A stretch of 64,000 nucleotides of DNA, taken from the NCBI GenBank assembly GCA_963737905.1, contig CAVTUQ010000022.1, positions 128,001-192,000 of the forward strand. The letters run 5' to 3'. Numbering within the stretch: position 1 is the first letter of the stretch; the number at the start of each line of letters is the position of its first letter. Below the pieces are notes generated by a model. That model ran no database searches and was not told the DNA's origin. It saw only the letters and a program-made list of their open reading frames with translations. A program made the translations under genes and the position numbers. This DNA is from an uncultured delta proteobacterium. Its GTDB lineage: Bacteria > Desulfobacterota > Binatia > UBA9968. This document shows, piece after piece, positions 1 through 64,000 of this stretch.

Positions 1-69
1 CCGCCCGCGAGCATCGCAAAAGACCCACACGTGATCGAGGTTTATCTGGGAGAAAGCGCGACGACTTAG
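1..69 (+). CDS. livG: 3' end of branched-chain amino acid ABC ATP-binding protein (partial)
   Basis: Frame 1 reads PPASIAKDPHVIEVYLGESATT*, the typical LivG/LivF C-terminal motif, directly upstream of livF-H-M. Confidence 0.75.
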   Translation, partial: PPASIAKDPHVIEVYLGESATT

Positions 70-75
70 GCAAAG

Positions 76-174
76 GTTCAAGTCGTTTAAATCGTTGAAG
101 CAGTTCAAACCGTCGGAAACGGATTTACCTGTAACGTCTTGAACGACTTGAACGATTTGAACTGCTTGAACGGA
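76..174. repeat. Inverted pair of 9-bp tandem arrays
   Basis: gttcaagtc/gtttaaatc/gttgaagca/gttcaaacc (76-111) faces ttgaacgac/ttgaacgat/ttgaactgc/ttgaacgga (139-174). Confidence 0.8.
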
Positions 175-189
175 GTTCACACAGGAATC

Positions 190-915
190 ATGCTTGAAGT
201 GGAGAATGTTGCAGTCTCTTACGGCGCGCTGGCGGCGCTGCACAGGGTGAGTCTCACGGTCCGATCAGGGGAGCTCGTCGCTCTGGTCGGCCCCAACGGC
301 GCAGGAAAATCTACGTTACTTAAAGCCATTGCCGGGCTGATCGCTCCGCGCGCGGGGATGATTCGATGGGAGGGTAAACGCCTTGACCTTGAGGCGCCCG
401 AGTGGATCGTCGAATGCGGGGTTGCCCTGGTTCCCGAGGGGCGCCGTCTCTTCGCCAGGATGACCGTTCGGGAAAATCTCGAACTCGGCGCGTTCACCCA
501 GCGCGCCCAAAAGGAACGACGGGCGCAGATGGAGCGAATCTATGCTATTTTTCCCCGGCTCCACGAACGGGAGCATCAGCCTGCCGGATTGCTTTCGGGG
601 GGCGAGCAGCAGATGCTCGCGCTCGGCCGCGCGCTCATGGGGCTTCCGCGTCTGCTGCTGCTCGACGAGCCTTCCCTCGGACTGGCGCCGAGAATCGTCG
701 AATCGATATTTTCCGTTCTCGCGGAGCTGCATCGCGAGGGGATGAGCCTGCTTATTGTGGAGCAGAACGTTCACGCAGTCTTGGCATTGGCCCAGCGCGC
801 CTACATCCTCGAAGGCGGAAAAATCGTTGGTGAAGGTGAAGGTCAAACGCTACTTCAGGACGATTACGTTCGCGCGGCTTATTTGGGTCCGCTGGCGCGA
901 GGAACGTCCTCATGA
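190..915 (+). CDS. livF: Branched-chain amino acid ABC transporter ATP-binding protein
   Basis: Walker A GPNGAGKST, VPEGRRLF, LSGGEQQ, LLLDEPSLGLAP; ATG at 190 after AGGA. Confidence 0.92.
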   Translation: MLEVENVAVSYGALAALHRVSLTVRSGELVALVGPNGAGKSTLLKAIAGLIAPRAGMIRWEGKRLDLEAPEWIVECGVALVPEGRRLFARMTVRENLELGAFTQRAQKERRAQMERIYAIFPRLHEREHQPAGLLSGGEQQMLALGRALMGLPRLLLLDEPSLGLAPRIVESIFSVLAELHREGMSLLIVEQNVHAVLALAQRAYILEGGKIVGEGEGQTLLQDDYVRAAYLGPLARGTSS

Positions 916-1784
916 TTCTCACACAGCAACTGATCCTTGGGCTCCTTGTGGGAGGGTTGTACGGCCTTGCCGCGGCCGGTCTCTCTCTGACGTTCGGCGT
1001 TCTCCGTGTCTTGAACATTGCCCACGGCGAGCTGTTGATGTTAGGCGGCTACGGAACGTTCTGGCTTTTTACCCTTTGGGGGATCGATCCCTTTGTCTCT
1101 CTGCTCGGCGTCGGGCCGGCCATGTTTGTGGTCGGGCTGGTTCTCTACTGGGCACTGTTTCAATTCGTCGTGAAAGCCGATGAAGAGATACGCATAAAAA
1201 ATTCGCTGCTGATCGGATTCGGTCTCACCCTGATATTACACACCTTAGCCATCCGTCTTTGGACCGCCGATGAGCGGGCGGTGACCACCGCCTACGCCGG
1301 CGCTGTCGTCAGGGTCGGCACGTTGGCAATTCCTCTTGTCCGTCTGAGCAGTCTCGCGCTCGCGTTCGCTATCCTGGCAGGGCTGCACCTGTTCCTTGCG
1401 AAGGCGCGCTGGGGCCGTGCCATTCGCGCGACTGCCGAGGATTGGGAGGCGGCAGCTCTCATGGGAATTCCGGTGGGGAAAACTTACCTACTTGCGTTCG
1501 CCCTTGGAACTGCGCTGGCGGGCATCGCGGGGGGATTAGTCAGTGTCTCGTATTCGATTAGCCCGTCCATCGGTCTTGAGTGGACCTTAAAGGCGCTGAT
1601 CGTCGTGGTGCTGGCAGGGCTCGGATCCCTGTTTGGCAGTTTCGCCGGCGGTATCATACTCGGGCTCGCTGAGGCGACCAGCGTGGCATTTCTCGGCGGC
1701 CCGTACCGCGAGGTGGTGGGGCTCATTCTCTTTCTCATCATTTTGTTGGTCCGACCTCAGGGGCTGTTTGGAGGGCGTGGGTGA
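912..1784 (+). CDS. livH: Branched-chain amino acid ABC permease
   Basis: GLSLTFGVLRVLNIAHGE, GRAIRATAED, RPQGLFG; hydrophobic. Confidence 0.9.
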   Translation: MILTQQLILGLLVGGLYGLAAAGLSLTFGVLRVLNIAHGELLMLGGYGTFWLFTLWGIDPFVSLLGVGPAMFVVGLVLYWALFQFVVKADEEIRIKNSLLIGFGLTLILHTLAIRLWTADERAVTTAYAGAVVRVGTLAIPLVRLSSLALAFAILAGLHLFLAKARWGRAIRATAEDWEAAALMGIPVGKTYLLAFALGTALAGIAGGLVSVSYSISPSIGLEWTLKALIVVVLAGLGSLFGSFAGGIILGLAEATSVAFLGGPYREVVGLILFLIILLVRPQGLFGGRG

Positions 1785-2698
1785 AATCGTTTTTGGGAGG
1801 AGTTTTGCTTGCTACGGGGTTTGCCCTCCTGCCGCTTTTTACCGCGCGCAATGATTTGCTGAACCTTGGAGTACAAATCTTTCTTGCCGTGGCTTTGGCC
1901 CAAAGCTGGAATCTCATGGGGGGCTATGCGGGCCAGATCAATCTCGGCCACGCGGCCTTCTTTGGTCTCGGCGCGCTGGTCACACGCACGCTCTGGGCGG
2001 GTGGTATTCCGCTCTTCTTGGCCCTCGGCGCGGGCGCGCTGGTGGCGACAGCGTTTGGTGTTTTGATCGGAGGGCCGGCTTTCCGTCTCCGCGGCGCCTA
2101 CTTCGCTATCGGCACCCTTGGTCTCGCCGAGATCCTGCGCATCACGGTGGGGAACCTCATGCCGGAGATTTCCACCATCCCCGCCTCCGAGCTTGCGTCT
2201 TACAATATTTTACCGCGTTATTATCTCACTCTGGTTATAGCCGTGCTTTGTGTTTCGGTGGTCGCAGCACTGGTTCCCTCCCGAGTCGGGCTCGGGATCC
2301 AAGCCGTGCGGGAGGACGAGGCGGCGGCGGAAGCTTCGGGAGTCGGAGCGTTCCGCCATAAGCTGCTGGCGCTGACAATCTCGACGGCTATGGTCGGACT
2401 CACCGGCGGCGCTTTCGCCTACTACCATGTCAGTTACTACCCGCAACACACCTTCTCTCCGGCCTGGACGTTCGACGCCGTGCTCATTTCTTTTATCGGT
2501 GGTGTAGGGACGATCTATGGGCCGGTATTAGGCGCACTTTTTTATGTCATCCTGAAGGAAGTTCTAGCGGTTCGACTTGTCGAACTCCACCTTTTGGTCT
2601 TTGGTGCCCTCTTCATTCTTGTCGTGTTGTTTCTACCCGGCGGACTGGTCGAAGCCTGGAACCGAGCACGCCGGCTCCTGGCCGCAAAGAACGCATAG
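1781..2698 (+). CDS. livM: Branched-chain amino acid ABC permease
   Basis: SWNLMGGYAGQINLGHAAFFG, LRGAYFAIGTL, AVREDE. Confidence 0.9.
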   Translation: MKSFLGGVLLATGFALLPLFTARNDLLNLGVQIFLAVALAQSWNLMGGYAGQINLGHAAFFGLGALVTRTLWAGGIPLFLALGAGALVATAFGVLIGGPAFRLRGAYFAIGTLGLAEILRITVGNLMPEISTIPASELASYNILPRYYLTLVIAVLCVSVVAALVPSRVGLGIQAVREDEAAAEASGVGAFRHKLLALTISTAMVGLTGGAFAYYHVSYYPQHTFSPAWTFDAVLISFIGGVGTIYGPVLGALFYVILKEVLAVRLVELHLLVFGALFILVVLFLPGGLVEAWNRARRLLAAKNA

Positions 2699-2756
2699 AA
2701 CTCAAGCGTTCCCTTTGCGATCTTTGCGTTCTCTGCGGTTGGTCCGTTCGTCTCGA

Positions 2757-4868
2757 CTATAGCAAAACCGCCAGAGCGTCGCCCACGACCACGCCCGAGC
2801 CCTCGGGCAAAACAAAAAGAGGATTGATTTCCAGTTCAGCGATTCGTTCTTGCCACTCGCTGGCAAGTTGCCCCACCTGGCACAGCACCTGTGCGAGGGC
2901 CTCTAGGTCGGCGGCGGGGCGGCCACGGAAAGTGGTCAGGATGCGATAGCCACGAATTCTCCAAATCATCTCCCGGGCCTCATCCAGGCTCAACGGTGCC
3001 GGCCAGACCGCAAAATCTCTGATCGCCTCGACGAAAATTCCACCGAGGCCAAAAGTCAAAACCGGCCCGAAGCGCAGGTCCTGCCGAGTGCTGACGATGA
3101 CTTCTCGTCTGTCTCCGCCGATCATTTCTTCCACCAGCACGCCATCCAAGCGTGCCCGCGGATCCCATTTTTTGGCCTTCGCCACGATCTCCTCAAAAGC
3201 GCGGTCTACATCATCCGCGCTTTCAATCCCTAAGCGAATCACCCCGGCCTCTGTCTTGTGAAGCAAATCCGGTGAAGAGGCCTTCAAGGCTACGGCGCCG
3301 CCGATGCTACTGAAGAGAGAACGAGCTTCCGTGGCGCTTCGGGCGAGTCCCCCGCGGGGCACGGCGAGTCCCCAAGCCCTTAGCAAGGTCTTTGCTTCAA
3401 CCTCGGTCAGGGCTTTGCGTCCTTCGTCCTTGGCCTTATCCAGAATCTTTTCGCTCTTTGAACCGGAAATGGGTTTTTTATCGCTAGGGCCTGGCGTAAG
3501 GGACAAAACTCTCTGCCGCGTTTCCACGTACTGAGCCATTTTACCGAGCGCTCGTATGCCCCGCGCCGGCTCCGGGAAAACCGGAACGCCGGCATGGGCC
3601 AGACTTGTCCAGATATCCGTACGGGGTAATGGGAACCAGGTCATCATAACAAGTTTGTCGCTGGCGTGGGCCACTTGCGCCATCGCGGCGGCGAGCTTCT
3701 CGTGCGCTCCCGGCACGATCCCAAAAAACATCACGAGATTATCCACGTTGGGATCCTTGAGAATTACCTCGGCCGCTTGAGTTAGAAGCCCCGGCCTGGC
3801 CACAGCCTCCGCCGTCACGTCCATGGGATTGGCGATGGACGCGAAGGCCGGCATAATTTTTTGTAACTCATCTTTGGTAGCGTCGGAGAGATCTGCGAAT
3901 TCCAGGCCGAACTCGTTTCCCACATCCGCCATCAGAATACCCGCCGCTCCCGAAATCGAAACGACTTGTACCCGCTTGCGGCGCGGTCTGCGGGGAGCTT
4001 GAGCCAGGAGAGCAAGGTCGAAAAGTTCATCGAGGCTTTCAGCGCGGAGCACTCCGTTCTTAGAGAAAACCGCCTGATACACTTCATCCGCGCCCGCAAG
4101 CGATCCCGTGTGCGAAACGCTGGCTTTGGCGCCCGCTTCGGAGCGGCCTGTTTTCATGATGATGAGCGGCTTGTCCAAAACCAAAGCCCTGCGCGCGGCT
4201 GCTTGGAAAGCCTCTCCGTCGCGGGCATCTTCGAGATAGCCGAGCACCAGCCGGACCTCCGGGTCCTCCAACAGGTACTGCAGATAATCGGTAAAACTCA
4301 GCACGCACTCGTTGCCGGTGGTGATCCAGTAACGAAACGCTAAACCGCGCTCTTTTGCCGCGCCGAGAATATAAGAGCTCAGGGCGCCGCTCTGGCTGAT
4401 AAAGGCTGCTGCGCCGGCCTCCGGAAAACCGCCGTCGAGACCGACGCTAAAAGTGGCCATGACTCTCTCTGGAAAGTACACAAATCCGGAGCAATTCGGG
4501 CCGCAGACTGCAATCCCATTCTCCGATGCAATACGCTGCAATTCTTCTTGCAGGCGAACTCCTTCGCCGCCCACTTCGGCAAACCCGGAGCTGATGATGG
4601 CTGCTGCCTTGACGCCTTTGGCGCCGCATTCCGTCAGCGCTTCGGGAACTGCAGTAGCAGGCAAAGTAATCACCGCCAAATCCACCTCACCCGGAATATC
4701 AGACAGCTTCGCGAAACAAGGCACCCCCGCAATCTCGCGATACTTCGGATTGACAGGATAGATGTTGCCGGCGTAGCCGTACTCACGGAAAAAACGAAAG
4801 GGTCGGCCACTGAGCTTGTTTTGTTCGTTGGAGACGCCGATCAACGCCACCGAACGAGGGTGAAACAA
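2757..4868 (-). CDS. ADP-forming acyl-CoA synthetase (acetate-CoA ligase family; CoA-binding, ligase and ATP-grasp domains)
   Basis: FHPRSVALIGVS, YPVNPK, GPNC, SQSG, SHTGSLAG (phospho-His), HKTEAG, ELEINP; true start probably ~25 nt further upstream across an indel. Confidence 0.9.
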   Translation of the reverse strand: MFHPRSVALIGVSNEQNKLSGRPFRFFREYGYAGNIYPVNPKYREIAGVPCFAKLSDIPGEVDLAVITLPATAVPEALTECGAKGVKAAAIISSGFAEVGGEGVRLQEELQRIASENGIAVCGPNCSGFVYFPERVMATFSVGLDGGFPEAGAAAFISQSGALSSYILGAAKERGLAFRYWITTGNECVLSFTDYLQYLLEDPEVRLVLGYLEDARDGEAFQAAARRALVLDKPLIIMKTGRSEAGAKASVSHTGSLAGADEVYQAVFSKNGVLRAESLDELFDLALLAQAPRRPRRKRVQVVSISGAAGILMADVGNEFGLEFADLSDATKDELQKIMPAFASIANPMDVTAEAVARPGLLTQAAEVILKDPNVDNLVMFFGIVPGAHEKLAAAMAQVAHASDKLVMMTWFPLPRTDIWTSLAHAGVPVFPEPARGIRALGKMAQYVETRQRVLSLTPGPSDKKPISGSKSEKILDKAKDEGRKALTEVEAKTLLRAWGLAVPRGGLARSATEARSLFSSIGGAVALKASSPDLLHKTEAGVIRLGIESADDVDRAFEEIVAKAKKWDPRARLDGVLVEEMIGGDRREVIVSTRQDLRFGPVLTFGLGGIFVEAIRDFAVWPAPLSLDEAREMIWRIRGYRILTTFRGRPAADLEALAQVLCQVGQLASEWQERIAELEINPLFVLPEGSGVVVGDALAVLL

Positions 4869-5134
4869 TTTCTTGAGATCTATCGACTTTTCACTTCTAG
4901 TCTACGCTTAAAAGTTTTCGAAGTTTTCCCGGCAGTCGTTGCGTTCAGTTACCAGCTAAAGATTTTCCGCGGGAAGACCGAATAGCGGCAAGTCAAGAGT
5001 ATATTTTCTCTTGTGACTTTAGTCTTCGTGGTGAATCTTAGTCTTTCACAGCGGCTCCGCGGCGCTGGGCCGTTTGTGCGAGCGTTAACGCTTCACATCT
5101 TTTGGCGCCAGCCAGGAGGCGGGAACAAAGTCTT

Positions 5135-6469
5135 TCAGGTCCAAGTCGATCGAGGACATCCTTGGGAACGCGTGTGCTTCGGAGTGAAACTGTCCAGGCG
5201 CGGCTTAGCCGTGGCATCGATCCCCATCTTGGCCGTTACTCCGTCCTTCAAGTCGGAAGGATCGAGATCGGAGCCCCCGACATTGCTGATGATCATGACA
5301 TCTCTGTCGGCCTGGCAGCGTGTGCCCACCGCCCACTGCACGCGCTGGTCGTTGAAGATATCGATATCATGGTCCACGACGATCACATGCTTCATGTACA
5401 GATCAGAACCGAGTACCGCCAGGATCGCGTTTTTTCCCTGTCCCTCGGTTTTTTTCTCGATGGAAACATAAACGGTAAACGGCGCCGGGATTCGCACGGC
5501 CTTCACCGACGGGACCATGGCCTTCACGGCGCGGAAGAGATTGGCCTCCATGGGGATCGTGGAGAGCAGCAGATGATCCAGGTGGCCCACGACGATGTCG
5601 TGCAAGAAAGCGTCTTTGCGACGGGTGATCGCCTTGACGTGAAAAACTTCGCGCTTCCGGCTGCCCAGCGAGTAGCCCGTGAACTCTCCGAAGGGTCCCT
5701 CGTCCACTCTCTCAAAGGGCAGTATTTCTCCTTCGAGAATCATCTCCGCTCGGGCCGGCACTTTGAGGCTCAGGGTCTCCGCGGGCACGACTTCCATCGC
5801 TTCACCCGCCAGAGATCCCATAAGATAAAACTCTTCCTCGTCGATGGAACCGATATTCAGCGCTCCCAACGACCACGCGGGGTGCGTGCCCAGAATGACC
5901 GCGATCTCGAGAGGCTGCTTCAACTTTTCCGCATTCGTATAGAACTCCCAGAGATGTTTGGCCAAGGTGAGATGGATGGAGGTGTGGTTCTTGTCGATAG
6001 ACATGAGGCGGTTGAAGCTGCAATTCAGACGGCCGCTTACCGGATCTCTGGCCAGAGTGACGGCGGCGGTCAGATAGGGTCCTGCATCGTCTTGATGATG
6101 GATGATTTGCGGGATGGTGCGCAGGTCCACCTGGTCGCCCTTCAAGATGACTTCTTTCACCGGCCCCGTATCGACTTCTTTCGGCGGGATGAGGCGCTCG
6201 ATTCTCTTTAGATAACCCGCCACAGCGCTGCGTGGCTCGCTGCCGATGGCCGCCGCCAGCCGCCGGCGCGACGCGTGTACATTAGTCACGACTGGAAATT
6301 TCGTGCCTTTGACGTTTTCAAAGATCAGGATGGGAAACCGCCTCTCCTGTTCCAGTTTGACCACCAGTGCCGTGATCTCGAAGCGAGGATCTACCTGCTT
6401 GCTGATGGTTAAGACATCTTCGGGAGTTTCCTGCCGAATTTTTTCAATAAAGCTTCGCAGGTCGGTCAT
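5135..6469 (-). CDS. UbiD-family (prFMN-dependent) decarboxylase/carboxylase, copy 1
   Basis: MTDLRSFI start, DAGPYLT, EGPFGEFTGY, VIVVDHDIDI, KMGIDAT; last ~12 codons appear frameshifted. Confidence 0.9.
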   Translation of the reverse strand: MTDLRSFIEKIRQETPEDVLTISKQVDPRFEITALVVKLEQERRFPILIFENVKGTKFPVVTNVHASRRRLAAAIGSEPRSAVAGYLKRIERLIPPKEVDTGPVKEVILKGDQVDLRTIPQIIHHQDDAGPYLTAAVTLARDPVSGRLNCSFNRLMSIDKNHTSIHLTLAKHLWEFYTNAEKLKQPLEIAVILGTHPAWSLGALNIGSIDEEEFYLMGSLAGEAMEVVPAETLSLKVPARAEMILEGEILPFERVDEGPFGEFTGYSLGSRKREVFHVKAITRRKDAFLHDIVVGHLDHLLLSTIPMEANLFRAVKAMVPSVKAVRIPAPFTVYVSIEKKTEGQGKNAILAVLGSDLYMKHVIVVDHDIDIFNDQRVQWAVGTRCQADRDVMIISNVGGSDLDPSDLKDGVTAKMGIDATAKPRLDSFTPKHTRSQGCPRSTWT

Positions 6470-6580
6470 GTTGGGTTTCGTTTTCGATATGATTTCTTGA
6501 CTCGATAAGTTTGCGGACCTTTAGCCTGTTAGCACAGGCCTACAGCGAAGTAATAAACGGATCCCTAACCATATATTTGC

Positions 6581-6907
6581 TCACAGAGTTAGTCCCAACT
6601 GTACTTTGATTGCCTGCTCAACTGCCTGTAGACCCGAACCGGACAAACGAGCCAATCGATTCTGCACGCGCCTTTTGCTCACCGTTGTTAGCTGATCCGC
6701 CATGGCCTTGTTCTTTTTCCCTTTGACGAGGACGTACGCCTCGCTAGGGTAAAGGTGATCCACCGAAGTGGTCAGAGGCACAACCTGAATACGGTTAAGG
6801 TACTTGTTTGAAGCGTTGTTGCTCACAATCACAGCGGGATGCTGTTTTTGAATCTCCCCGCCTGTCGAGGGCTGGAAATTGATCCACCATACCTCACCGC
6901 GTTTCAT
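6581..6907 (-). CDS. mazF: Type II toxin, PemK/MazF family endoribonuclease
   Basis: MKRGEVWWINFQPSTGGEIQKQHPAVIVSNN, VVPLTT, DQLTTVSKRR. Confidence 0.88.
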   Translation of the reverse strand: MKRGEVWWINFQPSTGGEIQKQHPAVIVSNNASNKYLNRIQVVPLTTSVDHLYPSEAYVLVKGKKNKAMADQLTTVSKRRVQNRLARLSGSGLQAVEQAIKVQLGLTL

Positions 6908-7126
6908 TGGCGACGTCTCCGACGGCAGCCTCGGCCCACTCCTGAGCCTCCGTTTCCCGGGCTTTTCTCGCGGCGGCCATTGACGATAGGCTGCTTCCAA
7001 GTCCCGCCCCATCACGTGTGGCCGCGCCAGGGACTCTAGAAATCGACTAATACGACGCCGCCCCACGACTCTGTGCAGTCCTTCATAGACCCGCTCGTCT
7101 AGCGTGATGGTCAACTTTTTCTGCAT
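6894..7126 (-). CDS. Cognate antitoxin (ribbon-helix-helix-like), 1-nt indel near 6980
   Basis: MQKKLTITLDERVYEGL...; restoring one A (caa atg) gives ...QMAAARKARETEAQEWAEAAVGDVANETR*, overlapping the toxin ATG. Confidence 0.7.
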
Positions 7127-7328
7127 ATCTCTCTCCAACTGGAATACGTGTGTTCGGACGTATTCTATACACGATGCCTTTAATTTATGCGCATCACGAA
7201 TCGGTTCAGAGTGTCCGTTACCCCCGAACGATTAGGCATACACCAGCAGAATATGCGCAATTACTTATGACGCTATGTATAGTCAAGAGTGCTAGATGAA
7301 ACAAAGTCGGCAATCTAAAATCCAAAAT

Positions 7329-8362
7329 TCATTTGATTACCCTATCCGCCCTTACCAGTACGTTGGGTGGAATGGTCAGGCCGATCTGCTTGGCCGCATT
7401 CAGATTAATCATCAACTCGAACTTCGTCGGCTGCTCGACCGGAAGATCGGCTGGCTTCGCGCCTTTGAGGACTTGTCGACATACGTGGCGGCGCGCCGGA
7501 ACAGATCGTTAATACTCGGCCCATAGGTCATGAGCCCGCCGTCTTCCACATACTCTGGCCTCGTGTATGTCACCGGAAGCCGGCTCTTTACCGCAAGCTC
7601 GACAATTTGTTTTCGATGAGAATTGAAGACGGCGCTCCCCAGCATAACGACTCCATCAGCGCGCCCCTTGGCTGCGGCGCGGAATGCGTTCTCAATATCC
7701 TTGGAACTTAGTACGTCTAGGTATTGAAGCTTCACTTTCAACGCCCCTGCGGCGAGCTCGATCTCTTTTAACCTTTGCGCGTTGCCCGGTTCGGTCAAAA
7801 TTCCGATGACGGTCACGCGGGAGAGCTTAGGAACGATCTCCTTCAAAAGCTCCAGTTGTTTTCCGCTTAGCTCCGGTGCAAGGGTTGACAGTCCAGTAAT
7901 GTTCCCTCCAGGTCGCGCAAGGCTGGCGACAAACCCGCTGGCAACAGGATCGACATCCTGCGCAAAGACAATGGGAATCGTGACAGTTGCTTCCTTGGCA
8001 GCACGGGTTACTGTCGGACCAGTCGTGACGATGACGTCCACCTTCAGACGCGCTAGCTCCGCCGCAAGCTCACGCTCGCGATCCGCTTTTACCTCTGCGT
8101 ATCGATACTCGACGACGATGTTTTTTCCCTCCACGTATCCCAGCTCGCGCAGACCTTGTCGGAACGCCTCGTGGCGGGCCGAGTTAGTGGAAGGGAAGCC
8201 ACCACTTAGGAATCCTATCCGCGGGATTTTCGTTGGCTGTTGCGCCTCGGCGGGGAAGCAGGGAGCAAGGAGCATGGAGCAAAGAGCAAGAAACACTGCG
8301 GCGTAAAGGCCTCGCGCTAAGAGTAAAGCGCAAAGCGTAACACGCATGACGTTCTTTCTCAT
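7329..8362 (-). CDS. ABC transporter substrate-binding protein (ABC_sub_bind family), indel near 7470
   Basis: [38 protein letters not shown]; shifted frame continues [24 protein letters not shown]...ADRVIK*. Confidence 0.88.
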
Positions 8363-8379
8363 ATGTTTTCTCCTGTTTC

Positions 8380-8568
8380 TTGCACTTGGCTCTTTGCCCT
8401 ATGCGCTTCGATGGTTCGGCATCGCTCACCACAGGTTTTGGATCCTTCGGCTTGGCTCAGGACAGGTTTCCGATTGTCGGAAGAAGAATTCAGCCATCGT
8501 ATCTGAGATCTTTTATTCATTCTCTTCGCCCCCAATCTAAAATCGGCAATCGAAAATCTAAAATATAC
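8380..8568. repeat. Cluster of REP-like and heptamer intergenic repeats
   Basis: gcttcgatggttcggcatcgctcaccacagg, ccttcggcttggctcaggacagg, aatctaaaatcggcaatcgaaaatctaaaat (related unit also at ~7311-7328). Confidence 0.65.
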
Positions 8569-8582
8569 TAGGTGGCTTCTCC

Positions 8583-8732
8583 TCACTCAACGATCTTTGG
8601 GCTCTCCTCGTCTAAAAACTGGTGGCTGCAATAGGGGCAGAGGAGCTTGATTTTTTTGTGCCGAAGCTCCTGCCAGTGGCAATAGAACTCGCCCTTGCAC
8701 TGGGGGCAGGTCACCCAGAAGATTTTTGTCAT
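8583..8732 (-). CDS. Small 49-aa CxxC..CxxC zinc-ribbon protein (not in ORF track)
   Basis: MTKIFWVTCPQCKGEFYCHWQELRHKKIKLLCPYCSHQFLDEESPKIVE*; AGGAG upstream; same strand, just downstream of UbiD copy 2. Confidence 0.75.
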   Translation of the reverse strand: MTKIFWVTCPQCKGEFYCHWQELRHKKIKLLCPYCSHQFLDEESPKIVE

Positions 8733-8919
8733 AGCTCTCTATTCTCCTAGGTCAAGCAATTAATTTTTCTATTTCGCCGAACTTGGCGTTCTTTGCGCCT
8801 TTGCGCGAGAATAATCTTAGTCCGACTCGGAGTTTCTCCCGATCCAAGACGCCAATCGCAAAGGCCCCGCCTACGCCGCTCTTCTTGCGCATTCTATGCG
8901 CGAGTCAAATATTTTTAGT

Positions 8920-10383
8920 CTAGACCTTCGGCAGCCGGTCGAGCAGGGCCCGCGGAATGAAATCTTCGAGCCGGGTTTTCTCCATGGCGGTTTTCGGCAC
9001 CGTGACGCGGGCTTCGTAGGGACGCTGGACCGGCTTCGTGGCGTCGATGATCATCTTCGCGGTCATGATGTTGTCGGTCTGCGAAGGATCCAGCGTGTTT
9101 CCCTTGACGTTTTTGATGACGTCCACGTCCTGGTCCGCTTGCACGCGCGTGGCCACGGCCCACATGACTTCCTCTTCGTTATAGATATCGATATCGGCAT
9201 CGACGACGACGACATGCTTGACGAAGTCGCATCCTCCCAACGCGGCCAATGCTGCTTGTTTAGTCTCGCCGTCGACTTTTTTGTCGATGGAGATGTAGCA
9301 GTTAAAGCGACAACCGCCTGACATCGGGAAATGCACGGCCTTGACCGTCGGCACGACGCCGCGAATCAGATTAAAGAGGCTTCCCTCTTTGGGGATGCCG
9401 CCGAGCACCCAGGTGTCACGGTGGCCGGTAAAGATATGCTGAAAAATCGCGTCGCTGCGGTGCGTGATGGCGCTCACTTCGATGACGTTGCGAAGCCGCT
9501 GCGGGCCGTAGTAGCCGGTAAATTCGCCGAAGGGTCCCTCCACTTCCTTCACATTGGCAAGCACATGGCCTTCGATCACCATTTCGGCGTCGGCCGGGAC
9601 CAAGAAATCTTCTCCCAAAGTTTCTGACGGCGTGAGCCTGAGCGGCGCTCCCATGATGGCGCCGACTTTGGCGTAATCATCGACGCCGAATGGCGAGACG
9701 TTCAGCGATCCCAAATAAAATGCCGGATGATGGCTAATGACGATAGCGACAGGCGTCGGGCGGTTTTTCTCTTCGTTCTTACGGTGGATTTGCCAGTTGT
9801 GTCGCGGCGACATGTGCAGGCCCAGCTTCCTTGGGCCTTTGACCATGTTGCGCTGGAAAGCAATATTGTAGAAGCCTTCGTCGGGATCCTTCATCACCGG
9901 CGTCATGTCGATGTACGGCGCCGGGTCCATGGCGTGGTGCCGGACTACGGGGAGGTCGTAAATATTTGCTTCTTCGCCGCGCTTGACGACTTGTTTGACC
10001 GGCGCCTCCTTCGCAGGGATCATTACCGGCGGAAGCAGCCTGTCCTCGCGCCGGGCATACTCGAGGCTGAGCGGTAGCTCGCTTTCGTTGGGTTTCATGC
10101 CGAGAGACAGCGCGCAACGTTCGCCCTCGTTGGGTTTCATGCCGAGAGATAAAGCGCAGCGCTGGCGGGTCGCAAAGACATTGCTCAGCAGGGGAACGCA
10201 AGGGTTTGCCGTCCATAGATCGAGCGGTTTTCAAAGAACAGGACGGGAAATTTTTTTTGATTCTCGAGATGCTGCAGCAGAGCGGTGACTTCGAATTGAT
10301 GGGGCGCGATAGTTCGCTCAATGCGAACAAAATCATAGGGCAGCCGTTCTTGAAGATCGTCGAGGAAAGCCTCTGAGATCCAT
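8920..10383 (-). CDS. UbiD-family decarboxylase/carboxylase, copy 2 (indels in the 5' part)
   Basis: ATG at 10383 reads MDLRGF.., shifted frame FEVTALLQHLENQKKFP; main ORF has EGPFGEFTGY, VVVVDADIDI, LDPS, KMIIDAT. Confidence 0.88.
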
Positions 10384-10434
10384 GCTACATAGTCGTAACT
10401 CCGCTACATGCCGGTTTACTTCCTGGTCTAGCAG

Positions 10435-10550
10435 GAAGCTGAGAAGCTTTCTCGGAGTCCCGGAGCTCAGGACGAACGAAAAGAGTTGATGTCAGATTTT
10501 TTCCGTTCATGCTGAGGTACTCGAAGCATTCCTAACTTTTCATCAGTACT
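10435..10550. repeat. REP-like palindromic element overlapping the FAD-subunit stop region
   Basis: ctcaggacgaacg ... ccgttcatgctgag inverted arms followed by tcgaagcat. Confidence 0.6.
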
Positions 10551-11544
10551 CTGATCTTCTAACCCTGCCACTTGCGCTAAGGCTCTCTGCGTATACACCT
10601 TTGCCATGCGCTTCCGATACCAATAATCCAAATCGGCGTTGTCCAGCGGATGGGAAATTTTTGCCGCGGCATCCGCGACGGCGTCAATCAGCTCCTTTGT
10701 GATTTTCTTACCCTGAAGCAACGTCGATGCTTCAGCGACGACTTTCGGCGCCGACGCGACGGCGGTTAACACCACTCTTGCATGACGGCATTCGCCTTGT
10801 TCGTCAGTCTCCATCGTTGCGGCGACGCCCAAGATCGGAAAATCGAAGGAGCCACGGCGGCGCAATTTAAGATAGACATTGCGCCGTGCCAAGCTTTCCC
10901 GCGGAATGAGTAATCCCTTCAGCACTTCGTCTTTGGCTTTGGCCGAATAATCAATTCCGTCGTCGATATACAATTCTTCGAGCTTGCCTCGCCGCTCGCC
11001 ATTTTTGCTTACCAGGATAGCCTCGGCTCCCAGACTCACGAGAACGGGCGCAGTGTCCGACGAGGCGATCGCCAGGCACTTTGCGCTACCGGGAGCAACT
11101 AAACAAATCTCGCCCGTCCTTTTTCATGCAGAAGCCCACTGCCTGGCGCCAGAAGAAAGTCTGATCGTAGTAATTGCAGCGCGTGTCGACGAGAACATTG
11201 CCGCCGATAGTGCCCATGTTGCGCAATTGTGGCGTGGAGACAGATTCCGCCGCGTGGGCGAGAGCGGGAAAATGTTTGGCGATGAGTCGATGATTCGCAA
11301 CCGCTGTCAGACTTTCGCCGGCGCCGATCCAAAGACCTTCCTTGCTCTGACGAATCCCTTTCAGCTCGCGCAGGTTTCTTAGCGAGATTAAATGCCTCGG
11401 CGTGAATTGCCCACGCTTCATTTTTGGATACACGTCCGTGCCCCCGGCCACGAGCATCGCATCGGTGCCCAATTCGGCCAATGCTTTGGTTGCCTGTTTC
11501 AGCGAGCGCGGTTGGATGTAGTTAAACTCTGGTAGTCGAAGCAT
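10467..11544 (-). CDS. Xanthine-dehydrogenase-family FAD subunit with [4Fe-4S] insert (HcrB-like); indel at ~11114
   Basis: AGGTD, RNMGTIGGN; repaired insert RCNYYDQTFFWRQAVGFCMKKDGEICLVAPGSAKC has 4 Cys; KLRRRGSFDF. Confidence 0.85.
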
Positions 11545-11706
11545 GGTTCGACTTTATTTAAACTCTGCGATCATGGCAAACTTCACTCTGCCACTGGCGA
11601 TAGCGAGCGCGAGTCGAATCCGAATCTCCCTCGTCCCGCCGTCCGGGAGAGGGCAAGGATGATGGCCGAATCCGACCAAAATCGCCCGAGGATGTTCAGT
11701 TTAACC

Positions 11707-14082
11707 TCAACTCTTTTGCGTCACTTCGATACCTTCGCCAGGTTGCCATTTTATCGGCGTGGGAAATTTAAAATCAGGAATTGACACCGCCTTCAATCGC
11801 CCTTCGAGAGCTCGAAGAATTTTGTCCGGTGTGATCGGAACTTCATGGATACGCACTCCAATGGCGTCGTAGACGGCGTTCGCGACCGCAGGAACCACAG
11901 GCAACAGCGGCCCCTGGCCGGCTTCCTTCGCTCCGTAGGGTCCTTCCGGATCGTTGGTTTCCACCAGGATCGTTTCGATCTCCGGTGTTTCCAGTGTGGT
12001 CGGACTCTTGTATTCCAAAATCGATGGTATTTTATGCAGTCCGTTTTTGCGAAAAATTTGCTCCTCCATCAGCGCTTCGCCGAGAGCCATATAAACGCTG
12101 CCTTCGGTTTGACCTTCGACGAGCAGCGGATTAAAGGCGCGTCCGCAATCGTGCGCGATCCAGACTTTATCTATTTTGATTTGGCCCGTAATGCTGTCGC
12201 AGTGAAGCTCGACGATAGAGGTAGAAAAGCTGTAGGACGGCGTGGGACCGACTCCCGAGCCTTTGAAATCACGCGGATTCTTCGGCGGCCAGTAGCTGCC
12301 GGTGGCGCCGAGCGTCCCATATTTTCCCTCGGCCTTGGTCACCGCGTCAGCGAAGCTCATGCCACGTTCGGGGAAGCTTGAGCTGCGAATCTTGCCGTCG
12401 GCGAATTCGAGATCGTCCGGCGGTACTTCCAGCGCTTTACTCGCCGCTTCGAGCAGCATGGGTTTGAGCTTGCCGCAGGCCTGCACCGCGGCGTTGCCGG
12501 TCATCACAGTCACCCGGCTGGAATAACTGCCTAGGTCCACCGGCGTCAAATCCGTATCGGCGGTCAACACTCTGATGTCGGCAGGATCGATGCCGAACTC
12601 TTCCGCGACGGCATAAGCGAGAATGGAGTCGGATCCCTGGCCGATATCTATGGAGCCGCAAAACACCGCGACTCCGCCGCTGCGGTCGAGTTTGATCTGC
12701 ACGCCGGAGTGGGGCATGTCGTTCCAGTAAATCGGCAAGCCCGCGCCGCTGATATAAGAGCTGGCCGCGAAACCGACGCCGTGGCCAAAGGGAAGCTTGC
12801 GGAATTTATTCTTCCACTCGGCGCGCTCGGCGACGCGCTCGCTGCATTCGCGTAGTCCGGTGGTGCTCACCCGCAGGCCGTTGATGGTCGTTGTGTTGGG
12901 CTCCACAAGCTGTTTAAGCCGGAGATCGATGGGATCGATGCCAAGCTTTTCGGCGATTTCGTCCAGTTGAATCTCCAGAGCAAAGCGCGGCTGCGGCGTG
13001 CCGTGACCCCGCTTTGGCCCGCAGGCGGGCTTGTTGGTGAAGACGCGCACGCCTTCGAACTTGTAAGCCGGCACTTTGTAGGTGACCGTCTGCAGCGCGC
13101 CGGTATAGTAGACGGTCGCCAATCCATAGCTGCTGTAGCCGCCGCCATCGAGAAAAGTCTTATACTGCATCGCCTGAATCGTACCGTCGTTCTTCACGCC
13201 GGTCTTTGCAAACATCTTGACCGGGTGTCTGCCGCGGTGGACATAGAAGGATTCCTCGCGGGTAAGCGTGATTTTCACCGGTCTTCGCGTGATCATGGAG
13301 AGTTTGGCCACTGCGATCTCGTGCGAAAAAGGATCGCTCTTGCCGCCGAAACCGCCTCCCACGGGAGTCGCAACTACACGGATGCGGCTTGCGGGAAGTT
13401 TCAGAACCTTGGCCAAAGCGCGGTGGAGATAATGGGGCGTCTGGGTTGAAGACCAAACCGTGAGCTTATCGTCCGGTCCATGGAAACCCACGGCACAATA
13501 CTGTTCCATGGGCAGGTGGGTGTTGCCCTGATAGAAAAAAGTTCCCTCGAAAATGTGGTCCGAGTGGGCGAATCCGCCTTCGATGTCGCCGAATTCGAAG
13601 GACACGGCCTTTTGAATATTGGCCTGCCGGTTCCACGTGTGAATCCGTTCACTCTCCTCTGTGGAGGCCAGCGCCTCTTCGATAGTGAGAATCGGTTTCA
13701 GAACTTCATATTCGACGTCGAGGTAGCCAAGCGCCTTTTCGGCTAGGCTCTCGCTGGCTGCCGCTACCGCCGCCACCGGATCGCCTGCGTAACGCGCCTT
13801 GTCGGTGACAAGCGTCTCCTCGTCCTGGGTCGAAGGCATGATGCCGAACTTTTCCGGCAAGTCTTCGCCGGTGATCACGGCGAACACGCCTTCGAGCTGG
13901 AGCGCCCGCGTGGCATTGATGCTGAGGACGCGCGCGTGGGGGTGGGGGCTCCGCAAAAGTTTCGCATAAGTCATACGGGGAAGATTGAGATCATCCGCAA
14001 AGACCGTCTCGCCCGCGCACTTGGCCATCGCATCGATCTTGCGGAGCGGTTTTCCGATCACCGAGAAGTTTTTCTTTTTCAT
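11707..14082 (-). CDS. Xanthine-dehydrogenase-family molybdopterin subunit (HcrA-like)
   Basis: RSPHPHA, VGGGFGGK, RGRHP, PKRGHG, IGQGS, GSYSSR, EGQTEG, GPYGAKEAGQG. Confidence 0.88.
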   Translation of the reverse strand: MKKKNFSVIGKPLRKIDAMAKCAGETVFADDLNLPRMTYAKLLRSPHPHARVLSINATRALQLEGVFAVITGEDLPEKFGIMPSTQDEETLVTDKARYAGDPVAAVAAASESLAEKALGYLDVEYEVLKPILTIEEALASTEESERIHTWNRQANIQKAVSFEFGDIEGGFAHSDHIFEGTFFYQGNTHLPMEQYCAVGFHGPDDKLTVWSSTQTPHYLHRALAKVLKLPASRIRVVATPVGGGFGGKSDPFSHEIAVAKLSMITRRPVKITLTREESFYVHRGRHPVKMFAKTGVKNDGTIQAMQYKTFLDGGGYSSYGLATVYYTGALQTVTYKVPAYKFEGVRVFTNKPACGPKRGHGTPQPRFALEIQLDEIAEKLGIDPIDLRLKQLVEPNTTTINGLRVSTTGLRECSERVAERAEWKNKFRKLPFGHGVGFAASSYISGAGLPIYWNDMPHSGVQIKLDRSGGVAVFCGSIDIGQGSDSILAYAVAEEFGIDPADIRVLTADTDLTPVDLGSYSSRVTVMTGNAAVQACGKLKPMLLEAASKALEVPPDDLEFADGKIRSSSFPERGMSFADAVTKAEGKYGTLGATGSYWPPKNPRDFKGSGVGPTPSYSFSTSIVELHCDSITGQIKIDKVWIAHDCGRAFNPLLVEGQTEGSVYMALGEALMEEQIFRKNGLHKIPSILEYKSPTTLETPEIETILVETNDPEGPYGAKEAGQGPLLPVVPAVANAVYDAIGVRIHEVPITPDKILRALEGRLKAVSIPDFKFPTPIKWQPGEGIEVTQKS

Positions 14083-14142
14083 GACGTTTCGCTTTTGCTA
14101 TACAGTCAATTCAGTCTGGGATCTTTGAACGCGAGTGAAATC

Positions 14143-14231
14143 AGATCCTTCGCTGTGCTCAGGATGAAGAGAAAGGATACCGAATGAAAAGCCGTCCGGC
14201 CGTCATTCTGAGCCGCAGGCGAAGAATCTCG
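14143..14231. repeat. REP doublet (REPIN-like)
   Basis: agatccttcgctgtgctcaggatga and gtcattctgagccgcaggcgaagaatct are inverted copies, between the FeS and Mo subunit genes. Confidence 0.7.
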
Positions 14232-14265
14232 TCTTTTTACATCATAGCCGTAGCTTCATTTTGCC

Positions 14266-14775
14266 TTACCCGGCATATTGCTTGGCAGCGAACTCGACCG
14301 CTTGCAAAATTTTTGTATAGCCGGTGCAGCGACAGAGATTTCCAGACAGGGCTTGGCGAATCTCGTCGCGAGTCGGCTGCGGGTTCTTGTCTAACAGGGC
14401 CTTGGCGGTGAGGAGTATTCCGGGAATGCAATAGCCGCATTGTGCTGCGCCAAGATCCGCGAAGGCCGTCTGCAGCGGATGGGGTTTGCCATTCTGTACC
14501 ATGCCTTCCACCGTGACGATTTCGGTGTTTTCCGCTTCGATGCCCAGCATCAGACACGACAGTACCGGCGCGCCATCAACAAGCACCGCGCAAGTACCGC
14601 ACTCTCCCAGCTCGCAACCATGTTTGGTGCCGGTGAGACCCATGTCCTCACGCAGCACCTCTAACAACGTCTTGTTGATCTCAGTGGCGACTTCCTTTGT
14701 CTCGCCGTTGACCCGGAGCTGGAGTAGCGTTTTCGCCAGCTTGCCGTCCGTTCGGTTCTTTTTGCTTATTCTCAT
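14266..14775 (-). CDS. 2x[2Fe-2S] small subunit (HcrC/CoxS-like)
   Basis: GTKHGCELGECGTC, QCGYC, GNLCRCTGY. Confidence 0.92.
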   Translation of the reverse strand: MRISKKNRTDGKLAKTLLQLRVNGETKEVATEINKTLLEVLREDMGLTGTKHGCELGECGTCAVLVDGAPVLSCLMLGIEAENTEIVTVEGMVQNGKPHPLQTAFADLGAAQCGYCIPGILLTAKALLDKNPQPTRDEIRQALSGNLCRCTGYTKILQAVEFAAKQYAG

Positions 14776-14896
14776 GCCCGTTCTGACTAGGGCTGAGCGG
14801 TTTTACTTGGCTTACATTGCGTCTTTGCGCGAGATTATTCTTGTCCTATCGTTTTCCGAAAATGTAACGCGGACTCCCTTATAGTCACACCCGCCC

Positions 14897-16183
14897 CTAC
14901 AACTTGAAGAATCTTTTAGCCTTGAGTTCGAATCTCGGCAAGGTTCCCGGCGCAACCCGTTCAACTTGAGGGCGAAGGCCGATGCGCTCACGTATGCGTC
15001 GGCTCACGTTCTCCGCCAGCAATCCAGTGGAACTCTGGTCGGCGCATGGCTCTATGATGATCCTGAGCTCTTTCATCGCTTCTTTTTCAAAGACTTCCAC
15101 GCGAAACTCTTCGATCTCAGGAAATTCCCGCATGACGTTTTCAATCGCGCTCGGGAACACGTTTACACCGCGGAGAATAACCATATCATCGACCCGCCCT
15201 AACACGCCACCTTGCAAGAGCAAAAACGGCCTGCCGCATGGACACGACTGGTAACTGGGTTGAACTAGATCGCCGGTTCTATATCGGATGACGGGACTGC
15301 CGATCCTGCCGAGATTAGTAATAACCAGTTCACCTTTTTCTCCTTCGGAAACCCCTTTCCCGGTGTCGGGGTCCAGGATCTCGGCAATGAATTCACTTTC
15401 GTTAACGTGGACGGCTCCGGATTGACATTCAAATGCGAAAGCGCCGACCTCGGTGGCGCCGGGGTGATCAAAGCATTTTGCTCCCCACAATTCTTCAATC
15501 ATTTTTTTGGTACTGGGGATACTTGCCCCGGGCTCGCCGGCATGGATGGTGATCTTAATAGCGGACTCTCGCGCCAGATCGATTCCTGTTTTTTTCGCTT
15601 CCGAAGCCATATGTAGCGCATACGTCGGCGTGCAGACAAGCACCGTAGCCCCGTAATCAATTATCGTCTTAAATCGCTGCGACGTCGATTGACCTCCGCC
15701 GGAAATAGCCATGGCTCCTAGCTTTCGCGCTCCCTCCCAGCCCGCCCAAAAACCGATAAAAGGACCAAAAGAAAATGCAAAGTAGATTCGATCCCCAGGA
15801 TGAACGCCCGCCGCTTCAAAGATGACCTTCCAACATGCCGCCCACCAATCCCAGGATTCTTCGGTATCGAGCCAGTACATCGGTTTTCCCGTCGTGCCCG
15901 AGGTCTGATGGATTCGGATGTAACGTTCCAGCGAAAACGTTAACCCGGTGCCAAAGGGGGGATAAAGCACCTGATTCTCGACCAGCTCGCTCTTTTTCGT
16001 AAGAGGCAGACTCTTCAACGTCTCCATGGAGACGATATCGGAAAATTCACGTGCCGAAAACTTCTTTCGGTAAAACGCGTTCGCCGGCAGAGCTAGTTGA
16101 AGCATTTCACCGAGTCGATCGAGCTGTCGGTGCTCCAGCGCGCTGCGGCTGCTTAGTGTATTCATAGGATCCGTCAGCGCCAT
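14897..16183 (-). CDS. Phenylacetate-CoA ligase family protein (PaaK-like)
   Basis: QTSGTTGKP, CTPTYAL, AGEPG, YRTGD, GRVDDMVILRGVNVFPS. Confidence 0.88.
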   Translation of the reverse strand: MALTDPMNTLSSRSALEHRQLDRLGEMLQLALPANAFYRKKFSAREFSDIVSMETLKSLPLTKKSELVENQVLYPPFGTGLTFSLERYIRIHQTSGTTGKPMYWLDTEESWDWWAACWKVIFEAAGVHPGDRIYFAFSFGPFIGFWAGWEGARKLGAMAISGGGQSTSQRFKTIIDYGATVLVCTPTYALHMASEAKKTGIDLARESAIKITIHAGEPGASIPSTKKMIEELWGAKCFDHPGATEVGAFAFECQSGAVHVNESEFIAEILDPDTGKGVSEGEKGELVITNLGRIGSPVIRYRTGDLVQPSYQSCPCGRPFLLLQGGVLGRVDDMVILRGVNVFPSAIENVMREFPEIEEFRVEVFEKEAMKELRIIIEPCADQSSTGLLAENVSRRIRERIGLRPQVERVAPGTLPRFELKAKRFFKL

Positions 16184-16383
16184 CCTAGCCTCGGTATGAA
16201 GCCGATTCAAGGCAATTTATTGAGCCCGTGATGAACTGCCCGCCTCGATATTTCCCGCATGAGCAAACAACCGATAAATCGTGGCTTGCCGTGGACCCCG
16301 CGTTTGTTGTAAACGTCTAGCCGGTCGCACGTGTAGCGAGTGGATCGGATGCCTGTGTGACAGACTCGCGCGACGGAGGACGT

Positions 16384-17370
16384 ATGGTTATCTCTTTTCG
16401 AATCGCAGTTGTGCTTCTGGTCTGTGTCGTGGTTTCCTCTGCGGTGATCGCACAGGAGAAACCCAAGATCTTTTTAGGGGCTTCGAGCAAGACTCTGGGT
16501 TACAGCCCGCTCTGGGTCGGCGCGAGAAAGGGTTTCTTCGAGCAGCAAGGTTTAGATGTGCAGTTGGTGTTGTTGCGCGGGATGCCGATGACCGTTCAGG
16601 CTCTTTCGGCGGGGTCTTTGCATATTGGCTCTGGGGGCGCTGAACCCTATATCGATGCATCGGAGCGGGGCCTGGATTTTATCCTCACCGGCGGCGTCAT
16701 CAACGGCACGGCGCAATTCATTATCGCAGCGAAAAATATCAAGACTTATGAAGACCTCCGGGGGGCCACCTTTGGCACGGCGTCATTGACTGGCGGTACG
16801 ATTACGGTGCTGCGCGAGGCGCTGAAGTTGAAAGGGTTGGAATACCCGCGCGATTATAAACTGTTGATCATCGCCGGGGGCTCGGCGACCAACCTTGCGG
16901 CGTTGCAGTCGGGCCAAATCAGCGCCACCACCGTCGCAGTGCCGTTGAATTATGCCGCAGAAGAAGCCGGTTTCAATGTCATCGGCAAGCTTTCGGACGG
17001 TGTTCCCTATTTTCAAACCAACGTCATCGCAACGCGAAGAAGTTGGGCGGAAAAGAACCGCCCCGTGATGGTGCGTTTCATGCGAGCGATGGTGGAGTCG
17101 CTGCGCTGGCTGCACGAAAACAGAGAAGCTGCCATCGACTTTCTGGCCAAAGAGATGCAACTCAAGCCGGTTCACGCCCGCAAGGGTTGGGAGTTTTATA
17201 CGCAGAATCGCTTCTGGCCGCCCGACGGCGAAGTCACTATGGAAGGACTCAAGTACAATATCCGCATTTACGCCGAGCAAACGGGCGCGAAAGGGCCGCT
17301 GCCCGAGCCCAGTAAATACGTGGACCAGAGTTATCTGTCCGAGGCGTTGAAACAGATCGATAAGCGATGA
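16384..17370 (+). CDS. NMT1/THI5/SsuA-like ABC substrate-binding protein
   Basis: Signal peptide, KGFFEQQGLDV, EDLRGATFG, AALQSGQI. Confidence 0.82.
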   Translation: MVISFRIAVVLLVCVVVSSAVIAQEKPKIFLGASSKTLGYSPLWVGARKGFFEQQGLDVQLVLLRGMPMTVQALSAGSLHIGSGGAEPYIDASERGLDFILTGGVINGTAQFIIAAKNIKTYEDLRGATFGTASLTGGTITVLREALKLKGLEYPRDYKLLIIAGGSATNLAALQSGQISATTVAVPLNYAAEEAGFNVIGKLSDGVPYFQTNVIATRRSWAEKNRPVMVRFMRAMVESLRWLHENREAAIDFLAKEMQLKPVHARKGWEFYTQNRFWPPDGEVTMEGLKYNIRIYAEQTGAKGPLPEPSKYVDQSYLSEALKQIDKR

Positions 17371-17504
17371 GACGAGCGAGTAACGAGAGCGCGGCATAGG
17401 ACGTGATACGAATAGCCAGTTATCATAAGTAGGGAAATTGGAATCCGAGAATTTGAAGTTTGGCAGCAGACTCGTTCGCTTCGGTTAGCTAAAATCTCTA
17501 TTTG

Positions 17505-18092
17505 TTATTCCCTGGGCCGCCACATGTACCAGGTCGGAGTGCCGATAAGCAGCTCTTCGCGCCGCACAACGAATCCGAACGTTTTGTAGAATTCAACATT
17601 TTCCGGTTTGTCGGTTTCGAGATAGCCGGCGGATCGCTCCTGATCGAGATGCTCGATGTAACGATTCATCAATGCCGTGCCGATTCCTTGTCCCTGAGCC
17701 TCGGGAGCTACGCCGATGGGTCCCAGGTGGACGTGCGGTTCGTCAGGGTCGAGATGGCACCATCGAGCAAACCACTTGATGACCTGCGGAATTGCCTCGC
17801 CGAGAGGTTTCAATAGGGTTGTAACCGCCAGCGGAATCTCTTCTGGCGCCGGGAGACAATAGGGCGACGCGTTAAAGTGGATATAGCCCAGGACTCGACC
17901 CTCTCCCAACGCGACAAAGGCTTGGCCGGCGAACATATGCCGGAGGCCGATGCGGAAAAACAATCGATTTTGATCGATGCGTTGCGAGCCGAAAGCCGAG
18001 ACATGAAGGGGGTTGGTAACAAACGCCTCGGCTAGCATGGATACCGTAGTGTCCAATCGTTCAGCGGAATACTTTTGAATTGTAGGTGTCAT
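17505..18092 (-). CDS. GNAT N-acetyltransferase
   Basis: [35 protein letters not shown]. Confidence 0.85.
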
Positions 18093-18333
18093 ACTTATTC
18101 CTGCTCCGACGGGATCTAAAAGGATTATTGCTATCCCGCCTCCCTGGATCATCCGGGAGAGGCTTACCGAAATGCTAGCATCTCTTTGGCCATTTTTTAA
18201 AAGCTTAGCCACTGTCTCGCGAAGCTCGCGGGGCCGTTTCACGGCTGTTTTTCAAGTTCGAATCTTCCCTGTTGCTTTATCCCCCCACCCTCGCTACAAA
18301 ATACTTAGTCTCAGACCTGTAAAGGAGATCCCT

Positions 18334-21029
18334 ATGGCGCAGAAGTACGTCGACAGTTTCGGCACCCGTAAGACGCTAACGGTCGGCAATCAGAACTACG
18401 ATATTTTCCGGCTCGATCTTTTGGAGAAAGCGGGCTTTAAGAACGTCTCCAAGTTGCCGGTCTCTTTGAAGGTCCTTTTGGAGAATCTGCTCCGCCAGGA
18501 AGACAATCATCATGTCAACAAAGGCGACATTCAAGCGCTGGCGAACTGGAGTCCCAAGGCGAAGCAGGACAAAGAAATCGCCTTTATGCCGGCCCGTGTG
18601 CTGATGCAGGATTTGACGGGTGTGCCGGCGGTGGTCGACCTGGCGGCCATGCGCGAGGCGATGAAGCGGTTGGGCGGCGATCCCAAAAAGATCAATCCAC
18701 TGGCACCCGTGGATCTGGTCATCGATCACTCGGTCCAGGTAGACTATTTCGGCACCTCGGATGCCTTCCACAAGAATTCCCAAATCGAGTTCGAGCGTAA
18801 CGTCGAGCGCTACGCCTTCTTGCGCTGGGGGCAGAGGGCTTTCGACAATTTCCGACTCATCCCGCCGGATACCGGAATCTGCCATCAAGTCAATCTTGAA
18901 TATCTGGCGCCGGTGGTGTTTCGCGCCAAGAAAGACGGCGCGATATTCGCCTATCCCGACACAGTCGTTGGCACCGATTCGCACACGCCGATGATCAACG
19001 GCTTGGGCGTGGTGGGTTGGGGCGTGGGCGGCATCGAAGCGGAAGCGGCGCTACTCGGCCAGCCGATCATCATGCTCATCCCTGAAGTCATCGGCTTTAA
19101 GCTTCACGGCAGGCTTCCGGAAGGCGCGACGGCCACCGACCTGGTGTTAACGGTCGTTCAGATGCTCCGTAAGAAAGGCGTTGTCGAGAAGTTCGTGGAG
19201 TTCTATGGATCCGGACTGTCGACCTTGAGCCTGGCCGACCGCGCGACCATAGGCAACATGGCGCCTGAGTACGGAGCAACGATCGGTTATTTCCCTGTCG
19301 ACGACGAGACTCTCCGATATCTGCAGCTTACCGGCCGCGATCCTGAGCTGATCAAACTCGTCGAAACTTATGCCAAAGAGCAGGGGATGTTCCGCACGGA
19401 TGCATCTCCAGATCCGATGTTCACGGACACACTGGAGCTCGATCTCGGCAGCGTGGTGCCGAGCCTGGCCGGTCCCCGAAGGCCGCAGGATCGCGTGCCA
19501 CTGACGGAAAGTAAGGACGCGTTCAGGGAAGCGCTGCCGTCCTTAATGAAGAGCGGCGACGTCGGCGAAAACCGTGGCCGTGCAGATGAACGGCGACAAA
19601 TTCCAGCTAAAACATGGATCGGTTGTGATCTCCGCCATCACGAGTTGCACCAACACGTCGAATCCTTCGGTGCTGATCGGAGCGGGGCTGTTGGCAAGGA
19701 AAGCGGTCGAGAAAGGCCTCACGAGAAAGCCGTGGGTAAAGACTAGCTTGGCGCCGGGATCTAAAGTCGTTACTGAATATTTAACGGACAGCGGTCTTCT
19801 AGCTGATCTAGAGAAAATCGGCTTTCATTTGGTGGGCTATGGATGTACCACGTGCATCGGCAATAGCGGTCCGTTGCCTGAACCCGTTGCCAACGCCATT
19901 CAAGAAGGCGATCTGGTGGCCGCTGCGGTTTTGTCCGGCAACCGCAATTTTGAAGGCCGCATCCATGCTAGCGTGCGAGCCAATTATCTCGCGTCGCCGC
20001 CGCTGGTGGTGGCCTATGCGTTGGCTGGCAGCATGGATGTGGATCTATATAAGGATGCGCTGGGAAACGATTCTGAGGGCAACCCGGTTTATTTGAAGGA
20101 CATCTGGCCGACTCCCCAGGAAGTCCAGGCGGTGATGAACAAGTCGGTGCGGTCCGAGATGTTCAAGAAGGAGTACAGCCAGGCCACCGAGGGCGATGAG
20201 CGCTGGAAGTCGATGCCAGTGCCGGAGGGCGAACTCTTCAAGTGGGATGGGCAATCGACCTATGTGAGGGAAGCTCCCTATTTCGAGAATATGTCGAAGA
20301 TTCCGGGAGAACCCACCGAAATCAAAGGGGCGCGTGTGTTGGCGCTGCTTGGTGACTCGGTCACGACGGACCACATCTCACCGGCGGGTTCCATCGAAAA
20401 GAACGGTCCAGCGGCGCGCTATCTCACGAATAATGACGTGGCGCAGAAAGACTTCAATCAATACGGCGCCCGGCGCGGCAACCATGAGGTCATGATGCGC
20501 GGTACCTTCGCCAACGTCCGGCTGAAGAATGTTTTGGCGCCGGGGACCGAAGGGGGCGTGACGGTACATCTGCCGGATAAGAAGCAGATGTCGATCTACG
20601 ACGCCGCCATGCTGTATCAAAAGGAGGGCGTTTCTTTAATTGTGATCGCTGGCAAAGAATACGGAACCGGCTCGTCCCGCGACTGGGCGGCCAAGGGACC
20701 GCGTCTCCTCGGCATCAAAGCGGCGATTGCGGAGAGCTTCGAGCGTATTCACCGCAGTAATCTGATCGGCATGGGGATCGTGCCCTTGCAGTTCAAGCCC
20801 GGCGAGAACCTCAAGTCCCTCGGTTTAACCGGATTCGAAAAGTTCGATGTCGTTGGCATCTCGGCCGGACTCAAGCTGCGACAGGAACTTACCGTCAAAG
20901 CGACCACCGACGACGGCAAGCTCACGGAGTTCAAGGTCATCTGCCGCATCGACACCCCGGCGGAACTGGATTACTACCGGCACGGAGGAATTTTGGAGTA
21001 TGTGCTGCGGCAGTTGCTGCAGAATTTAG
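18334..21029 (+). CDS. acnA: Aconitate hydratase A (indel at ~19570; stop probably lost to an indel at ~21026)
   Basis: [73 protein letters not shown]. Confidence 0.93.
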
Positions 21030-21205
21030 CAGTTTCGAGGATGCGAGTATTGGAGTTAATTCGAGATCTGAACCCGAAATTCGAGAGACTTACGGTAATG
21101 AGACGACGAGAAGCGCTGGCGACCATCGGCAAAACATCGCTGGCGATCCTGGCCGGAACTCATCCATCGATCATTCCGAACTTGCAAGGTGCTGAGAGGC
21201 CCGCT

Positions 21206-22015
21206 ATGACGACACCCAACCACATCCGGCATTACACCGCCAATAATCCCGGCATCATGACTTTACAGGGGACAAACCAATACGTTGTCGGTAAAGAGAG
21301 CGTGCTGGTGATTGACGTGGCGCTGAGCGCGGACTCGAACATGGACGGAATCATCGAGCAAGCAGAGGCGATGGGTGCGAAGAAGATCGAGAAGATTCTG
21401 CTGACGCATATTCATAGCGACCACTGCGGCGGCGCCCTGGCCTTGAGAAAACGCTGCGGCGCGAAGCTGGGCATTCATCGCTCCCGCGCGGGGTATCTCG
21501 GCGGCGAGGACTTTCAATACGGCGACAACGATCGGATTGCATTTGGGGGAGGCGAGCTGCGAGTGCTTCACACGCCGGGCCATGAATCCGGCCACTGTTG
21601 TTTCTATGAGTCGGGGGACAAGGTGCTGTTTAGCGGCGACAATATTCTCGGCTACGGCACGGCTGTGATTCGCCCGCCGGATGGCAACATGACGGACTAC
21701 CTGAGCTCCCTGGAGCGATTGCTTGATTTCAATATCAACTTGATCCTACCCGGTCATGGCCCTCTCGTCGGCAAGCCCGAGGCGAAGATTAAGGAATACA
21801 TCGAGCATCGTGTAATGCGCGAAAAGCAGGTGCTCGACGCATTGCGCAAAGGGCGCAACACCATTGGTGATATCACCGAAATGATTTACGTGGGTGTTTC
21901 GCCTGCTCTCCAGCGGGTCGCGGAGTTTTCTGTCCAAGCGCACTTGGAAAAGCTGATGAGGGAGGGCCGGGTGAAAAACGAGGGCGGACGCTATCTGCTT
22001 CTAAGAGACACCTGA
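21206..22015 (+). CDS. MBL-fold metallo-hydrolase (LACTB2-like, C-terminal winged helix)
   Basis: [33 protein letters not shown]; GAGAGG before ATG 21206; alternative start 21098. Confidence 0.85.
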
Positions 22016-22127
22016 GTCGGTCCTCTAACCGAGTCGAAGGGGATGACGGACTCGGTCTCCGTGTCCAAATGCTTCCGATGGCGAAGCGAAAAACAGTTCG
22101 GGCCGCCAGCCGGACAAGAACATCCAC

Positions 22128-22835
22128 CTACTTCTCCACGATAATGACCGGGAGGCCTGCTTGTGACAGCTGGCGTGCCCGTTCTTCGGCGGCGTTACGA
22201 TTGGAGAAGGTTCCCAACTGAACCCGATAATAGGTGGCATCCTTTGCTTGCAGCGGGACGATGAAAACTTCCGCATAAGAACTCGCGAGCCTGTCGCGCA
22301 GTTGTTGTGCATTCTCGATTTGGGAGAAAGATCCCAATTGCAAGGTATAGTCGAGAGAAGTGCGAATCGATTGAATGCCATTGGGACCGTCGATCACTTC
22401 AACGCGCACCGGGATCGTGCCGGGACCGATCATCCCGAGAGCTTTTCCTGCTCCATAGGAGAGGTCAATAATTCTACCCTTGGCAAAGGGACCGCGGTCG
22501 TTGATCGTGACTTCGGCGGAGCTGCCGGTTTCGAGATTAGTGACCATGACGCGAGTGCCGAGGGGTAATGTCTGGTGCGCTGCGGTCAGATCGTTCTGAT
22601 CGTAGATGGCTCCACTAGCGGTCGCTTTCCCATGAAAACCTGGGCCGTACCAAGATGCGATGCCCGTCTGGCTAACGCGGCCCGCGGAGGCCGGTGCGGG
22701 CGGCAACTTGACTCTAGACGGGGGCAGGGAACAGGCGGCGAGAAACAAGAACGGCAGGAAAAGCCACACAGACAGAGCATGAGATCGCAGAAGATTCAGC
22801 GATAGATTTCGTCGTGGTGCGGGTTCCTCGAACAT
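22128..22835 (-). CDS. rlpA: Septal ring lytic transglycosylase RlpA with SPOR domain
   Basis: Lipobox LAAC, GIASWYG, TAAHQTLP, INDRGPF, RIIDLS; C-terminal LQLGSFS...YRVQLG. Confidence 0.92.
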   Translation of the reverse strand: MFEEPAPRRNLSLNLLRSHALSVWLFLPFLFLAACSLPPSRVKLPPAPASAGRVSQTGIASWYGPGFHGKATASGAIYDQNDLTAAHQTLPLGTRVMVTNLETGSSAEVTINDRGPFAKGRIIDLSYGAGKALGMIGPGTIPVRVEVIDGPNGIQSIRTSLDYTLQLGSFSQIENAQQLRDRLASSYAEVFIVPLQAKDATYYRVQLGTFSNRNAAEERARQLSQAGLPVIIVEK

Positions 22836-22895
22836 GGAAGCCCGGATTATAGCGAAAGAAGAAAAAGGAAAAAAGCCATCAACAGCGAAATGATT

Positions 22896-23468
22896 TTAGG
22901 ATTCGGATAACAGCAGTCCGACTTGCATGGCGCCGTCGTCACGGTCCGGCACGGCTAGGTGATCCTTAGAGGGGATGAGTGTGCCAAAGACGATGTCGGC
23001 TAGCGGCAACACCACATTGAGATTATTGAAGTGTCGTTTGTGATGCATGTGGTGATGGGAGTCCAGCCAACGGAACCAGGCCGTCGTTTCCAACCAGCGT
23101 CGTTTGGGAATATGCATGCAGTAATGGAGATATTCATAAAGGAAATAATAGAGGGAAAGCGCCGACAAGGCGCCTACGAATAGGTCTGCTTCCAACACCT
23201 TTTGTAGCCAAAGAACGACGGGCGTGTGAAGCAAGATAATAAAAGGCGCGTTCCACCAGGCAAAGCGCACCTTTTGGATAACCTTCGCGTCGGGAAGAAA
23301 ATACTGGGCGCCGGTCCGAAAAAGGCCGTGGTGAACCAACGCATGGGCGCGAAACGGATATCGCCAAAGCGGCATGTGCATCAAATATTTATGCAGGGTC
23401 CACTCGAAGAAACTCGCATACACGAGGAAACAGAGGAAAGCTGTTGTCTCGCTGATGAGGATGGTCAT
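22896..23468 (-). CDS. Fatty acid hydroxylase/sterol desaturase superfamily membrane protein
   Basis: His boxes HKYLMH, HALVHH, HYCMH, HHHMHH; NLN..LPLADIVFGT. Confidence 0.8.
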   Translation of the reverse strand: MTILISETTAFLCFLVYASFFEWTLHKYLMHMPLWRYPFRAHALVHHGLFRTGAQYFLPDAKVIQKVRFAWWNAPFIILLHTPVVLWLQKVLEADLFVGALSALSLYYFLYEYLHYCMHIPKRRWLETTAWFRWLDSHHHMHHKRHFNNLNVVLPLADIVFGTLIPSKDHLAVPDRDDGAMQVGLLLSES

Positions 23469-23719
23469 TGAACTCCTTTCAATCGCCCACACTGCGGTTA
23501 TCCCTGCTTCTGCGCCTACAGAATAGAGTTCCGCCGCAGGCTGAGGTGGCAAGAATGTCTGGGAATCGCTTCGCAGGGAGAGGTCTATTAGACTCTTGAG
23601 CCGCTTCCGTCGCTATTTCAGACTGGATGATAAATTCAGAGAGCAATGTACGTGTTTTTTTTAAAGTCGTCAATCAAATCTCCAAACATTCCAAACATTA
23701 AGTCTTCGATTACGCCCGG

Positions 23720-23748
23720 TTTACGCAGCGGAGGCTTTGTGGTAGTTT
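23720..23748 (+). promoter_or_regulatory. Putative sigma70 promoter of yebC-ruv operon
   Basis: TTTACG-17-TAGTTT with extended TG. Confidence 0.45.
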
Positions 23749-23777
23749 AACGCAACTAATTCAGGGAGTTGTTGTTT

Positions 23778-24524
23778 ATGTCCGGTCATTCGAAATGGAG
23801 CACCATCAAGCACAAAAAGGCGGCCAAGGACGCAAAGAAGGGAAGGCTCTTCACCAAGCTCATCAAGGAAATTACGGTGGCGGCTCGGGTGGGCGGCGGT
23901 GACATCAACTCCAACCCGCGTTTGCGCACGGCCGTGATCACGGCAAGAACCAACAGTATGCCGGGAGACAACATTGAGCGGGCGATCAAAAAGGGCACGG
24001 GAGAATTGGAAGGCGTCTCATACGAAGAAATCCAGTACGAAGGATACGGCCCGGGAGGCGCGGCCATCTTGGCGCAGGTGTTGACGGACAACAAAAACCG
24101 TACGGTCTCTGAGATACGGCGCTTGTTTGTCAAACACGGGGGAAATTTGGGAGAGACCGGTTGTGTGGCGTGGATGTTTGACAAAAAAGGTGTCATCACG
24201 GTGGAAAAATCACAAATCGATGAAGACCGCTTGATGGGTTTGGTGCTAGAAGCGGGTGGAGAAGATGTCAAGGACGAGGGTGATCTATTTGAAGTCGTGA
24301 CCCAACCGGAGGACTTCGAAAGAGTCAAAGAAACACTCGACCGGGAAAAGATAGCTCTTGCTAGCGCGCAAATCACGATGGTCCCGAAAAATACGGTCAC
24401 CGTCGGCGAAAAGCATGTGGAACAGATTCTCAAGTTGACCGAAGAGCTCGAGGATCATGATGACGTGCAAAACGTTTCGGCAAATTTTGATATCCCCAGC
24501 GAGTACCTCGAAAAGGCGAGCTGA
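23778..24524 (+). CDS. yebC: YebC/PmpR family protein
   Basis: [35 protein letters not shown]. Confidence 0.95.
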
Positions 24525-25102
24525 TGGAGAGAGCCCCGGACCGTTCGGCTCGCCGGGCCGTGATGAGTCGCAGAATCCTGGGCATCGATCCGGGATCGGT
24601 GGTGACCGGATGGGGCATCGTCGAGGCGGTCGGAAATTCCTTGAGTCATGTGGCCTGTGGCACCATCGCGACCGTCGGTGCCCAAGGGCAAGGGGCTCGG
24701 TTAAGCCGCATCTACAGAGGCATTCAGGAAATCATCGTGCGTTATCGTCCGCACGGAGTCAGTCTGGAAAAGGTTTTTTTTGCGCGCAATCCGCAAAGCG
24801 CTCTTAAACTCGGCCAAGCGCGCGGCGTGGCCTTGCTGGCGGCCGCAGAAAACCAACTGGATGTCTACGAATACAGTTCAAACGAGATCAAGTCGGCGGT
24901 GGTCGGGTATGGCCATGCGACCAAAGAGCAAGTGCAGAAAATGATCGCGGCGCTTCTCCATGTTTCAGAGAAGATGGCCGCCGATGCCGCCGATGCTTTG
25001 GCGGCCGCGGTTTGTCACGTTCATCGGCAGGCCTTTCAAGCCCGTATCGTAGAAGCTGCGCCGGACTGGCGGCCTGCGGTGCGCCGGCGCAGGGTGCCAT
25101 AA
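24524..25102 (+). CDS. ruvC: Holliday junction resolvase
   Basis: ILGIDPG, LEKVFF, LGQARGV, GYGHATKEQV, DAADALA. Confidence 0.95.
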   Translation: MERAPDRSARRAVMSRRILGIDPGSVVTGWGIVEAVGNSLSHVACGTIATVGAQGQGARLSRIYRGIQEIIVRYRPHGVSLEKVFFARNPQSALKLGQARGVALLAAAENQLDVYEYSSNEIKSAVVGYGHATKEQVQKMIAALLHVSEKMAADAADALAAAVCHVHRQAFQARIVEAAPDWRPAVRRRRVP

Positions 25103-25154
25103 GCGGCTCCGGTGATTGGGGAAGCCCTGTCCTGAGAGAAATCCAAGATTCACT

Positions 25155-25748
25155 GTGATTGCGCAAATTAGCGGAACCCTGGCGCATAAGTGGCCGGGAG
25201 AAGTCGTCGTCGATGTCGGGGGCGTCGGCTATCAGATATTTATCCCGCTCAACGTTTTCTATCGACTGCCGGACGTGGGCGGTTCCGTCAGTCTTTACAT
25301 TCATACTCATCTAAGGGAAGATGCGCTGCAGTTGTTCGGCTTTCGGGCAGCGGAAGAAAAACAGGTCTTTCTGTTGCTTATCGGCGTTTCCGGCATCGGT
25401 CCCAAGTTGGCCGTCAATATTCTTTCTGGAATTCCGGCGGAGGAATTGGTACAGGCGGTCAAGGATGGCGATCAGCTGCGGCTGGTGTCGATACCGGGAG
25501 TCGGCAAAAAGCTCGCGGAACGTATGATCGTCGAACTCCGAGATAAATTCACGACGCTGCAGTCTCGGCCATCAGAAGCGGTTACTCAAAGCAATGATTC
25601 TCAACTCATTCAGGATGCGGTGTCGGCGCTGGTCAATCTGGGTTATAGAAAAGCGGAAGTCGAGAAAAACGTGCGCGAGATGAGCCAGACGGGCAAACGG
25701 ACTTTGGAAGAAGTGATCAAGGACGTGCTCCGGCGAATGAGCCGCTAG
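25155..25748 (+). CDS. ruvA: Holliday junction DNA-binding protein
   Basis: [38 protein letters not shown]. Confidence 0.95.
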
Positions 25749-25756
25749 AACCCGCT

Positions 25757-26827
25757 ATGCCGAAACTTGACGACAGGAGCGAGACCTCGATGCCGGCGCG
25801 ACCCGTGGCGCCCAAGCTGGCCGAGGACGATGCCAACTATGACGTGAACTTGCGGCCTCGCGGTTTCGATGAATACGTCGGTCAGGAACAGGTGAAGGAG
25901 AATCTTAAAGTCGCGATTGCCGCGGCCCGCGGGCGCAACGATGTGTTGGATCATATTTTGTTTCATGGACCGCCGGGGTTGGGCAAGACATCGCTCGCCT
26001 ACATTATCTCGCGGGAGATGGGCGTGAACATCAAAGCGACCTCGGGGCCGGTGGTGGAGCGCCCGGGCGATCTTGCCGCGCTGCTCACGAATCTCGAAGA
26101 CGCCGATATACTTTTTATCGACGAGATTCACCGGCTGAACCACGTGGTGGAGGAGGTTCTTTACCCGGCCATGGAAGATTACCAGATCGATATCATGATA
26201 GGTCAGGGTCCTGCGGCCAGGTCGATGAAGCTGCCTTTAAAGCCGTTTACTTTGATCGGGGCAACGACGAGATCCGGTCTTCTTACCTCGCCGCTGCGCG
26301 ATCGCTTTGGACAAATTTTTCGGCTGGACTTCTATTCCACTCAAGCCCTGGCACAAATCCTTAGGCGATCCGCCTCCATTCTGGGTGTCGCCGCAGAAGA
26401 CGAGGGCACGACCGAGATCGCGCGCCGGTCCCGTGGCACTCCGCGAATCGCGAACCGGCTCTTGCGCCGGGTGCGCGATTTTGCCCAGGTCAAGGCGAGT
26501 GGCACGATCACGAAATCCGTTACCCAAGAAGCTCTGCAAATGTTGGAAGTTGACCCCATCGGTCTCGACAAAATGGACACGATGCTCCTCTTAACCTTGA
26601 TCGACAAGTTTTCGGGCGGCCCTGTTGGAATTGAAACACTGGCGGCGGCGATCGGAGACGAAAAGGACACGATCGAGGACGTGTACGAGCCGTTCTTGAT
26701 TCAAGCGGGGTTTCTCAAGCGAACGCCTCGCGGCCGGGTGGCGACGGAGCTGGCCTACGAACATTTCGGGCGCAACCCCGCATCGCCAAAAGGAACCAGT
26801 TCGAAGAATCAACCCAGCCTGTTTTGA
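25757..26827 (+). CDS. ruvB: Holliday junction branch migration helicase
   Basis: [44 protein letters not shown]. Confidence 0.97.
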
Positions 26828-26874
26828 AATGGGTTGCGCGGCAGTAACAAAATAACGACGGGCGAAATACGCAA

Positions 26875-27087
26875 ATGACCGGATTGGGTAAGACGCTGAT
26901 CTATATCGGAATCGTGTTGATCATTCTTGGACTGATCGTTTCGATGGCTGGCAAGATTCCCTGGTTGGGGCATCTTCCGGGCGATATCACCATCCAACGG
27001 GATCGGTTCACCTTCTATTTCCCATTGACCACCTGTATCCTTATCAGTGTGATTATAACGCTTGTCCTTTATTTCTTTAGACGGTAA
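26875..27087 (+). CDS. DUF2905 small membrane protein
   Basis: LGHLPGDI...FYFPLTTCIL motif. Confidence 0.85.
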   Translation: MTGLGKTLIYIGIVLIILGLIVSMAGKIPWLGHLPGDITIQRDRFTFYFPLTTCILISVIITLVLYFFRR

Positions 27088-27125
27088 AATTTGGCTGTCT
27101 TTTTCTCTCCTTAGAAAGTCTGCTC

Positions 27126-29357
27126 ATGGAAAGTTCGGGCACCGTCGAGTCGATCGAGGCACGCCTCAAGCTGGAGGAAGCCAAGCGCCGCAAACGTGAG
27201 GGTTGGGTGATCCTTGCCACTACCCTCATGGTATTGGCGTTTGCGTTTTTTGAAGTGCAGTTGCCCGAGACGGCGCCAGAGTACTCTTTGGGCAACAATA
27301 TCGCTTTCTTTCTCTTGATCAATGTGAACGTTATCCTCCTGGCGCTGCTGGTTTTTCTCGTTGTCCGCAACTTGGTCAAACTTGTCTTCGAACGCAAGAG
27401 AAGGATCCTGGGTTCACGCCTACGGGTGCGGCTAGTATTGGCATTTGTTGCGCTATCGCTTGTGCCCACGTTGCTGTTGTTCGTCATTGCGGGCGGATTC
27501 GTTACCCGTTCTTTTGAAAGATGGTTTGATCTTCAGGTGGAAAACGCGCTGCAAGGCTCCTTGGAGATCGGCCAGACTTATTATCAAAATTCGGCCAACA
27601 ATGCCTTGTTCTATGCGCGGCAGCTGAGTCAACGCATGACTCGAGAGGGGCTCTTCGAGGCTCATCGACTTGGCGAGCTCAAGGAGTTCATCCAAAACAA
27701 ACAGCAGGAGTATAACCTCGGAACCGTTGAATTGTTCTCGCCTGACTATCGATCACTGGTTGTCGCGTTCAACGAACAAGTACCGACGGGAGTCACCATC
27801 AAACCTGAAAAGGAGTTTCTGAATCGGGCGCTCCGGGGTCTGGAAGTGACGCGAACCCAAGCGTTTGGAGAAGGGGACATTATCCGTGGAGGCGTTCCGA
27901 TCTATAGTGGGGACAAGCGCGTGCTCGGAGTCGTGGTGGTCGACTATTATGTGCCCAAAAGCATCACTAAAAGAGCCTTGCAAATTTCCCGTTCCTACGA
28001 ACAGTACAAACATTTGATGTTTCTCAAGGCGCCGATCAAAAATAGCTATATTTTGACCCTTCTCCTCATCACGTTGGTGATTATCTTCGCGGCCACCTGG
28101 TGTGGGCTTTATCTTGCCAAAGGCATCACGGTCCCGATCCAAAAACTTGCGGAAGGAACCCATGAAGTTGCCCAGGGAAACTGGGACTACAAAATCGATT
28201 CCGGAGGAGACGATGAGATTGGGACTTTGGTGGAATCGTTCAACCAGATGACCCGGGATCTCAAGCAGATCAATTTAGAACTGGAACAGAGAAAGCGCTT
28301 TGTGGAGACGCTTCTCGCCAATATCACGGCAGGCGTGATCGCGGTGGATCCCGCGGGAAGAATTACGACGTGGAACAAGACCGCCGAGGAGATGTTGGGA
28401 GTCGAGGCGGTGGGCGTGCTCGGAAGAAATCAGGAAGAGGTCTTTCAGGGCGGACGGCTCCAAGTCATGCGCGACATCCTGGAAAGCGTGAAAGACCGGG
28501 AGAGCGTGGAGCGCCAAATTAAGATTCCTTTACCGGACCAATTGCTTACCGTGGTGGTGACGGCGGCAACCTTGCGCGACGATGAGGGAAAGACCATGGG
28601 GGTCATGATCTTCCTCGAGGACATTACCCAGATTCAAAAGGTGCAGAGAATGGAGGCCTGGCGCGAAGTCGCGCGGCGCATTGCTCATGAGATCAAAAAT
28701 CCGCTGACGCCCATCCAATTGTCCGCCGAGCGGCTCCGAAAACGGTACGCCAAATTGCTCGAGGGCAACGGTGCGGTTTTGGATAAGTGTACTTCGACCA
28801 TCATCCAGCAGGTGGACGAGCTGAAAAATCTCGTCAATGAATTTTCTCATTTCGCTCGATTGCCTGCGGCCCACCTCACCACTAACGACCTGAACGCGAT
28901 CGTTCAGGAGTCTCTGTTTCTCTTCAAGGAAGGGCATGACAAACTCCACTTCCAATTTCGCAACGGAGATATCCCGCCGCTCGAATTGGACCGGGAACAG
29001 ATCAAACGAGTGATTATCAATTTATTGGACAACGCGGTGGCGGCCGTAGGAGAAAATGGCGAAATCAGGATGACCACGAGTCATGATCCCTCTCGGGGAG
29101 TCGTCTTTTTAGAGGTCGCGGATAATGGCTGTGGTGTGGCGCCGGAAGTAAGAACCAGAATTTTCGAGCCTTATTTTTCCACCAAAAAGAATGGCACTGG
29201 TTTGGGACTCACCATCGTCAGCCAGATCATCGAAGATCACCGGGGCTACATCCGGGTGCGACCCAATGAACCCCAGGGGACCCGGTTGACGATCGAGTTT
29301 CCCGTGCCAACGGAGAGTCAGCTTGTCGAGAACAGGAAGAAGGCAATGCATTCTTAG
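27126..29357 (+). CDS. NtrY-type membrane sensor histidine kinase (HAMP, PAS, HisKA, HATPase)
   Basis: N-terminal TMs, DDEIGTLVESFNQMT, AWREVARRIAHEIKNPLTPIQL, NLLDNA, DNGCG, GTGLGL. Confidence 0.92.
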   Translation: MESSGTVESIEARLKLEEAKRRKREGWVILATTLMVLAFAFFEVQLPETAPEYSLGNNIAFFLLINVNVILLALLVFLVVRNLVKLVFERKRRILGSRLRVRLVLAFVALSLVPTLLLFVIAGGFVTRSFERWFDLQVENALQGSLEIGQTYYQNSANNALFYARQLSQRMTREGLFEAHRLGELKEFIQNKQQEYNLGTVELFSPDYRSLVVAFNEQVPTGVTIKPEKEFLNRALRGLEVTRTQAFGEGDIIRGGVPIYSGDKRVLGVVVVDYYVPKSITKRALQISRSYEQYKHLMFLKAPIKNSYILTLLLITLVIIFAATWCGLYLAKGITVPIQKLAEGTHEVAQGNWDYKIDSGGDDEIGTLVESFNQMTRDLKQINLELEQRKRFVETLLANITAGVIAVDPAGRITTWNKTAEEMLGVEAVGVLGRNQEEVFQGGRLQVMRDILESVKDRESVERQIKIPLPDQLLTVVVTAATLRDDEGKTMGVMIFLEDITQIQKVQRMEAWREVARRIAHEIKNPLTPIQLSAERLRKRYAKLLEGNGAVLDKCTSTIIQQVDELKNLVNEFSHFARLPAAHLTTNDLNAIVQESLFLFKEGHDKLHFQFRNGDIPPLELDREQIKRVIINLLDNAVAAVGENGEIRMTTSHDPSRGVVFLEVADNGCGVAPEVRTRIFEPYFSTKKNGTGLGLTIVSQIIEDHRGYIRVRPNEPQGTRLTIEFPVPTESQLVENRKKAMHS

Positions 29358-29374
29358 ATGAATTTAGGAAGGCG

Positions 29375-30679
29375 ATGAAAGAACGGCCGGCACAGAAAAC
29401 GATACTGATCGTCGATGACGAGGACAAAGTTCGGGAGTCGGTCCGAGAAGTTTTGACCGACGAGGGCTATCGCGTTGTGGACACCGCCGACGGCGCTCGC
29501 GTGCTTGAATTGATTGAACGGGAAAAGCCCGGGCTCGTGCTGCTGGATATTTGGATGCCGCAGATTGACGGCATCGATCTGCTTAAGCAGATTAGGAGCA
29601 AGGAGCCCGCGATCCACGTAGTCATGATTTCAGGCCATGGGAATATTCACACGGCGGTGACGGCGACCAAATTCGGAGCGTTCGATTTTATCGAGAAGCC
29701 GCTGTCTTTAGATGCACTGCTGTTGACGGTGCAGCGGGCCTTAGGTGACTATTCGCCGCGCCGCTCCAAAGGGGTCACCGGTAACGGAGGCAGAAAATCG
29801 AAAACCGGGAAGCGCCCACCGGCGACAGCAAGACGCGGAAACTCGAATCCATCCATCAAGCAACGCACCTTGAAGAAGAGTGTTGTGACATCGGGGCAAG
29901 GACTTCACTCGGGAATGAAGACCGGTCTTATTCTCCACCCGCTACCGCCTAATAGTGGGATTCTCTTCACCGGCATTTCTGGTGATGTGCAGGTACCCGC
30001 CCACCTGGATCATGTGGGATCGACCGGATATGCGACTTCACTCCGCGCCAAGGGGTTTGCCGTGGGGACGGTGGAGCATTTATTGGCCGTGCTGCATAGT
30101 TACGGTATCACCAATCTGCTCGTCAAGGTTCAAGGGGAGGTTCCGATCCTGGATGGTTCCGCCCTGGAGTTCTGTAACCTCATTGACGACGTCGGCGTGC
30201 AGGAAGAAAGGGAGGAATGGTCCGAAATAGTGGTTGATCGACCGTATCGAATCGGGAGCCCCGGGGGTGAGTCGATCACCGTCGAGCCTGCGGAAGTCTT
30301 CTCGGTGCATTATGTTTTGAATTATCCCAAGCCGGTGGGCATCCAAGAGCATACTTACACCCACAGAGGTCCCACCTTGTTTAAGGAAGAAATCGCGCCG
30401 GCCCGAACCTTCGGCTTTTTGAGGGACGTCGAACAGCTGCAACAAGCCGGCTTGGTTAATGGCGGCAAGCTCAACAATTGCATCCTCATTGATGACGAGA
30501 AAATCGTCAATACGGATCTACGATTCCCCAACGAGTTAGCGCGCCACAAGATCCTCGATATTATGGGTGACTTTTACTTACTCGGGAAGCCGGTTCGAGG
30601 TGCCATTACCGCTCACATGACGGGCCACTCCGACAATATTGCCCTGCTGCGAGAGCTGCGAAGCGGGATGGGTCTTTAG
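29375..30679 (+). CDS. lpxC: Receiver domain fused to UDP-3-O-acyl-GlcNAc deacetylase (REC-LpxC)
   Basis: ILIVDDED, LLDIWMP, MISGHG, FIEKP; basic linker; KQRTLK, GQGLHSG, TVEHLL, VPILDGSA, ARTFGF, HKILDIMGD, GH. Confidence 0.92.
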   Translation: MKERPAQKTILIVDDEDKVRESVREVLTDEGYRVVDTADGARVLELIEREKPGLVLLDIWMPQIDGIDLLKQIRSKEPAIHVVMISGHGNIHTAVTATKFGAFDFIEKPLSLDALLLTVQRALGDYSPRRSKGVTGNGGRKSKTGKRPPATARRGNSNPSIKQRTLKKSVVTSGQGLHSGMKTGLILHPLPPNSGILFTGISGDVQVPAHLDHVGSTGYATSLRAKGFAVGTVEHLLAVLHSYGITNLLVKVQGEVPILDGSALEFCNLIDDVGVQEEREEWSEIVVDRPYRIGSPGGESITVEPAEVFSVHYVLNYPKPVGIQEHTYTHRGPTLFKEEIAPARTFGFLRDVEQLQQAGLVNGGKLNNCILIDDEKIVNTDLRFPNELARHKILDIMGDFYLLGKPVRGAITAHMTGHSDNIALLRELRSGMGL

Positions 30680-30729
30680 CAGAGATCGGCAACTTTGCGC
30701 TCTCTGCACCCTTTCCAAACAACAAAAAT

Positions 30730-31179
30730 ATGGTCTCTTCTGTCTCTTTTCCACGACTCTTTACAGTGGGCGAAGCGAATGTGCTGCTGCCCACGGTGCG
30801 TAGGTTGATGGAAAGGATCGAGGAAAATATCAAGCGACTGAGAAACCAAAGCAAAACCATCATCCGCGATGAACAACTCGATCCAGACGCCATGGATTTC
30901 ATGGACCGATTGCAGGAACATAATGAAATTGCTCGGATCGTGGCAGAAGTCAAAGGCTGGGTGGAAGAGATCCAAAGCTATGGTTGCATCTGCAAGGGAG
31001 TGGAACAGGGTCTCGTCGATTTCCCGTGCCTACTAGGGACGGAAGTGGTGTTTCTCTGCTGGCAGTTGGGTGAGCCGACCGTCAGCTATTGGCACCGGAT
31101 CGAAGACGGCTTTGCGGGGCGCCGCGCCTTGCTTGATGTCGAGAAAACGGAATCCGATAAGAAGAGTCCTTACCACTAA
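30730..31179 (+). CDS. DUF2203 family protein
   Basis: FTVGEANVLLP, GLVDFP, FLCWQLGE, WH...GFAGR. Confidence 0.85.
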   Translation: MVSSVSFPRLFTVGEANVLLPTVRRLMERIEENIKRLRNQSKTIIRDEQLDPDAMDFMDRLQEHNEIARIVAEVKGWVEEIQSYGCICKGVEQGLVDFPCLLGTEVVFLCWQLGEPTVSYWHRIEDGFAGRRALLDVEKTESDKKSPYH

Positions 31180-31253
31180 TCGGTCCGTCAATTTTCCGTT
31201 CATCTCCAATCGTGCTTGTTTCGATTCAATCGGTCGGTAGGTTGGGAGGTTTT

Positions 31254-32426
31254 ATGATCGCCCAGGATGAAGACGCGCTATCGCTCCGGGTCAAAGACGA
31301 AGCACAGCGCCTGGGTTTTGAGTTGGTCGGAATTTCGCCGGTCAAACTTCCGCCCCATGAGGAGTCGTTCGCCGAGTGGCTGCGGCGGGGCTTCTCGGGA
31401 CAGCTGGACTATATGAAACGAACCGAGGATCTACGACGTGATCCCCATCGACTCGTCCCTTGGGCGGTGTCCGTTATCTCGGTCGGAATGAATTATTATA
31501 CGCCTTTTTCCCGCCCGCGAGCGTCGGATCAGCCAAAGGGTTGGATTTCCCGTTACGCGTGGGGCGATGATTACCATACTCTAATCAAAAACCAGTTGGA
31601 GTCTCTCCTCAACGGCATTCGACGGATTTGGAACGGACCCGTGGAAGGAAAAGTCTTTGTGGATTCCGGTCCGGTGCTGGAGCGGGAGTTTGCCGGCATC
31701 GCGGGTGTCGGCTGGATCGGCAAAAACACCCATCTCATTTCCCCCCAAAGGGGCTCGTGGTTTTTTTTGGGAGAACTTTTCCTCAGCATACCGCTCGGTT
31801 ATGATCGGCCGATTCGCGATCGGTGTGGAAAATGCGATCTGTGTTTGAAAGCCTGCCCCACAGGGGCTTTCGTGGGACCCTACGTGCTGGACGCGCGCCG
31901 CTGCATTTCCTACTTGACAATTGAGCTCAAAGGCCTGATGCCTCGCCATCTTCGTCCGCTTGTAGGAAATCACATCTTTGGCTGCGACATCTGTCAAGAG
32001 ATCTGTCCGTATAACGTAAAGGCTCCACCAACCCGGGAAAAGGCGTACGCTCCAAGAGAGGGACTGTATGCACCCGATCTGATTCCCTTGCTGTCTCTAG
32101 ATGAAGAGGAGTTTCGGCACAGATTTCGTGGCAGCCCGATCCTTCGCGCAAAGCGAAAGGGATTATTGCGCAATGTTGCGGTTGCTCTCGGGAATACGAG
32201 AAGCCGTGCGGCCACGCCTGCGTTGATTCGGGCGCTCGATGATGAAGAAATGCTAGTGCGAGCCCACGTCGCTTGGGCGTTGGGTCAGATCGGTTCGCCA
32301 GAGGGAATGAACGCACTGGAAAAAAGGTTGCGCATCGAGAGCGATCCCACGGTCCGGATCGAAATCGAGGATGCGATCACGGAAGCCAAGAAGACCGTTA
32401 GCCCCGTTCCGAGCGTACAAGAATGA
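31254..32426 (+). CDS. queG: tRNA epoxyqueuosine reductase with C-terminal HEAT repeats
   Basis: SRYAWGDDYH, VDSGPVLER, GWIGKN, CGKCDLCLKACPT, CISYLTIE, GCDICQEICP. Confidence 0.93.
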   Translation: MIAQDEDALSLRVKDEAQRLGFELVGISPVKLPPHEESFAEWLRRGFSGQLDYMKRTEDLRRDPHRLVPWAVSVISVGMNYYTPFSRPRASDQPKGWISRYAWGDDYHTLIKNQLESLLNGIRRIWNGPVEGKVFVDSGPVLEREFAGIAGVGWIGKNTHLISPQRGSWFFLGELFLSIPLGYDRPIRDRCGKCDLCLKACPTGAFVGPYVLDARRCISYLTIELKGLMPRHLRPLVGNHIFGCDICQEICPYNVKAPPTREKAYAPREGLYAPDLIPLLSLDEEEFRHRFRGSPILRAKRKGLLRNVAVALGNTRSRAATPALIRALDDEEMLVRAHVAWALGQIGSPEGMNALEKRLRIESDPTVRIEIEDAITEAKKTVSPVPSVQE

Positions 32427-32480
32427 TCGTGCGTTCACGCTATGACGGCGCCCAACGTCCGGGGCGGCTTAGGTCTTTAG

Positions 32481-32930
32481 TCAGCCTGCGGTTGGCTGGG
32501 CTGGCGTGACCAAGGCTTTGGCCAAGAGTTGTACCACGTTGCTGGGGATCCGCTTCATTCGTCCATCCGCATCGACGCAGGCGTGCTTCGTCGATCCCAA
32601 CGCCAACGCCGCGCTGTCACCTTCCCGTGAGATTGTATAATCGAAATTCAGCGTGGCGCGGCCGACGGACGAGAGTTGAGTTGCAATCGTGATGACGTCA
32701 TCGTAGCGAGCTGATTGGAAGTAGCGACAGGAAACTTCGGTTACAGGAAAATGAAACCCTTGCTCTTCGATTGTTTTGTAGGGAAGACCGATTTGGCGCA
32801 GAAATTCCGATCGGCCCTTTTCAAACCACCGAAGATAATTTGCGTAATAGACGACGCCCATCTGGTCGGTGTCTCCGTAGATGACGCGATCGGTTGTGAC
32901 GATTTTATGGTTTGCGCCGAGTTGCCCCAT
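32481..32930 (-). CDS. YbgC/FadM-family acyl-CoA thioesterase
   Basis: DTDQMGVVYYANYLRWFE, ARYDD. Confidence 0.9.
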   Translation of the reverse strand: MGQLGANHKIVTTDRVIYGDTDQMGVVYYANYLRWFEKGRSEFLRQIGLPYKTIEEQGFHFPVTEVSCRYFQSARYDDVITIATQLSSVGRATLNFDYTISREGDSAALALGSTKHACVDADGRMKRIPSNVVQLLAKALVTPAQPTAG

Positions 32931-33104
32931 CAACCATACTCCTAGTTCTTTTTTCGCCCGTTCTCAATCTACGTAGGAAGCCGCTCCGTCTTGACAAGGC
33001 AAAGGGATCTATGGTTTAAAACTTTCGCATTTGCGTAACGATTGCTTGACCCCATCGGTACAAATCGAGCGCCTATTTTCCCTCGACGAGAAGGAGGACA
33101 AAGA

Positions 33105-33569
33105 ATGAAGGGTTCAGCCAACTACGTCATCGGATCTATTGCCGCATTCCTAGTGGCGGTTGGAATGCTGGCTTGCACATCGGTACAGGAGCAACCGAAG
33201 CCGGCGGCGCCCGCCGTCGCCCAACAAACGACGCCGACTACCGGAAAGGAAGAGCCGAGCAAACAGGAGTCCAGCAAGACGGGGACAAAAGCGACCAAAA
33301 CGAAGGTTGTCGAGGTGGAAGGTGTGATCAGCAGCGTTGGCCAGCGCACCATCACCTTTCAAGTTGAGCGTAAGGGGAAAGTCCGAGAAGAGGTCGTGGG
33401 TGTTGACGACAAGACTAGTATCGAGAAGGCCGGAAACAGAGTTAAATTAAGAGACTTGCAGGAGACAGATAAGGCGTTGATTAACTACGAGCCGGATGCC
33501 TATACACCGGCGTTGGCGATCAAGGTTGTCGGCCAAGGTAAAATACAGAAAGTCGGCGGGGACGACTAG
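33105..33569 (+). CDS. Hypothetical lipoprotein with OB-fold-like C-terminal domain
   Basis: AAGGAGG RBS, lipobox MLAC, low-complexity linker, beta-rich C-terminus. Confidence 0.7.
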   Translation: MKGSANYVIGSIAAFLVAVGMLACTSVQEQPKPAAPAVAQQTTPTTGKEEPSKQESSKTGTKATKTKVVEVEGVISSVGQRTITFQVERKGKVREEVVGVDDKTSIEKAGNRVKLRDLQETDKALINYEPDAYTPALAIKVVGQGKIQKVGGDD

Positions 33570-34468
33570 GAGCGGTAGCGATCCGATCGATCTCCCGCGA
33601 TTATATCCAGATCAAAAGACTGCTCATCTCTTAATATCCTAAACGAGATTCGCTCTCCCGGGCGCTTTTTCCACATCTCTTGGTAAAGCTCAGGTCGAGA
33701 GCGGATCTCCTTTTTTTCTACACCGATAATAATATCGCCTTCTTTAAGGCCGTATCTTTCGGCCGGCCCGCCGGCTACTATTCCTCCGACGACGACGTGC
33801 CCGGCCAAAGGTTGGGGATAAAATCCCAGCCAGGGCCTTCGCGGGCGGCTCCGAACGTGCCCGTACTGTTTCATTTCCGAAGCATGCTGTAGATAGCAAT
33901 CGATGGGAATTGCCAGAGAGAACTTAGCGATCTCAGTTAGATTCAGCGAGACGACGCCGATGATTTCGCCTCTAAAGTTGGCCAGCGTGCCTCCCCCGAA
34001 ACCTGGATTGGGTGCCGTGAGACGAATGGTTTTTTCGAGCATGTATTCCCAATGGCCGTCGTAGCAGTCCATGGAACTCACATAACCGCCGCTAACCCGG
34101 CGAGCGGCCTGGCCACTACTGGCGATGATGACCGCAGGCTGACCCAATGCGACTGAATCTAACCCCGCGGGCTTGAGAAAAGGCAGTCCTCGCGCGGGAA
34201 TTTTGACCAGCGCAAGCCCGGTTTCTTGATCCTGAGCGGCCAACGCGCCGGGATACTGCTCCCCGTCCGGCAAGGTTACCGTGATGGACGCTGCCCCTAC
34301 GGTGACATAGTGGACGGTTAAAATGTAACCATCCGGGTCGATGATGGTGCCTGAACCGCCTCGCTCGGTTCCCAGATTGCGGGTGGACGGGTGATTGTCC
34401 GGGACGGTAACTTGAATATCTGCCGTTGCGGGCAAAACCGAATGGATCAAACCAATATGGCCGTTCAA
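33566..34468 (-). CDS. Trypsin-like (S1C) + PDZ protein with degenerate catalytic motifs
   Basis: GSGTIIDPDGYILTVHYV, QDQETGLALVK, NPGFGGG, RPWLG, GGPAERYGLKEGDII. Confidence 0.8.
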   Translation of the reverse strand: MNGHIGLIHSVLPATADIQVTVPDNHPSTRNLGTERGGSGTIIDPDGYILTVHYVTVGAASITVTLPDGEQYPGALAAQDQETGLALVKIPARGLPFLKPAGLDSVALGQPAVIIASSGQAARRVSGGYVSSMDCYDGHWEYMLEKTIRLTAPNPGFGGGTLANFRGEIIGVVSLNLTEIAKFSLAIPIDCYLQHASEMKQYGHVRSRPRRPWLGFYPQPLAGHVVVGGIVAGGPAERYGLKEGDIIIGVEKKEIRSRPELYQEMWKKRPGERISFRILRDEQSFDLDIIAGDRSDRYRS

Positions 34469-35451
34469 AGCCGTGCTCCTTCAGCGCCATGAATGCTTGG
34501 GGGCACTAATTCCAGGAATTTGCCCTGCCAACTGTCTCGTTCTTCCAGCTCTTTGTAGATCGCGTTGTGCACGCCGATCTTGTTAATCGACCATTCTGGA
34601 GCGACGGTAATTGCGCGGTAAGTTTCGCCGGTCAAACGGTGCACAACAATTTCCGGGTCGAGACGTTCAAGGAAATCAACGACGAGTCTAACATATTCCC
34701 CTCGACTAAAAAGGGTAAAGCCACCCGCGCTGTACAATTTTTCCAGGACGGTATTCTTGATGACATGGAGGTTGTGCAGTTTGATGCCGTCGATCTTCAG
34801 CCCATTCAACAACGAGGGCGTTTGAAGGATTTCCGACCGGCTTTCTTGTGGGAAACCTAGGATCAAATGGACGCAAAGCCGCAGTCCTCGTTGTTTGCAG
34901 CGCTGGACGGTTTCGACGAACTCCCTTAGCCCATGGCCGCGGTTCACCCACCGGAGCGTTCGGTCTTGCATCGACTCAAGGCCAAGCTCCAACCAAAGGT
35001 AAGTTTGGTGCGAGAAATCCGTTAGAAGGTCGAGGATATCCTCGGGTAGGCAATCAGGCCGAGTGGCCACGGAGAGGCCGACGACCCCGCGGAAGTCTAG
35101 GGCTTCGCGATACAGCTTTTCTAGTCTAGAGACCGAACCATAAGTATTCGTGTAACTCTGAAAGTAGGCGATGAATTTCTCGGCTCGATGACGTCGTTGA
35201 ATCGCTACCGCCCCGCGCTCCAGTTGTTCCGTGACCGAAGCGTGAGGTTGATAATTCTGGGAGGTGTGGCTGGCATTGTTACAGTAAATACATCCGCCCA
35301 CGGCTACCGTTCCATCCCGATTCGGACAGGTAAAATCTAATCTCAAGCCAATTTTGTAGACACGCGCATCAAAAGTGTCTTTCAGTAAGCGATTATAAGA
35401 ATTATAACGCTTCCCGTGCCATCGGTTGCCTAGTGTGATAGGAAAATTCAT
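34465..35451 (-). CDS. TIGR01212 (YhcC-like) radical SAM protein
   Basis: FTCPNRDG..GGCIYC, YFQSYTNTY, ATRPDC, ELGLES, HRLTG. Confidence 0.9.
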   Translation of the reverse strand: MNFPITLGNRWHGKRYNSYNRLLKDTFDARVYKIGLRLDFTCPNRDGTVAVGGCIYCNNASHTSQNYQPHASVTEQLERGAVAIQRRHRAEKFIAYFQSYTNTYGSVSRLEKLYREALDFRGVVGLSVATRPDCLPEDILDLLTDFSHQTYLWLELGLESMQDRTLRWVNRGHGLREFVETVQRCKQRGLRLCVHLILGFPQESRSEILQTPSLLNGLKIDGIKLHNLHVIKNTVLEKLYSAGGFTLFSRGEYVRLVVDFLERLDPEIVVHRLTGETYRAITVAPEWSINKIGVHNAIYKELEERDSWQGKFLELVPPSIHGAEGARL

Positions 35452-35644
35452 GATGTGGACTGAGGATGGGTTAACAAAAAGCCGGTCAATACTCAAGAGA
35501 ATTACCTCGTGCGGGTTGTGCTTTCAAAGGAGGTAGGGTCGTAGGTTCTTCTCTAGATTCACTGCATAGCTGGCTTGGCGATGCTGAGACTTTGGAAGTG
35601 GTTAATAAATCACGGGCTTTTTCGAGCTGGGTGGTTGACTTGGC

Positions 35645-35674
35645 TTGACAATAAAACTCCATTGAATATATTCT
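35645..35674 (+). promoter_or_regulatory. Putative sigma70 promoter of yceD-rpmF-plsX operon
   Basis: TTGACA then TATATT (16-nt spacer) or TATTCT (18-nt spacer). Confidence 0.55.
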
Positions 35675-35698
35675 TACCAGCAGGCTTCTTGTCCGCCG

Positions 35699-36235
35699 AT
35701 GAAAATTCCCGTCGACGACATTACTGAATCCGCCAAAGAGATTAGCTTTTCCGAACGCATTGAGGAACTAAACGATCTCTACAAAAATAGCCCGTTTCGG
35801 GAGTTTGGATTTCCTCGGTTTGTGGAGGTCAATCTAGTCTATTATCGATCCGGCCAAGATATTTTCTTCAAAGGTTGGTTGGACGGGACGCTTGAGGGGG
35901 GTTGTAGCCGTTGTTTGAGGCGTTACTCGTTTCCATTAAACAAGGAATTTGACTTTGTACTCAGCCCAGATCCGTCTGAACCGGGGCGTAAGACTGAAGA
36001 GCTGGATCGGGAAGACCTGGGATTGAGCTATTATTCCGCAGATGAAATTGATCTCGCGCCTCTCCTAAGAGAACAGGTCATGTTGGCTCTGCCGACCCGG
36101 CCGCTGTGTTACGAAAGCTGCCGCGGGCTTTGCGATAGTTGCGGCGCCGACCTCAACAAGGAGACTTGCGCCTGCATCAGCTCCACGGATGATCCGCGGA
36201 TGGCGATTTTTCGAACTCTCAAAGTCGGTCGTTAA
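35699..36235 (+). CDS. yceD: DUF177/YceD protein
   Basis: CSRCL, IDLAPLLREQ, PLC..CRGLC..CG.DLN, DPR; upstream of rpmF. Confidence 0.9.
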   Translation: MKIPVDDITESAKEISFSERIEELNDLYKNSPFREFGFPRFVEVNLVYYRSGQDIFFKGWLDGTLEGGCSRCLRRYSFPLNKEFDFVLSPDPSEPGRKTEELDREDLGLSYYSADEIDLAPLLREQVMLALPTRPLCYESCRGLCDSCGADLNKETCACISSTDDPRMAIFRTLKVGR

Positions 36236-36294
36236 GTTCACGTCAACATTTGTTCCGCTGTCGCTGAGCGACGGGGAAAGATAGGACTAAGAAA

Positions 36295-36477
36295 ATGCCA
36301 GTACCGAAGAGAAGAACTTCAAAAAGAGTAAAAAACCAACGGCGATCCCACGATGCGCTGACCGCTCCCCAGTGGAGCACCTGTCCGAAGTGCGGAGAAA
36401 CGGTTCTGCCGCACCGTGCCTGCGGTAGTTGCGGTTTCTACCGAGGTCGAATCGTGATAAAGACCGAAGAGAGTTAA
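36295..36477 (+). CDS. rpmF: 50S ribosomal protein L32
   Basis: MPVPKRRTSK, RRSH, CPKCG..PHRACGSCG.Y. Confidence 0.97.
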   Translation: MPVPKRRTSKRVKNQRRSHDALTAPQWSTCPKCGETVLPHRACGSCGFYRGRIVIKTEES

Positions 36478-36497
36478 CTCACCTTTCCGACTCGCAT

Positions 36498-37619
36498 ATG
36501 CTAAAAATCGCTGTCGACGCCATGGGCGGGGACCATGCTCCCCAGGTTGTGGTAACGGGTGCCTTATTGGCCGCCCAAGAGTTCGGCATAGATCTTGTCT
36601 TAGTGGGTGACAAGGATTCCGTCGAACGCGAATTGGCGCGGCATCCTGCGAAATCGTCCTCGGTTCAGGTTGTCCATGCTTCTCAAATGATCGCTATGGA
36701 AGAGTCTCCGAGTTCTGCGCTCAAGAAAAAGGACTCCTCCATGAAGATCGCTTTTGAGATGATGAAACGCGAAGAGGTTCAGGCCGTGGTGAGCGCGGGG
36801 AATTCCGGTGCCATGATGGCAACGGGGATGTTTGTCATGGGCAGGTTGCCGCAGGTCGCTCGACCCGCAATCTTGATCGTTGTGCCGGGCCTGTCGAAGG
36901 GGACGGTCATTATCGACGCCGGCGCCAATGTCGACTGCAAACCGCATCATCTGGTTCAGTTTGCCTTTATGGGCGCGATCTACGCTGAGAAAGTGCAGGG
37001 GATCGCCAGTCCGCGCATCGGGGTCTTGAGTAACGGCGAGGAAGAAGGAAAGGGAAACGATCTCACCCGAACCGTCAGCGAGGAGCTTTCAGCGACCGCA
37101 TTGAACTATATCGGCTATGTAGAGGGGCGGGATGTTTTCAACGGCAAAGTCGATGTGATCGTCTGCGATGGATTCACCGGCAACATAGCCCTGAAGACCA
37201 TGGAAGGGGTTGCGAGTTTCGCGGGAGACGTGTTGAAAGAAGCTTTTCAGAAGAATCTTGCCAGTCGGCTGGGATATTTCATGAGTCGTAATTCGCTGCG
37301 AGAAGTTTATCGGCGCCTGGACTATGCTGAGTATGGGGGCGCTCCCTTGCTCGGGCTGGATGGGATCGGGATTGTGGCTCATGGCGGGTCGAGTCCGCGG
37401 GCCATCAAAAATGCTATTCGCGTCGCCAAGGAAGCGGTTCAACAGGATATCAACGGTCATATCAGCCAGGTGCTCGCCGATGCGGGCGGCGGCAATGATA
37501 AGAAGGATGGCCTGCCGAGAAAAATTTGGCAACGAATCAAGTCGAAGATCGACTCCCTAGGTGACAAACCGAGCGCCGAGGTCGAAACAGAGGAACGGCA
37601 AGGTGAAGCCAAGCGTTAA
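36498..37619 (+). CDS. plsX: Phosphate acyltransferase
   Basis: IAVDAMGGDHAP, SAGNSGA, DAGANVD, NGEEEGKG, CDGFTGN, YGGAPLLG. Confidence 0.95.
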   Translation: MLKIAVDAMGGDHAPQVVVTGALLAAQEFGIDLVLVGDKDSVERELARHPAKSSSVQVVHASQMIAMEESPSSALKKKDSSMKIAFEMMKREEVQAVVSAGNSGAMMATGMFVMGRLPQVARPAILIVVPGLSKGTVIIDAGANVDCKPHHLVQFAFMGAIYAEKVQGIASPRIGVLSNGEEEGKGNDLTRTVSEELSATALNYIGYVEGRDVFNGKVDVIVCDGFTGNIALKTMEGVASFAGDVLKEAFQKNLASRLGYFMSRNSLREVYRRLDYAEYGGAPLLGLDGIGIVAHGGSSPRAIKNAIRVAKEAVQQDINGHISQVLADAGGGNDKKDGLPRKIWQRIKSKIDSLGDKPSAEVETEERQGEAKR

Positions 37620-38550
37620 AGTTGCCTTCGTTTTTCCGGGACAGGGTTCTCAATATGTGGGAATGGGGAAGGAGCTTCATGCACAATTTGCGGCTGCCCG
37701 GCGAGTGTTTTCGGAAGCGGATGAGGCTCTGGGCTTTCCGCTAAGTCAACTTTGTTTCAGTGGGCCCGACTCCGATCTCAAGCTCACTGAGAATACCCAA
37801 CCGGCTATCTTGACAGTCTCACTCGCTGCTCTGCGTGTGTTTGAGTCAGAAACCCCGCTGAGGCCCGACTTTGTGGCTGGTCACAGTCTCGGAGAATACA
37901 CGGCACTGGTTTGTGCCGGGGCACTCAGCTTCCAGGACGCGGTAAGAGTCGTGCGTGAGCGGGGTAGGCTCATGCAACAGGCAGTACCTCCTGGTACGGG
38001 CAGTATGGCGGTGATTTTAGGATTGGGGATGGAAGTTGTTCGGTCCCTTTGTGAAGCAGTCAGCAATGGCGAGGTGGTGGCACCGGCCAATTACAACGGA
38101 GGCGGACAAATTGTTATTGCCGGCTCTAAAGCGGCCGTGAACCGAGCGATGTCGATCGCCAAGGAGCGGGGCGCGAAGAGAGCCTTGCATTTGCCTGTAA
38201 GCGCTCCCTTTCATTGCCAGCTCATGCGTCCGGCTGCGGAAGGACTAAGGAAGGTTTTGGACGATGTCACTGTTCATCCTCTTTCGATGGGTGTCGTAAC
38301 CAACGTCGAGGCGGATGTGAACCTGGACACCGGCCGTGTGAAGTCTCTATTGATAGAACAGGCTGTGCAGCCGGTACGGTGGGAAGAATCGGTCCGCAAA
38401 CTTGAAAGTCTCGGTTGTGCTCGCATCTGGGAGATCGGACCGGGAAAGGTGCTCAGAGGGTTGATCAACCGTATCAGTCCGGCGCTGCTACTCGATAATT
38501 TTGAGTCTCCGCAAGATCTTGGCAAACTCTCTCCAGAAGAGCTCACATGA
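37603..38550 (+). CDS. fabD: Malonyl-CoA:ACP transacylase
   Basis: FPGQGSQ, GHSLGEY, SAPFH, EIGPG. Confidence 0.95.
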   Translation: MKPSVKVAFVFPGQGSQYVGMGKELHAQFAAARRVFSEADEALGFPLSQLCFSGPDSDLKLTENTQPAILTVSLAALRVFESETPLRPDFVAGHSLGEYTALVCAGALSFQDAVRVVRERGRLMQQAVPPGTGSMAVILGLGMEVVRSLCEAVSNGEVVAPANYNGGGQIVIAGSKAAVNRAMSIAKERGAKRALHLPVSAPFHCQLMRPAAEGLRKVLDDVTVHPLSMGVVTNVEADVNLDTGRVKSLLIEQAVQPVRWEESVRKLESLGCARIWEIGPGKVLRGLINRISPALLLDNFESPQDLGKLSPEELT

Positions 38551-39290
38551 TTCTAAAAGATCAAATTGGCATAGTCACAGGCGGAAGCCGGGGCATCGGG
38601 CGGGCGGTTGTTTTGGCGCTCGGGCGCCTGGGGGCTCACGTGATCATCAACTATCGAGGCAATCAAACGGCAGCCCAGGGGACCTTACAGGAACTGGTCA
38701 ACCAGGGTGGGCATGGCGAGATCAGTCAGTTTGATGTTTCAAATGAAAATCAGATAGCAGAGGCGATCAAGAAAATCGTTGACCATCATAAAAAAATTGA
38801 TATTCTGGTCAACAATGCCGGTGTAACCTCTGACAATCTCTTGATTCGGATGAGGTCAGAGGATTGGGAGCAGGTTGTCGGAACCAACCTCAAGGGCACG
38901 CTCTTTTGCACGAAGTGTGCGTGCCGGATCATGATCCGCCAGCGGTCTGGGAGGATCATCAATCTGTCCTCGGTGGTAGGGCAGATGGGTAATGCCGGCC
39001 AGTCACTGTATGCCTCCACCAAAGCAGGCATTATTGGATTCACCAAAGCTATGGCAAGGGAAGTCGCTTCAAGGGGCATTACCGTAAACGCGGTGGCCCC
39101 AGGTTTCATTGAAACCGAAATGACCGCACAACTATCCGCCAAAATGCAAGAGGAATTTCTAGGTTCTATACCCCTGGGCCGTTTTGGCACTTGCGACGAA
39201 GTCGCGGAGTTGGTCGCTTTTCTTGCTGGGCCTGGGGCTGGATATATTACCGGACAAGTGCTTAGTGTTAATGGCGGGCTTTACATGTGA
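38547..39290 (+). CDS. fabG: 3-oxoacyl-ACP reductase
   Basis: TGGSRGIG, NNAG, YASTK, VAPGFI, NGG. Confidence 0.95.
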   Translation: MILKDQIGIVTGGSRGIGRAVVLALGRLGAHVIINYRGNQTAAQGTLQELVNQGGHGEISQFDVSNENQIAEAIKKIVDHHKKIDILVNNAGVTSDNLLIRMRSEDWEQVVGTNLKGTLFCTKCACRIMIRQRSGRIINLSSVVGQMGNAGQSLYASTKAGIIGFTKAMAREVASRGITVNAVAPGFIETEMTAQLSAKMQEEFLGSIPLGRFGTCDEVAELVAFLAGPGAGYITGQVLSVNGGLYM

Positions 39291-39319
39291 GGAAAACGTA
39301 GGCAGGAGGTGAGATAAAG

Positions 39320-39556
39320 ATGGCAGCATCTGTTCAGACCAGGGTGAAGGAAATTGTCTGTGAGCAGCTTGGGGTGAGTGAGGAGGAAGTAACTCCTGAA
39401 GCGTCATTTATAGAAGACCTGGGAGCGGATTCCCTGGATATCGTGGAGTTGGTGATGGCGCTGGAGGAGGAATACGAAATGGAGATCTCCGACGAGGACG
39501 CGGAAAAAATCAAGACTGTCCAGGATGTAATCACCTACATCGAGAGCCACCGCTAA
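39320..39556 (+). CDS. acpP: Acyl carrier protein
   Basis: [14 protein letters not shown]. Confidence 0.97.
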
Positions 39557-39630
39557 TTTCTCCAAGTTGCAGCGAGGAATTAAAATGGCGCGGTGATGGC
39601 GTAAAGCAGTCGCCGCAAATCGAACTGGAG

Positions 39631-39677
39631 ATCGCAGGGGGCGTGGTGTTGAACCAATCCCACTCCTGCGATTTTTT
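39631..39677 (+). terminator. Intrinsic terminator after acpP
   Basis: atcgcagg...cctgcgat stem followed by T-run. Confidence 0.65.
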
Positions 39678-39732
39678 CTATTTACAAGTCAACTGAGTAA
39701 CTCAAGGCGACTCTAATGGAGAGCGCTTTCGA

Positions 39733-40209
39733 ATGATGATCGCGATTGGCAGTGACCATGGTGGAGTAGAACTCAAGGACTACTTGATCGATTTGCTACG
39801 CTCCCGAGGTGTGGACGTGACGGATTTCGGAACCCGAGGGAGCGAATCCGTCGATTACCCGGATTTTAGCCGCGAGGTCTCTCTCCGCGTTGCTCAAGCC
39901 GAAAGCGCGCGGGGAATCCTGATCTGCACGAGCGGCATCGGCATGTCCATTGCCGCCAATAAGTTTCCCGGGGTTCGCGCCGCGTTGGTGGTCGATGTCG
40001 ATGGCGCGAAAACGAGCCGCGAACACAATAATGCTAATATCCTCGTTCTAAGCGGGGCGAAGACGGACAAATCAATAGCCCGAGAGATAGTGGAAACGTG
40101 GCTCGAAACCCCCTTCGGCGGCGGGAGGCATCAGCGTCGTATTGAAAAGATCACCCAGATTGAACGGGATCTGGGTATCCGCATCCCTAACGATCAGACC
40201 AAAAAATAA
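39733..40209 (+). CDS. rpiB: Ribose-5-phosphate isomerase B
   Basis: GSDHGG, VDYPD, CTSGIG, ANK, HNNAN, GGRHQRR. Confidence 0.95.
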   Translation: MMIAIGSDHGGVELKDYLIDLLRSRGVDVTDFGTRGSESVDYPDFSREVSLRVAQAESARGILICTSGIGMSIAANKFPGVRAALVVDVDGAKTSREHNNANILVLSGAKTDKSIAREIVETWLETPFGGGRHQRRIEKITQIERDLGIRIPNDQTKK

Positions 40210-40224
40210 TTACGTGAAGGAAGC

Positions 40225-41484
40225 ATGACCATGTCGTTTCTGGAACAAACCGATGCCGACGTTTTTTCGGCTATTCAAAAGGAAACCGAAAGGCTCGAGC
40301 AAACCCTCGAGCTGATTGCTTCAGAAAACGTTGTCAGCGAAGCTGTGTTGGAAGCCCAGGGCTGTGTGATGACTAACAAATATGCCGAAGGTTATCCGGG
40401 AAAACGGTATTACGGCGGCTGTCAGTTCGTCGACGAAGTCGAATCGTTGGCGATTGGGCGCGCCAAAAAGCTCTTCGGCGCCGATCATGCTAATGTTCAA
40501 CCTCATTCTGGAACGCAGGCAAACATGACCGTTTATCTCGCCGCGCTTAAACCTGGGGATAGTTATCTGGGCATGAACCTGGCCCATGGCGGTCATCTAT
40601 CCATGGGTAGCCCGGTCAATTTCTCCGGGATGCTTTATCGCGTCATCCCCTACGGTGTTTCCGAGGAGACCGAGACGATCGACTATGATGAACTCGAGCG
40701 GTTGGCAAAGGAGCACAGACCGAAGTTGATTGTGGCGGGCGCCAGCGCTTATCCGCGGATAATCGACTACGCGAGATTTCGGAAAATCGCGGACGATATC
40801 GGAGCCTGGCTCATGGTGGATATGGCTCATATCGCGGGTTTGGTGGCAACTGGCTTGCACCCGAGCCCGGTGCCCTACGCGGACTTCGTTACCACAACAA
40901 CCCACAAGACGCTGAGAGGTCCTCGAGGCGGCCTGGTCCTGTGCCGAGCAGAGCATGCCAAGACGATCGACAGCAAGGTCTTTCCGGGCATGCAGGGCGG
41001 ACCGCTCATGCACGTCATCGCGGCGAAAGCCGTGGCTTTAAAAGAAGCGCTCGGCCCTGAGTTCAAAAGTTACCAGCGGCAGATCGTAACGAATGCCCGG
41101 GTGCTGGCGCAAGCTCTGATGTTCCAGGGTTTCCGCTTGACCTCCGGGGGGACAGACAATCACTTGATGCTCCTTGATCTGCGGAAATCGGAATTGACCG
41201 GGAAGGTCGCACAGGAAGCGCTCGATAAGGCGCGCATCACGGTCAACAAAAATGCGGTTCCCTTTGACACCCGCTCGCCGTTTGTAACCAGCGGCATTCG
41301 CATCGGAACTCCGGCGGTGACGACGCGGGGTATGAAGGAGAAAGAGATGGAGCAAATCGGCGATTTCATCGTCCGTGCTCTCCATCACGTCGCTGATGAC
41401 CACGCGCTTCAAATCATTGCCGGTGAAGTCGGAGAGCTTTGTCGAAAATTCCCCGTCTATCCGCAACGGCTTTCGCGGCGGTAA
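40225..41484 (+). CDS. glyA: Serine hydroxymethyltransferase
   Basis: [34 protein letters not shown]. Confidence 0.97.
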
Positions 41485-41595
41485 GGTGGCCCGGGTTCGT
41501 GGCTGGATTCCATCGAAGATTGGAATGGTCATGAGCGCCCACGGCTTGTTTCTAATTCCCCGGCCCATGATGAATTCACAGGTTGGGTGTCCTGC

Positions 41596-42093
41596 ATGAA
41601 ATGTCCCTTTTGTCATGAGACGGACAACCGCGTTATCGATTCCCGCTTGAGCAAAGACAGCAACATGATCAGGCGCCGACGGGAGTGCTCTCATTGCAGC
41701 CGTCGGTTTACCACCTATGAGCGGGTGGAGGAAATGATGCCGCTGGTGGTTAAGAAAGACGGTCGGCGAGAAAGCTACGACCGGATCAAAATCGTCAACG
41801 GGTTGAAGCGGGCGTGCGAAAAACGTCCCGTCAGTATCAACACGATAGAAGCGATTGCTGACCGCATCGAACGAAATCTTCAAGAGCGGGGAGAAAAAGA
41901 AATTCCTAGTTCCGTAATCGGCGAAACTCTCATGCGGGAGCTTCATGACACGGATCAAGTCGCTTACGTCCGTTTTGCCTCGGTTTACCGCTCCTTCAAA
42001 GACATCAATGAATTCATGGTTGAGTTGGAAGAACTCATCAAAGAGCGAAAAAGCGTGCCGGCGTCAAACTCAAGCCGGCCAAGGAGGGAATAG
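41596..42093 (+). CDS. nrdR: Transcriptional repressor NrdR
   Basis: [31 protein letters not shown]. Confidence 0.97.
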
Positions 42094-42098
42094 CGCAT

Positions 42099-43226
42099 TT
42101 GTCCGACCGGTCCTGGACGGATTTGGATAGACGTTACCTACGCAAGGCTTGTCGTCTCGCCCTTAAAGCGGCGGGCAGGACCAGTCCGAATCCAATGGTC
42201 GGCGCCGTGCTGGTGCGAGACGGGAAAGTCATTGCCACAGGTTTTCACAGAATCGCCGGCGCAGACCACGCGGAGATCGTTGCGCTCAAACGCGCGGGCG
42301 CGAAAGCCAAAGGAGCCACTCTCTACATCAACCTGGAGCCTTGCAGCCACTACGGCCGTACTCCACCCTGTTCACAGTCACTGATCCAAGCAGGAATTAA
42401 AGAAGTCGTAGCCGGTATGAAGGACCCAAATCCCCTGGTCGGGGGCAGGGGTCTTCGAGAGCTCAAGCGGGCGGGCATCCAAGTCCGGGTCGGGCTCTTG
42501 GAGCAAGAGTGTCGGACGCTCAACGAGGCGTTTACAAAATATATTACGCGGGGGCTCCCGTTTGTTATCCTGAAGCTAGCGGCCTCACTGGACGGAAAAA
42601 TCGCGGCCGTGACCGGCGACGCCCGCTGGATTAGCAGCGAGGATTCCCGTCACATGGTCCATGAACTACGGAATCAGGTGGACGCTATCGTTACAGGAGT
42701 GGGAACGGTGATAACCGATGATCCACAATTGACCTGTAGAATTCCCAATGGTCGAAACCCCTGGCGAGTAATTTTGGATTCCCGTCTTCGTATCTCGCTT
42801 TCCGCCAAGCTTTTGCGTCAGCCCGATCCTGAAAGGAGCATTATTGTCACCAGCGAACGGTCGTCCCACCAAAAAGCCCATGCCATCGAATCTTTGGGAG
42901 CCCGGGTTTGGCGAGTAAAACTGCGACATGGAAGAATTCTTTGGAGGGCGATCTTGCGGAAACTTGCGGCCAAGGGCGTGCTGAGCGTGATGATCGAGGG
43001 CGGGGCGACGACCGCGGCGTGGGCGTTGCAAGAAAAGGCGGTGGACAAAGTCTTGTGTTTCTACGCCCCGATTATTCTAGGCGGCGACGGCCGGGTCATG
43101 ATTGATGCTCTGGGAGTCAAACGTGTCAAGCAGGCCATTCGAGTCCGGGGAATGCGAGTGCAAAAGTCGGGGACCGATACCCTTGTTTCCGCCTATCTCT
43201 GCAATGGCTCTCCTTCCCGGCGTTAA
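42099..43226 (+). CDS. ribD: Riboflavin biosynthesis deaminase/reductase
   Basis: PNPMVG, HAE, LEPCSHYGRTPPC, SLDG, DDPQL, IEGG. Confidence 0.95.
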   Translation: MSDRSWTDLDRRYLRKACRLALKAAGRTSPNPMVGAVLVRDGKVIATGFHRIAGADHAEIVALKRAGAKAKGATLYINLEPCSHYGRTPPCSQSLIQAGIKEVVAGMKDPNPLVGGRGLRELKRAGIQVRVGLLEQECRTLNEAFTKYITRGLPFVILKLAASLDGKIAAVTGDARWISSEDSRHMVHELRNQVDAIVTGVGTVITDDPQLTCRIPNGRNPWRVILDSRLRISLSAKLLRQPDPERSIIVTSERSSHQKAHAIESLGARVWRVKLRHGRILWRAILRKLAAKGVLSVMIEGGATTAAWALQEKAVDKVLCFYAPIILGGDGRVMIDALGVKRVKQAIRVRGMRVQKSGTDTLVSAYLCNGSPSRR

Positions 43227-43258
43227 AGCGCGCGCGATCAAAGATAAATTCTAAGCCT

Positions 43259-43852
43259 ATGTTTACGGGTTTAATAGAAGACGTGGGGAGAATTGCCTCG
43301 CTACGGTTGGATAAAAAGTCGGCGGTTTTAACCGTCGAGACCAGCCTTCCCGTAGGGCCGATGGAACTGGGCGCCAGCATCGCTGTCAATGGAGCTTGTT
43401 TGACGGTAGTTAAAAAAGGCAAGCGCAGATTTACAGTGGATGTCTCGCCTGAAACATTAAATCGCACTAGCCTGGCGATACTCGCAACCGGCAGCTGGGT
43501 CAATCTCGAACGGCCATTGCGGCTCCAAGACCGGATGGGAGGCCATTTGGTTACGGGGCACATCGATGGAGTTGCGGTTGTCGAGTCGATAGCAACACGA
43601 GGCGAGTTTACCTTTTTCACGTTTCGTGTTCCGGCAGGGTTGGGAGCTCTCCTGGTATCCAAGGGGTCGGTGGCCGTGGACGGCATTAGCCTGACCATAA
43701 ATGAATGTAGCCGTCGACGCTTCGCAACCGCGATTATCCCGTTTACCTTGGAGCACACTAATTTGCGCGCCCGTAGGGTTGGTGATAAAGTCAACATCGA
43801 AACTGATCTGATCGGAAAATACGTGCAAAAGTTTGTCAAGGCGCTGAATTAG
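43259..43852 (+). CDS. ribE: Riboflavin synthase alpha chain
   Basis: MFTGLIE, NGACLT, NLER, GGHLVTGH, DGISLT. Confidence 0.96.
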   Translation: MFTGLIEDVGRIASLRLDKKSAVLTVETSLPVGPMELGASIAVNGACLTVVKKGKRRFTVDVSPETLNRTSLAILATGSWVNLERPLRLQDRMGGHLVTGHIDGVAVVESIATRGEFTFFTFRVPAGLGALLVSKGSVAVDGISLTINECSRRRFATAIIPFTLEHTNLRARRVGDKVNIETDLIGKYVQKFVKALN

Positions 43853-43891
43853 GCTCAACTTTCAGCCATCTAACACCCCTGATTCTAGGTT

Positions 43892-45118
43892 ATGTCGCTG
43901 GCAACCATTGAGGAAGGTATTAAGGAACTCCGCGAAGGTCGGATGGTCATCCTCGTAAACGAGGAAAGGTCCGACAGCGACGGTTTCTTTTGTATCCCCG
44001 CGGAAAAGGTGACGACCGAGATTATTAATCACATGCTGCGCGACGGTCGGGGAATTATCTACGTGACATTGACCGATGAAAGGATTCGGGAGTTGGGCAT
44101 TCCGCTGGTTGCGGAGGAGAACAGCAGTTTGTCTGGGCTCCTGTGTGGCGCATCTTTTTCCGTAAGATTGGAAGGTGTGCATGGCGTGTCGGCTCAGGGT
44201 CGAGCCCACACGATTCAAGCCGCCATCGCCGATCAAACCAAGCATGAAGACCTGGTGATTCCCGGCCATGTGCAGCCCCTCCAGGCGCGCAGTGGTGGGG
44301 TGCTGGCGCGTTCCGGCCGGACGGATGCTTCGGTGGATTTGGCCCGATTAGCGGGGTTCAAACCTGCCGGCGTGATCTGTCAAATCCTGGAAGAGAACGG
44401 TTCCCTTGCTTTACTTCCGTATCTGGAGCGTTTGGCCGAACGGCAAGGAGTCAAGATCGTTTCGGTTACCGGATTGATCGCCTATCGATTGCGGAACGAG
44501 AGCATGGTTAAACGCGTTGCCGAGGAAGTTTTTCCCACTATCCATGGCGGCGTGTATAAAGCCATTGTTTATCGCAACGAGGTTGACGGTTCTGAGCATA
44601 TGGCCCTCGTCAAAGGGGATATTGGGGATGCGACGGGTGTGTTGGTGCGTTTACATTCGGAGTGTCTTACGGGCGATGTCTTTGGTTCGGAGCGTTGCGA
44701 TTGCGGCGATCAGATACGGCAGTCGCTGAAACTAATCGACCAGCAAGGTAAAGGCGTGTTGGTTTATATGCATCAGGAAGGCAGAGGCATCGGTCTTACC
44801 AACAAGATCAAGGCCTATGCCTTGCAAGACAAAGGTTTGGATACGGTTGAAGCTAATCTTGAATTGGGCTTCAAAGAGGATCTCCGGGACTACGGCATTG
44901 GCGCCCAGATGTTGCGCGATCTCGGCGTTCAAAGCATCCGTTTGTTGACCAACAATCCGCGCAAAATCCTCGGCCTCGAAGGGTACGGACTTAAAGTGGA
45001 AGAACGGGTGCCACTGGAGATTCCGCCCCGCGAAACCAATATTCACTATCTTCGCACGAAACAGAGTAAGCTCGGGCATATTTTTTCCAACCTCGAATCC
45101 AAGCCCGCCAAACAGTAA
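43892..45118 (+). CDS. ribBA: RibBA-type protein: intact GTP cyclohydrolase II, degenerate DHBP-synthase domain
   Basis: [36 protein letters not shown]; N-domain lacks the DDEDRENEGD and GHTE motifs. Confidence 0.88.
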
Positions 45119-45141
45119 CTGCCTGCAGTCGCGTAGGGCTC

Positions 45142-45612
45142 ATGACGAAGATTATTGAAGGCAAGCTTGATGCACGGGGAATCAAGATCGGTATTATCGT
45201 AAGCCGGTTCAATAATTTCATAACGGAAAAGTTACTGGACGGAGCGTTGGATGGATTGAAGAGCCATGGCGGCGAAGAGGACGATGTTACTGTTGTTCGT
45301 GTTCCCGGCGCATTCGAAATACCTTTGCTGGCCGAGCGAATGGCGGGCAGTGGAAAATACGATGCGCTGGTTTGTTTAGGCGCGGTGATTCGGGGGGATA
45401 CGCCGCATTTCGAATATGTATCGGACGCGGTGACCCGCGGACTCGGGGAGGCCATGTCAAAGTACCGGATTCCCATCGGCTTTGGGGTTTTGACGACGAA
45501 TAACGTCGAGCAAGCCATGGAACGCTCCGGCTCCAAGGACGCCAATAAGGGATACGAGGCGGCCCTGACAGCCATCGAGATGATCAATGTCCTTCGCCAG
45601 CTCACAGAATAA
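45142..45612 (+). CDS. ribH: Lumazine synthase
   Basis: [26 protein letters not shown]. Confidence 0.96.
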
Positions 45613-45669
45613 ACAACCAGTCCGTATTGGTGGCCCGATCAAGAGTCCAAACAACGACGGTGCTTGATC

Positions 45670-46086
45670 ATGGGAACTAGACGCAAGGGCAGGGAACTGG
45701 CCCTCCAAGCTTTATACCAGATCGAGATAACTGGCGACGCTTCGGCAGCCGCTGTGGATCTCTTTCTTAGTCATTTCGAAGGCAGTGGAGAAGCAAAGGA
45801 ATTTGCGCGCCGTTTGGTATCGGGAGTCGTGAGTCAGCGGGTGGAAATCGATCGACTCATCCAAAAATGCACTGAGCACTGGAAGTTGCTGCGCATGGCG
45901 AAGGTGGATCTTGTGATTCTGCGCATGGCGACCTACGAGCTGGTTTTTTGCCCGGATATCCCGTTGAACGTTAGTTTGGATGAAGCGATCGAGATCGGCA
46001 AACGCTTTGGCACGGACGACTCCCCAACCTTCATCAATGGCGTGTTGGATCAGGTGGCCCACTCAAGCGGCGCAAAATTGCCATAA
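45670..46086 (+). CDS. nusB: Transcription antitermination factor
   Basis: RRKGRELALQALYQ, DEAIEIGK, FINGVLD. Confidence 0.95.
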   Translation: MGTRRKGRELALQALYQIEITGDASAAAVDLFLSHFEGSGEAKEFARRLVSGVVSQRVEIDRLIQKCTEHWKLLRMAKVDLVILRMATYELVFCPDIPLNVSLDEAIEIGKRFGTDDSPTFINGVLDQVAHSSGAKLP

Positions 46087-46095
46087 TCCTCAAAA

Positions 46096-48575
46096 ATGGA
46101 AGCTCGGTATCAGGCGAAGGTCATCGAAGACAAGTGGCAGCGGATTTGGGAGGAGAACAAAACTTTCCAAGTCACAGAGGATTTAAGAAAACCCAAGTAC
46201 TATGTCCTTGAGATGTTTCCCTATCCCTCCGGACGCATCCACATGGGTCACGTGCGCGTGTATGCGATTGGCGACGTGATCGCCCGCTTTAGACGAATGA
46301 GGGGCTACAACGTACTCCACCCTATGGGATGGGATGCCTTTGGGCTTCCCGCGGAGAATGCTGCGATCGAACGTGGGATTCACCCTGCAAAATGGACGAC
46401 GGAAAATATTGTCTACATGCGGGATCAGCTGAAGAAAATGGGAATCTCTTACGACTGGGAGCGTGAAATCGCCACCTGTGACCCGGATTACTATCGTTGG
46501 GAACAACTGGTCTTCATCCGGATGCTCCAGCGCGGGTTGGCATACCGCAAGCGCTCCAGTGTCAATTGGTGCCCCTCGTGCCAGACGGTTCTGGCCAACG
46601 AGCAGGTCGAAGGTGGCCGTTGTTGGCGGTGCGAGTCCGAGGTCAGCAAGCGTGATATCGCCGGCTGGTTCTTCAAAATCACGGATTACGCCGATGAATT
46701 GTTGGATTGGTGCGATCGACTGTCGGGCTGGCCCGAACGCGTCATCACCATGCAGAAGAACTGGATCGGGCGTAGCGAGGGTGCGGAGTTCGACCTACCG
46801 GTTGCCGGGCCGGCCGGATCTGAAGATCCGGGTGTTTACTACACGGCCCGACACCGCATTCGGCATGACTTACGCTGTACTCGCGCCCGAACATCCGCTG
46901 GTGGACCGATTGGTGACCGAGCCGGGTGAGCGGGCGGAGGTGGAACGCTTCCGCGCTCAAGTGCTCAAGCAGTCTGAGCAGGAACGCGTGGCTGAAGACC
47001 GGCCCAAGCATGGCCTCAGGCTCTCTGCCCAGGTGGTCAATCCCTTTAATGGGAGGGAGATACCGCTGTTTATCGCCGACTATGTGCTCATGATCTACGG
47101 CACTGGAGCTATCATGGCGGTACCTGGAGAGGACCAGCGAGACTGGGATTTCGCGAGGACGCACGGGCTCGACATCATCGAGACGGTGAGCCGGCCGGTG
47201 AACTGGACCGGCGAGTCGTACACCGGTGACGGCATCAAAATCAATTCAGGTTTTCTCAATGGACTTACAGTGGCCGACGCCAAACGGCGGGCGATCGACT
47301 GGCTAGTCGACGGGGGGCCTCGGAGAAGCGAGGGTCAACTATCGCCTGCGTGACTGGGGAATAAGCCGCCAGCGCTATTGGGGTGCGCCGATTCCCGTGG
47401 TCTATTGCGACGCTTGTGGCATGGTGCCCGAAAAGGAGGAAAATCTCCCGGTCGTGCTGCCGCAGGATGTCCAAATCAGCGGCAAGGGAGGCTCACCGCT
47501 GTCTGCCCACGCCGCGTTCGTCAGCACCGCCTGTCCGCGTTGCGGCGGTCCCGCGCGGCGCGAGACCGACACGATGGATACTTTTGTAGAGTCATCCTGG
47601 TACTTCCTCCGTTACTGCTCGCCTCACTTTGAGGGAGGCATAGTCGAGCGGGACGCGGCAGCGTACTGGATGCCCGTGGATCAATACATCGGTGGTATCG
47701 AGCATGCGGTGCTTCATCTCCTTTACGCGCGGTTTTACACCAAGGTGCTGCGCGATCTCGGACTGGTCAAGGTGGACGAGCCGTTCAATGCGCTCCTGTC
47801 CCAAGGCATGGTTGTCAAGGACGGCGCCAAGATGTCAAAGTCGAAGGGCAACGTCGTCTCCGACGATGTGATCCGCGACAAATACGGCGCCGACACCGGA
47901 CGATTGTTCGAGCTTTTTGCTGGTCCTCCGGAAAAGGATCTGGAGTGGAGCGATCAAGGTGTGGAAGGGGCCTATAGGTTTCTTACTCGTTTGTGGCGTT
48001 TCACTTTCCAGCATCGCGAGGCTCTAATCGCAGTGAGGTCGGATGTTTCGCAAAGCGGCCTTCCTGGTGATCTGAGGGATCTTTTTCGGTTGATTCATAG
48101 GACCATTAAGAAGGTCACTGAAGATATCGAGTCGAGATTTCACTTCAACACGGCGATTGCAGCGATTATGGAACTCTTCAACGCTCTCAGTGCCAGCGTG
48201 CAAGATGAATCGAAGCTCGAAGCAGGGACGCCGGTCATCAAAGCAGGGTTGGAAACGATTATCACCATGCTTTACCCTTTTGTGCCTCACATCGCGAGCG
48301 AGTTGTGGGAGTCTCTAGATCATCGAGACCGTCTGGATGCCGTTACTTGGCCGCAATACTCGGAACAGGCCCTCGAAGAAGAACAGCTGTTGATCGTTGT
48401 CCAAGTCAACGGCAAAGTACGAGGGAAAATTACCGTTTCTTCCGACCTGGACCAAGGCCGGATTGAGTCGGAGGCTTTGCAGGATCAGAAAGTGAGAACT
48501 TTTCTCGATGGTAAAAAGGTGCAAAAGGTTATTCACGTCCCGCGTCGGCTTGTCAATATCGTAGTGGAGGGCTAA
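46096..48575 (+). CDS. leuS: Leucine--tRNA ligase (indels at ~46810 and ~47315)
   Basis: FPYPSG, HMGH, QKNWIG, FTTRPDT, YGTGAIM, RLRDW, GGIEHA, KMSKS spread over three frames. Confidence 0.93.
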
Positions 48576-48579
48576 GAGG

Positions 48580-49188
48580 GTGGGCAAGAACTGGGTATTC
48601 CAATCTTTTATCTGGCTGTGCGCTTATCTCGCGTTTTCATGTCTGCTCGGTTGTGGTTATCAGTTCGCGGGACGGAGCGATCAGTTTCCCAAGGACATTC
48701 ACTCCGTATACGTGGAACCGTTTCTTAATCGAACTCGGGACGTTGGCCTGGGGCCCGAGATAACCACAGCGCTACGGGGCGAGTTGTATCGCAGAGGCGA
48801 GCTGCAAGTCGTGGATCAGGCGGATCGGGCGGATGCGATCTTGAGTGGAGTTGTGCGATCTTTCGATAGCCTAACAGCGTCGGTAAACCAAGATGCCGAG
48901 GTCCTCCAGTTTGAAGCCACATTGATTGTCGACACAACGTTTCGCCGCCGGGAGCCGAGTGAAATACTGTGGCGCGGCCAGGATATTCGGTTAACTGAGA
49001 TCTATGCCGGTCAGCGAGCCGCGGATGTCACTACATCATCACAGTTTCAAAACCAAACGTTGAATACCTCGGACGTGCGTAGGTTGACGGATATCCAGCT
49101 GACGGAAACAGAAAGTCGCCGGATGCGAGAGAATTTGATGGAGCGTTTCGCCCGGGAACTCCACCAGAGATTAATGGAAATGTTTTGA
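48580..49188 (+). CDS. lptE: LPS assembly lipoprotein LptE family
   Basis: Lipobox LLGCGY, VYVEPFLNRT, ADAILSG; follows leuS. Confidence 0.8.
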   Translation: MGKNWVFQSFIWLCAYLAFSCLLGCGYQFAGRSDQFPKDIHSVYVEPFLNRTRDVGLGPEITTALRGELYRRGELQVVDQADRADAILSGVVRSFDSLTASVNQDAEVLQFEATLIVDTTFRRREPSEILWRGQDIRLTEIYAGQRAADVTTSSQFQNQTLNTSDVRRLTDIQLTETESRRMRENLMERFARELHQRLMEMF

Positions 49189-49245
49189 GGGGCAATGTGA
49201 TGCCCTGATAAGAACCACGGGGGGCTGCGCCCGGAAATCAGAATG

Positions 49246-49518
49246 TCATAAGGCCGTCGCAGTGGGGCCCGCTGACCGGGAGAGTCGCGATAGCCACCGA
49301 GAGGCTGTGTTACGCGTGATCGTTCCTTTGCCGACGGCTTTGCCTAAGGCACGGTTGACCGCTCTGATCTGAACGGAAACGGTATCCGGATTGCTCGACT
49401 CGATTGCCTGCCGCGCCTTTTTGATCAAGGTCCTCAGCTTGGTTTTCGATTCCATGTTTCTTGCCCGTCTTTTTTCGCTCTGGCGATGCCGCTTTATGAC
49501 TGATGGATGGATAGCCAA
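49246..49518 (-). CDS. rpsT: 30S ribosomal protein S20
   Basis: TTG start after GAGGAGG; HPSVIKRHRQSEKRRARN, KG..RNTASR..SRL. Confidence 0.9.
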   Translation of the reverse strand: MAIHPSVIKRHRQSEKRRARNMESKTKLRTLIKKARQAIESSNPDTVSVQIRAVNRALGKAVGKGTITRNTASRWLSRLSRSAGPTATAL

Positions 49519-49629
49519 ATAATTCCTCCTCAAATGAATGCAGCTTTTCTAACATCTACCTTCCAAGGAGTCAATGTGGAAAAGCGAGATGGATACTCGG
49601 CGACTGCCCGTTCAGTGTTGGTGGGTTGA

Positions 49630-49658
49630 TTCCCCGCGCAGCTTGCTGCAGGGGTATT
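49630..49658. repeat. Short palindromic element
   Basis: ttccccgcgcagcttgctgcaggggtatt imperfect hairpin. Confidence 0.45.
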
Positions 49659-49923
49659 GATTCGAAGACACTTTCTGACTCCTTTTGCATGTCGAATGTG
49701 GCATCTTGCGGTGTTTTGGGTGAAAGCTCCTTTCCCAGGTCTGAGTAGAATATATATCCGTCTAAGTGATCAAAATTGCCATTAACTCCACGTTTTGAAT
49801 AAAGTTGATAAGTTGGCTGATTTAAAGGGAATTTATTGGCGTGAAATTGGGCATTTCGCTAAACTGCGCTATTTTTAGCCTTCTGCTTGACCCCTTGAAT
49901 TACTTATCAACAAGTTACTAACA

Positions 49924-50124
49924 GTTCTTGTGGGCTTGAATTTCAGGATGCGCTTCTGGCGATGCCACTGGGTCGAAGGTAACACCCTCGGTTCTACGGC
50001 GGATGCGTGAAGTCCGCCATTTGCGAGAGTCAAAAGCTGTAAACTGGTAAACTAATCGCAACAGAAGCAGCGTAGACACACGCAGTGCAAACGGAAATAT
50101 CAGGTTGTATTTCAGGACAAGAAT
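49924..50124 (+). ncRNA. Candidate ~200-nt structured non-coding RNA (family unknown)
   Basis: ttcttgt/acaagaa end pairing, gcttctg-gcgat/atcgc-cagaagc inner stem, ggcgga/tccgcc hairpin; TTGACC-18-CAAGTT upstream. Confidence 0.5.
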
Positions 50125-50141
50125 GGAACCCGCGGGGATTG

Positions 50142-50227
50142 CACCGCCGAGGCGCGGAGGACGCGGAGTAAAGAGTTCTTGATAAACGAAATCTCCGATC
50201 TCTGCGAACCCTTTGCCTCGGTGGTGA
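50142..50227. repeat. REP-like inverted element (gcgcggag/ctctgcg family)
   Basis: caccgccgaggc ... gcctcggtggtg arms; half-copies of the family near 2712, 5008, 8782 and 14806. Confidence 0.7.
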
Positions 50228-50500
50228 ATATTCTTCACAGAAAACTCGGAATAACCAAAATCTTTTTCCGGCTTTGAGAATTTGCTTGAAACTGCTTTGC
50301 TGCCTTGGCTCTCCGGGATAATAGAACCTGTTGCCCGATGTGGCGCTCGCGGCGAAGCTATAAAACCCGCGAGACGAAATGGCATCTTTCTCGTTTGACT
50401 GTCCATAAATCCCCTTGCAAGGACGCTAAACTTGTGTAATAAAAAATTATCTAGCAAAACGGCTTTTCATAGATGTGTCGGGAAAGGAGGTGAACTCAGG

Positions 50501-50728
50501 ATGGGAAAGAGAATCGTTTTATTGTCGGGAACAACCCTCTTCGCTTTGATGTTAACCTTTGCAGGGTGCGGTAAAAAGGAGGAGCCAGCTCCACCTCCCC
50601 CGCCGCCGCCAGCGGCGCCAGCGCCGGCAGAACCGGCGGCACCAACTGGTGAAATGAAGGCCCCCGCCGATCAGCCTTCGGGCGGAGCGCCGATGGAAAA
50701 GAAGGACGAGGAAACTAAAACCAAGTAA
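50501..50728 (+). CDS. Small proline-rich lipoprotein
   Basis: AAGGAGGTG RBS; lipobox FAGC; PAPPPPPPPAAPAP tract. Confidence 0.75.
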   Translation: MGKRIVLLSGTTLFALMLTFAGCGKKEEPAPPPPPPPAAPAPAEPAAPTGEMKAPADQPSGGAPMEKKDEETKTK

Positions 50729-50763
50729 AGGTGAATTAACCTTACCGCGGTTTTTGATAACCG

Positions 50764-50798
50764 AAAAAGGGGAAGGGTTTATATCCTTCCCCTTTTTT
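50764..50798 (+). terminator. Bidirectional intrinsic terminator
   Basis: aaaaaggggaagg-loop-ccttcccctttttt. Confidence 0.8.
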
Positions 50799-50824
50799 GC
50801 AATCTTGGTCCGGGGTAGTGGCTT

Positions 50825-51547
50825 TTGGCGACAGATTCCTACATGACCTTAACCGAGCACCTGGAGGAGCTCCGCTGGTGCTTGCTCAAATCTTTGGCCG
50901 CGATAATTTTAGCCTCTGGACTCTGTTATTTTTTTTCAGATGCAATTTTCAAGATCATGGTAGCCCCGCTTCGACAGAACCTTCGCCCGGGGCAAAGTTT
51001 GATTGGGACCGGAGTCACCGAAGCATTTTTCACTCAAATCAAGGTCGCTTTGGTCGGGGGAGTTTTTTTCTCCTCCCCGGTTATTTTCTATCAGATCTGG
51101 CGGTTTATTGCTCCGGGTCTTTCGGGGGGCGAGAGGAGGCTGGTCTTTCCGTTCGTCTTGTGTGCAACGCTTTTTTTTCTGGGCGGGGCCTTTTTTTGCT
51201 ACCGGATCGTTCTTCCGGTTGCGTTTCAGTATTTCATCGAGCAATACGGAACGATCGATGTAACTCCGGCTATACGCATCGGGGAGTATTTCACCTTTTT
51301 TTTTCGTATGATCTTGGCCTTTGGCGTGACGTTTGAGTTGCCGGTTTTTACATTTTTTCTGGTGCGTTTGGGCATCTGGAATTACCGTCTCATGCTCCGT
51401 ACTTTCCGCTATGCTATCGTTATCATATTTATTGTGGCTGCCATCTTGACGCCGACGCCGGATGTTATTAATCAATCTCTCCTAGCGGGTCCGATGCTCC
51501 TGCTCTACATCGTCAGTATCGGAGTAGCTTACATTTGGCGTAAATAA
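50825..51547 (+). CDS. tatC: Twin-arginine translocase subunit C
   Basis: EHLEELR, YQIWRFIAPGL, FGVTFELP, LTPTPD. Confidence 0.95.
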   Translation: MATDSYMTLTEHLEELRWCLLKSLAAIILASGLCYFFSDAIFKIMVAPLRQNLRPGQSLIGTGVTEAFFTQIKVALVGGVFFSSPVIFYQIWRFIAPGLSGGERRLVFPFVLCATLFFLGGAFFCYRIVLPVAFQYFIEQYGTIDVTPAIRIGEYFTFFFRMILAFGVTFELPVFTFFLVRLGIWNYRLMLRTFRYAIVIIFIVAAILTPTPDVINQSLLAGPMLLLYIVSIGVAYIWRK

Positions 51548-51590
51548 ACCCTGTGAATGCATATCAATTGAGAAGGGGTGATTAAACATC

Positions 51591-53714
51591 ATGATCCTAC
51601 TGGTTATTGCGATTAGCTGTTTTTCTTTGCTGTTTGCGGTTTACCTTGCCCGTTACGTCCTTCAACGCGAGATGGGCACCGAGAAGATGCAAGAGATCTC
51701 CAACGCAATCAAAGAGGGCGCCGAGGCATTTCTGTCGCGGCAGAACCGGACGATCGCGTTCTTTTCCGCAGTGCTGGCGATTTTGATCTTTTTGCTTTAC
51801 GCCTATGTGAGGACGCCTAGTCCAGTGGATCCGATGCCACCGGTAGAGATGGCTTTCTGGACGACGTTCTCCTTTGTGCTCGGGGCGCTCTGTTCTGTGA
51901 TCGCGGGTTACATTGGCATGTGGGTTTCCATCCGGGCGAATATTCGAACGGCCGCGGCAGTTCGAACGAGCTTGAACGAAGGGCTGCAGATCGCGATGCG
52001 AGGTGGCGCGGTGTCCGGACTCTTCGTTGTCTCCATGAGCTTGCTGGGGGTCGGAGGCCTTTATTACTTACTTGAAGCACTGGGTCACGATCCGCAAAAG
52101 ATTCCTTTTACGATCGTCGGTTACGGCTTCGGCGCCTCTTTTGTCGCTCTTTTCGCCCAGCTTGGTGGCGGCATCTATACCAAAGCGGCAGATGTTGGAG
52201 CGGATCTAGTGGGGAAAGTGGAAGCGGGCATTCCCGAGGACGATCCTCGGAATCCGGCGGTTATTGCCGATCTGGTGGGCGATAATGTCGGTGATTGCGC
52301 CGGTCGTGGAGCCGACCTCTTCGAATCCACCGCGGCTGAGAATATCGGTGCCATGATTCTCGGAGTCGGGCTGTATCCGTTCTTCGGGTTGAAGGGGATT
52401 CTCTTTCCGCTCGTCGCCCGCGCCTTCGGTCTGATCGCTTCCATCGTGGGCGTCATGATCGTAAAGTGCGGCGAAAATGAAGATCCGATGAAAGCGCTTA
52501 ACCGCGGCTATTATGTGACCAGTGCCTTGGCCATCGTCGGGTTTTTCTTTGCCGCGCAGTGGCTGCTCGCCGTCGATCCCGCAAAGCATTCGGAAGCGAC
52601 CTCGGCGTGGTTCTATTTTTTCCTTTGCGGCGTTATCGGCATTGCCATGGCGCAGGCCTTTGTCTATATCACGCAGTACTATACGGAATACAAATACCGT
52701 CCGGTCAAATCTATCGCGGAAGCTTCTCAGACCGGCCCGGCGACGAATATTATCGCCGGTATGGCAGTGGGGCTGGAGTGCGTGGCCGTTCCGGTGATCG
52801 TAATCTCGGTGGCCATCCTGGCGTCCTATCATCTGGGCAATCTTAGCGGGGTGCCTCATGCGGGGCTATTTGGTACTGCGGTCGCAACCATGGGAATGCT
52901 CGGAACGGCAGCCTATGTTCTCGCCATGGATACCTTCGGACCCATTACGGACAACGCCGGGGGTATCATAGAGATGAGCGGACAGCCTGAAGAGGTACGC
53001 CATAAAACTGACCGACTCGATGCGGTGGGCAACACCACGAAGGCACTCACCAAGGGTTACGCTATCGGTTCGGCTGCCCTTGCTGCCTTCCTCCTCTTCT
53101 CAGCCTACCTCGATGAAGTGGCACACTATGGCAGCAAACTGCTGTCCGTCAACATTGCCAAACCGGAAGTCTTCGTTGGAGGGTTGTTAGGCGCGATGTT
53201 AGTATTTCTGTTTTCGGCTTTGGCGATTCGGGCAGTGGGCAAGGCAGCCTACTACGTGATCAACGAGGTTAGACGGCAGTTCAAGGAAAATCCCAACATA
53301 TTGAAGGGGACCGCTAAACCCGATTACGGCCGCTGCGTCGACATCGTGACGGTCGGGGCGCTGAAAGAGATGGTGCTTCCGGGTCTGATCGCCGTGGGTA
53401 TGCCGATAGCGGTGGGTGTCATATTCCGCTTCTTCGGTCTGGGCGCCGAGGTCGTGGCGGCGTTTTTGATGGTGGGGACCATTGCCGGGATTTTGATGGC
53501 AACGTTCCTGAATAACAGCGGCGGTGCCTGGGACAACGCCAAGAAGTTCATCGAAACAGGGGCCTATGGGGGGAAAGGTTCCGAGACGCATAAGGCGGCC
53601 GTTGTCGGCGATACGGTCGGAGATCCTTTTAAGGATACCGCCGGTCCTAGCCTGCACGTTCTAATCAAGCTCCTTGCCACGATCACATTAGTCTTGGCGC
53701 CACTGTTCGTTTAG
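51591..53714 (+). CDS. hppA: Membrane pyrophosphatase, predicted K+-independent H+ pump
   Basis: [48 protein letters not shown]. Confidence 0.93.
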
Positions 53715-53729
53715 GCTAATTTCCTTTGG

Positions 53730-53762
53730 AGCAGGCCTCCCGCATGAGAGGCCTGCTTGTTT
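53730..53762 (+). terminator. Hairpin terminator after hppA
   Basis: agcaggcctc...gaggcctgct followed by tgttt. Confidence 0.6.
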
Positions 53763-53814
53763 CAGGCGCCGATAAGTTTCAATCTCCGTTTCGTTTTCGT
53801 ATGATCGGTCCGGT

Positions 53815-53905
53815 GCCCGGATGGTGGAATTGGTAGACACACGGGACTTAAAATCCCGAGGACCCGGAAGGGTCCGTGCCGGTTCGAGTCCGGCTCCGGG
53901 CACCA
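53815..53905 (+). tRNA. tRNA-Leu (anticodon UAA)
   Basis: GCCCGGA/TCCGGGC acceptor stem, D-loop GGAATTGGTAGAC, CT-TAA-AA anticodon loop, long variable arm, GGTTCGAGTCC, encoded ACCA. Confidence 0.95.
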
Positions 53906-54016
53906 AAATGACAGGAAATACGGTTTACAATAATCTTTGTAGGCCAGAATGACCTGCAGTCCTTTCTGGGTTGGGCCAAGCTTTGAAAACCGAGTGTTAT
54001 GTCATAGAGTGAGAAG

Positions 54017-55048
54017 TTGATGGAGCAACCTAAAGTTAGCTTGGCCGATATTGAGGCGCAGATTGGGGCATGGCTGCGTGAGCAATCCGGCTCCGGCAAT
54101 GACGTTCTGATCGGCGAAATCATTCGGACGATTATCAGATTGGCGGGGGATGGAACGAGCCGCGGGGATCTCAAAATTCTCAATCGCACGCTGAAAGAAC
54201 TGCGCAATGCTTTCAAAGTTTTTGCGCCCTATAGCGCAGTCCGCAAAGTGAGCATTTTTGGCTCCACCCATATAAAAGAAGATGATCCGTACTATCAGTT
54301 GGCCAAACAGCTTGCGGACCGGCTGTCCCAAGAGGGGTTTATGGTTATTACCGGCGCCGGACCGGGAATTATGCAGGCCGGCCATGAGGGGGCGGGACGG
54401 GAGAAGAGTTTTGGCGTCAACATCCGTTTGCCCGCGGCACAGCAGGCAAACCGGTTTATCAAAGACGATGCCAAACTGATGAGCTTTCATTTCTTCTTTA
54501 CCCGCAAGCTCATGTTTGTGAAGGAGGCGGATGCGGTGGTTATATTCCCGGGCGGATTTGGCACCCACGACGAGCTCACGGAGGCGCTCACGTTGGCGCA
54601 AACCGGTAAGAGCCAAATCGTGCCAATCATTCTCATGGATCTTTTCGACAAGCCCTATTGGCAACAGTGGGAAAAGTTCTTGCGGGAAGCCATGCTGAGC
54701 CGCGGCTATATTACTGGCAAGGAGTTTAGTTTCTTCAAAATCATGGACAGCGTCGAGGCGGCGTTGGGCGAGATCCAGACGTTTTACCGCAATTTTCACT
54801 CCTATCGCTTTGTGAAGCGGGACTTGGTGATTCGTCTCAACCATCCGCCGACCCCCGGTCTCATCGACACGTTGAATCAAGCGTTTGCAGATATTCTCAC
54901 GGGCGGTAAGATCACGCAGACAGACCCGTTGGCTGAGGAAGCGGACGATCCGGGCACATTGCATCTATATCGTCTATCGGTTCCTTTTAAGCGCGAGGAT
55001 TTTGCGCGGCTGCGCCAGATGATCGATGTGATCAATAGCGGAGGTTAG
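54017..55048 (+). CDS. LOG-family (TIGR00730) Rossmann-fold nucleotide-binding protein
   Basis: VSIFGS, ITGAGPGIM, FFTRKLMF, FPGGFGTHDE. Confidence 0.88.
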   Translation: MMEQPKVSLADIEAQIGAWLREQSGSGNDVLIGEIIRTIIRLAGDGTSRGDLKILNRTLKELRNAFKVFAPYSAVRKVSIFGSTHIKEDDPYYQLAKQLADRLSQEGFMVITGAGPGIMQAGHEGAGREKSFGVNIRLPAAQQANRFIKDDAKLMSFHFFFTRKLMFVKEADAVVIFPGGFGTHDELTEALTLAQTGKSQIVPIILMDLFDKPYWQQWEKFLREAMLSRGYITGKEFSFFKIMDSVEAALGEIQTFYRNFHSYRFVKRDLVIRLNHPPTPGLIDTLNQAFADILTGGKITQTDPLAEEADDPGTLHLYRLSVPFKREDFARLRQMIDVINSGG

Positions 55049-55066
55049 TGGAAAGGAGCGCGAACT

Positions 55067-55996
55067 ATGGGGTTTCAACGCATCGGTATATTGAGCATCG
55101 GTGAGATGGGTTATCACTGGGCCAAGATTCTAACAGCTCAGGGGGTCGAGGTCCTGACCTACGCTAAAGACCGTAGCGAGACGACCCGGAAACGGGTAGA
55201 GAACGTCGGTGTGAAATGCGTGGCGTCCGTAGCGGTCCTGGTCAAAGATGCCGATCTGATCGTTTCCATTGTCGTCCCGTCCGCGGCGAAACGTGTAGCA
55301 ACCCAAGTTGCAAAAGCGGCTGCCCGGTCGGAGCGCAGGAATCTTCTCTATTTGGACGCCAACGCGATTTCTCCCATGACCGCGGATCAGATCGGCAAGG
55401 TTCTCGAACCCAGCGGGGTTAGCTTTGTGGATGGTTGTATCATCGGATCCGCAACCAAGATGGATAAAGGTGCGGTGGTTTACGTGTCCGGACCCCAGGC
55501 AGCGACTATTCAAGCACTTCAGTCTTACGGCTTTTCGGTCAAGGTTCTCGGGCCGCGGATCGCTCAGGCGTCGGCGTTCAAGGTCGTTTATGCCGGTTTG
55601 ACGAAAGGGCTACAGGGACTTTTTGTCGAGCTCTTGATGGGTGCCAGAAAATTTGGTTTGCTCGACGAAATTTTAAAGCGTTACGAGGAGAGTTTCCCAG
55701 GGTTGTTAGATAAAGTGACTTCGAGTATCGTCGGTTTGCGTATCCACGCCGGCAGGCGCGCCGAGGAGATGGACGAACTGAAGCGGACTTTTAACCACCA
55801 CGGGATGAAGGCCTTCATGGCACCAGCGGTACAGAAGGTTCTGCAATCCATTGCCGAGTTGGAGGTCGGGAAGGCCTCCGAAACCGGCGGGCGCGAGGGC
55901 GACCTTTTGGCGACGCTTGAGCTGTTCTTTCAAAAGGGCCTGCTGCAGGAGCCGAAGGTATCGTCGTCCACGGAACCGATGCATGCGGCGGGCTAA
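55067..55996 (+). CDS. 6PGD/3-hydroxyacid dehydrogenase-like NAD(P)-binding protein (DUF1932-type C-terminus)
   Basis: IGILSIGEMG, YLDANAISP, VDGCIIG, ASAFK, HAGRRAEEM. Confidence 0.8.
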   Translation: MGFQRIGILSIGEMGYHWAKILTAQGVEVLTYAKDRSETTRKRVENVGVKCVASVAVLVKDADLIVSIVVPSAAKRVATQVAKAAARSERRNLLYLDANAISPMTADQIGKVLEPSGVSFVDGCIIGSATKMDKGAVVYVSGPQAATIQALQSYGFSVKVLGPRIAQASAFKVVYAGLTKGLQGLFVELLMGARKFGLLDEILKRYEESFPGLLDKVTSSIVGLRIHAGRRAEEMDELKRTFNHHGMKAFMAPAVQKVLQSIAELEVGKASETGGREGDLLATLELFFQKGLLQEPKVSSSTEPMHAAG

Positions 55997-56052
55997 GCGT
56001 GATCACGATTCAATCGTCAGTAGACATCTAAACCCAAGGGAGGACTTTTAAA

Positions 56053-57834
56053 GTGGCCAAAGCACAAAGCAAGGTAGAAAAGAAACAACCGCAGTACGGT
56101 TCGGACGTTGTTGTCGATTTAATGAAAGCTTTTGATATCGAGTACGCGGCTTTTAACCCGGGCGCAACGTTTCGCGGTATCCACGACTCCATCGTCAATT
56201 ACGGCGGCAACTACAAGCCGGAAGTCATCTTTTGCAATCACGAAGAGATCTCCGTGGCTGTGGCCCACGGTTTTGCCAAGGTCACGGGCAAGCCGATGAT
56301 CGCTATCGTGCACAATATGGTTGGTCTGCAGCACGCGAGCATGGCGATTTTCAATGCCTATATCGACCGGGTTCCGATCTTGGTCCTAGGGGGAACCGGC
56401 CCGATGAACACCAAACGCCGCCGTCCGCGCATCGACTGGATTCACACGGCACTGGTACAGGGCAACCAGGTGCGTGACTACGTCAAGTGGGACGATCAGC
56501 CCTATACCTTAGCCGACGTACCTGATTCTTTTATCCGTGGCTACCGCATCGCCACGACAGAGCCCATGGCGCCAATCTATATCAACTACGATGCGGATCT
56601 CCAGGAAGATGCGCTCACGTCTATTCTTGAGGTTCCCGATGTTAGCCGACATGCCCCGCCAGCGTCGATGCAGGCAAACCCCGAAGCGCTTCGAAAAGCG
56701 GCGGAAATGTTAGTCAATGCCCAAGCGCCGATCATCATCGCGGACACGCTGGGACGCCATCCCAAAACCGTGCCCGCGCTGATCGAGTTGGCGGAGCTTT
56801 TGGCGGCTCCGGTCATCGACAAAGGCGCCCGCTTTAATTTCCCCACGACCCATCCTTTGGATGCGACGGACGGCGCGCGGGAGTTGCTACAGAAGGCCGA
56901 TGCCATCTTGGCTCTCGATGTAGCGGATCTATTCGGCTCGTTGACAACGGTGAGCAAACAAACTCGAAACTGTGAGTATGTCACTTCGCCCAGCGTGAAG
57001 CTCATTAGCATCTCAATGAATGACATGCTGGTACACTCCTGGGCTAATGACTTTCAGGCGCTTCAGGCGCTGGATCTGCCCATGTGCGCGGACACCTCGG
57101 TCGCGGTACCGGAACTGACCCGACTGTGTCGTGAAGCCATCGGCAACGACGGCAAGACCAAGGCGGGCCGCGAGGCGCGGCGTCAGGAGCTCGGCGACAA
57201 GCACGACAGCCGACGCGCCAAATGGCTCGCGGATGCGCGCGCCAAGGGCTCCCAAAAGGAGATCTCGACCGCATGGCTGGCACTGGAACTCGGCGAAGTG
57301 ATCAAGAAAGAGGACTGGGTGCTGGTGAACGGCAATTCCAATGGGTGGGCGCGCCGGCTGTGGGATTTTACCAAACCGAACCAGTATCTCGGCGGCAGTG
57401 GCGGTGCCGGCCTCGGCTACGGACCGGGAGCGGTCATCGGCGCCGCCTTGGCACTGAAGGGTACGGGCAAATTTCCCGTCAGCATTCAGTCCGACGGCGA
57501 TATGTTGATGACTTCGAGCTCGCTATGGACTGCGGCCAAACATCGCATTCCGTTCCTCATGGTCATGCACAACAACCAGTCGTACTACAACTCGGAGGAA
57601 CATGGGATCGAAGTCGCAAAGTTCCGCAATCGTCCAGTGGAGAATGCGGGGATCGGAACCCACGTGGATGACCCGCCGGTGGACTTTGCCAAGATGGCGC
57701 AATCATTCGGCGTCAATGGAGAGGGGGCAGTCAGAAACCCGGCCGATCTGCGGCCAGCTCTCGAGCGCGGCCTGAAGTTCGTCAAGGAAAAACATCTTCC
57801 GTACCTGGTGGATGTGATTGCGGAGCCGCGTTGA
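56053..57834 (+). CDS. Thiamine pyrophosphate-dependent enzyme (AHAS/benzoylformate decarboxylase-like)
   Basis: NPGATFRGIHDS, CNHEE, HNMVGL, GLGYG, SDGD...HNN TPP motif. Confidence 0.88.
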   Translation: MAKAQSKVEKKQPQYGSDVVVDLMKAFDIEYAAFNPGATFRGIHDSIVNYGGNYKPEVIFCNHEEISVAVAHGFAKVTGKPMIAIVHNMVGLQHASMAIFNAYIDRVPILVLGGTGPMNTKRRRPRIDWIHTALVQGNQVRDYVKWDDQPYTLADVPDSFIRGYRIATTEPMAPIYINYDADLQEDALTSILEVPDVSRHAPPASMQANPEALRKAAEMLVNAQAPIIIADTLGRHPKTVPALIELAELLAAPVIDKGARFNFPTTHPLDATDGARELLQKADAILALDVADLFGSLTTVSKQTRNCEYVTSPSVKLISISMNDMLVHSWANDFQALQALDLPMCADTSVAVPELTRLCREAIGNDGKTKAGREARRQELGDKHDSRRAKWLADARAKGSQKEISTAWLALELGEVIKKEDWVLVNGNSNGWARRLWDFTKPNQYLGGSGGAGLGYGPGAVIGAALALKGTGKFPVSIQSDGDMLMTSSSLWTAAKHRIPFLMVMHNNQSYYNSEEHGIEVAKFRNRPVENAGIGTHVDDPPVDFAKMAQSFGVNGEGAVRNPADLRPALERGLKFVKEKHLPYLVDVIAEPR

Positions 57835-57853
57835 GTCGGTAGGGGTGTAGTAT

Positions 57854-58688
57854 TTGACCAACGATCCTTACAAAGACTTTCGTCAGGCCGTCGACCGAGC
57901 CGAAACTGAAATCGACCTCGGGCGGGCGGCCTTGACGATTGCCGCAGTCGGATTATCCCAATCTCGACATCGATACTTACGTTACTCGCATCGAGGAGTT
58001 AGCGTCTGCCGCAGAAGCGCGCTTGCGCGGAGAGGCCGATGCTTACCGATCCATCGCTGCCCTTAACCACGTCCTATTTCAGGAGCGCGGTTTTCACGGT
58101 AACCGCGAGCATTATTTTGATCCCAAGAATAGCTTCTTGAACGAAGTGCTCGACCGAAAGACCGGCATCCCGATCTCTCTTTCAGTTCTCTACATAGAAG
58201 TCGGGCAGAGGATCGGGCTGCCGCTTCACGGCGTCGGTTTCCCTGGCCACTTTTTGGTCAAGTATATCGGCGACAACGAGGACATCGTGGTCGACCCGTT
58301 CAACCGAGGAGAGATTCTGTCTGAGAATAGCCTCAAAATCATGCTCTATAGACTCTATGGCGGCACGATAGCCTTTGATCCCGACCTGATCGAGTCCATC
58401 AGCAAGAAACAGATCCTCAGAAGGATGCTCAACAATCTCAAAATCATATACTTGGGACAAGACGATCTTATCAAGGGATTGTCGGTTGTGGAGCATCTTG
58501 TGCTCTTAGATCCAGCCTCAGGGGAGGACATCCGGGATCGCGGGCTGATTTATTTGCGGCTTGAATGCTTCAGGCAAGCGCTGGAAGATCTTGAGAGTTA
58601 CCTTCGTCTCGCGCCGCATGCCAAAGATGCGCAAGCCGTAAAAGAGCAAGTCGCAGTCCTAGCAAAGCAGGTCGCGCAGATTCACTAG
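57854..58688 (+). CDS. SirB1/transglutaminase-like protein with TPR (indel at ~57945)
   Basis: IDLGRAALTIA then YFDPKNSFLNEVLDRKTGIPISL, GFPGHFL, RMLNNLK, RDRGL. Confidence 0.85.
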
Positions 58689-58722
58689 AGGTGAGATGTT
58701 TGGTTAAACCGAGCGATCGAAC

Positions 58723-60975
58723 CTAGCGCTTGGAAAATTCCCGATAATGGAAAGCAAAGGATGTCGTCAAGAAAAAATCTTTCACAACCGCCGTTGTCAA
58801 TTTCCACGGTCGGATCTGCGATAGCTTCATTTGCCGCAGGTTCGTCAGAGTATGAGACCAGATCCGCTGTAACTCCTGGCGCGAATAGACGACTCGGTTG
58901 TTGAGGGCATCAAACTTAATAAAACTTAACCGGGCTTTCGACGGTAGCGAATCTCGCAATCGGGCATAGGCATCGTGCCACTCGTGTAGGCGGTCTCCCA
59001 GCCGGATGCTGGCATGAATAATATTGTACATTTCATCGAGCCCGCGGTGTGCGGCTTCGCTTTCACGGAGGCGCAACTCTTGAATTCGCTCCCGCAGAAC
59101 CCCCCACTGCTTTAGGAAGCGGTCCAGATCTTTCCGGGTAAGTAGGATCCTTGACGATAGTTCTTCCAAGGGATCCAGCAGGGCTCGCACTTTATCCGGC
59201 AAGGCTCCTTGGGCATTGCTATAGACCTTTTGCAGCTCGGCAATACGCAGCGCCTGCCACACCTCGGCTTGAAGTTTCTGCAGCTGTTCGATCCAATGTT
59301 CTTCGGTGTCGCTTTTCTTTCTAGTTTGCAGCCACACTTCCTCCATTTCCTTGAGGAACTTGGCCCAGAAGATGAAAAGATGGGTAATCTCCTTGATGCG
59401 TTTCCAGGCGTGGATGGGTACCGAGTCGATGACAAATCCGGATCGTCGATTCTTGCGATCCTTCAGGCGGAAGAAGCCTGCGACCATCGGATGTTGTTTC
59501 TCAATCAAGGCTGCGTTCTTGTACCAGAAAAAGATGGACATGAGGTTCCAGTAGTTCTTGGGGTGGTTACTCCAGCGCGAAAGGACCTTGATCATGTTTT
59601 CTTTGCTGTAGAAAGTCTCCCAGGCGTTCTCATAGGCATGGGTCCATTCCTCGGCCGTCATGCGCGGATGATTTATGGTTGCGTGAAACGAATCGCGTTT
59701 GTTGAAATCTGGATCCATCCATTCACCGCGCTTCCTCATTTCGCGATGGTCATGGGAGCCCGGCAGCGGCGTCAACATAAAAAAGGACGCTTGATCGGGA
59801 CCAACCTCATCCATGAGAAAGCGAATATCCTCGGGCACTTGATCTTTGGAATCCCACGGCAGGCCGATGATATAGCCCGTGTGTACGACCACGCCGGCGT
59901 CGTGCCATTCTTGAATGATGTTACGGTACTCTTCGACGTTATTTTGCTTCTTGCCTTCGGCCTTCAGGTTCTCCGGGTTGACGCTCTCCATCCCAATGAA
60001 CACTTGGGTGCAGCCGGCCTTGCCCGCAAGTTGCACGAACTCCTTCGGCTTCTTTGCCAGGTCGACTTGCATCATAAAGGTTATCTGGAGACCTTCTTCA
60101 CGCAGCTTGATGATCTCTTCGAAAGTCTCGCGCCAATATTTCTTACGGGCAAAATTATCGTCAGTAAAGAAATAAAAGGAGATACCGTGCTCCAAGTAAT
60201 TCCGCCGTATCATGGCGGCGATACTTTTCGGGCTTCTTTCCCTCATCTTGCGACCCTGAACATTGATAATCGTACAAAAGCTGCAGGCGAACGGGCAGCC
60301 GCGTGAAGTGTCGGCCGTACCGAAAGAAGGATAGGCAAAATGGTCCATCGTCTTAGGGCTGGTTTTCGGCAAGGGTGCTGAGCCGATATCTACCAAGTTC
60401 TGCAGGTCCTGCGCGAAGCTATAAAGCGGTTGCAGCCGATCTTGAAGAAAGTCGGCTAGGATCATTTCCCATCGCCCTTCGACCTCACCGGAAACGACGC
60501 AAATCGAGTCGCGAATCAACTCCTGAATATCGGGTTCTTGCTCTCCCAACATGTTGATCGTGCCGCTGGTATGAAAACCGCCCATGATCACCGAGATCCC
60601 TGCCGTTCTAAGGATTCTTGCCATGTCCAAAGCGCGCGGAAACTGATTGGTTTGTACGCCGACTAAACAGACCAACAGTTTAGTACCGGGATTGCGGCCC
60701 CAGCGAATGATCTTCTGGAGCGGAACCTTCTCTGCGGTTTCGTCGAAGGTAACAACCTCGATTGGAAGATCCGCAAAGACGCGGCGTTCCTTTACGTCTT
60801 CAGTCAAACCATGAAGTACGTTGAGGGTATTGCTGGGCAGAACCCCTTTCCAGAAGCGTATCACATAACCCTCGTCGTCATACTTGGAGGGCTTGATCAA
60901 CACAATGCGAAATCTTTCGATTCGCTGTGGCAGGGCTACTCGCGGCTTGAAAACGCTTGTAAGTCGGCGCAACAT
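58723..60975 (-). CDS. Radical SAM protein with B12-binding-type N-domain and long helical C-terminus
   Basis: IMGGFH, SGEVE, SRGCPFACSFC, TDDNF, FIGMES, LTPLPGS. Confidence 0.85.
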   Translation of the reverse strand: MLRRLTSVFKPRVALPQRIERFRIVLIKPSKYDDEGYVIRFWKGVLPSNTLNVLHGLTEDVKERRVFADLPIEVVTFDETAEKVPLQKIIRWGRNPGTKLLVCLVGVQTNQFPRALDMARILRTAGISVIMGGFHTSGTINMLGEQEPDIQELIRDSICVVSGEVEGRWEMILADFLQDRLQPLYSFAQDLQNLVDIGSAPLPKTSPKTMDHFAYPSFGTADTSRGCPFACSFCTIINVQGRKMRERSPKSIAAMIRRNYLEHGISFYFFTDDNFARKKYWRETFEEIIKLREEGLQITFMMQVDLAKKPKEFVQLAGKAGCTQVFIGMESVNPENLKAEGKKQNNVEEYRNIIQEWHDAGVVVHTGYIIGLPWDSKDQVPEDIRFLMDEVGPDQASFFMLTPLPGSHDHREMRKRGEWMDPDFNKRDSFHATINHPRMTAEEWTHAYENAWETFYSKENMIKVLSRWSNHPKNYWNLMSIFFWYKNAALIEKQHPMVAGFFRLKDRKNRRSGFVIDSVPIHAWKRIKEITHLFIFWAKFLKEMEEVWLQTRKKSDTEEHWIEQLQKLQAEVWQALRIAELQKVYSNAQGALPDKVRALLDPLEELSSRILLTRKDLDRFLKQWGVLRERIQELRLRESEAAHRGLDEMYNIIHASIRLGDRLHEWHDAYARLRDSLPSKARLSFIKFDALNNRVVYSRQELQRIWSHTLTNLRQMKLSQIRPWKLTTAVVKDFFLTTSFAFHYREFSKR

Positions 60976-61090
60976 CTTTTATAGATAGGCCAATAAATTC
61001 AATATTTTGGCAACTGTAACAGCCACCTATATTCATGTCAAGTCTTTTTCAGAGTTGGTGCCGTCTCAGCTGCTTCTAACGGCAGTTTTC

Positions 61091-61777
61091 ATGATCCAAC
61101 TCTTGCATGTATCGAAAATATACCCGCCGAACACTGCAGCTCTCAAAAATATCACTCTGGAGATAGCGCGAGGGGAGTTGGTTTTTTTGGCCGGACCGAG
61201 CGGTGCGGGGAAAACGACGTTGCTGAAGCTACTCTTCCGGGAAGAGCACCCTTCCAAGGGCGAAATATTTATGAATGGCAAGAAGGTAACCACCCTCAAC
61301 AGCCGGGGAGTTGCTCGACTGCGGCAGCAGATGGGTCTCGTGTTTCAAGAATTCAAGTTCCTGCCGCACATGACGGCCCTCGACAATGTTGCCTTCGCGT
61401 CCCTAGTGACCGGTGCGCCGCGAAGGGCCAGCTACATCAAGGCGTATCATTTGCTTCGCGAATTCGGGCTGCGGGAAAAGGTTGAGGCCAAGCCTCTCGC
61501 CCTTTCCGGAGGCGAACAACAACGCGTCGCCATCGCGCGGGCGTTGATGAACGACCCGCTAGTTGTGCTGGCTGACGAGCCTACGGGAAACCTGGATGCA
61601 GACCTGGCAGAAGAGATCCTGCGTCTCTTTCTCAAGATCCGGGAGCGGGGAACCACCATCCTCGTCGCGACCCACAATCTGGATCTCGGCCGGCGATACG
61701 GGACGCGGGTTCTTTCTCTTCAGGAAGGTTGCTTGGTGGACGACTTGAACCTCCCCAAAGAGGGTCGCGCCGGGTGA
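61091..61777 (+). CDS. ftsE: Cell division ATP-binding protein
   Basis: [37 protein letters not shown]; precedes ftsX. Confidence 0.92.
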
Positions 61778-62673
61778 AGCGATCACAGCTGGGTCTCGTC
61801 GGCCGCCGCGTGTGCGGTAGCCTCTGGGCGCGGTTTTGGACACACGTGCTCACCGCGGGAACGATGGCGATCACTCTGTTTGTATTCGGAGGGTTCATGC
61901 TGGCAGAGGAAAATCTTCAAAACCGGCTCAAAGGCTGGGGGGATCAAATTCAAATCAATGCTTACTTGGACAAAGGTTTGGGCACCGGGGAGGTATCGCT
62001 GCTGCGTGATAAGATACAAAATTTTTCTGAAGTGGAGCGGATTCGCCATATTTCCCGGGAGCAAGCTTGGAAAGATTTTCGCGCGGCCCTGGGGGCAAAC
62101 TCTAATGTATTGGAAGGTCTTCCCGAAGATGTCTTGCCCGCATCCTTCGAGATCTTCGTCAAGCCAGCCTATCGGGATGGACCGATGGTCGAGGCATTGG
62201 CCAACCGGCTACGGAGAGAAAAGGGACTTACCGCCGTTGACTATCCGCAAGCATGGGTCGACAGGTTGAGTCTCGTGGGCCTGGCTCTGCAATGGGCAAA
62301 GTGGCTACTCGGCGGGATTCTTTTCATTGGCACATTTTTTATCGTCCGGAGCACGGTGCGCCTAGGCATCTTAGCACAGAAAGACGAGATTGAAGTCATG
62401 CAATGGATAGGCGCGCCCGAGGAACTCATTCAGGCTCCGTTCGTCATCGAAGGCCTCATCCAAGGAATCATCGGGGCGGGGTTGTCGGTCCTGGGGCTAT
62501 GGTCTTTAGTGTTGTTACTGCGTGATCAAATGCCGACTTCAATCATTTTTTTTGGCAGCTTGGCCCAGCTCCAATTTATCGATTGGAGAAGCATCGCTCT
62601 CATCCTCGCTATCGGATCGTTGTTGGGAGCATCCGGCAGTCTGTTCTCCCTTCGGAGGTTCATGAAGAGATGA
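61774..62673 (+). CDS. ftsX: Cell division permease
   Basis: ISREQA, LPASFEI, EIEVM..IGA...I.APF.IEG; 4 TMs. Confidence 0.9.
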   Translation: MKRSQLGLVGRRVCGSLWARFWTHVLTAGTMAITLFVFGGFMLAEENLQNRLKGWGDQIQINAYLDKGLGTGEVSLLRDKIQNFSEVERIRHISREQAWKDFRAALGANSNVLEGLPEDVLPASFEIFVKPAYRDGPMVEALANRLRREKGLTAVDYPQAWVDRLSLVGLALQWAKWLLGGILFIGTFFIVRSTVRLGILAQKDEIEVMQWIGAPEELIQAPFVIEGLIQGIIGAGLSVLGLWSLVLLLRDQMPTSIIFFGSLAQLQFIDWRSIALILAIGSLLGASGSLFSLRRFMKR

Positions 62674-63827
62674 AGAGGATGAGTCGACGATCATCCCTTT
62701 ACGTATTCGTACTGCTCTTTTTTTGCGGATTCCGGCTCGATGCCGCCAGCGTCGGCAAAGACCTCGAAGGAATCAAGAAGAAAATAGAAAGACAGCGACA
62801 GGGAATCAATCAGGTACAAAAAAGAGAGGGATCGGCGGTCCAGGCACTGGGTCAAATCGAAAAAGATTTGAAAAAGAAGACCAACGACCTGAAGACGGCA
62901 AACTCCACGCTTGCTTCGATCTTGAGTGAACTGCAGCAGGAAGAGATCGCGGCAGGGCGACTCAAAGTCTCCCTGGATCAGAGACGGGAGCTGCTGATGA
63001 AACGGGCCGTTGCACTTTATCGCTGGCACCGAGGTGGGGGTCCCTTTTCGCTCCTTAGCGACGACGTCCCGCCTGGAGTTTTACTGCAGCGCAAGCGTTA
63101 TTTGGAAGCGACCGTTTTGTTCGATCAAGAGCTGGTTCAGAAATTGAGCGACGAGGCGACCTCCCAGGAGACTGTCAAAAGAGCGCTGGCGCGCAAAAGA
63201 GAAGAACTGGACGACCAAAGACGAATGCTCGCCAAGGTCCAGGATTCAGTCCGCAAGGACGCCGAAAAGAAAAAAGAGCTCCTTGCAAGTCTTCGGCAGG
63301 AGAAAGCGGGTCGCGTTCGAGCCCTCAAGGAGTTGGAGCAAGCGGCACTGCGTCTCCAGAAGATGATGGATGAAATGTCCCGACGCGCTGTGAGCAAACC
63401 GCCGGAATTCCCTCCCGGGATAGGACTCGAAGCCATGAAAGGAAAACTCGAGTGGCCAGTGCGAGGAAAAGTCACCGGGGGTTTTGGCAAAATCAGACAT
63501 CCTGAGTTTTCAGCCGAAGTCTTTCGAAAAGGCATTGATATCGAAGCGCCCATCGGCGAGGAAATTAGGGCAGTCGAGAAGGGCCGGGTAGTGTTCGCGG
63601 AACACTTTTCTGGCTATGGCAGGATGGTGATCATCGATCATGGAGAGCGTTACTTTAGTGTTTATGCGCATCTGTCTGAAATCATTAAGAAACTCGGCGA
63701 GACGGTAAAGCGAGGCGAAACCCTGGGGCGGGTGGGCGATAGTGATTCCCTCGCCGGCTCACGGCTTTACTTCGAGATGCGCAAGGATGGCAAGTCCATA
63801 GACCCCTTGCCATGGTTTCGAAAATAA
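62670..63827 (+). CDS. envC: EnvC-like coiled-coil M23-domain murein hydrolase activator
   Basis: Signal peptide, long coiled coil, WPVRG, GIDI, YAHL, LYFEMR (lacks HxH). Confidence 0.85.
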   Translation: MKRMSRRSSLYVFVLLFFCGFRLDAASVGKDLEGIKKKIERQRQGINQVQKREGSAVQALGQIEKDLKKKTNDLKTANSTLASILSELQQEEIAAGRLKVSLDQRRELLMKRAVALYRWHRGGGPFSLLSDDVPPGVLLQRKRYLEATVLFDQELVQKLSDEATSQETVKRALARKREELDDQRRMLAKVQDSVRKDAEKKKELLASLRQEKAGRVRALKELEQAALRLQKMMDEMSRRAVSKPPEFPPGIGLEAMKGKLEWPVRGKVTGGFGKIRHPEFSAEVFRKGIDIEAPIGEEIRAVEKGRVVFAEHFSGYGRMVIIDHGERYFSVYAHLSEIIKKLGETVKRGETLGRVGDSDSLAGSRLYFEMRKDGKSIDPLPWFRK

Positions 63828-63896
63828 TAGATATTTCCAAAGTGTTGGGATAGAATCATCGAACTGGATGTTTCGACTTCACCGAGGAGACTGACT

Positions 63897-64000
63897 ATGC
63901 GAATGACAAAGCGCGGCTTCCCGGTCATCCTGCTGCTCGTAGGGATGGCCCTCGGGTTCTTTCTAGCAGCTCAGTGGGTGCCGAGTGTTTCGGCAGTCCC
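63897..64000 (+). CDS. 5' end of exported protein, probably S41 carboxy-terminal peptidase (partial)
   Basis: GAGGAG RBS and signal-peptide-like MRMTKRGFPVILLLVGMALGFFLA; identity inferred only from the common ftsEX-envC-ctpA order. Confidence 0.5.
   Translation, partial: MRMTKRGFPVILLLVGMALGFFLAAQWVPSVSAV

What the first reader, a model, noticed from the sequence alone, without database searches (positions are those of the whole stretch)
27126..31179. Sensor kinase paired with a receiver domain fused directly to LpxC: possible phospho-switch on lipid A synthesis
Seen: one uninterrupted 434-aa ORF (29375-30679), 17 nt after an NtrY-type kinase. It has a complete NtrX-like receiver (acidic DDE, phospho-Asp in LLDIWMP, S in MISG, conserved KP), a ~38-aa basic Gly/Arg/Lys linker, then a full LpxC from ~29858 with all Zn/catalytic motifs (TVEH, HKILD, GH). 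There is no ATG or RBS before IKQRTLK, so LpxC has no independent start. Known: NtrY partners normally have AAA+/HTH outputs. LpxC catalyses the committed lipid A step and in E. coli is controlled by FtsH/LapB/YejM proteolysis, not phosphorylation. Inference: the kinase may switch LPS synthesis directly through an enzymatic-output response regulator, possibly formed by in-frame loss of the AAA+-HTH part of an ntrX-lpxC pair. The downstream DUF2203 gene may belong to the same unit.
Basis: partly seen in the sequence, partly recalled or inferred. Interest (0 to 1): 0.9.

Follow-up and report, generated by a model that had tools for sequence, protein, structure and literature searches.

The report
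Phospho-receiver fused to lipid A enzyme LpxC
In this soil bacterium the only copy of LpxC, the enzyme that commits the cell to making outer-membrane lipid A, is fused to a phosphorylation-receiver domain and sits directly behind a sensor kinase, which suggests a direct signalling switch on outer-membrane synthesis that no paper I could search describes.

Summary
ORF 29375-30679 (434 aa) is a full receiver (REC) domain, a disordered basic linker of about 37 residues, and a full LpxC with every catalytic residue. It lies 17 nt after an NtrY-type kinase. It is the only LpxC match in this 87%-complete genome. Contigs from three studies cross the junction without indels.

The fusion is conserved. 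It is full length in 37 of 41 genomes of the order, and some fused form occurs in 35 of 151 sampled genomes of the phylum.

Its origin can be traced. The fused receiver and the kinase correspond to a kinase/sigma-54-activator pair that sits beside a separate lpxC in other lineages; the receivers are reciprocal best hits. Intermediates exist: REC-AAA+-LpxC with a decayed ATPase, and REC-HTH-LpxC. The AAA+ module was lost more than once.

Best reading: phosphorylation by the kinase controls LpxC post-translationally. That function is inferred, not shown. DUF2203 is linked only in close relatives.

Six literature searches found no description. This scan has met the family before on other DNA.

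The parts
27126..29357 (+). NtrY-type sensor histidine kinase (743 aa). Hydrophobic segments at about residues 26-130 and 302-336 flank a loop of about 170 residues. These are followed by HAMP, PAS, HisKA (H-box AHEIKNPL) and HATPase_c.
   Evidence: crude hydropathy scan. No paralogue in the genome at E<=1e-30. Directly upstream of the fusion in 7 of 7 same-class loci and 9 of 9 same-family loci.
29366..29372 (+). Shine-Dalgarno-like AGGAAGG ahead of the fusion's ATG at 29375.
   Evidence: Read directly from the sequence.
29375..30679 (+). REC-linker-LpxC fusion ORF (434 aa plus stop).
29402..29731 (+). Receiver domain, residues 10-119. Acidic pocket D14/D15, phospho-acceptor D58, S86, K108.
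   Evidence: Pfam E 2.5e-32. D15, S86 and K108 are invariant and D58 is present in 40 of 41 diverse fusions. The model shows a (beta-alpha)5 fold. Best NCBIfam receiver match is NtrX, a partial match.
29750..29845 (+). Disordered basic Gly/Arg/Lys linker, residues 126-157.
   Evidence: pLDDT below 50. In 113 parsed close homologues the length is 33-40 and the net charge has median +6, with at least +4 in 101 of 113. The sequence is not conserved.
29855..30658 (+). LpxC catalytic domain, residues 161-428. Begins at the position of the normal LpxC N-terminus and ends 6 residues before the stop, so it lacks the C-terminal extension that the best-matching solved LpxC chain has.
   Evidence: Pfam and TIGR00325. 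Alignment to solved LpxC runs from chain residue 1 to 277 of 302. E234, H235, H391, K392, D395, D399 and H418 are invariant.
30730..31179 (+). DUF2203 gene, 50 nt downstream on the same strand. A neighbour in close relatives only, probably not a core part.
   Evidence: Pfam E 1.5e-33. Follows the fusion in L003-L011 (9 of 9) and in L012, but not in L013-L031.

Best explanation
This is a two-component system whose response regulator has LpxC as its output domain. The membrane NtrY-type kinase senses an unknown signal, which I would guess is related to the envelope. It phosphorylates D58 of the receiver, and the receiver's state then sets how much UDP-3-O-acyl-GlcNAc the attached LpxC deacetylates. 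Lipid A flux is thereby set at the protein level. My preferred form is CheB-like: the unphosphorylated receiver restrains the enzyme through the flexible linker, and phosphorylation, with or without receiver dimerisation, releases it. The gene descends from a kinase/sigma-54-activator pair that controlled lpxC transcription. The activator became fused to LpxC, lost its sigma-54 contact and ATPase, and then shed the AAA+ and DNA-binding parts. Shown here: the anatomy, the conservation, the sole-copy status, the kinase linkage, the orthology and the intermediates. Inferred: phosphotransfer, any effect on catalysis, and its sign.
For: Both domains are complete and the catalytic and phospho-acceptor residues are kept across 41 fusions down to 32% identity. 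Within the family the receiver is as conserved as the enzyme: REC 78-92% and LpxC 77-93% identity in L003-L011. The fusion is the only LpxC match in this genome. In 33 of the 34 other phylum genomes that carry a fused form no second LpxC match is listed (42 weaker matches are unlisted); G074 has one. LpxB and LpxK are present. The kinase is adjacent in 7 of 7 same-class loci, 9 of 9 same-family loci, and in front of 2 of 3 long forms examined. Five of 5 genomes with an unlinked fusion still have an NtrY-like kinase elsewhere. Orthology to an lpxC-linked sigma-54 activator: reciprocal best hits of 149 against 99.6 bits, and 142-151 against at most 90 bits in 4 of 4 genomes, with gene order lpxC-kinase-regulator in 4 of 4. 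Long fusions lack GAFTGA and the Walker B Glu in 15 of 15, against 7 of 7 controls that have them, so transcriptional output was given up while REC and LpxC were kept. Precedent in print: the D. vulgaris NtrC-type regulator DVU2934 has lpxC as its single mapped target (PMC3333781, passages). NtrYX loss raises lpxC transcripts 8.8-fold in R. sphaeroides (PMC7240162, passages; PMC12444477 section 10).
Against: No experiment bears on phosphotransfer or on any effect on LpxC. The AlphaFold2 model gives no fixed domain arrangement (pTM 0.67, linker pLDDT below 50). The linker sequence, and outside the close group its charge too, is not conserved, so it is unlikely to carry a specific regulatory element. 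In 8 loci with short fusions from other families (L019-L025, L029) and one long form (L026) no orthologous kinase lies within the fetched flanks. In the unfused loci lpxC lies upstream of the kinase, not downstream of the regulator, so a simple read-through fusion does not follow from the order I saw. The LpxCs of those unfused loci are not the nearest relatives of the fused LpxCs. A sigma-54-like element upstream of lpxC was found in only 2 of 4 unfused loci.
Confidence: 0.6

Rival explanations
1. Phosphorylation-controlled stability. The receiver acts as a switchable degron or adaptor-binding module, as in RssB- or CpdR-type control (recalled), so the kinase sets the amount of LpxC through proteolysis rather than its catalytic rate.
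For: The LpxC part ends 6 residues after the catalytic domain, whereas the best-matching solved chain continues for about 25 more residues. [quoted passage not shown] Proteolysis is the best-known way of controlling LpxC (PMC12444477, passages). The conserved phospho-pocket and the kinase linkage fit this reading as well as they fit the best explanation.
Against: Nothing in the sequence points to a protease or an adaptor. The review notes that other LpxCs also lack a C-terminal degron. No adaptor gene is conserved next to the fusion.
Confidence: 0.15
2. Tethering or localisation. The receiver mainly brings LpxC to the membrane-bound kinase or makes it dimerise, and the basic linker helps it sit on the anionic inner membrane. 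Phosphorylation changes where the enzyme is, not how it works.
For: Linker length (33-40) and positive charge (at least +4 in 101 of 113) are kept among close homologues although the sequence drifts. The 2025 review reports a proposal that a LapB homologue localises LpxC to the inner membrane in N. meningitidis (passage).
Against: More distant fusions have neutral or acidic linkers. There is no direct evidence for membrane binding.
Confidence: 0.1
3. A frozen accident. LpxC is constitutive, and the receiver is a leftover or only a phosphate sink for the kinase.
For: One short fusion (P0141) has Asn in place of the phospho-acceptor Asp. The AAA+ and HTH parts show that modules in this lineage do decay.
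Against: The receiver pocket is kept in 40 of 41 diverse fusions, and the receiver is as conserved as the enzyme. The AAA+ part was lost repeatedly, yet none of the complete fused proteins examined lacks the receiver.
Confidence: 0.1
4. An assembly or gene-calling artefact that joins two genes or hides a collapsed AAA+/HTH segment.
For: None found.
Against: A 2,452-nt contig of run X1 covers 29245-31200 without gaps. A 435-nt contig of X3 with 0 differences bridges 29541-29975. An X9 contig covers 29719-29937. No indels or joints were listed. The three runs come from three studies, and at most one can be the window's own source. The same architecture occurs in 37 of 41 related genomes.
Confidence: 0.01

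Closest known systems
NtrY/NtrX two-component system (Rhodobacter sphaeroides, Caulobacter crescentus, Brucella)
   Same: The kinase has the NtrY architecture (NtrY_N, HAMP, PAS, HisKA, HATPase_c). The receiver's best NCBIfam match is NtrX (137 bits, partial). Its best solved relatives are 4d6x and 5m7n, which I recall to be Brucella NtrX. NtrYX influences lpxC: transcripts rise 8.8-fold and LPS increases in an R. sphaeroides ntrYX mutant (PMC7240162; PMC12444477).
   Different: NtrX is REC-AAA+-HTH and acts on transcription of many genes, and its effect on lpxC is indirect in R. sphaeroides. Here the output domain is LpxC itself, with no AAA+ and no HTH.
Desulfovibrio vulgaris DVU2931 (kinase) / DVU2934 (NtrC-type regulator), whose single mapped target is lpxC
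   Same: A dedicated two-component system aimed at lpxC. The paper notes that lpxC lies directly upstream of the orthologous regulator operon in S. fumaroxidans (PMC3333781). That is the order I see in L030, L031, L036 and L037, whose receivers are the reciprocal best hits of the fused receiver.
   Different: That control is transcriptional, through an intact sigma-54 activator. Orthology of DVU2934 itself to these regulators was not tested here: I had no sequence from a tool, and the paper's supplementary tables are closed.
CheB and other response regulators with enzymatic outputs (PleD/WspR REC-GGDEF, RpfG REC-HD-GYP); recalled knowledge
   Same: A receiver, a flexible linker and an enzyme in one chain.
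   Different: [quoted passage not shown] Autoinhibitory docking is not shown.
FtsH/LapB/YejM control of LpxC in E. coli
   Same: [quoted passage not shown]
   Different: That control is regulated proteolysis through a C-terminal degron. This LpxC lacks the C-terminal extension seen in the best-matching solved chain. A search for the LapB zinc-ribbon family was uninformative.
Bifunctional LpxC/FabZ (NCBIfam NF009667)
   Same: LpxC as part of a multidomain protein. The model matches the LpxC part here (204.9 bits, below its cut-off of 465).
   Different: There the partner is a metabolic enzyme at the C-terminus, not an N-terminal signalling domain.

Membership tests
LpxC (PF03331 / TIGR00325) | Full-length match above the curated cut-offs | tested here: met
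   Pfam 272.4 bits (cut-off 27), profile 1-266 of 268. TIGR00325 247 bits (cut-off 187.25).
LpxC (PF03331 / TIGR00325) | Zinc ligands (His, His, Asp) and the catalytic Glu/His. The numbering of the E. coli equivalents is recalled. | tested here: met
   E234-H235, H391, D395 and H418 are aligned with the solved P. aeruginosa enzyme and invariant in 41 fusions.
LpxC (PF03331 / TIGR00325) | Deacetylase activity on UDP-3-O-acyl-GlcNAc | not testable with these tools
   Indirect only: it is the sole LpxC match in a genome that has LpxB and LpxK.
Response regulator receiver (PF00072) | The conserved Asp-Asp / Asp / Thr-Ser / Lys set and the (beta-alpha)5 fold | tested here: met
   D14, D15, D58, S86 and K108. 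The model has five strand-helix pairs between residues 9 and 123.
Response regulator receiver (PF00072) | Phosphotransfer from a cognate kinase | not testable with these tools
   Only adjacency to the kinase is shown (17 nt).
NtrX / NtrC-type enhancer-binding regulator | Central sigma-54 AAA+ domain | tested here: not met
   No Sigma54_activat or AAA match in the 434-aa protein. It is present but decayed in the long relatives.
NtrX / NtrC-type enhancer-binding regulator | C-terminal Fis-type HTH | tested here: not met
   No HTH_8 match. One 491-aa relative, P0132, keeps it.
NtrY-type histidine kinase | NtrY_N membrane region plus HAMP, PAS, HisKA and HATPase_c | tested here: met
   All are above their Pfam cut-offs.
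CheB-like autoinhibited enzymatic response regulator | The receiver packs on the catalytic domain in the unphosphorylated state | tested here: inconclusive
   The monomer model gives no confident interdomain geometry (pTM 0.67, disordered linker).

The most novel reading that the evidence does not exclude
A dedicated two-component switch acts directly on the protein that commits the cell to lipid A synthesis, taking the place that FtsH/LapB proteolysis holds in enterobacteria. It arose when a sigma-54 activator of lpxC became fused to the product of its own target gene, and it then shed its ATPase and DNA-binding modules, more than once. This would be a documented path from transcriptional to post-translational control of the same step.
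Probability: 0.45. Interest if true: 0.88.

Novelty: new variant of a known kind. Interest (0 to 1): 0.78.

Why it matters
LpxC is the control point of lipopolysaccharide synthesis and an antibiotic target. [quoted passage not shown] A receiver domain fused to the cell's only LpxC, kept across many uncultured lineages, would be a specific and direct signalling input to outer-membrane synthesis. It can be tested with one purified protein. The series of intermediates also shows how a regulator can fuse to the product of its target gene and then discard its transcriptional machinery.

Tried and rejected
1. Docking of the receiver (residues 1-125) on the LpxC domain (158-434) with complex prediction gave no verdict (score 0.01, mark 0.32, controls not run). 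I draw nothing from it.
2. A search of the own genome for the LapB zinc-ribbon family PF18073 gave one hit in a 57-aa frame. The control search rings in Gram-positive genomes too, so it is uninformative about LapB.
3. Sigma-70 promoter and terminator scans of 24000-33500 found 4 against 5.0 expected, and 12 against 10.5 expected, so no claim is made.
It added L040, a full-span fusion in a 'Deltaproteobacteria bacterium' MAG, and L041, a 50% match to the LpxC part only.
5. A whole-locus sigma-54 promoter scan was at or below the shuffle level (3.45 per locus). Only the region-restricted scan gave 2 of 4.
6. My first Walker A pattern was wrong, because it failed on the controls. I corrected it. 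One search also crashed on that error.
7. The open frames of 1000-1400 aa around the fusion in G150, G183 and G116 looked like kinase-REC-LpxC triple fusions. They are high-GC artefacts, because the kinase is in another frame.
8. RNA run X18: one 198-nt contig with 1 difference lies on 30436-30633, and two short, poorer pieces lie elsewhere. That is too little to claim transcription.
9. An assembly artefact was rejected.
Full report
**Observation**

The window holds a 743-aa ORF at 27126-29357 and a 434-aa ORF at 29375-30679 on the + strand. They are separated by 17 nt that contain AGGAAGG.

Pfam reads the first ORF as NtrY_N, HAMP, PAS, HisKA and HATPase_c. It reads the second as Response_reg (residues 10-119, E 2.5e-32) followed by LpxC (residues 163-428, E 5.5e-81), each covering its profile almost end to end. 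TIGR00325 (lpxC) scores 247 bits against a cut-off of 187. The best receiver model is NtrX, a partial match of 137 bits to positions 3-126 of 452.

Against solved structures the LpxC part aligns from chain residue 1 to 277 of a 302-residue LpxC, and the catalytic motifs are visible. The receiver's best relatives are 4d6x and 5m7n. The protein ends 6 residues after the aligned region, so it lacks the C-terminal extension of that solved chain.

The linker has no ATG. The nearest in-frame TTG (29870) and GTG (29885) lie inside the first conserved strand of LpxC and have no Shine-Dalgarno-like stretch before them.

**Not an artefact, and not an accessory copy**

Contigs of public runs from three studies cross the junction:
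- X1: 2,452 nt covering 29245-31200 with 21 substitutions and no gaps.
- X3: 435 nt with 0 differences covering 29541-29975.
- X9: 219 nt covering 29719-29937.

No indels or joints were listed. At most one of these runs can be the window's own source.

The genome is 87.5% complete with 6.7% contamination. It has one LpxC match, which is this gene, and it also has LpxB and LpxK on another contig.

**Conservation**

- The 120 best hits in the 5.8-billion-protein collection are all proteins of 424-444 aa with both Pfam domains, at 74-99% identity. Three carry NCBI names with 'Candidatus Binatia'.
- Of the 41 genomes of the order (own included), 37 have the full-length fusion in one open frame. 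Three have it cut at contig ends (G003, G014, G031). One genome, 71% complete, shows only paralogous receivers. Two of the 41 (G006, G012) are unpublished; without them the count is 35 of 39.
- In a sample of 151 genomes of the phylum, 19 have a short fusion matched across both domains. Eleven have LpxC at the end of an open frame of at least 690 aa. I checked three of these, and all three are REC-AAA+-LpxC (L026-L028).
- Five more have LpxC in frames of 450-497 aa. I checked one (L029), which is REC plus LpxC.
- Among the 34 carriers other than this genome, only G074 shows a second, stand-alone LpxC among the matches listed (42 weaker matches are not listed).
- Among the best 150 representatives of 50%-identity clusters, 22 are complete short fusions and 15 are long ones.

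**Residues**

I aligned 41 fusions, 90% to 32% identical to the window protein.
- Invariant: D15, S86, K108, E234, H235, H391, K392, D395, D399 and H418.
- D58 is Asp in 40 of 41; P0141 has Asn.
- D14 is Asp in 38 and Glu in 3.
- T345 is Thr in 40 of 41.

Within the family the receiver (78-92% identity) is as conserved as the enzyme (77-93%).

The AlphaFold2 model has mean pLDDT 84 and both domains are well folded. Residues 126-157 are below 50 and pTM is 0.67, so no interdomain geometry is predicted.

The linker keeps its length (33-40 residues) and its positive charge (median +6, at least +4 in 101 of 113 parsed close homologues) but not its sequence. More distant fusions have neutral or acidic linkers.

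**Neighbourhood**

- In 7 of 7 loci from the same class, the orthologous kinase directly precedes the fusion, and ruvA-ruvB lies upstream in 6 of them.
- In 9 of 9 loci of the same family the order is kinase, fusion, DUF2203. QueG follows in 8, and the ninth locus ends too early to tell. One of the nine, L007, is from the unpublished G012.
- DUF2203 also follows in one locus of a second family (L012), but not in the third family or beyond.
- Short fusions of eight loci from other families have varied neighbours and no kinase within the flanks. Five of the 5 genomes I checked do have an NtrY-like kinase elsewhere, at 33-47% identity.
- The kinase has no paralogue in this genome at E<=1e-30.

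**Origin**

Pfam shows a series:
- REC + Sigma54_activat + AAA_lid + LpxC at 650-734 aa (P0122, P0124, P0131, P0133).
- REC + HTH_8 + LpxC at 491 aa (P0132).
- REC + LpxC at 505, 456 and 434 aa.

Source labels place these in 'Deltaproteobacteria bacterium', 'Nitrospinota', 'Candidatus Entotheonellia' and 'Candidatus Binatia' MAGs. They are named only as LpxC or NtrX.

In four genomes with a separate lpxC the order is lpxC, orthologous kinase (43-46% identity), then a regulator of 453-474 aa. That regulator has an intact Walker A, GAFTGA, Walker B and a Fis-type C-terminal tail.

Its receiver and the fused receiver are reciprocal best hits with a wide margin: 149 against 99.6 bits in this genome, and 142-151 against at most 90 bits in 4 of 4 unfused genomes.

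The 15 long fusions lack GAFTGA (0 of 15) and the Walker B Glu (0 of 15), while 7 of 7 controls have both. Thirteen of the 15 keep GxxGxGK. By eye, about 9 of the 15 keep an HTH-like stretch before LpxC and the rest have a basic low-complexity stretch. Pfam did not list HTH_8 at E<=1e-4 in the four long forms that I scanned.

A GG-N10-GC element, GGTATGG(T/A)TATTGCT, lies 51 and 68 nt upstream of lpxC in 2 of the 4 unfused loci, where about 0.2 are expected per region. The other two loci have none.

**Tree**

I built a tree of 73 LpxC domains by the quick method with SH-aLRT support only. A 99* branch sets 28 of 30 stand-alone LpxCs and all 4 LpxCs of unfused loci apart from every fused LpxC. 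Two short 'alone' rows (P0199, P0228) fall among the fusions.

Short forms are interleaved with long ones. P0141 lies in a 100* group with P0125 and P0146, and P0132 is sister to P0142 at 100*.

Holding all 24 AAA+-less forms together against the 15 long ones costs 247.8 log-likelihood units (p-AU 0.00018). I named this group by architecture, but after I had seen the tree. The AAA+ module was therefore lost more than once.

Two points do not fit the simplest story. The LpxCs of the unfused loci are not the nearest relatives of the fused ones. In those loci lpxC also lies upstream of the kinase, not downstream of the regulator.

**Literature**

Six searches found no paper that describes a receiver-LpxC fusion. 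Four were combinations of LpxC with receiver/response-regulator terms or NtrX. The other two were literal fusion names and LpxC with Binatota, and both returned 0 papers. About 1.7 million further PubMed Central articles are not searchable.

Passages I read:
- DVU2934 of D. vulgaris has lpxC as its single target, and in S. fumaroxidans lpxC lies directly upstream of the orthologous operon (PMC3333781).
- Loss of NtrYX raises lpxC transcripts 8.8-fold and LPS in R. sphaeroides, indirectly (PMC7240162).
[quoted passage not shown] It has no occurrence of 'fusion', 'fused', 'response regulator' or 'domain architecture' (PMC12444477).

**Earlier notes of this scan**

A word search returned 26 earlier notes on other genomes, and the 8 shown describe the same family with the same reading. 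I had found the fusion family, the long forms and the DVU2934 paper before I opened them. I then tested the 'ATPase-dead' claim and the 'evolved from an lpxC regulator' claim myself.

**Verdict**

This is a real, ancient and widespread response regulator whose output domain is the cell's only LpxC, paired here with an NtrY-type kinase. It descends from a sigma-54 activator linked to lpxC. That phosphorylation controls LpxC, whether its catalysis, stability or location, is the most likely reading but is untested.

Noticed in passing
G074:C11:39482-40771 and G074:C33:20144-20962: One genome of the phylum sample has both a short REC-LpxC fusion (41% identity) and a separate stand-alone LpxC. In the other carriers, no second LpxC appears among the matches listed.
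   Followed up: no
window 29750-29845: The disordered linker keeps its length (33-40 residues) and a net charge of about +6 in close homologues although its sequence drifts. Several long forms that lack an HTH have a similar basic stretch just before LpxC. Its role is unexplained.
   Followed up: partly
P0141 (454 aa): This short fusion has Asn at the phospho-acceptor position and is nested in a 100* group with two long forms. It may be a pseudo-receiver.
   Followed up: no
L036 about 51 nt and L037 about 68 nt upstream of lpxC: A near-identical sigma-54-like -24/-12 element, GGTATGG(T/A)TATTGCT, lies upstream of the separate lpxC in genomes of two different families.
   Followed up: partly
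P0199 and P0228: Two stand-alone-length LpxC proteins (290 and 283 aa) fall inside the fused-LpxC side of the tree. They may be secondary fissions or truncated gene calls.
   Followed up: no
window 24524-27087 and 30730-32426: A ruvC-like ORF, ruvA, ruvB and a DUF2905 gene precede the kinase. DUF2203 and a QueG-like gene with C-terminal HEAT repeats follow the fusion. ruvA-ruvB upstream of the kinase is kept in 6 of 7 same-class loci.
   Followed up: partly
G150:C1, G183:C2, G116:C1: Open frames of 1000-1400 aa surround the fusion in high-GC relatives. These are stop-poor frames, not longer proteins, because the kinase is in another frame.
   Followed up: yes
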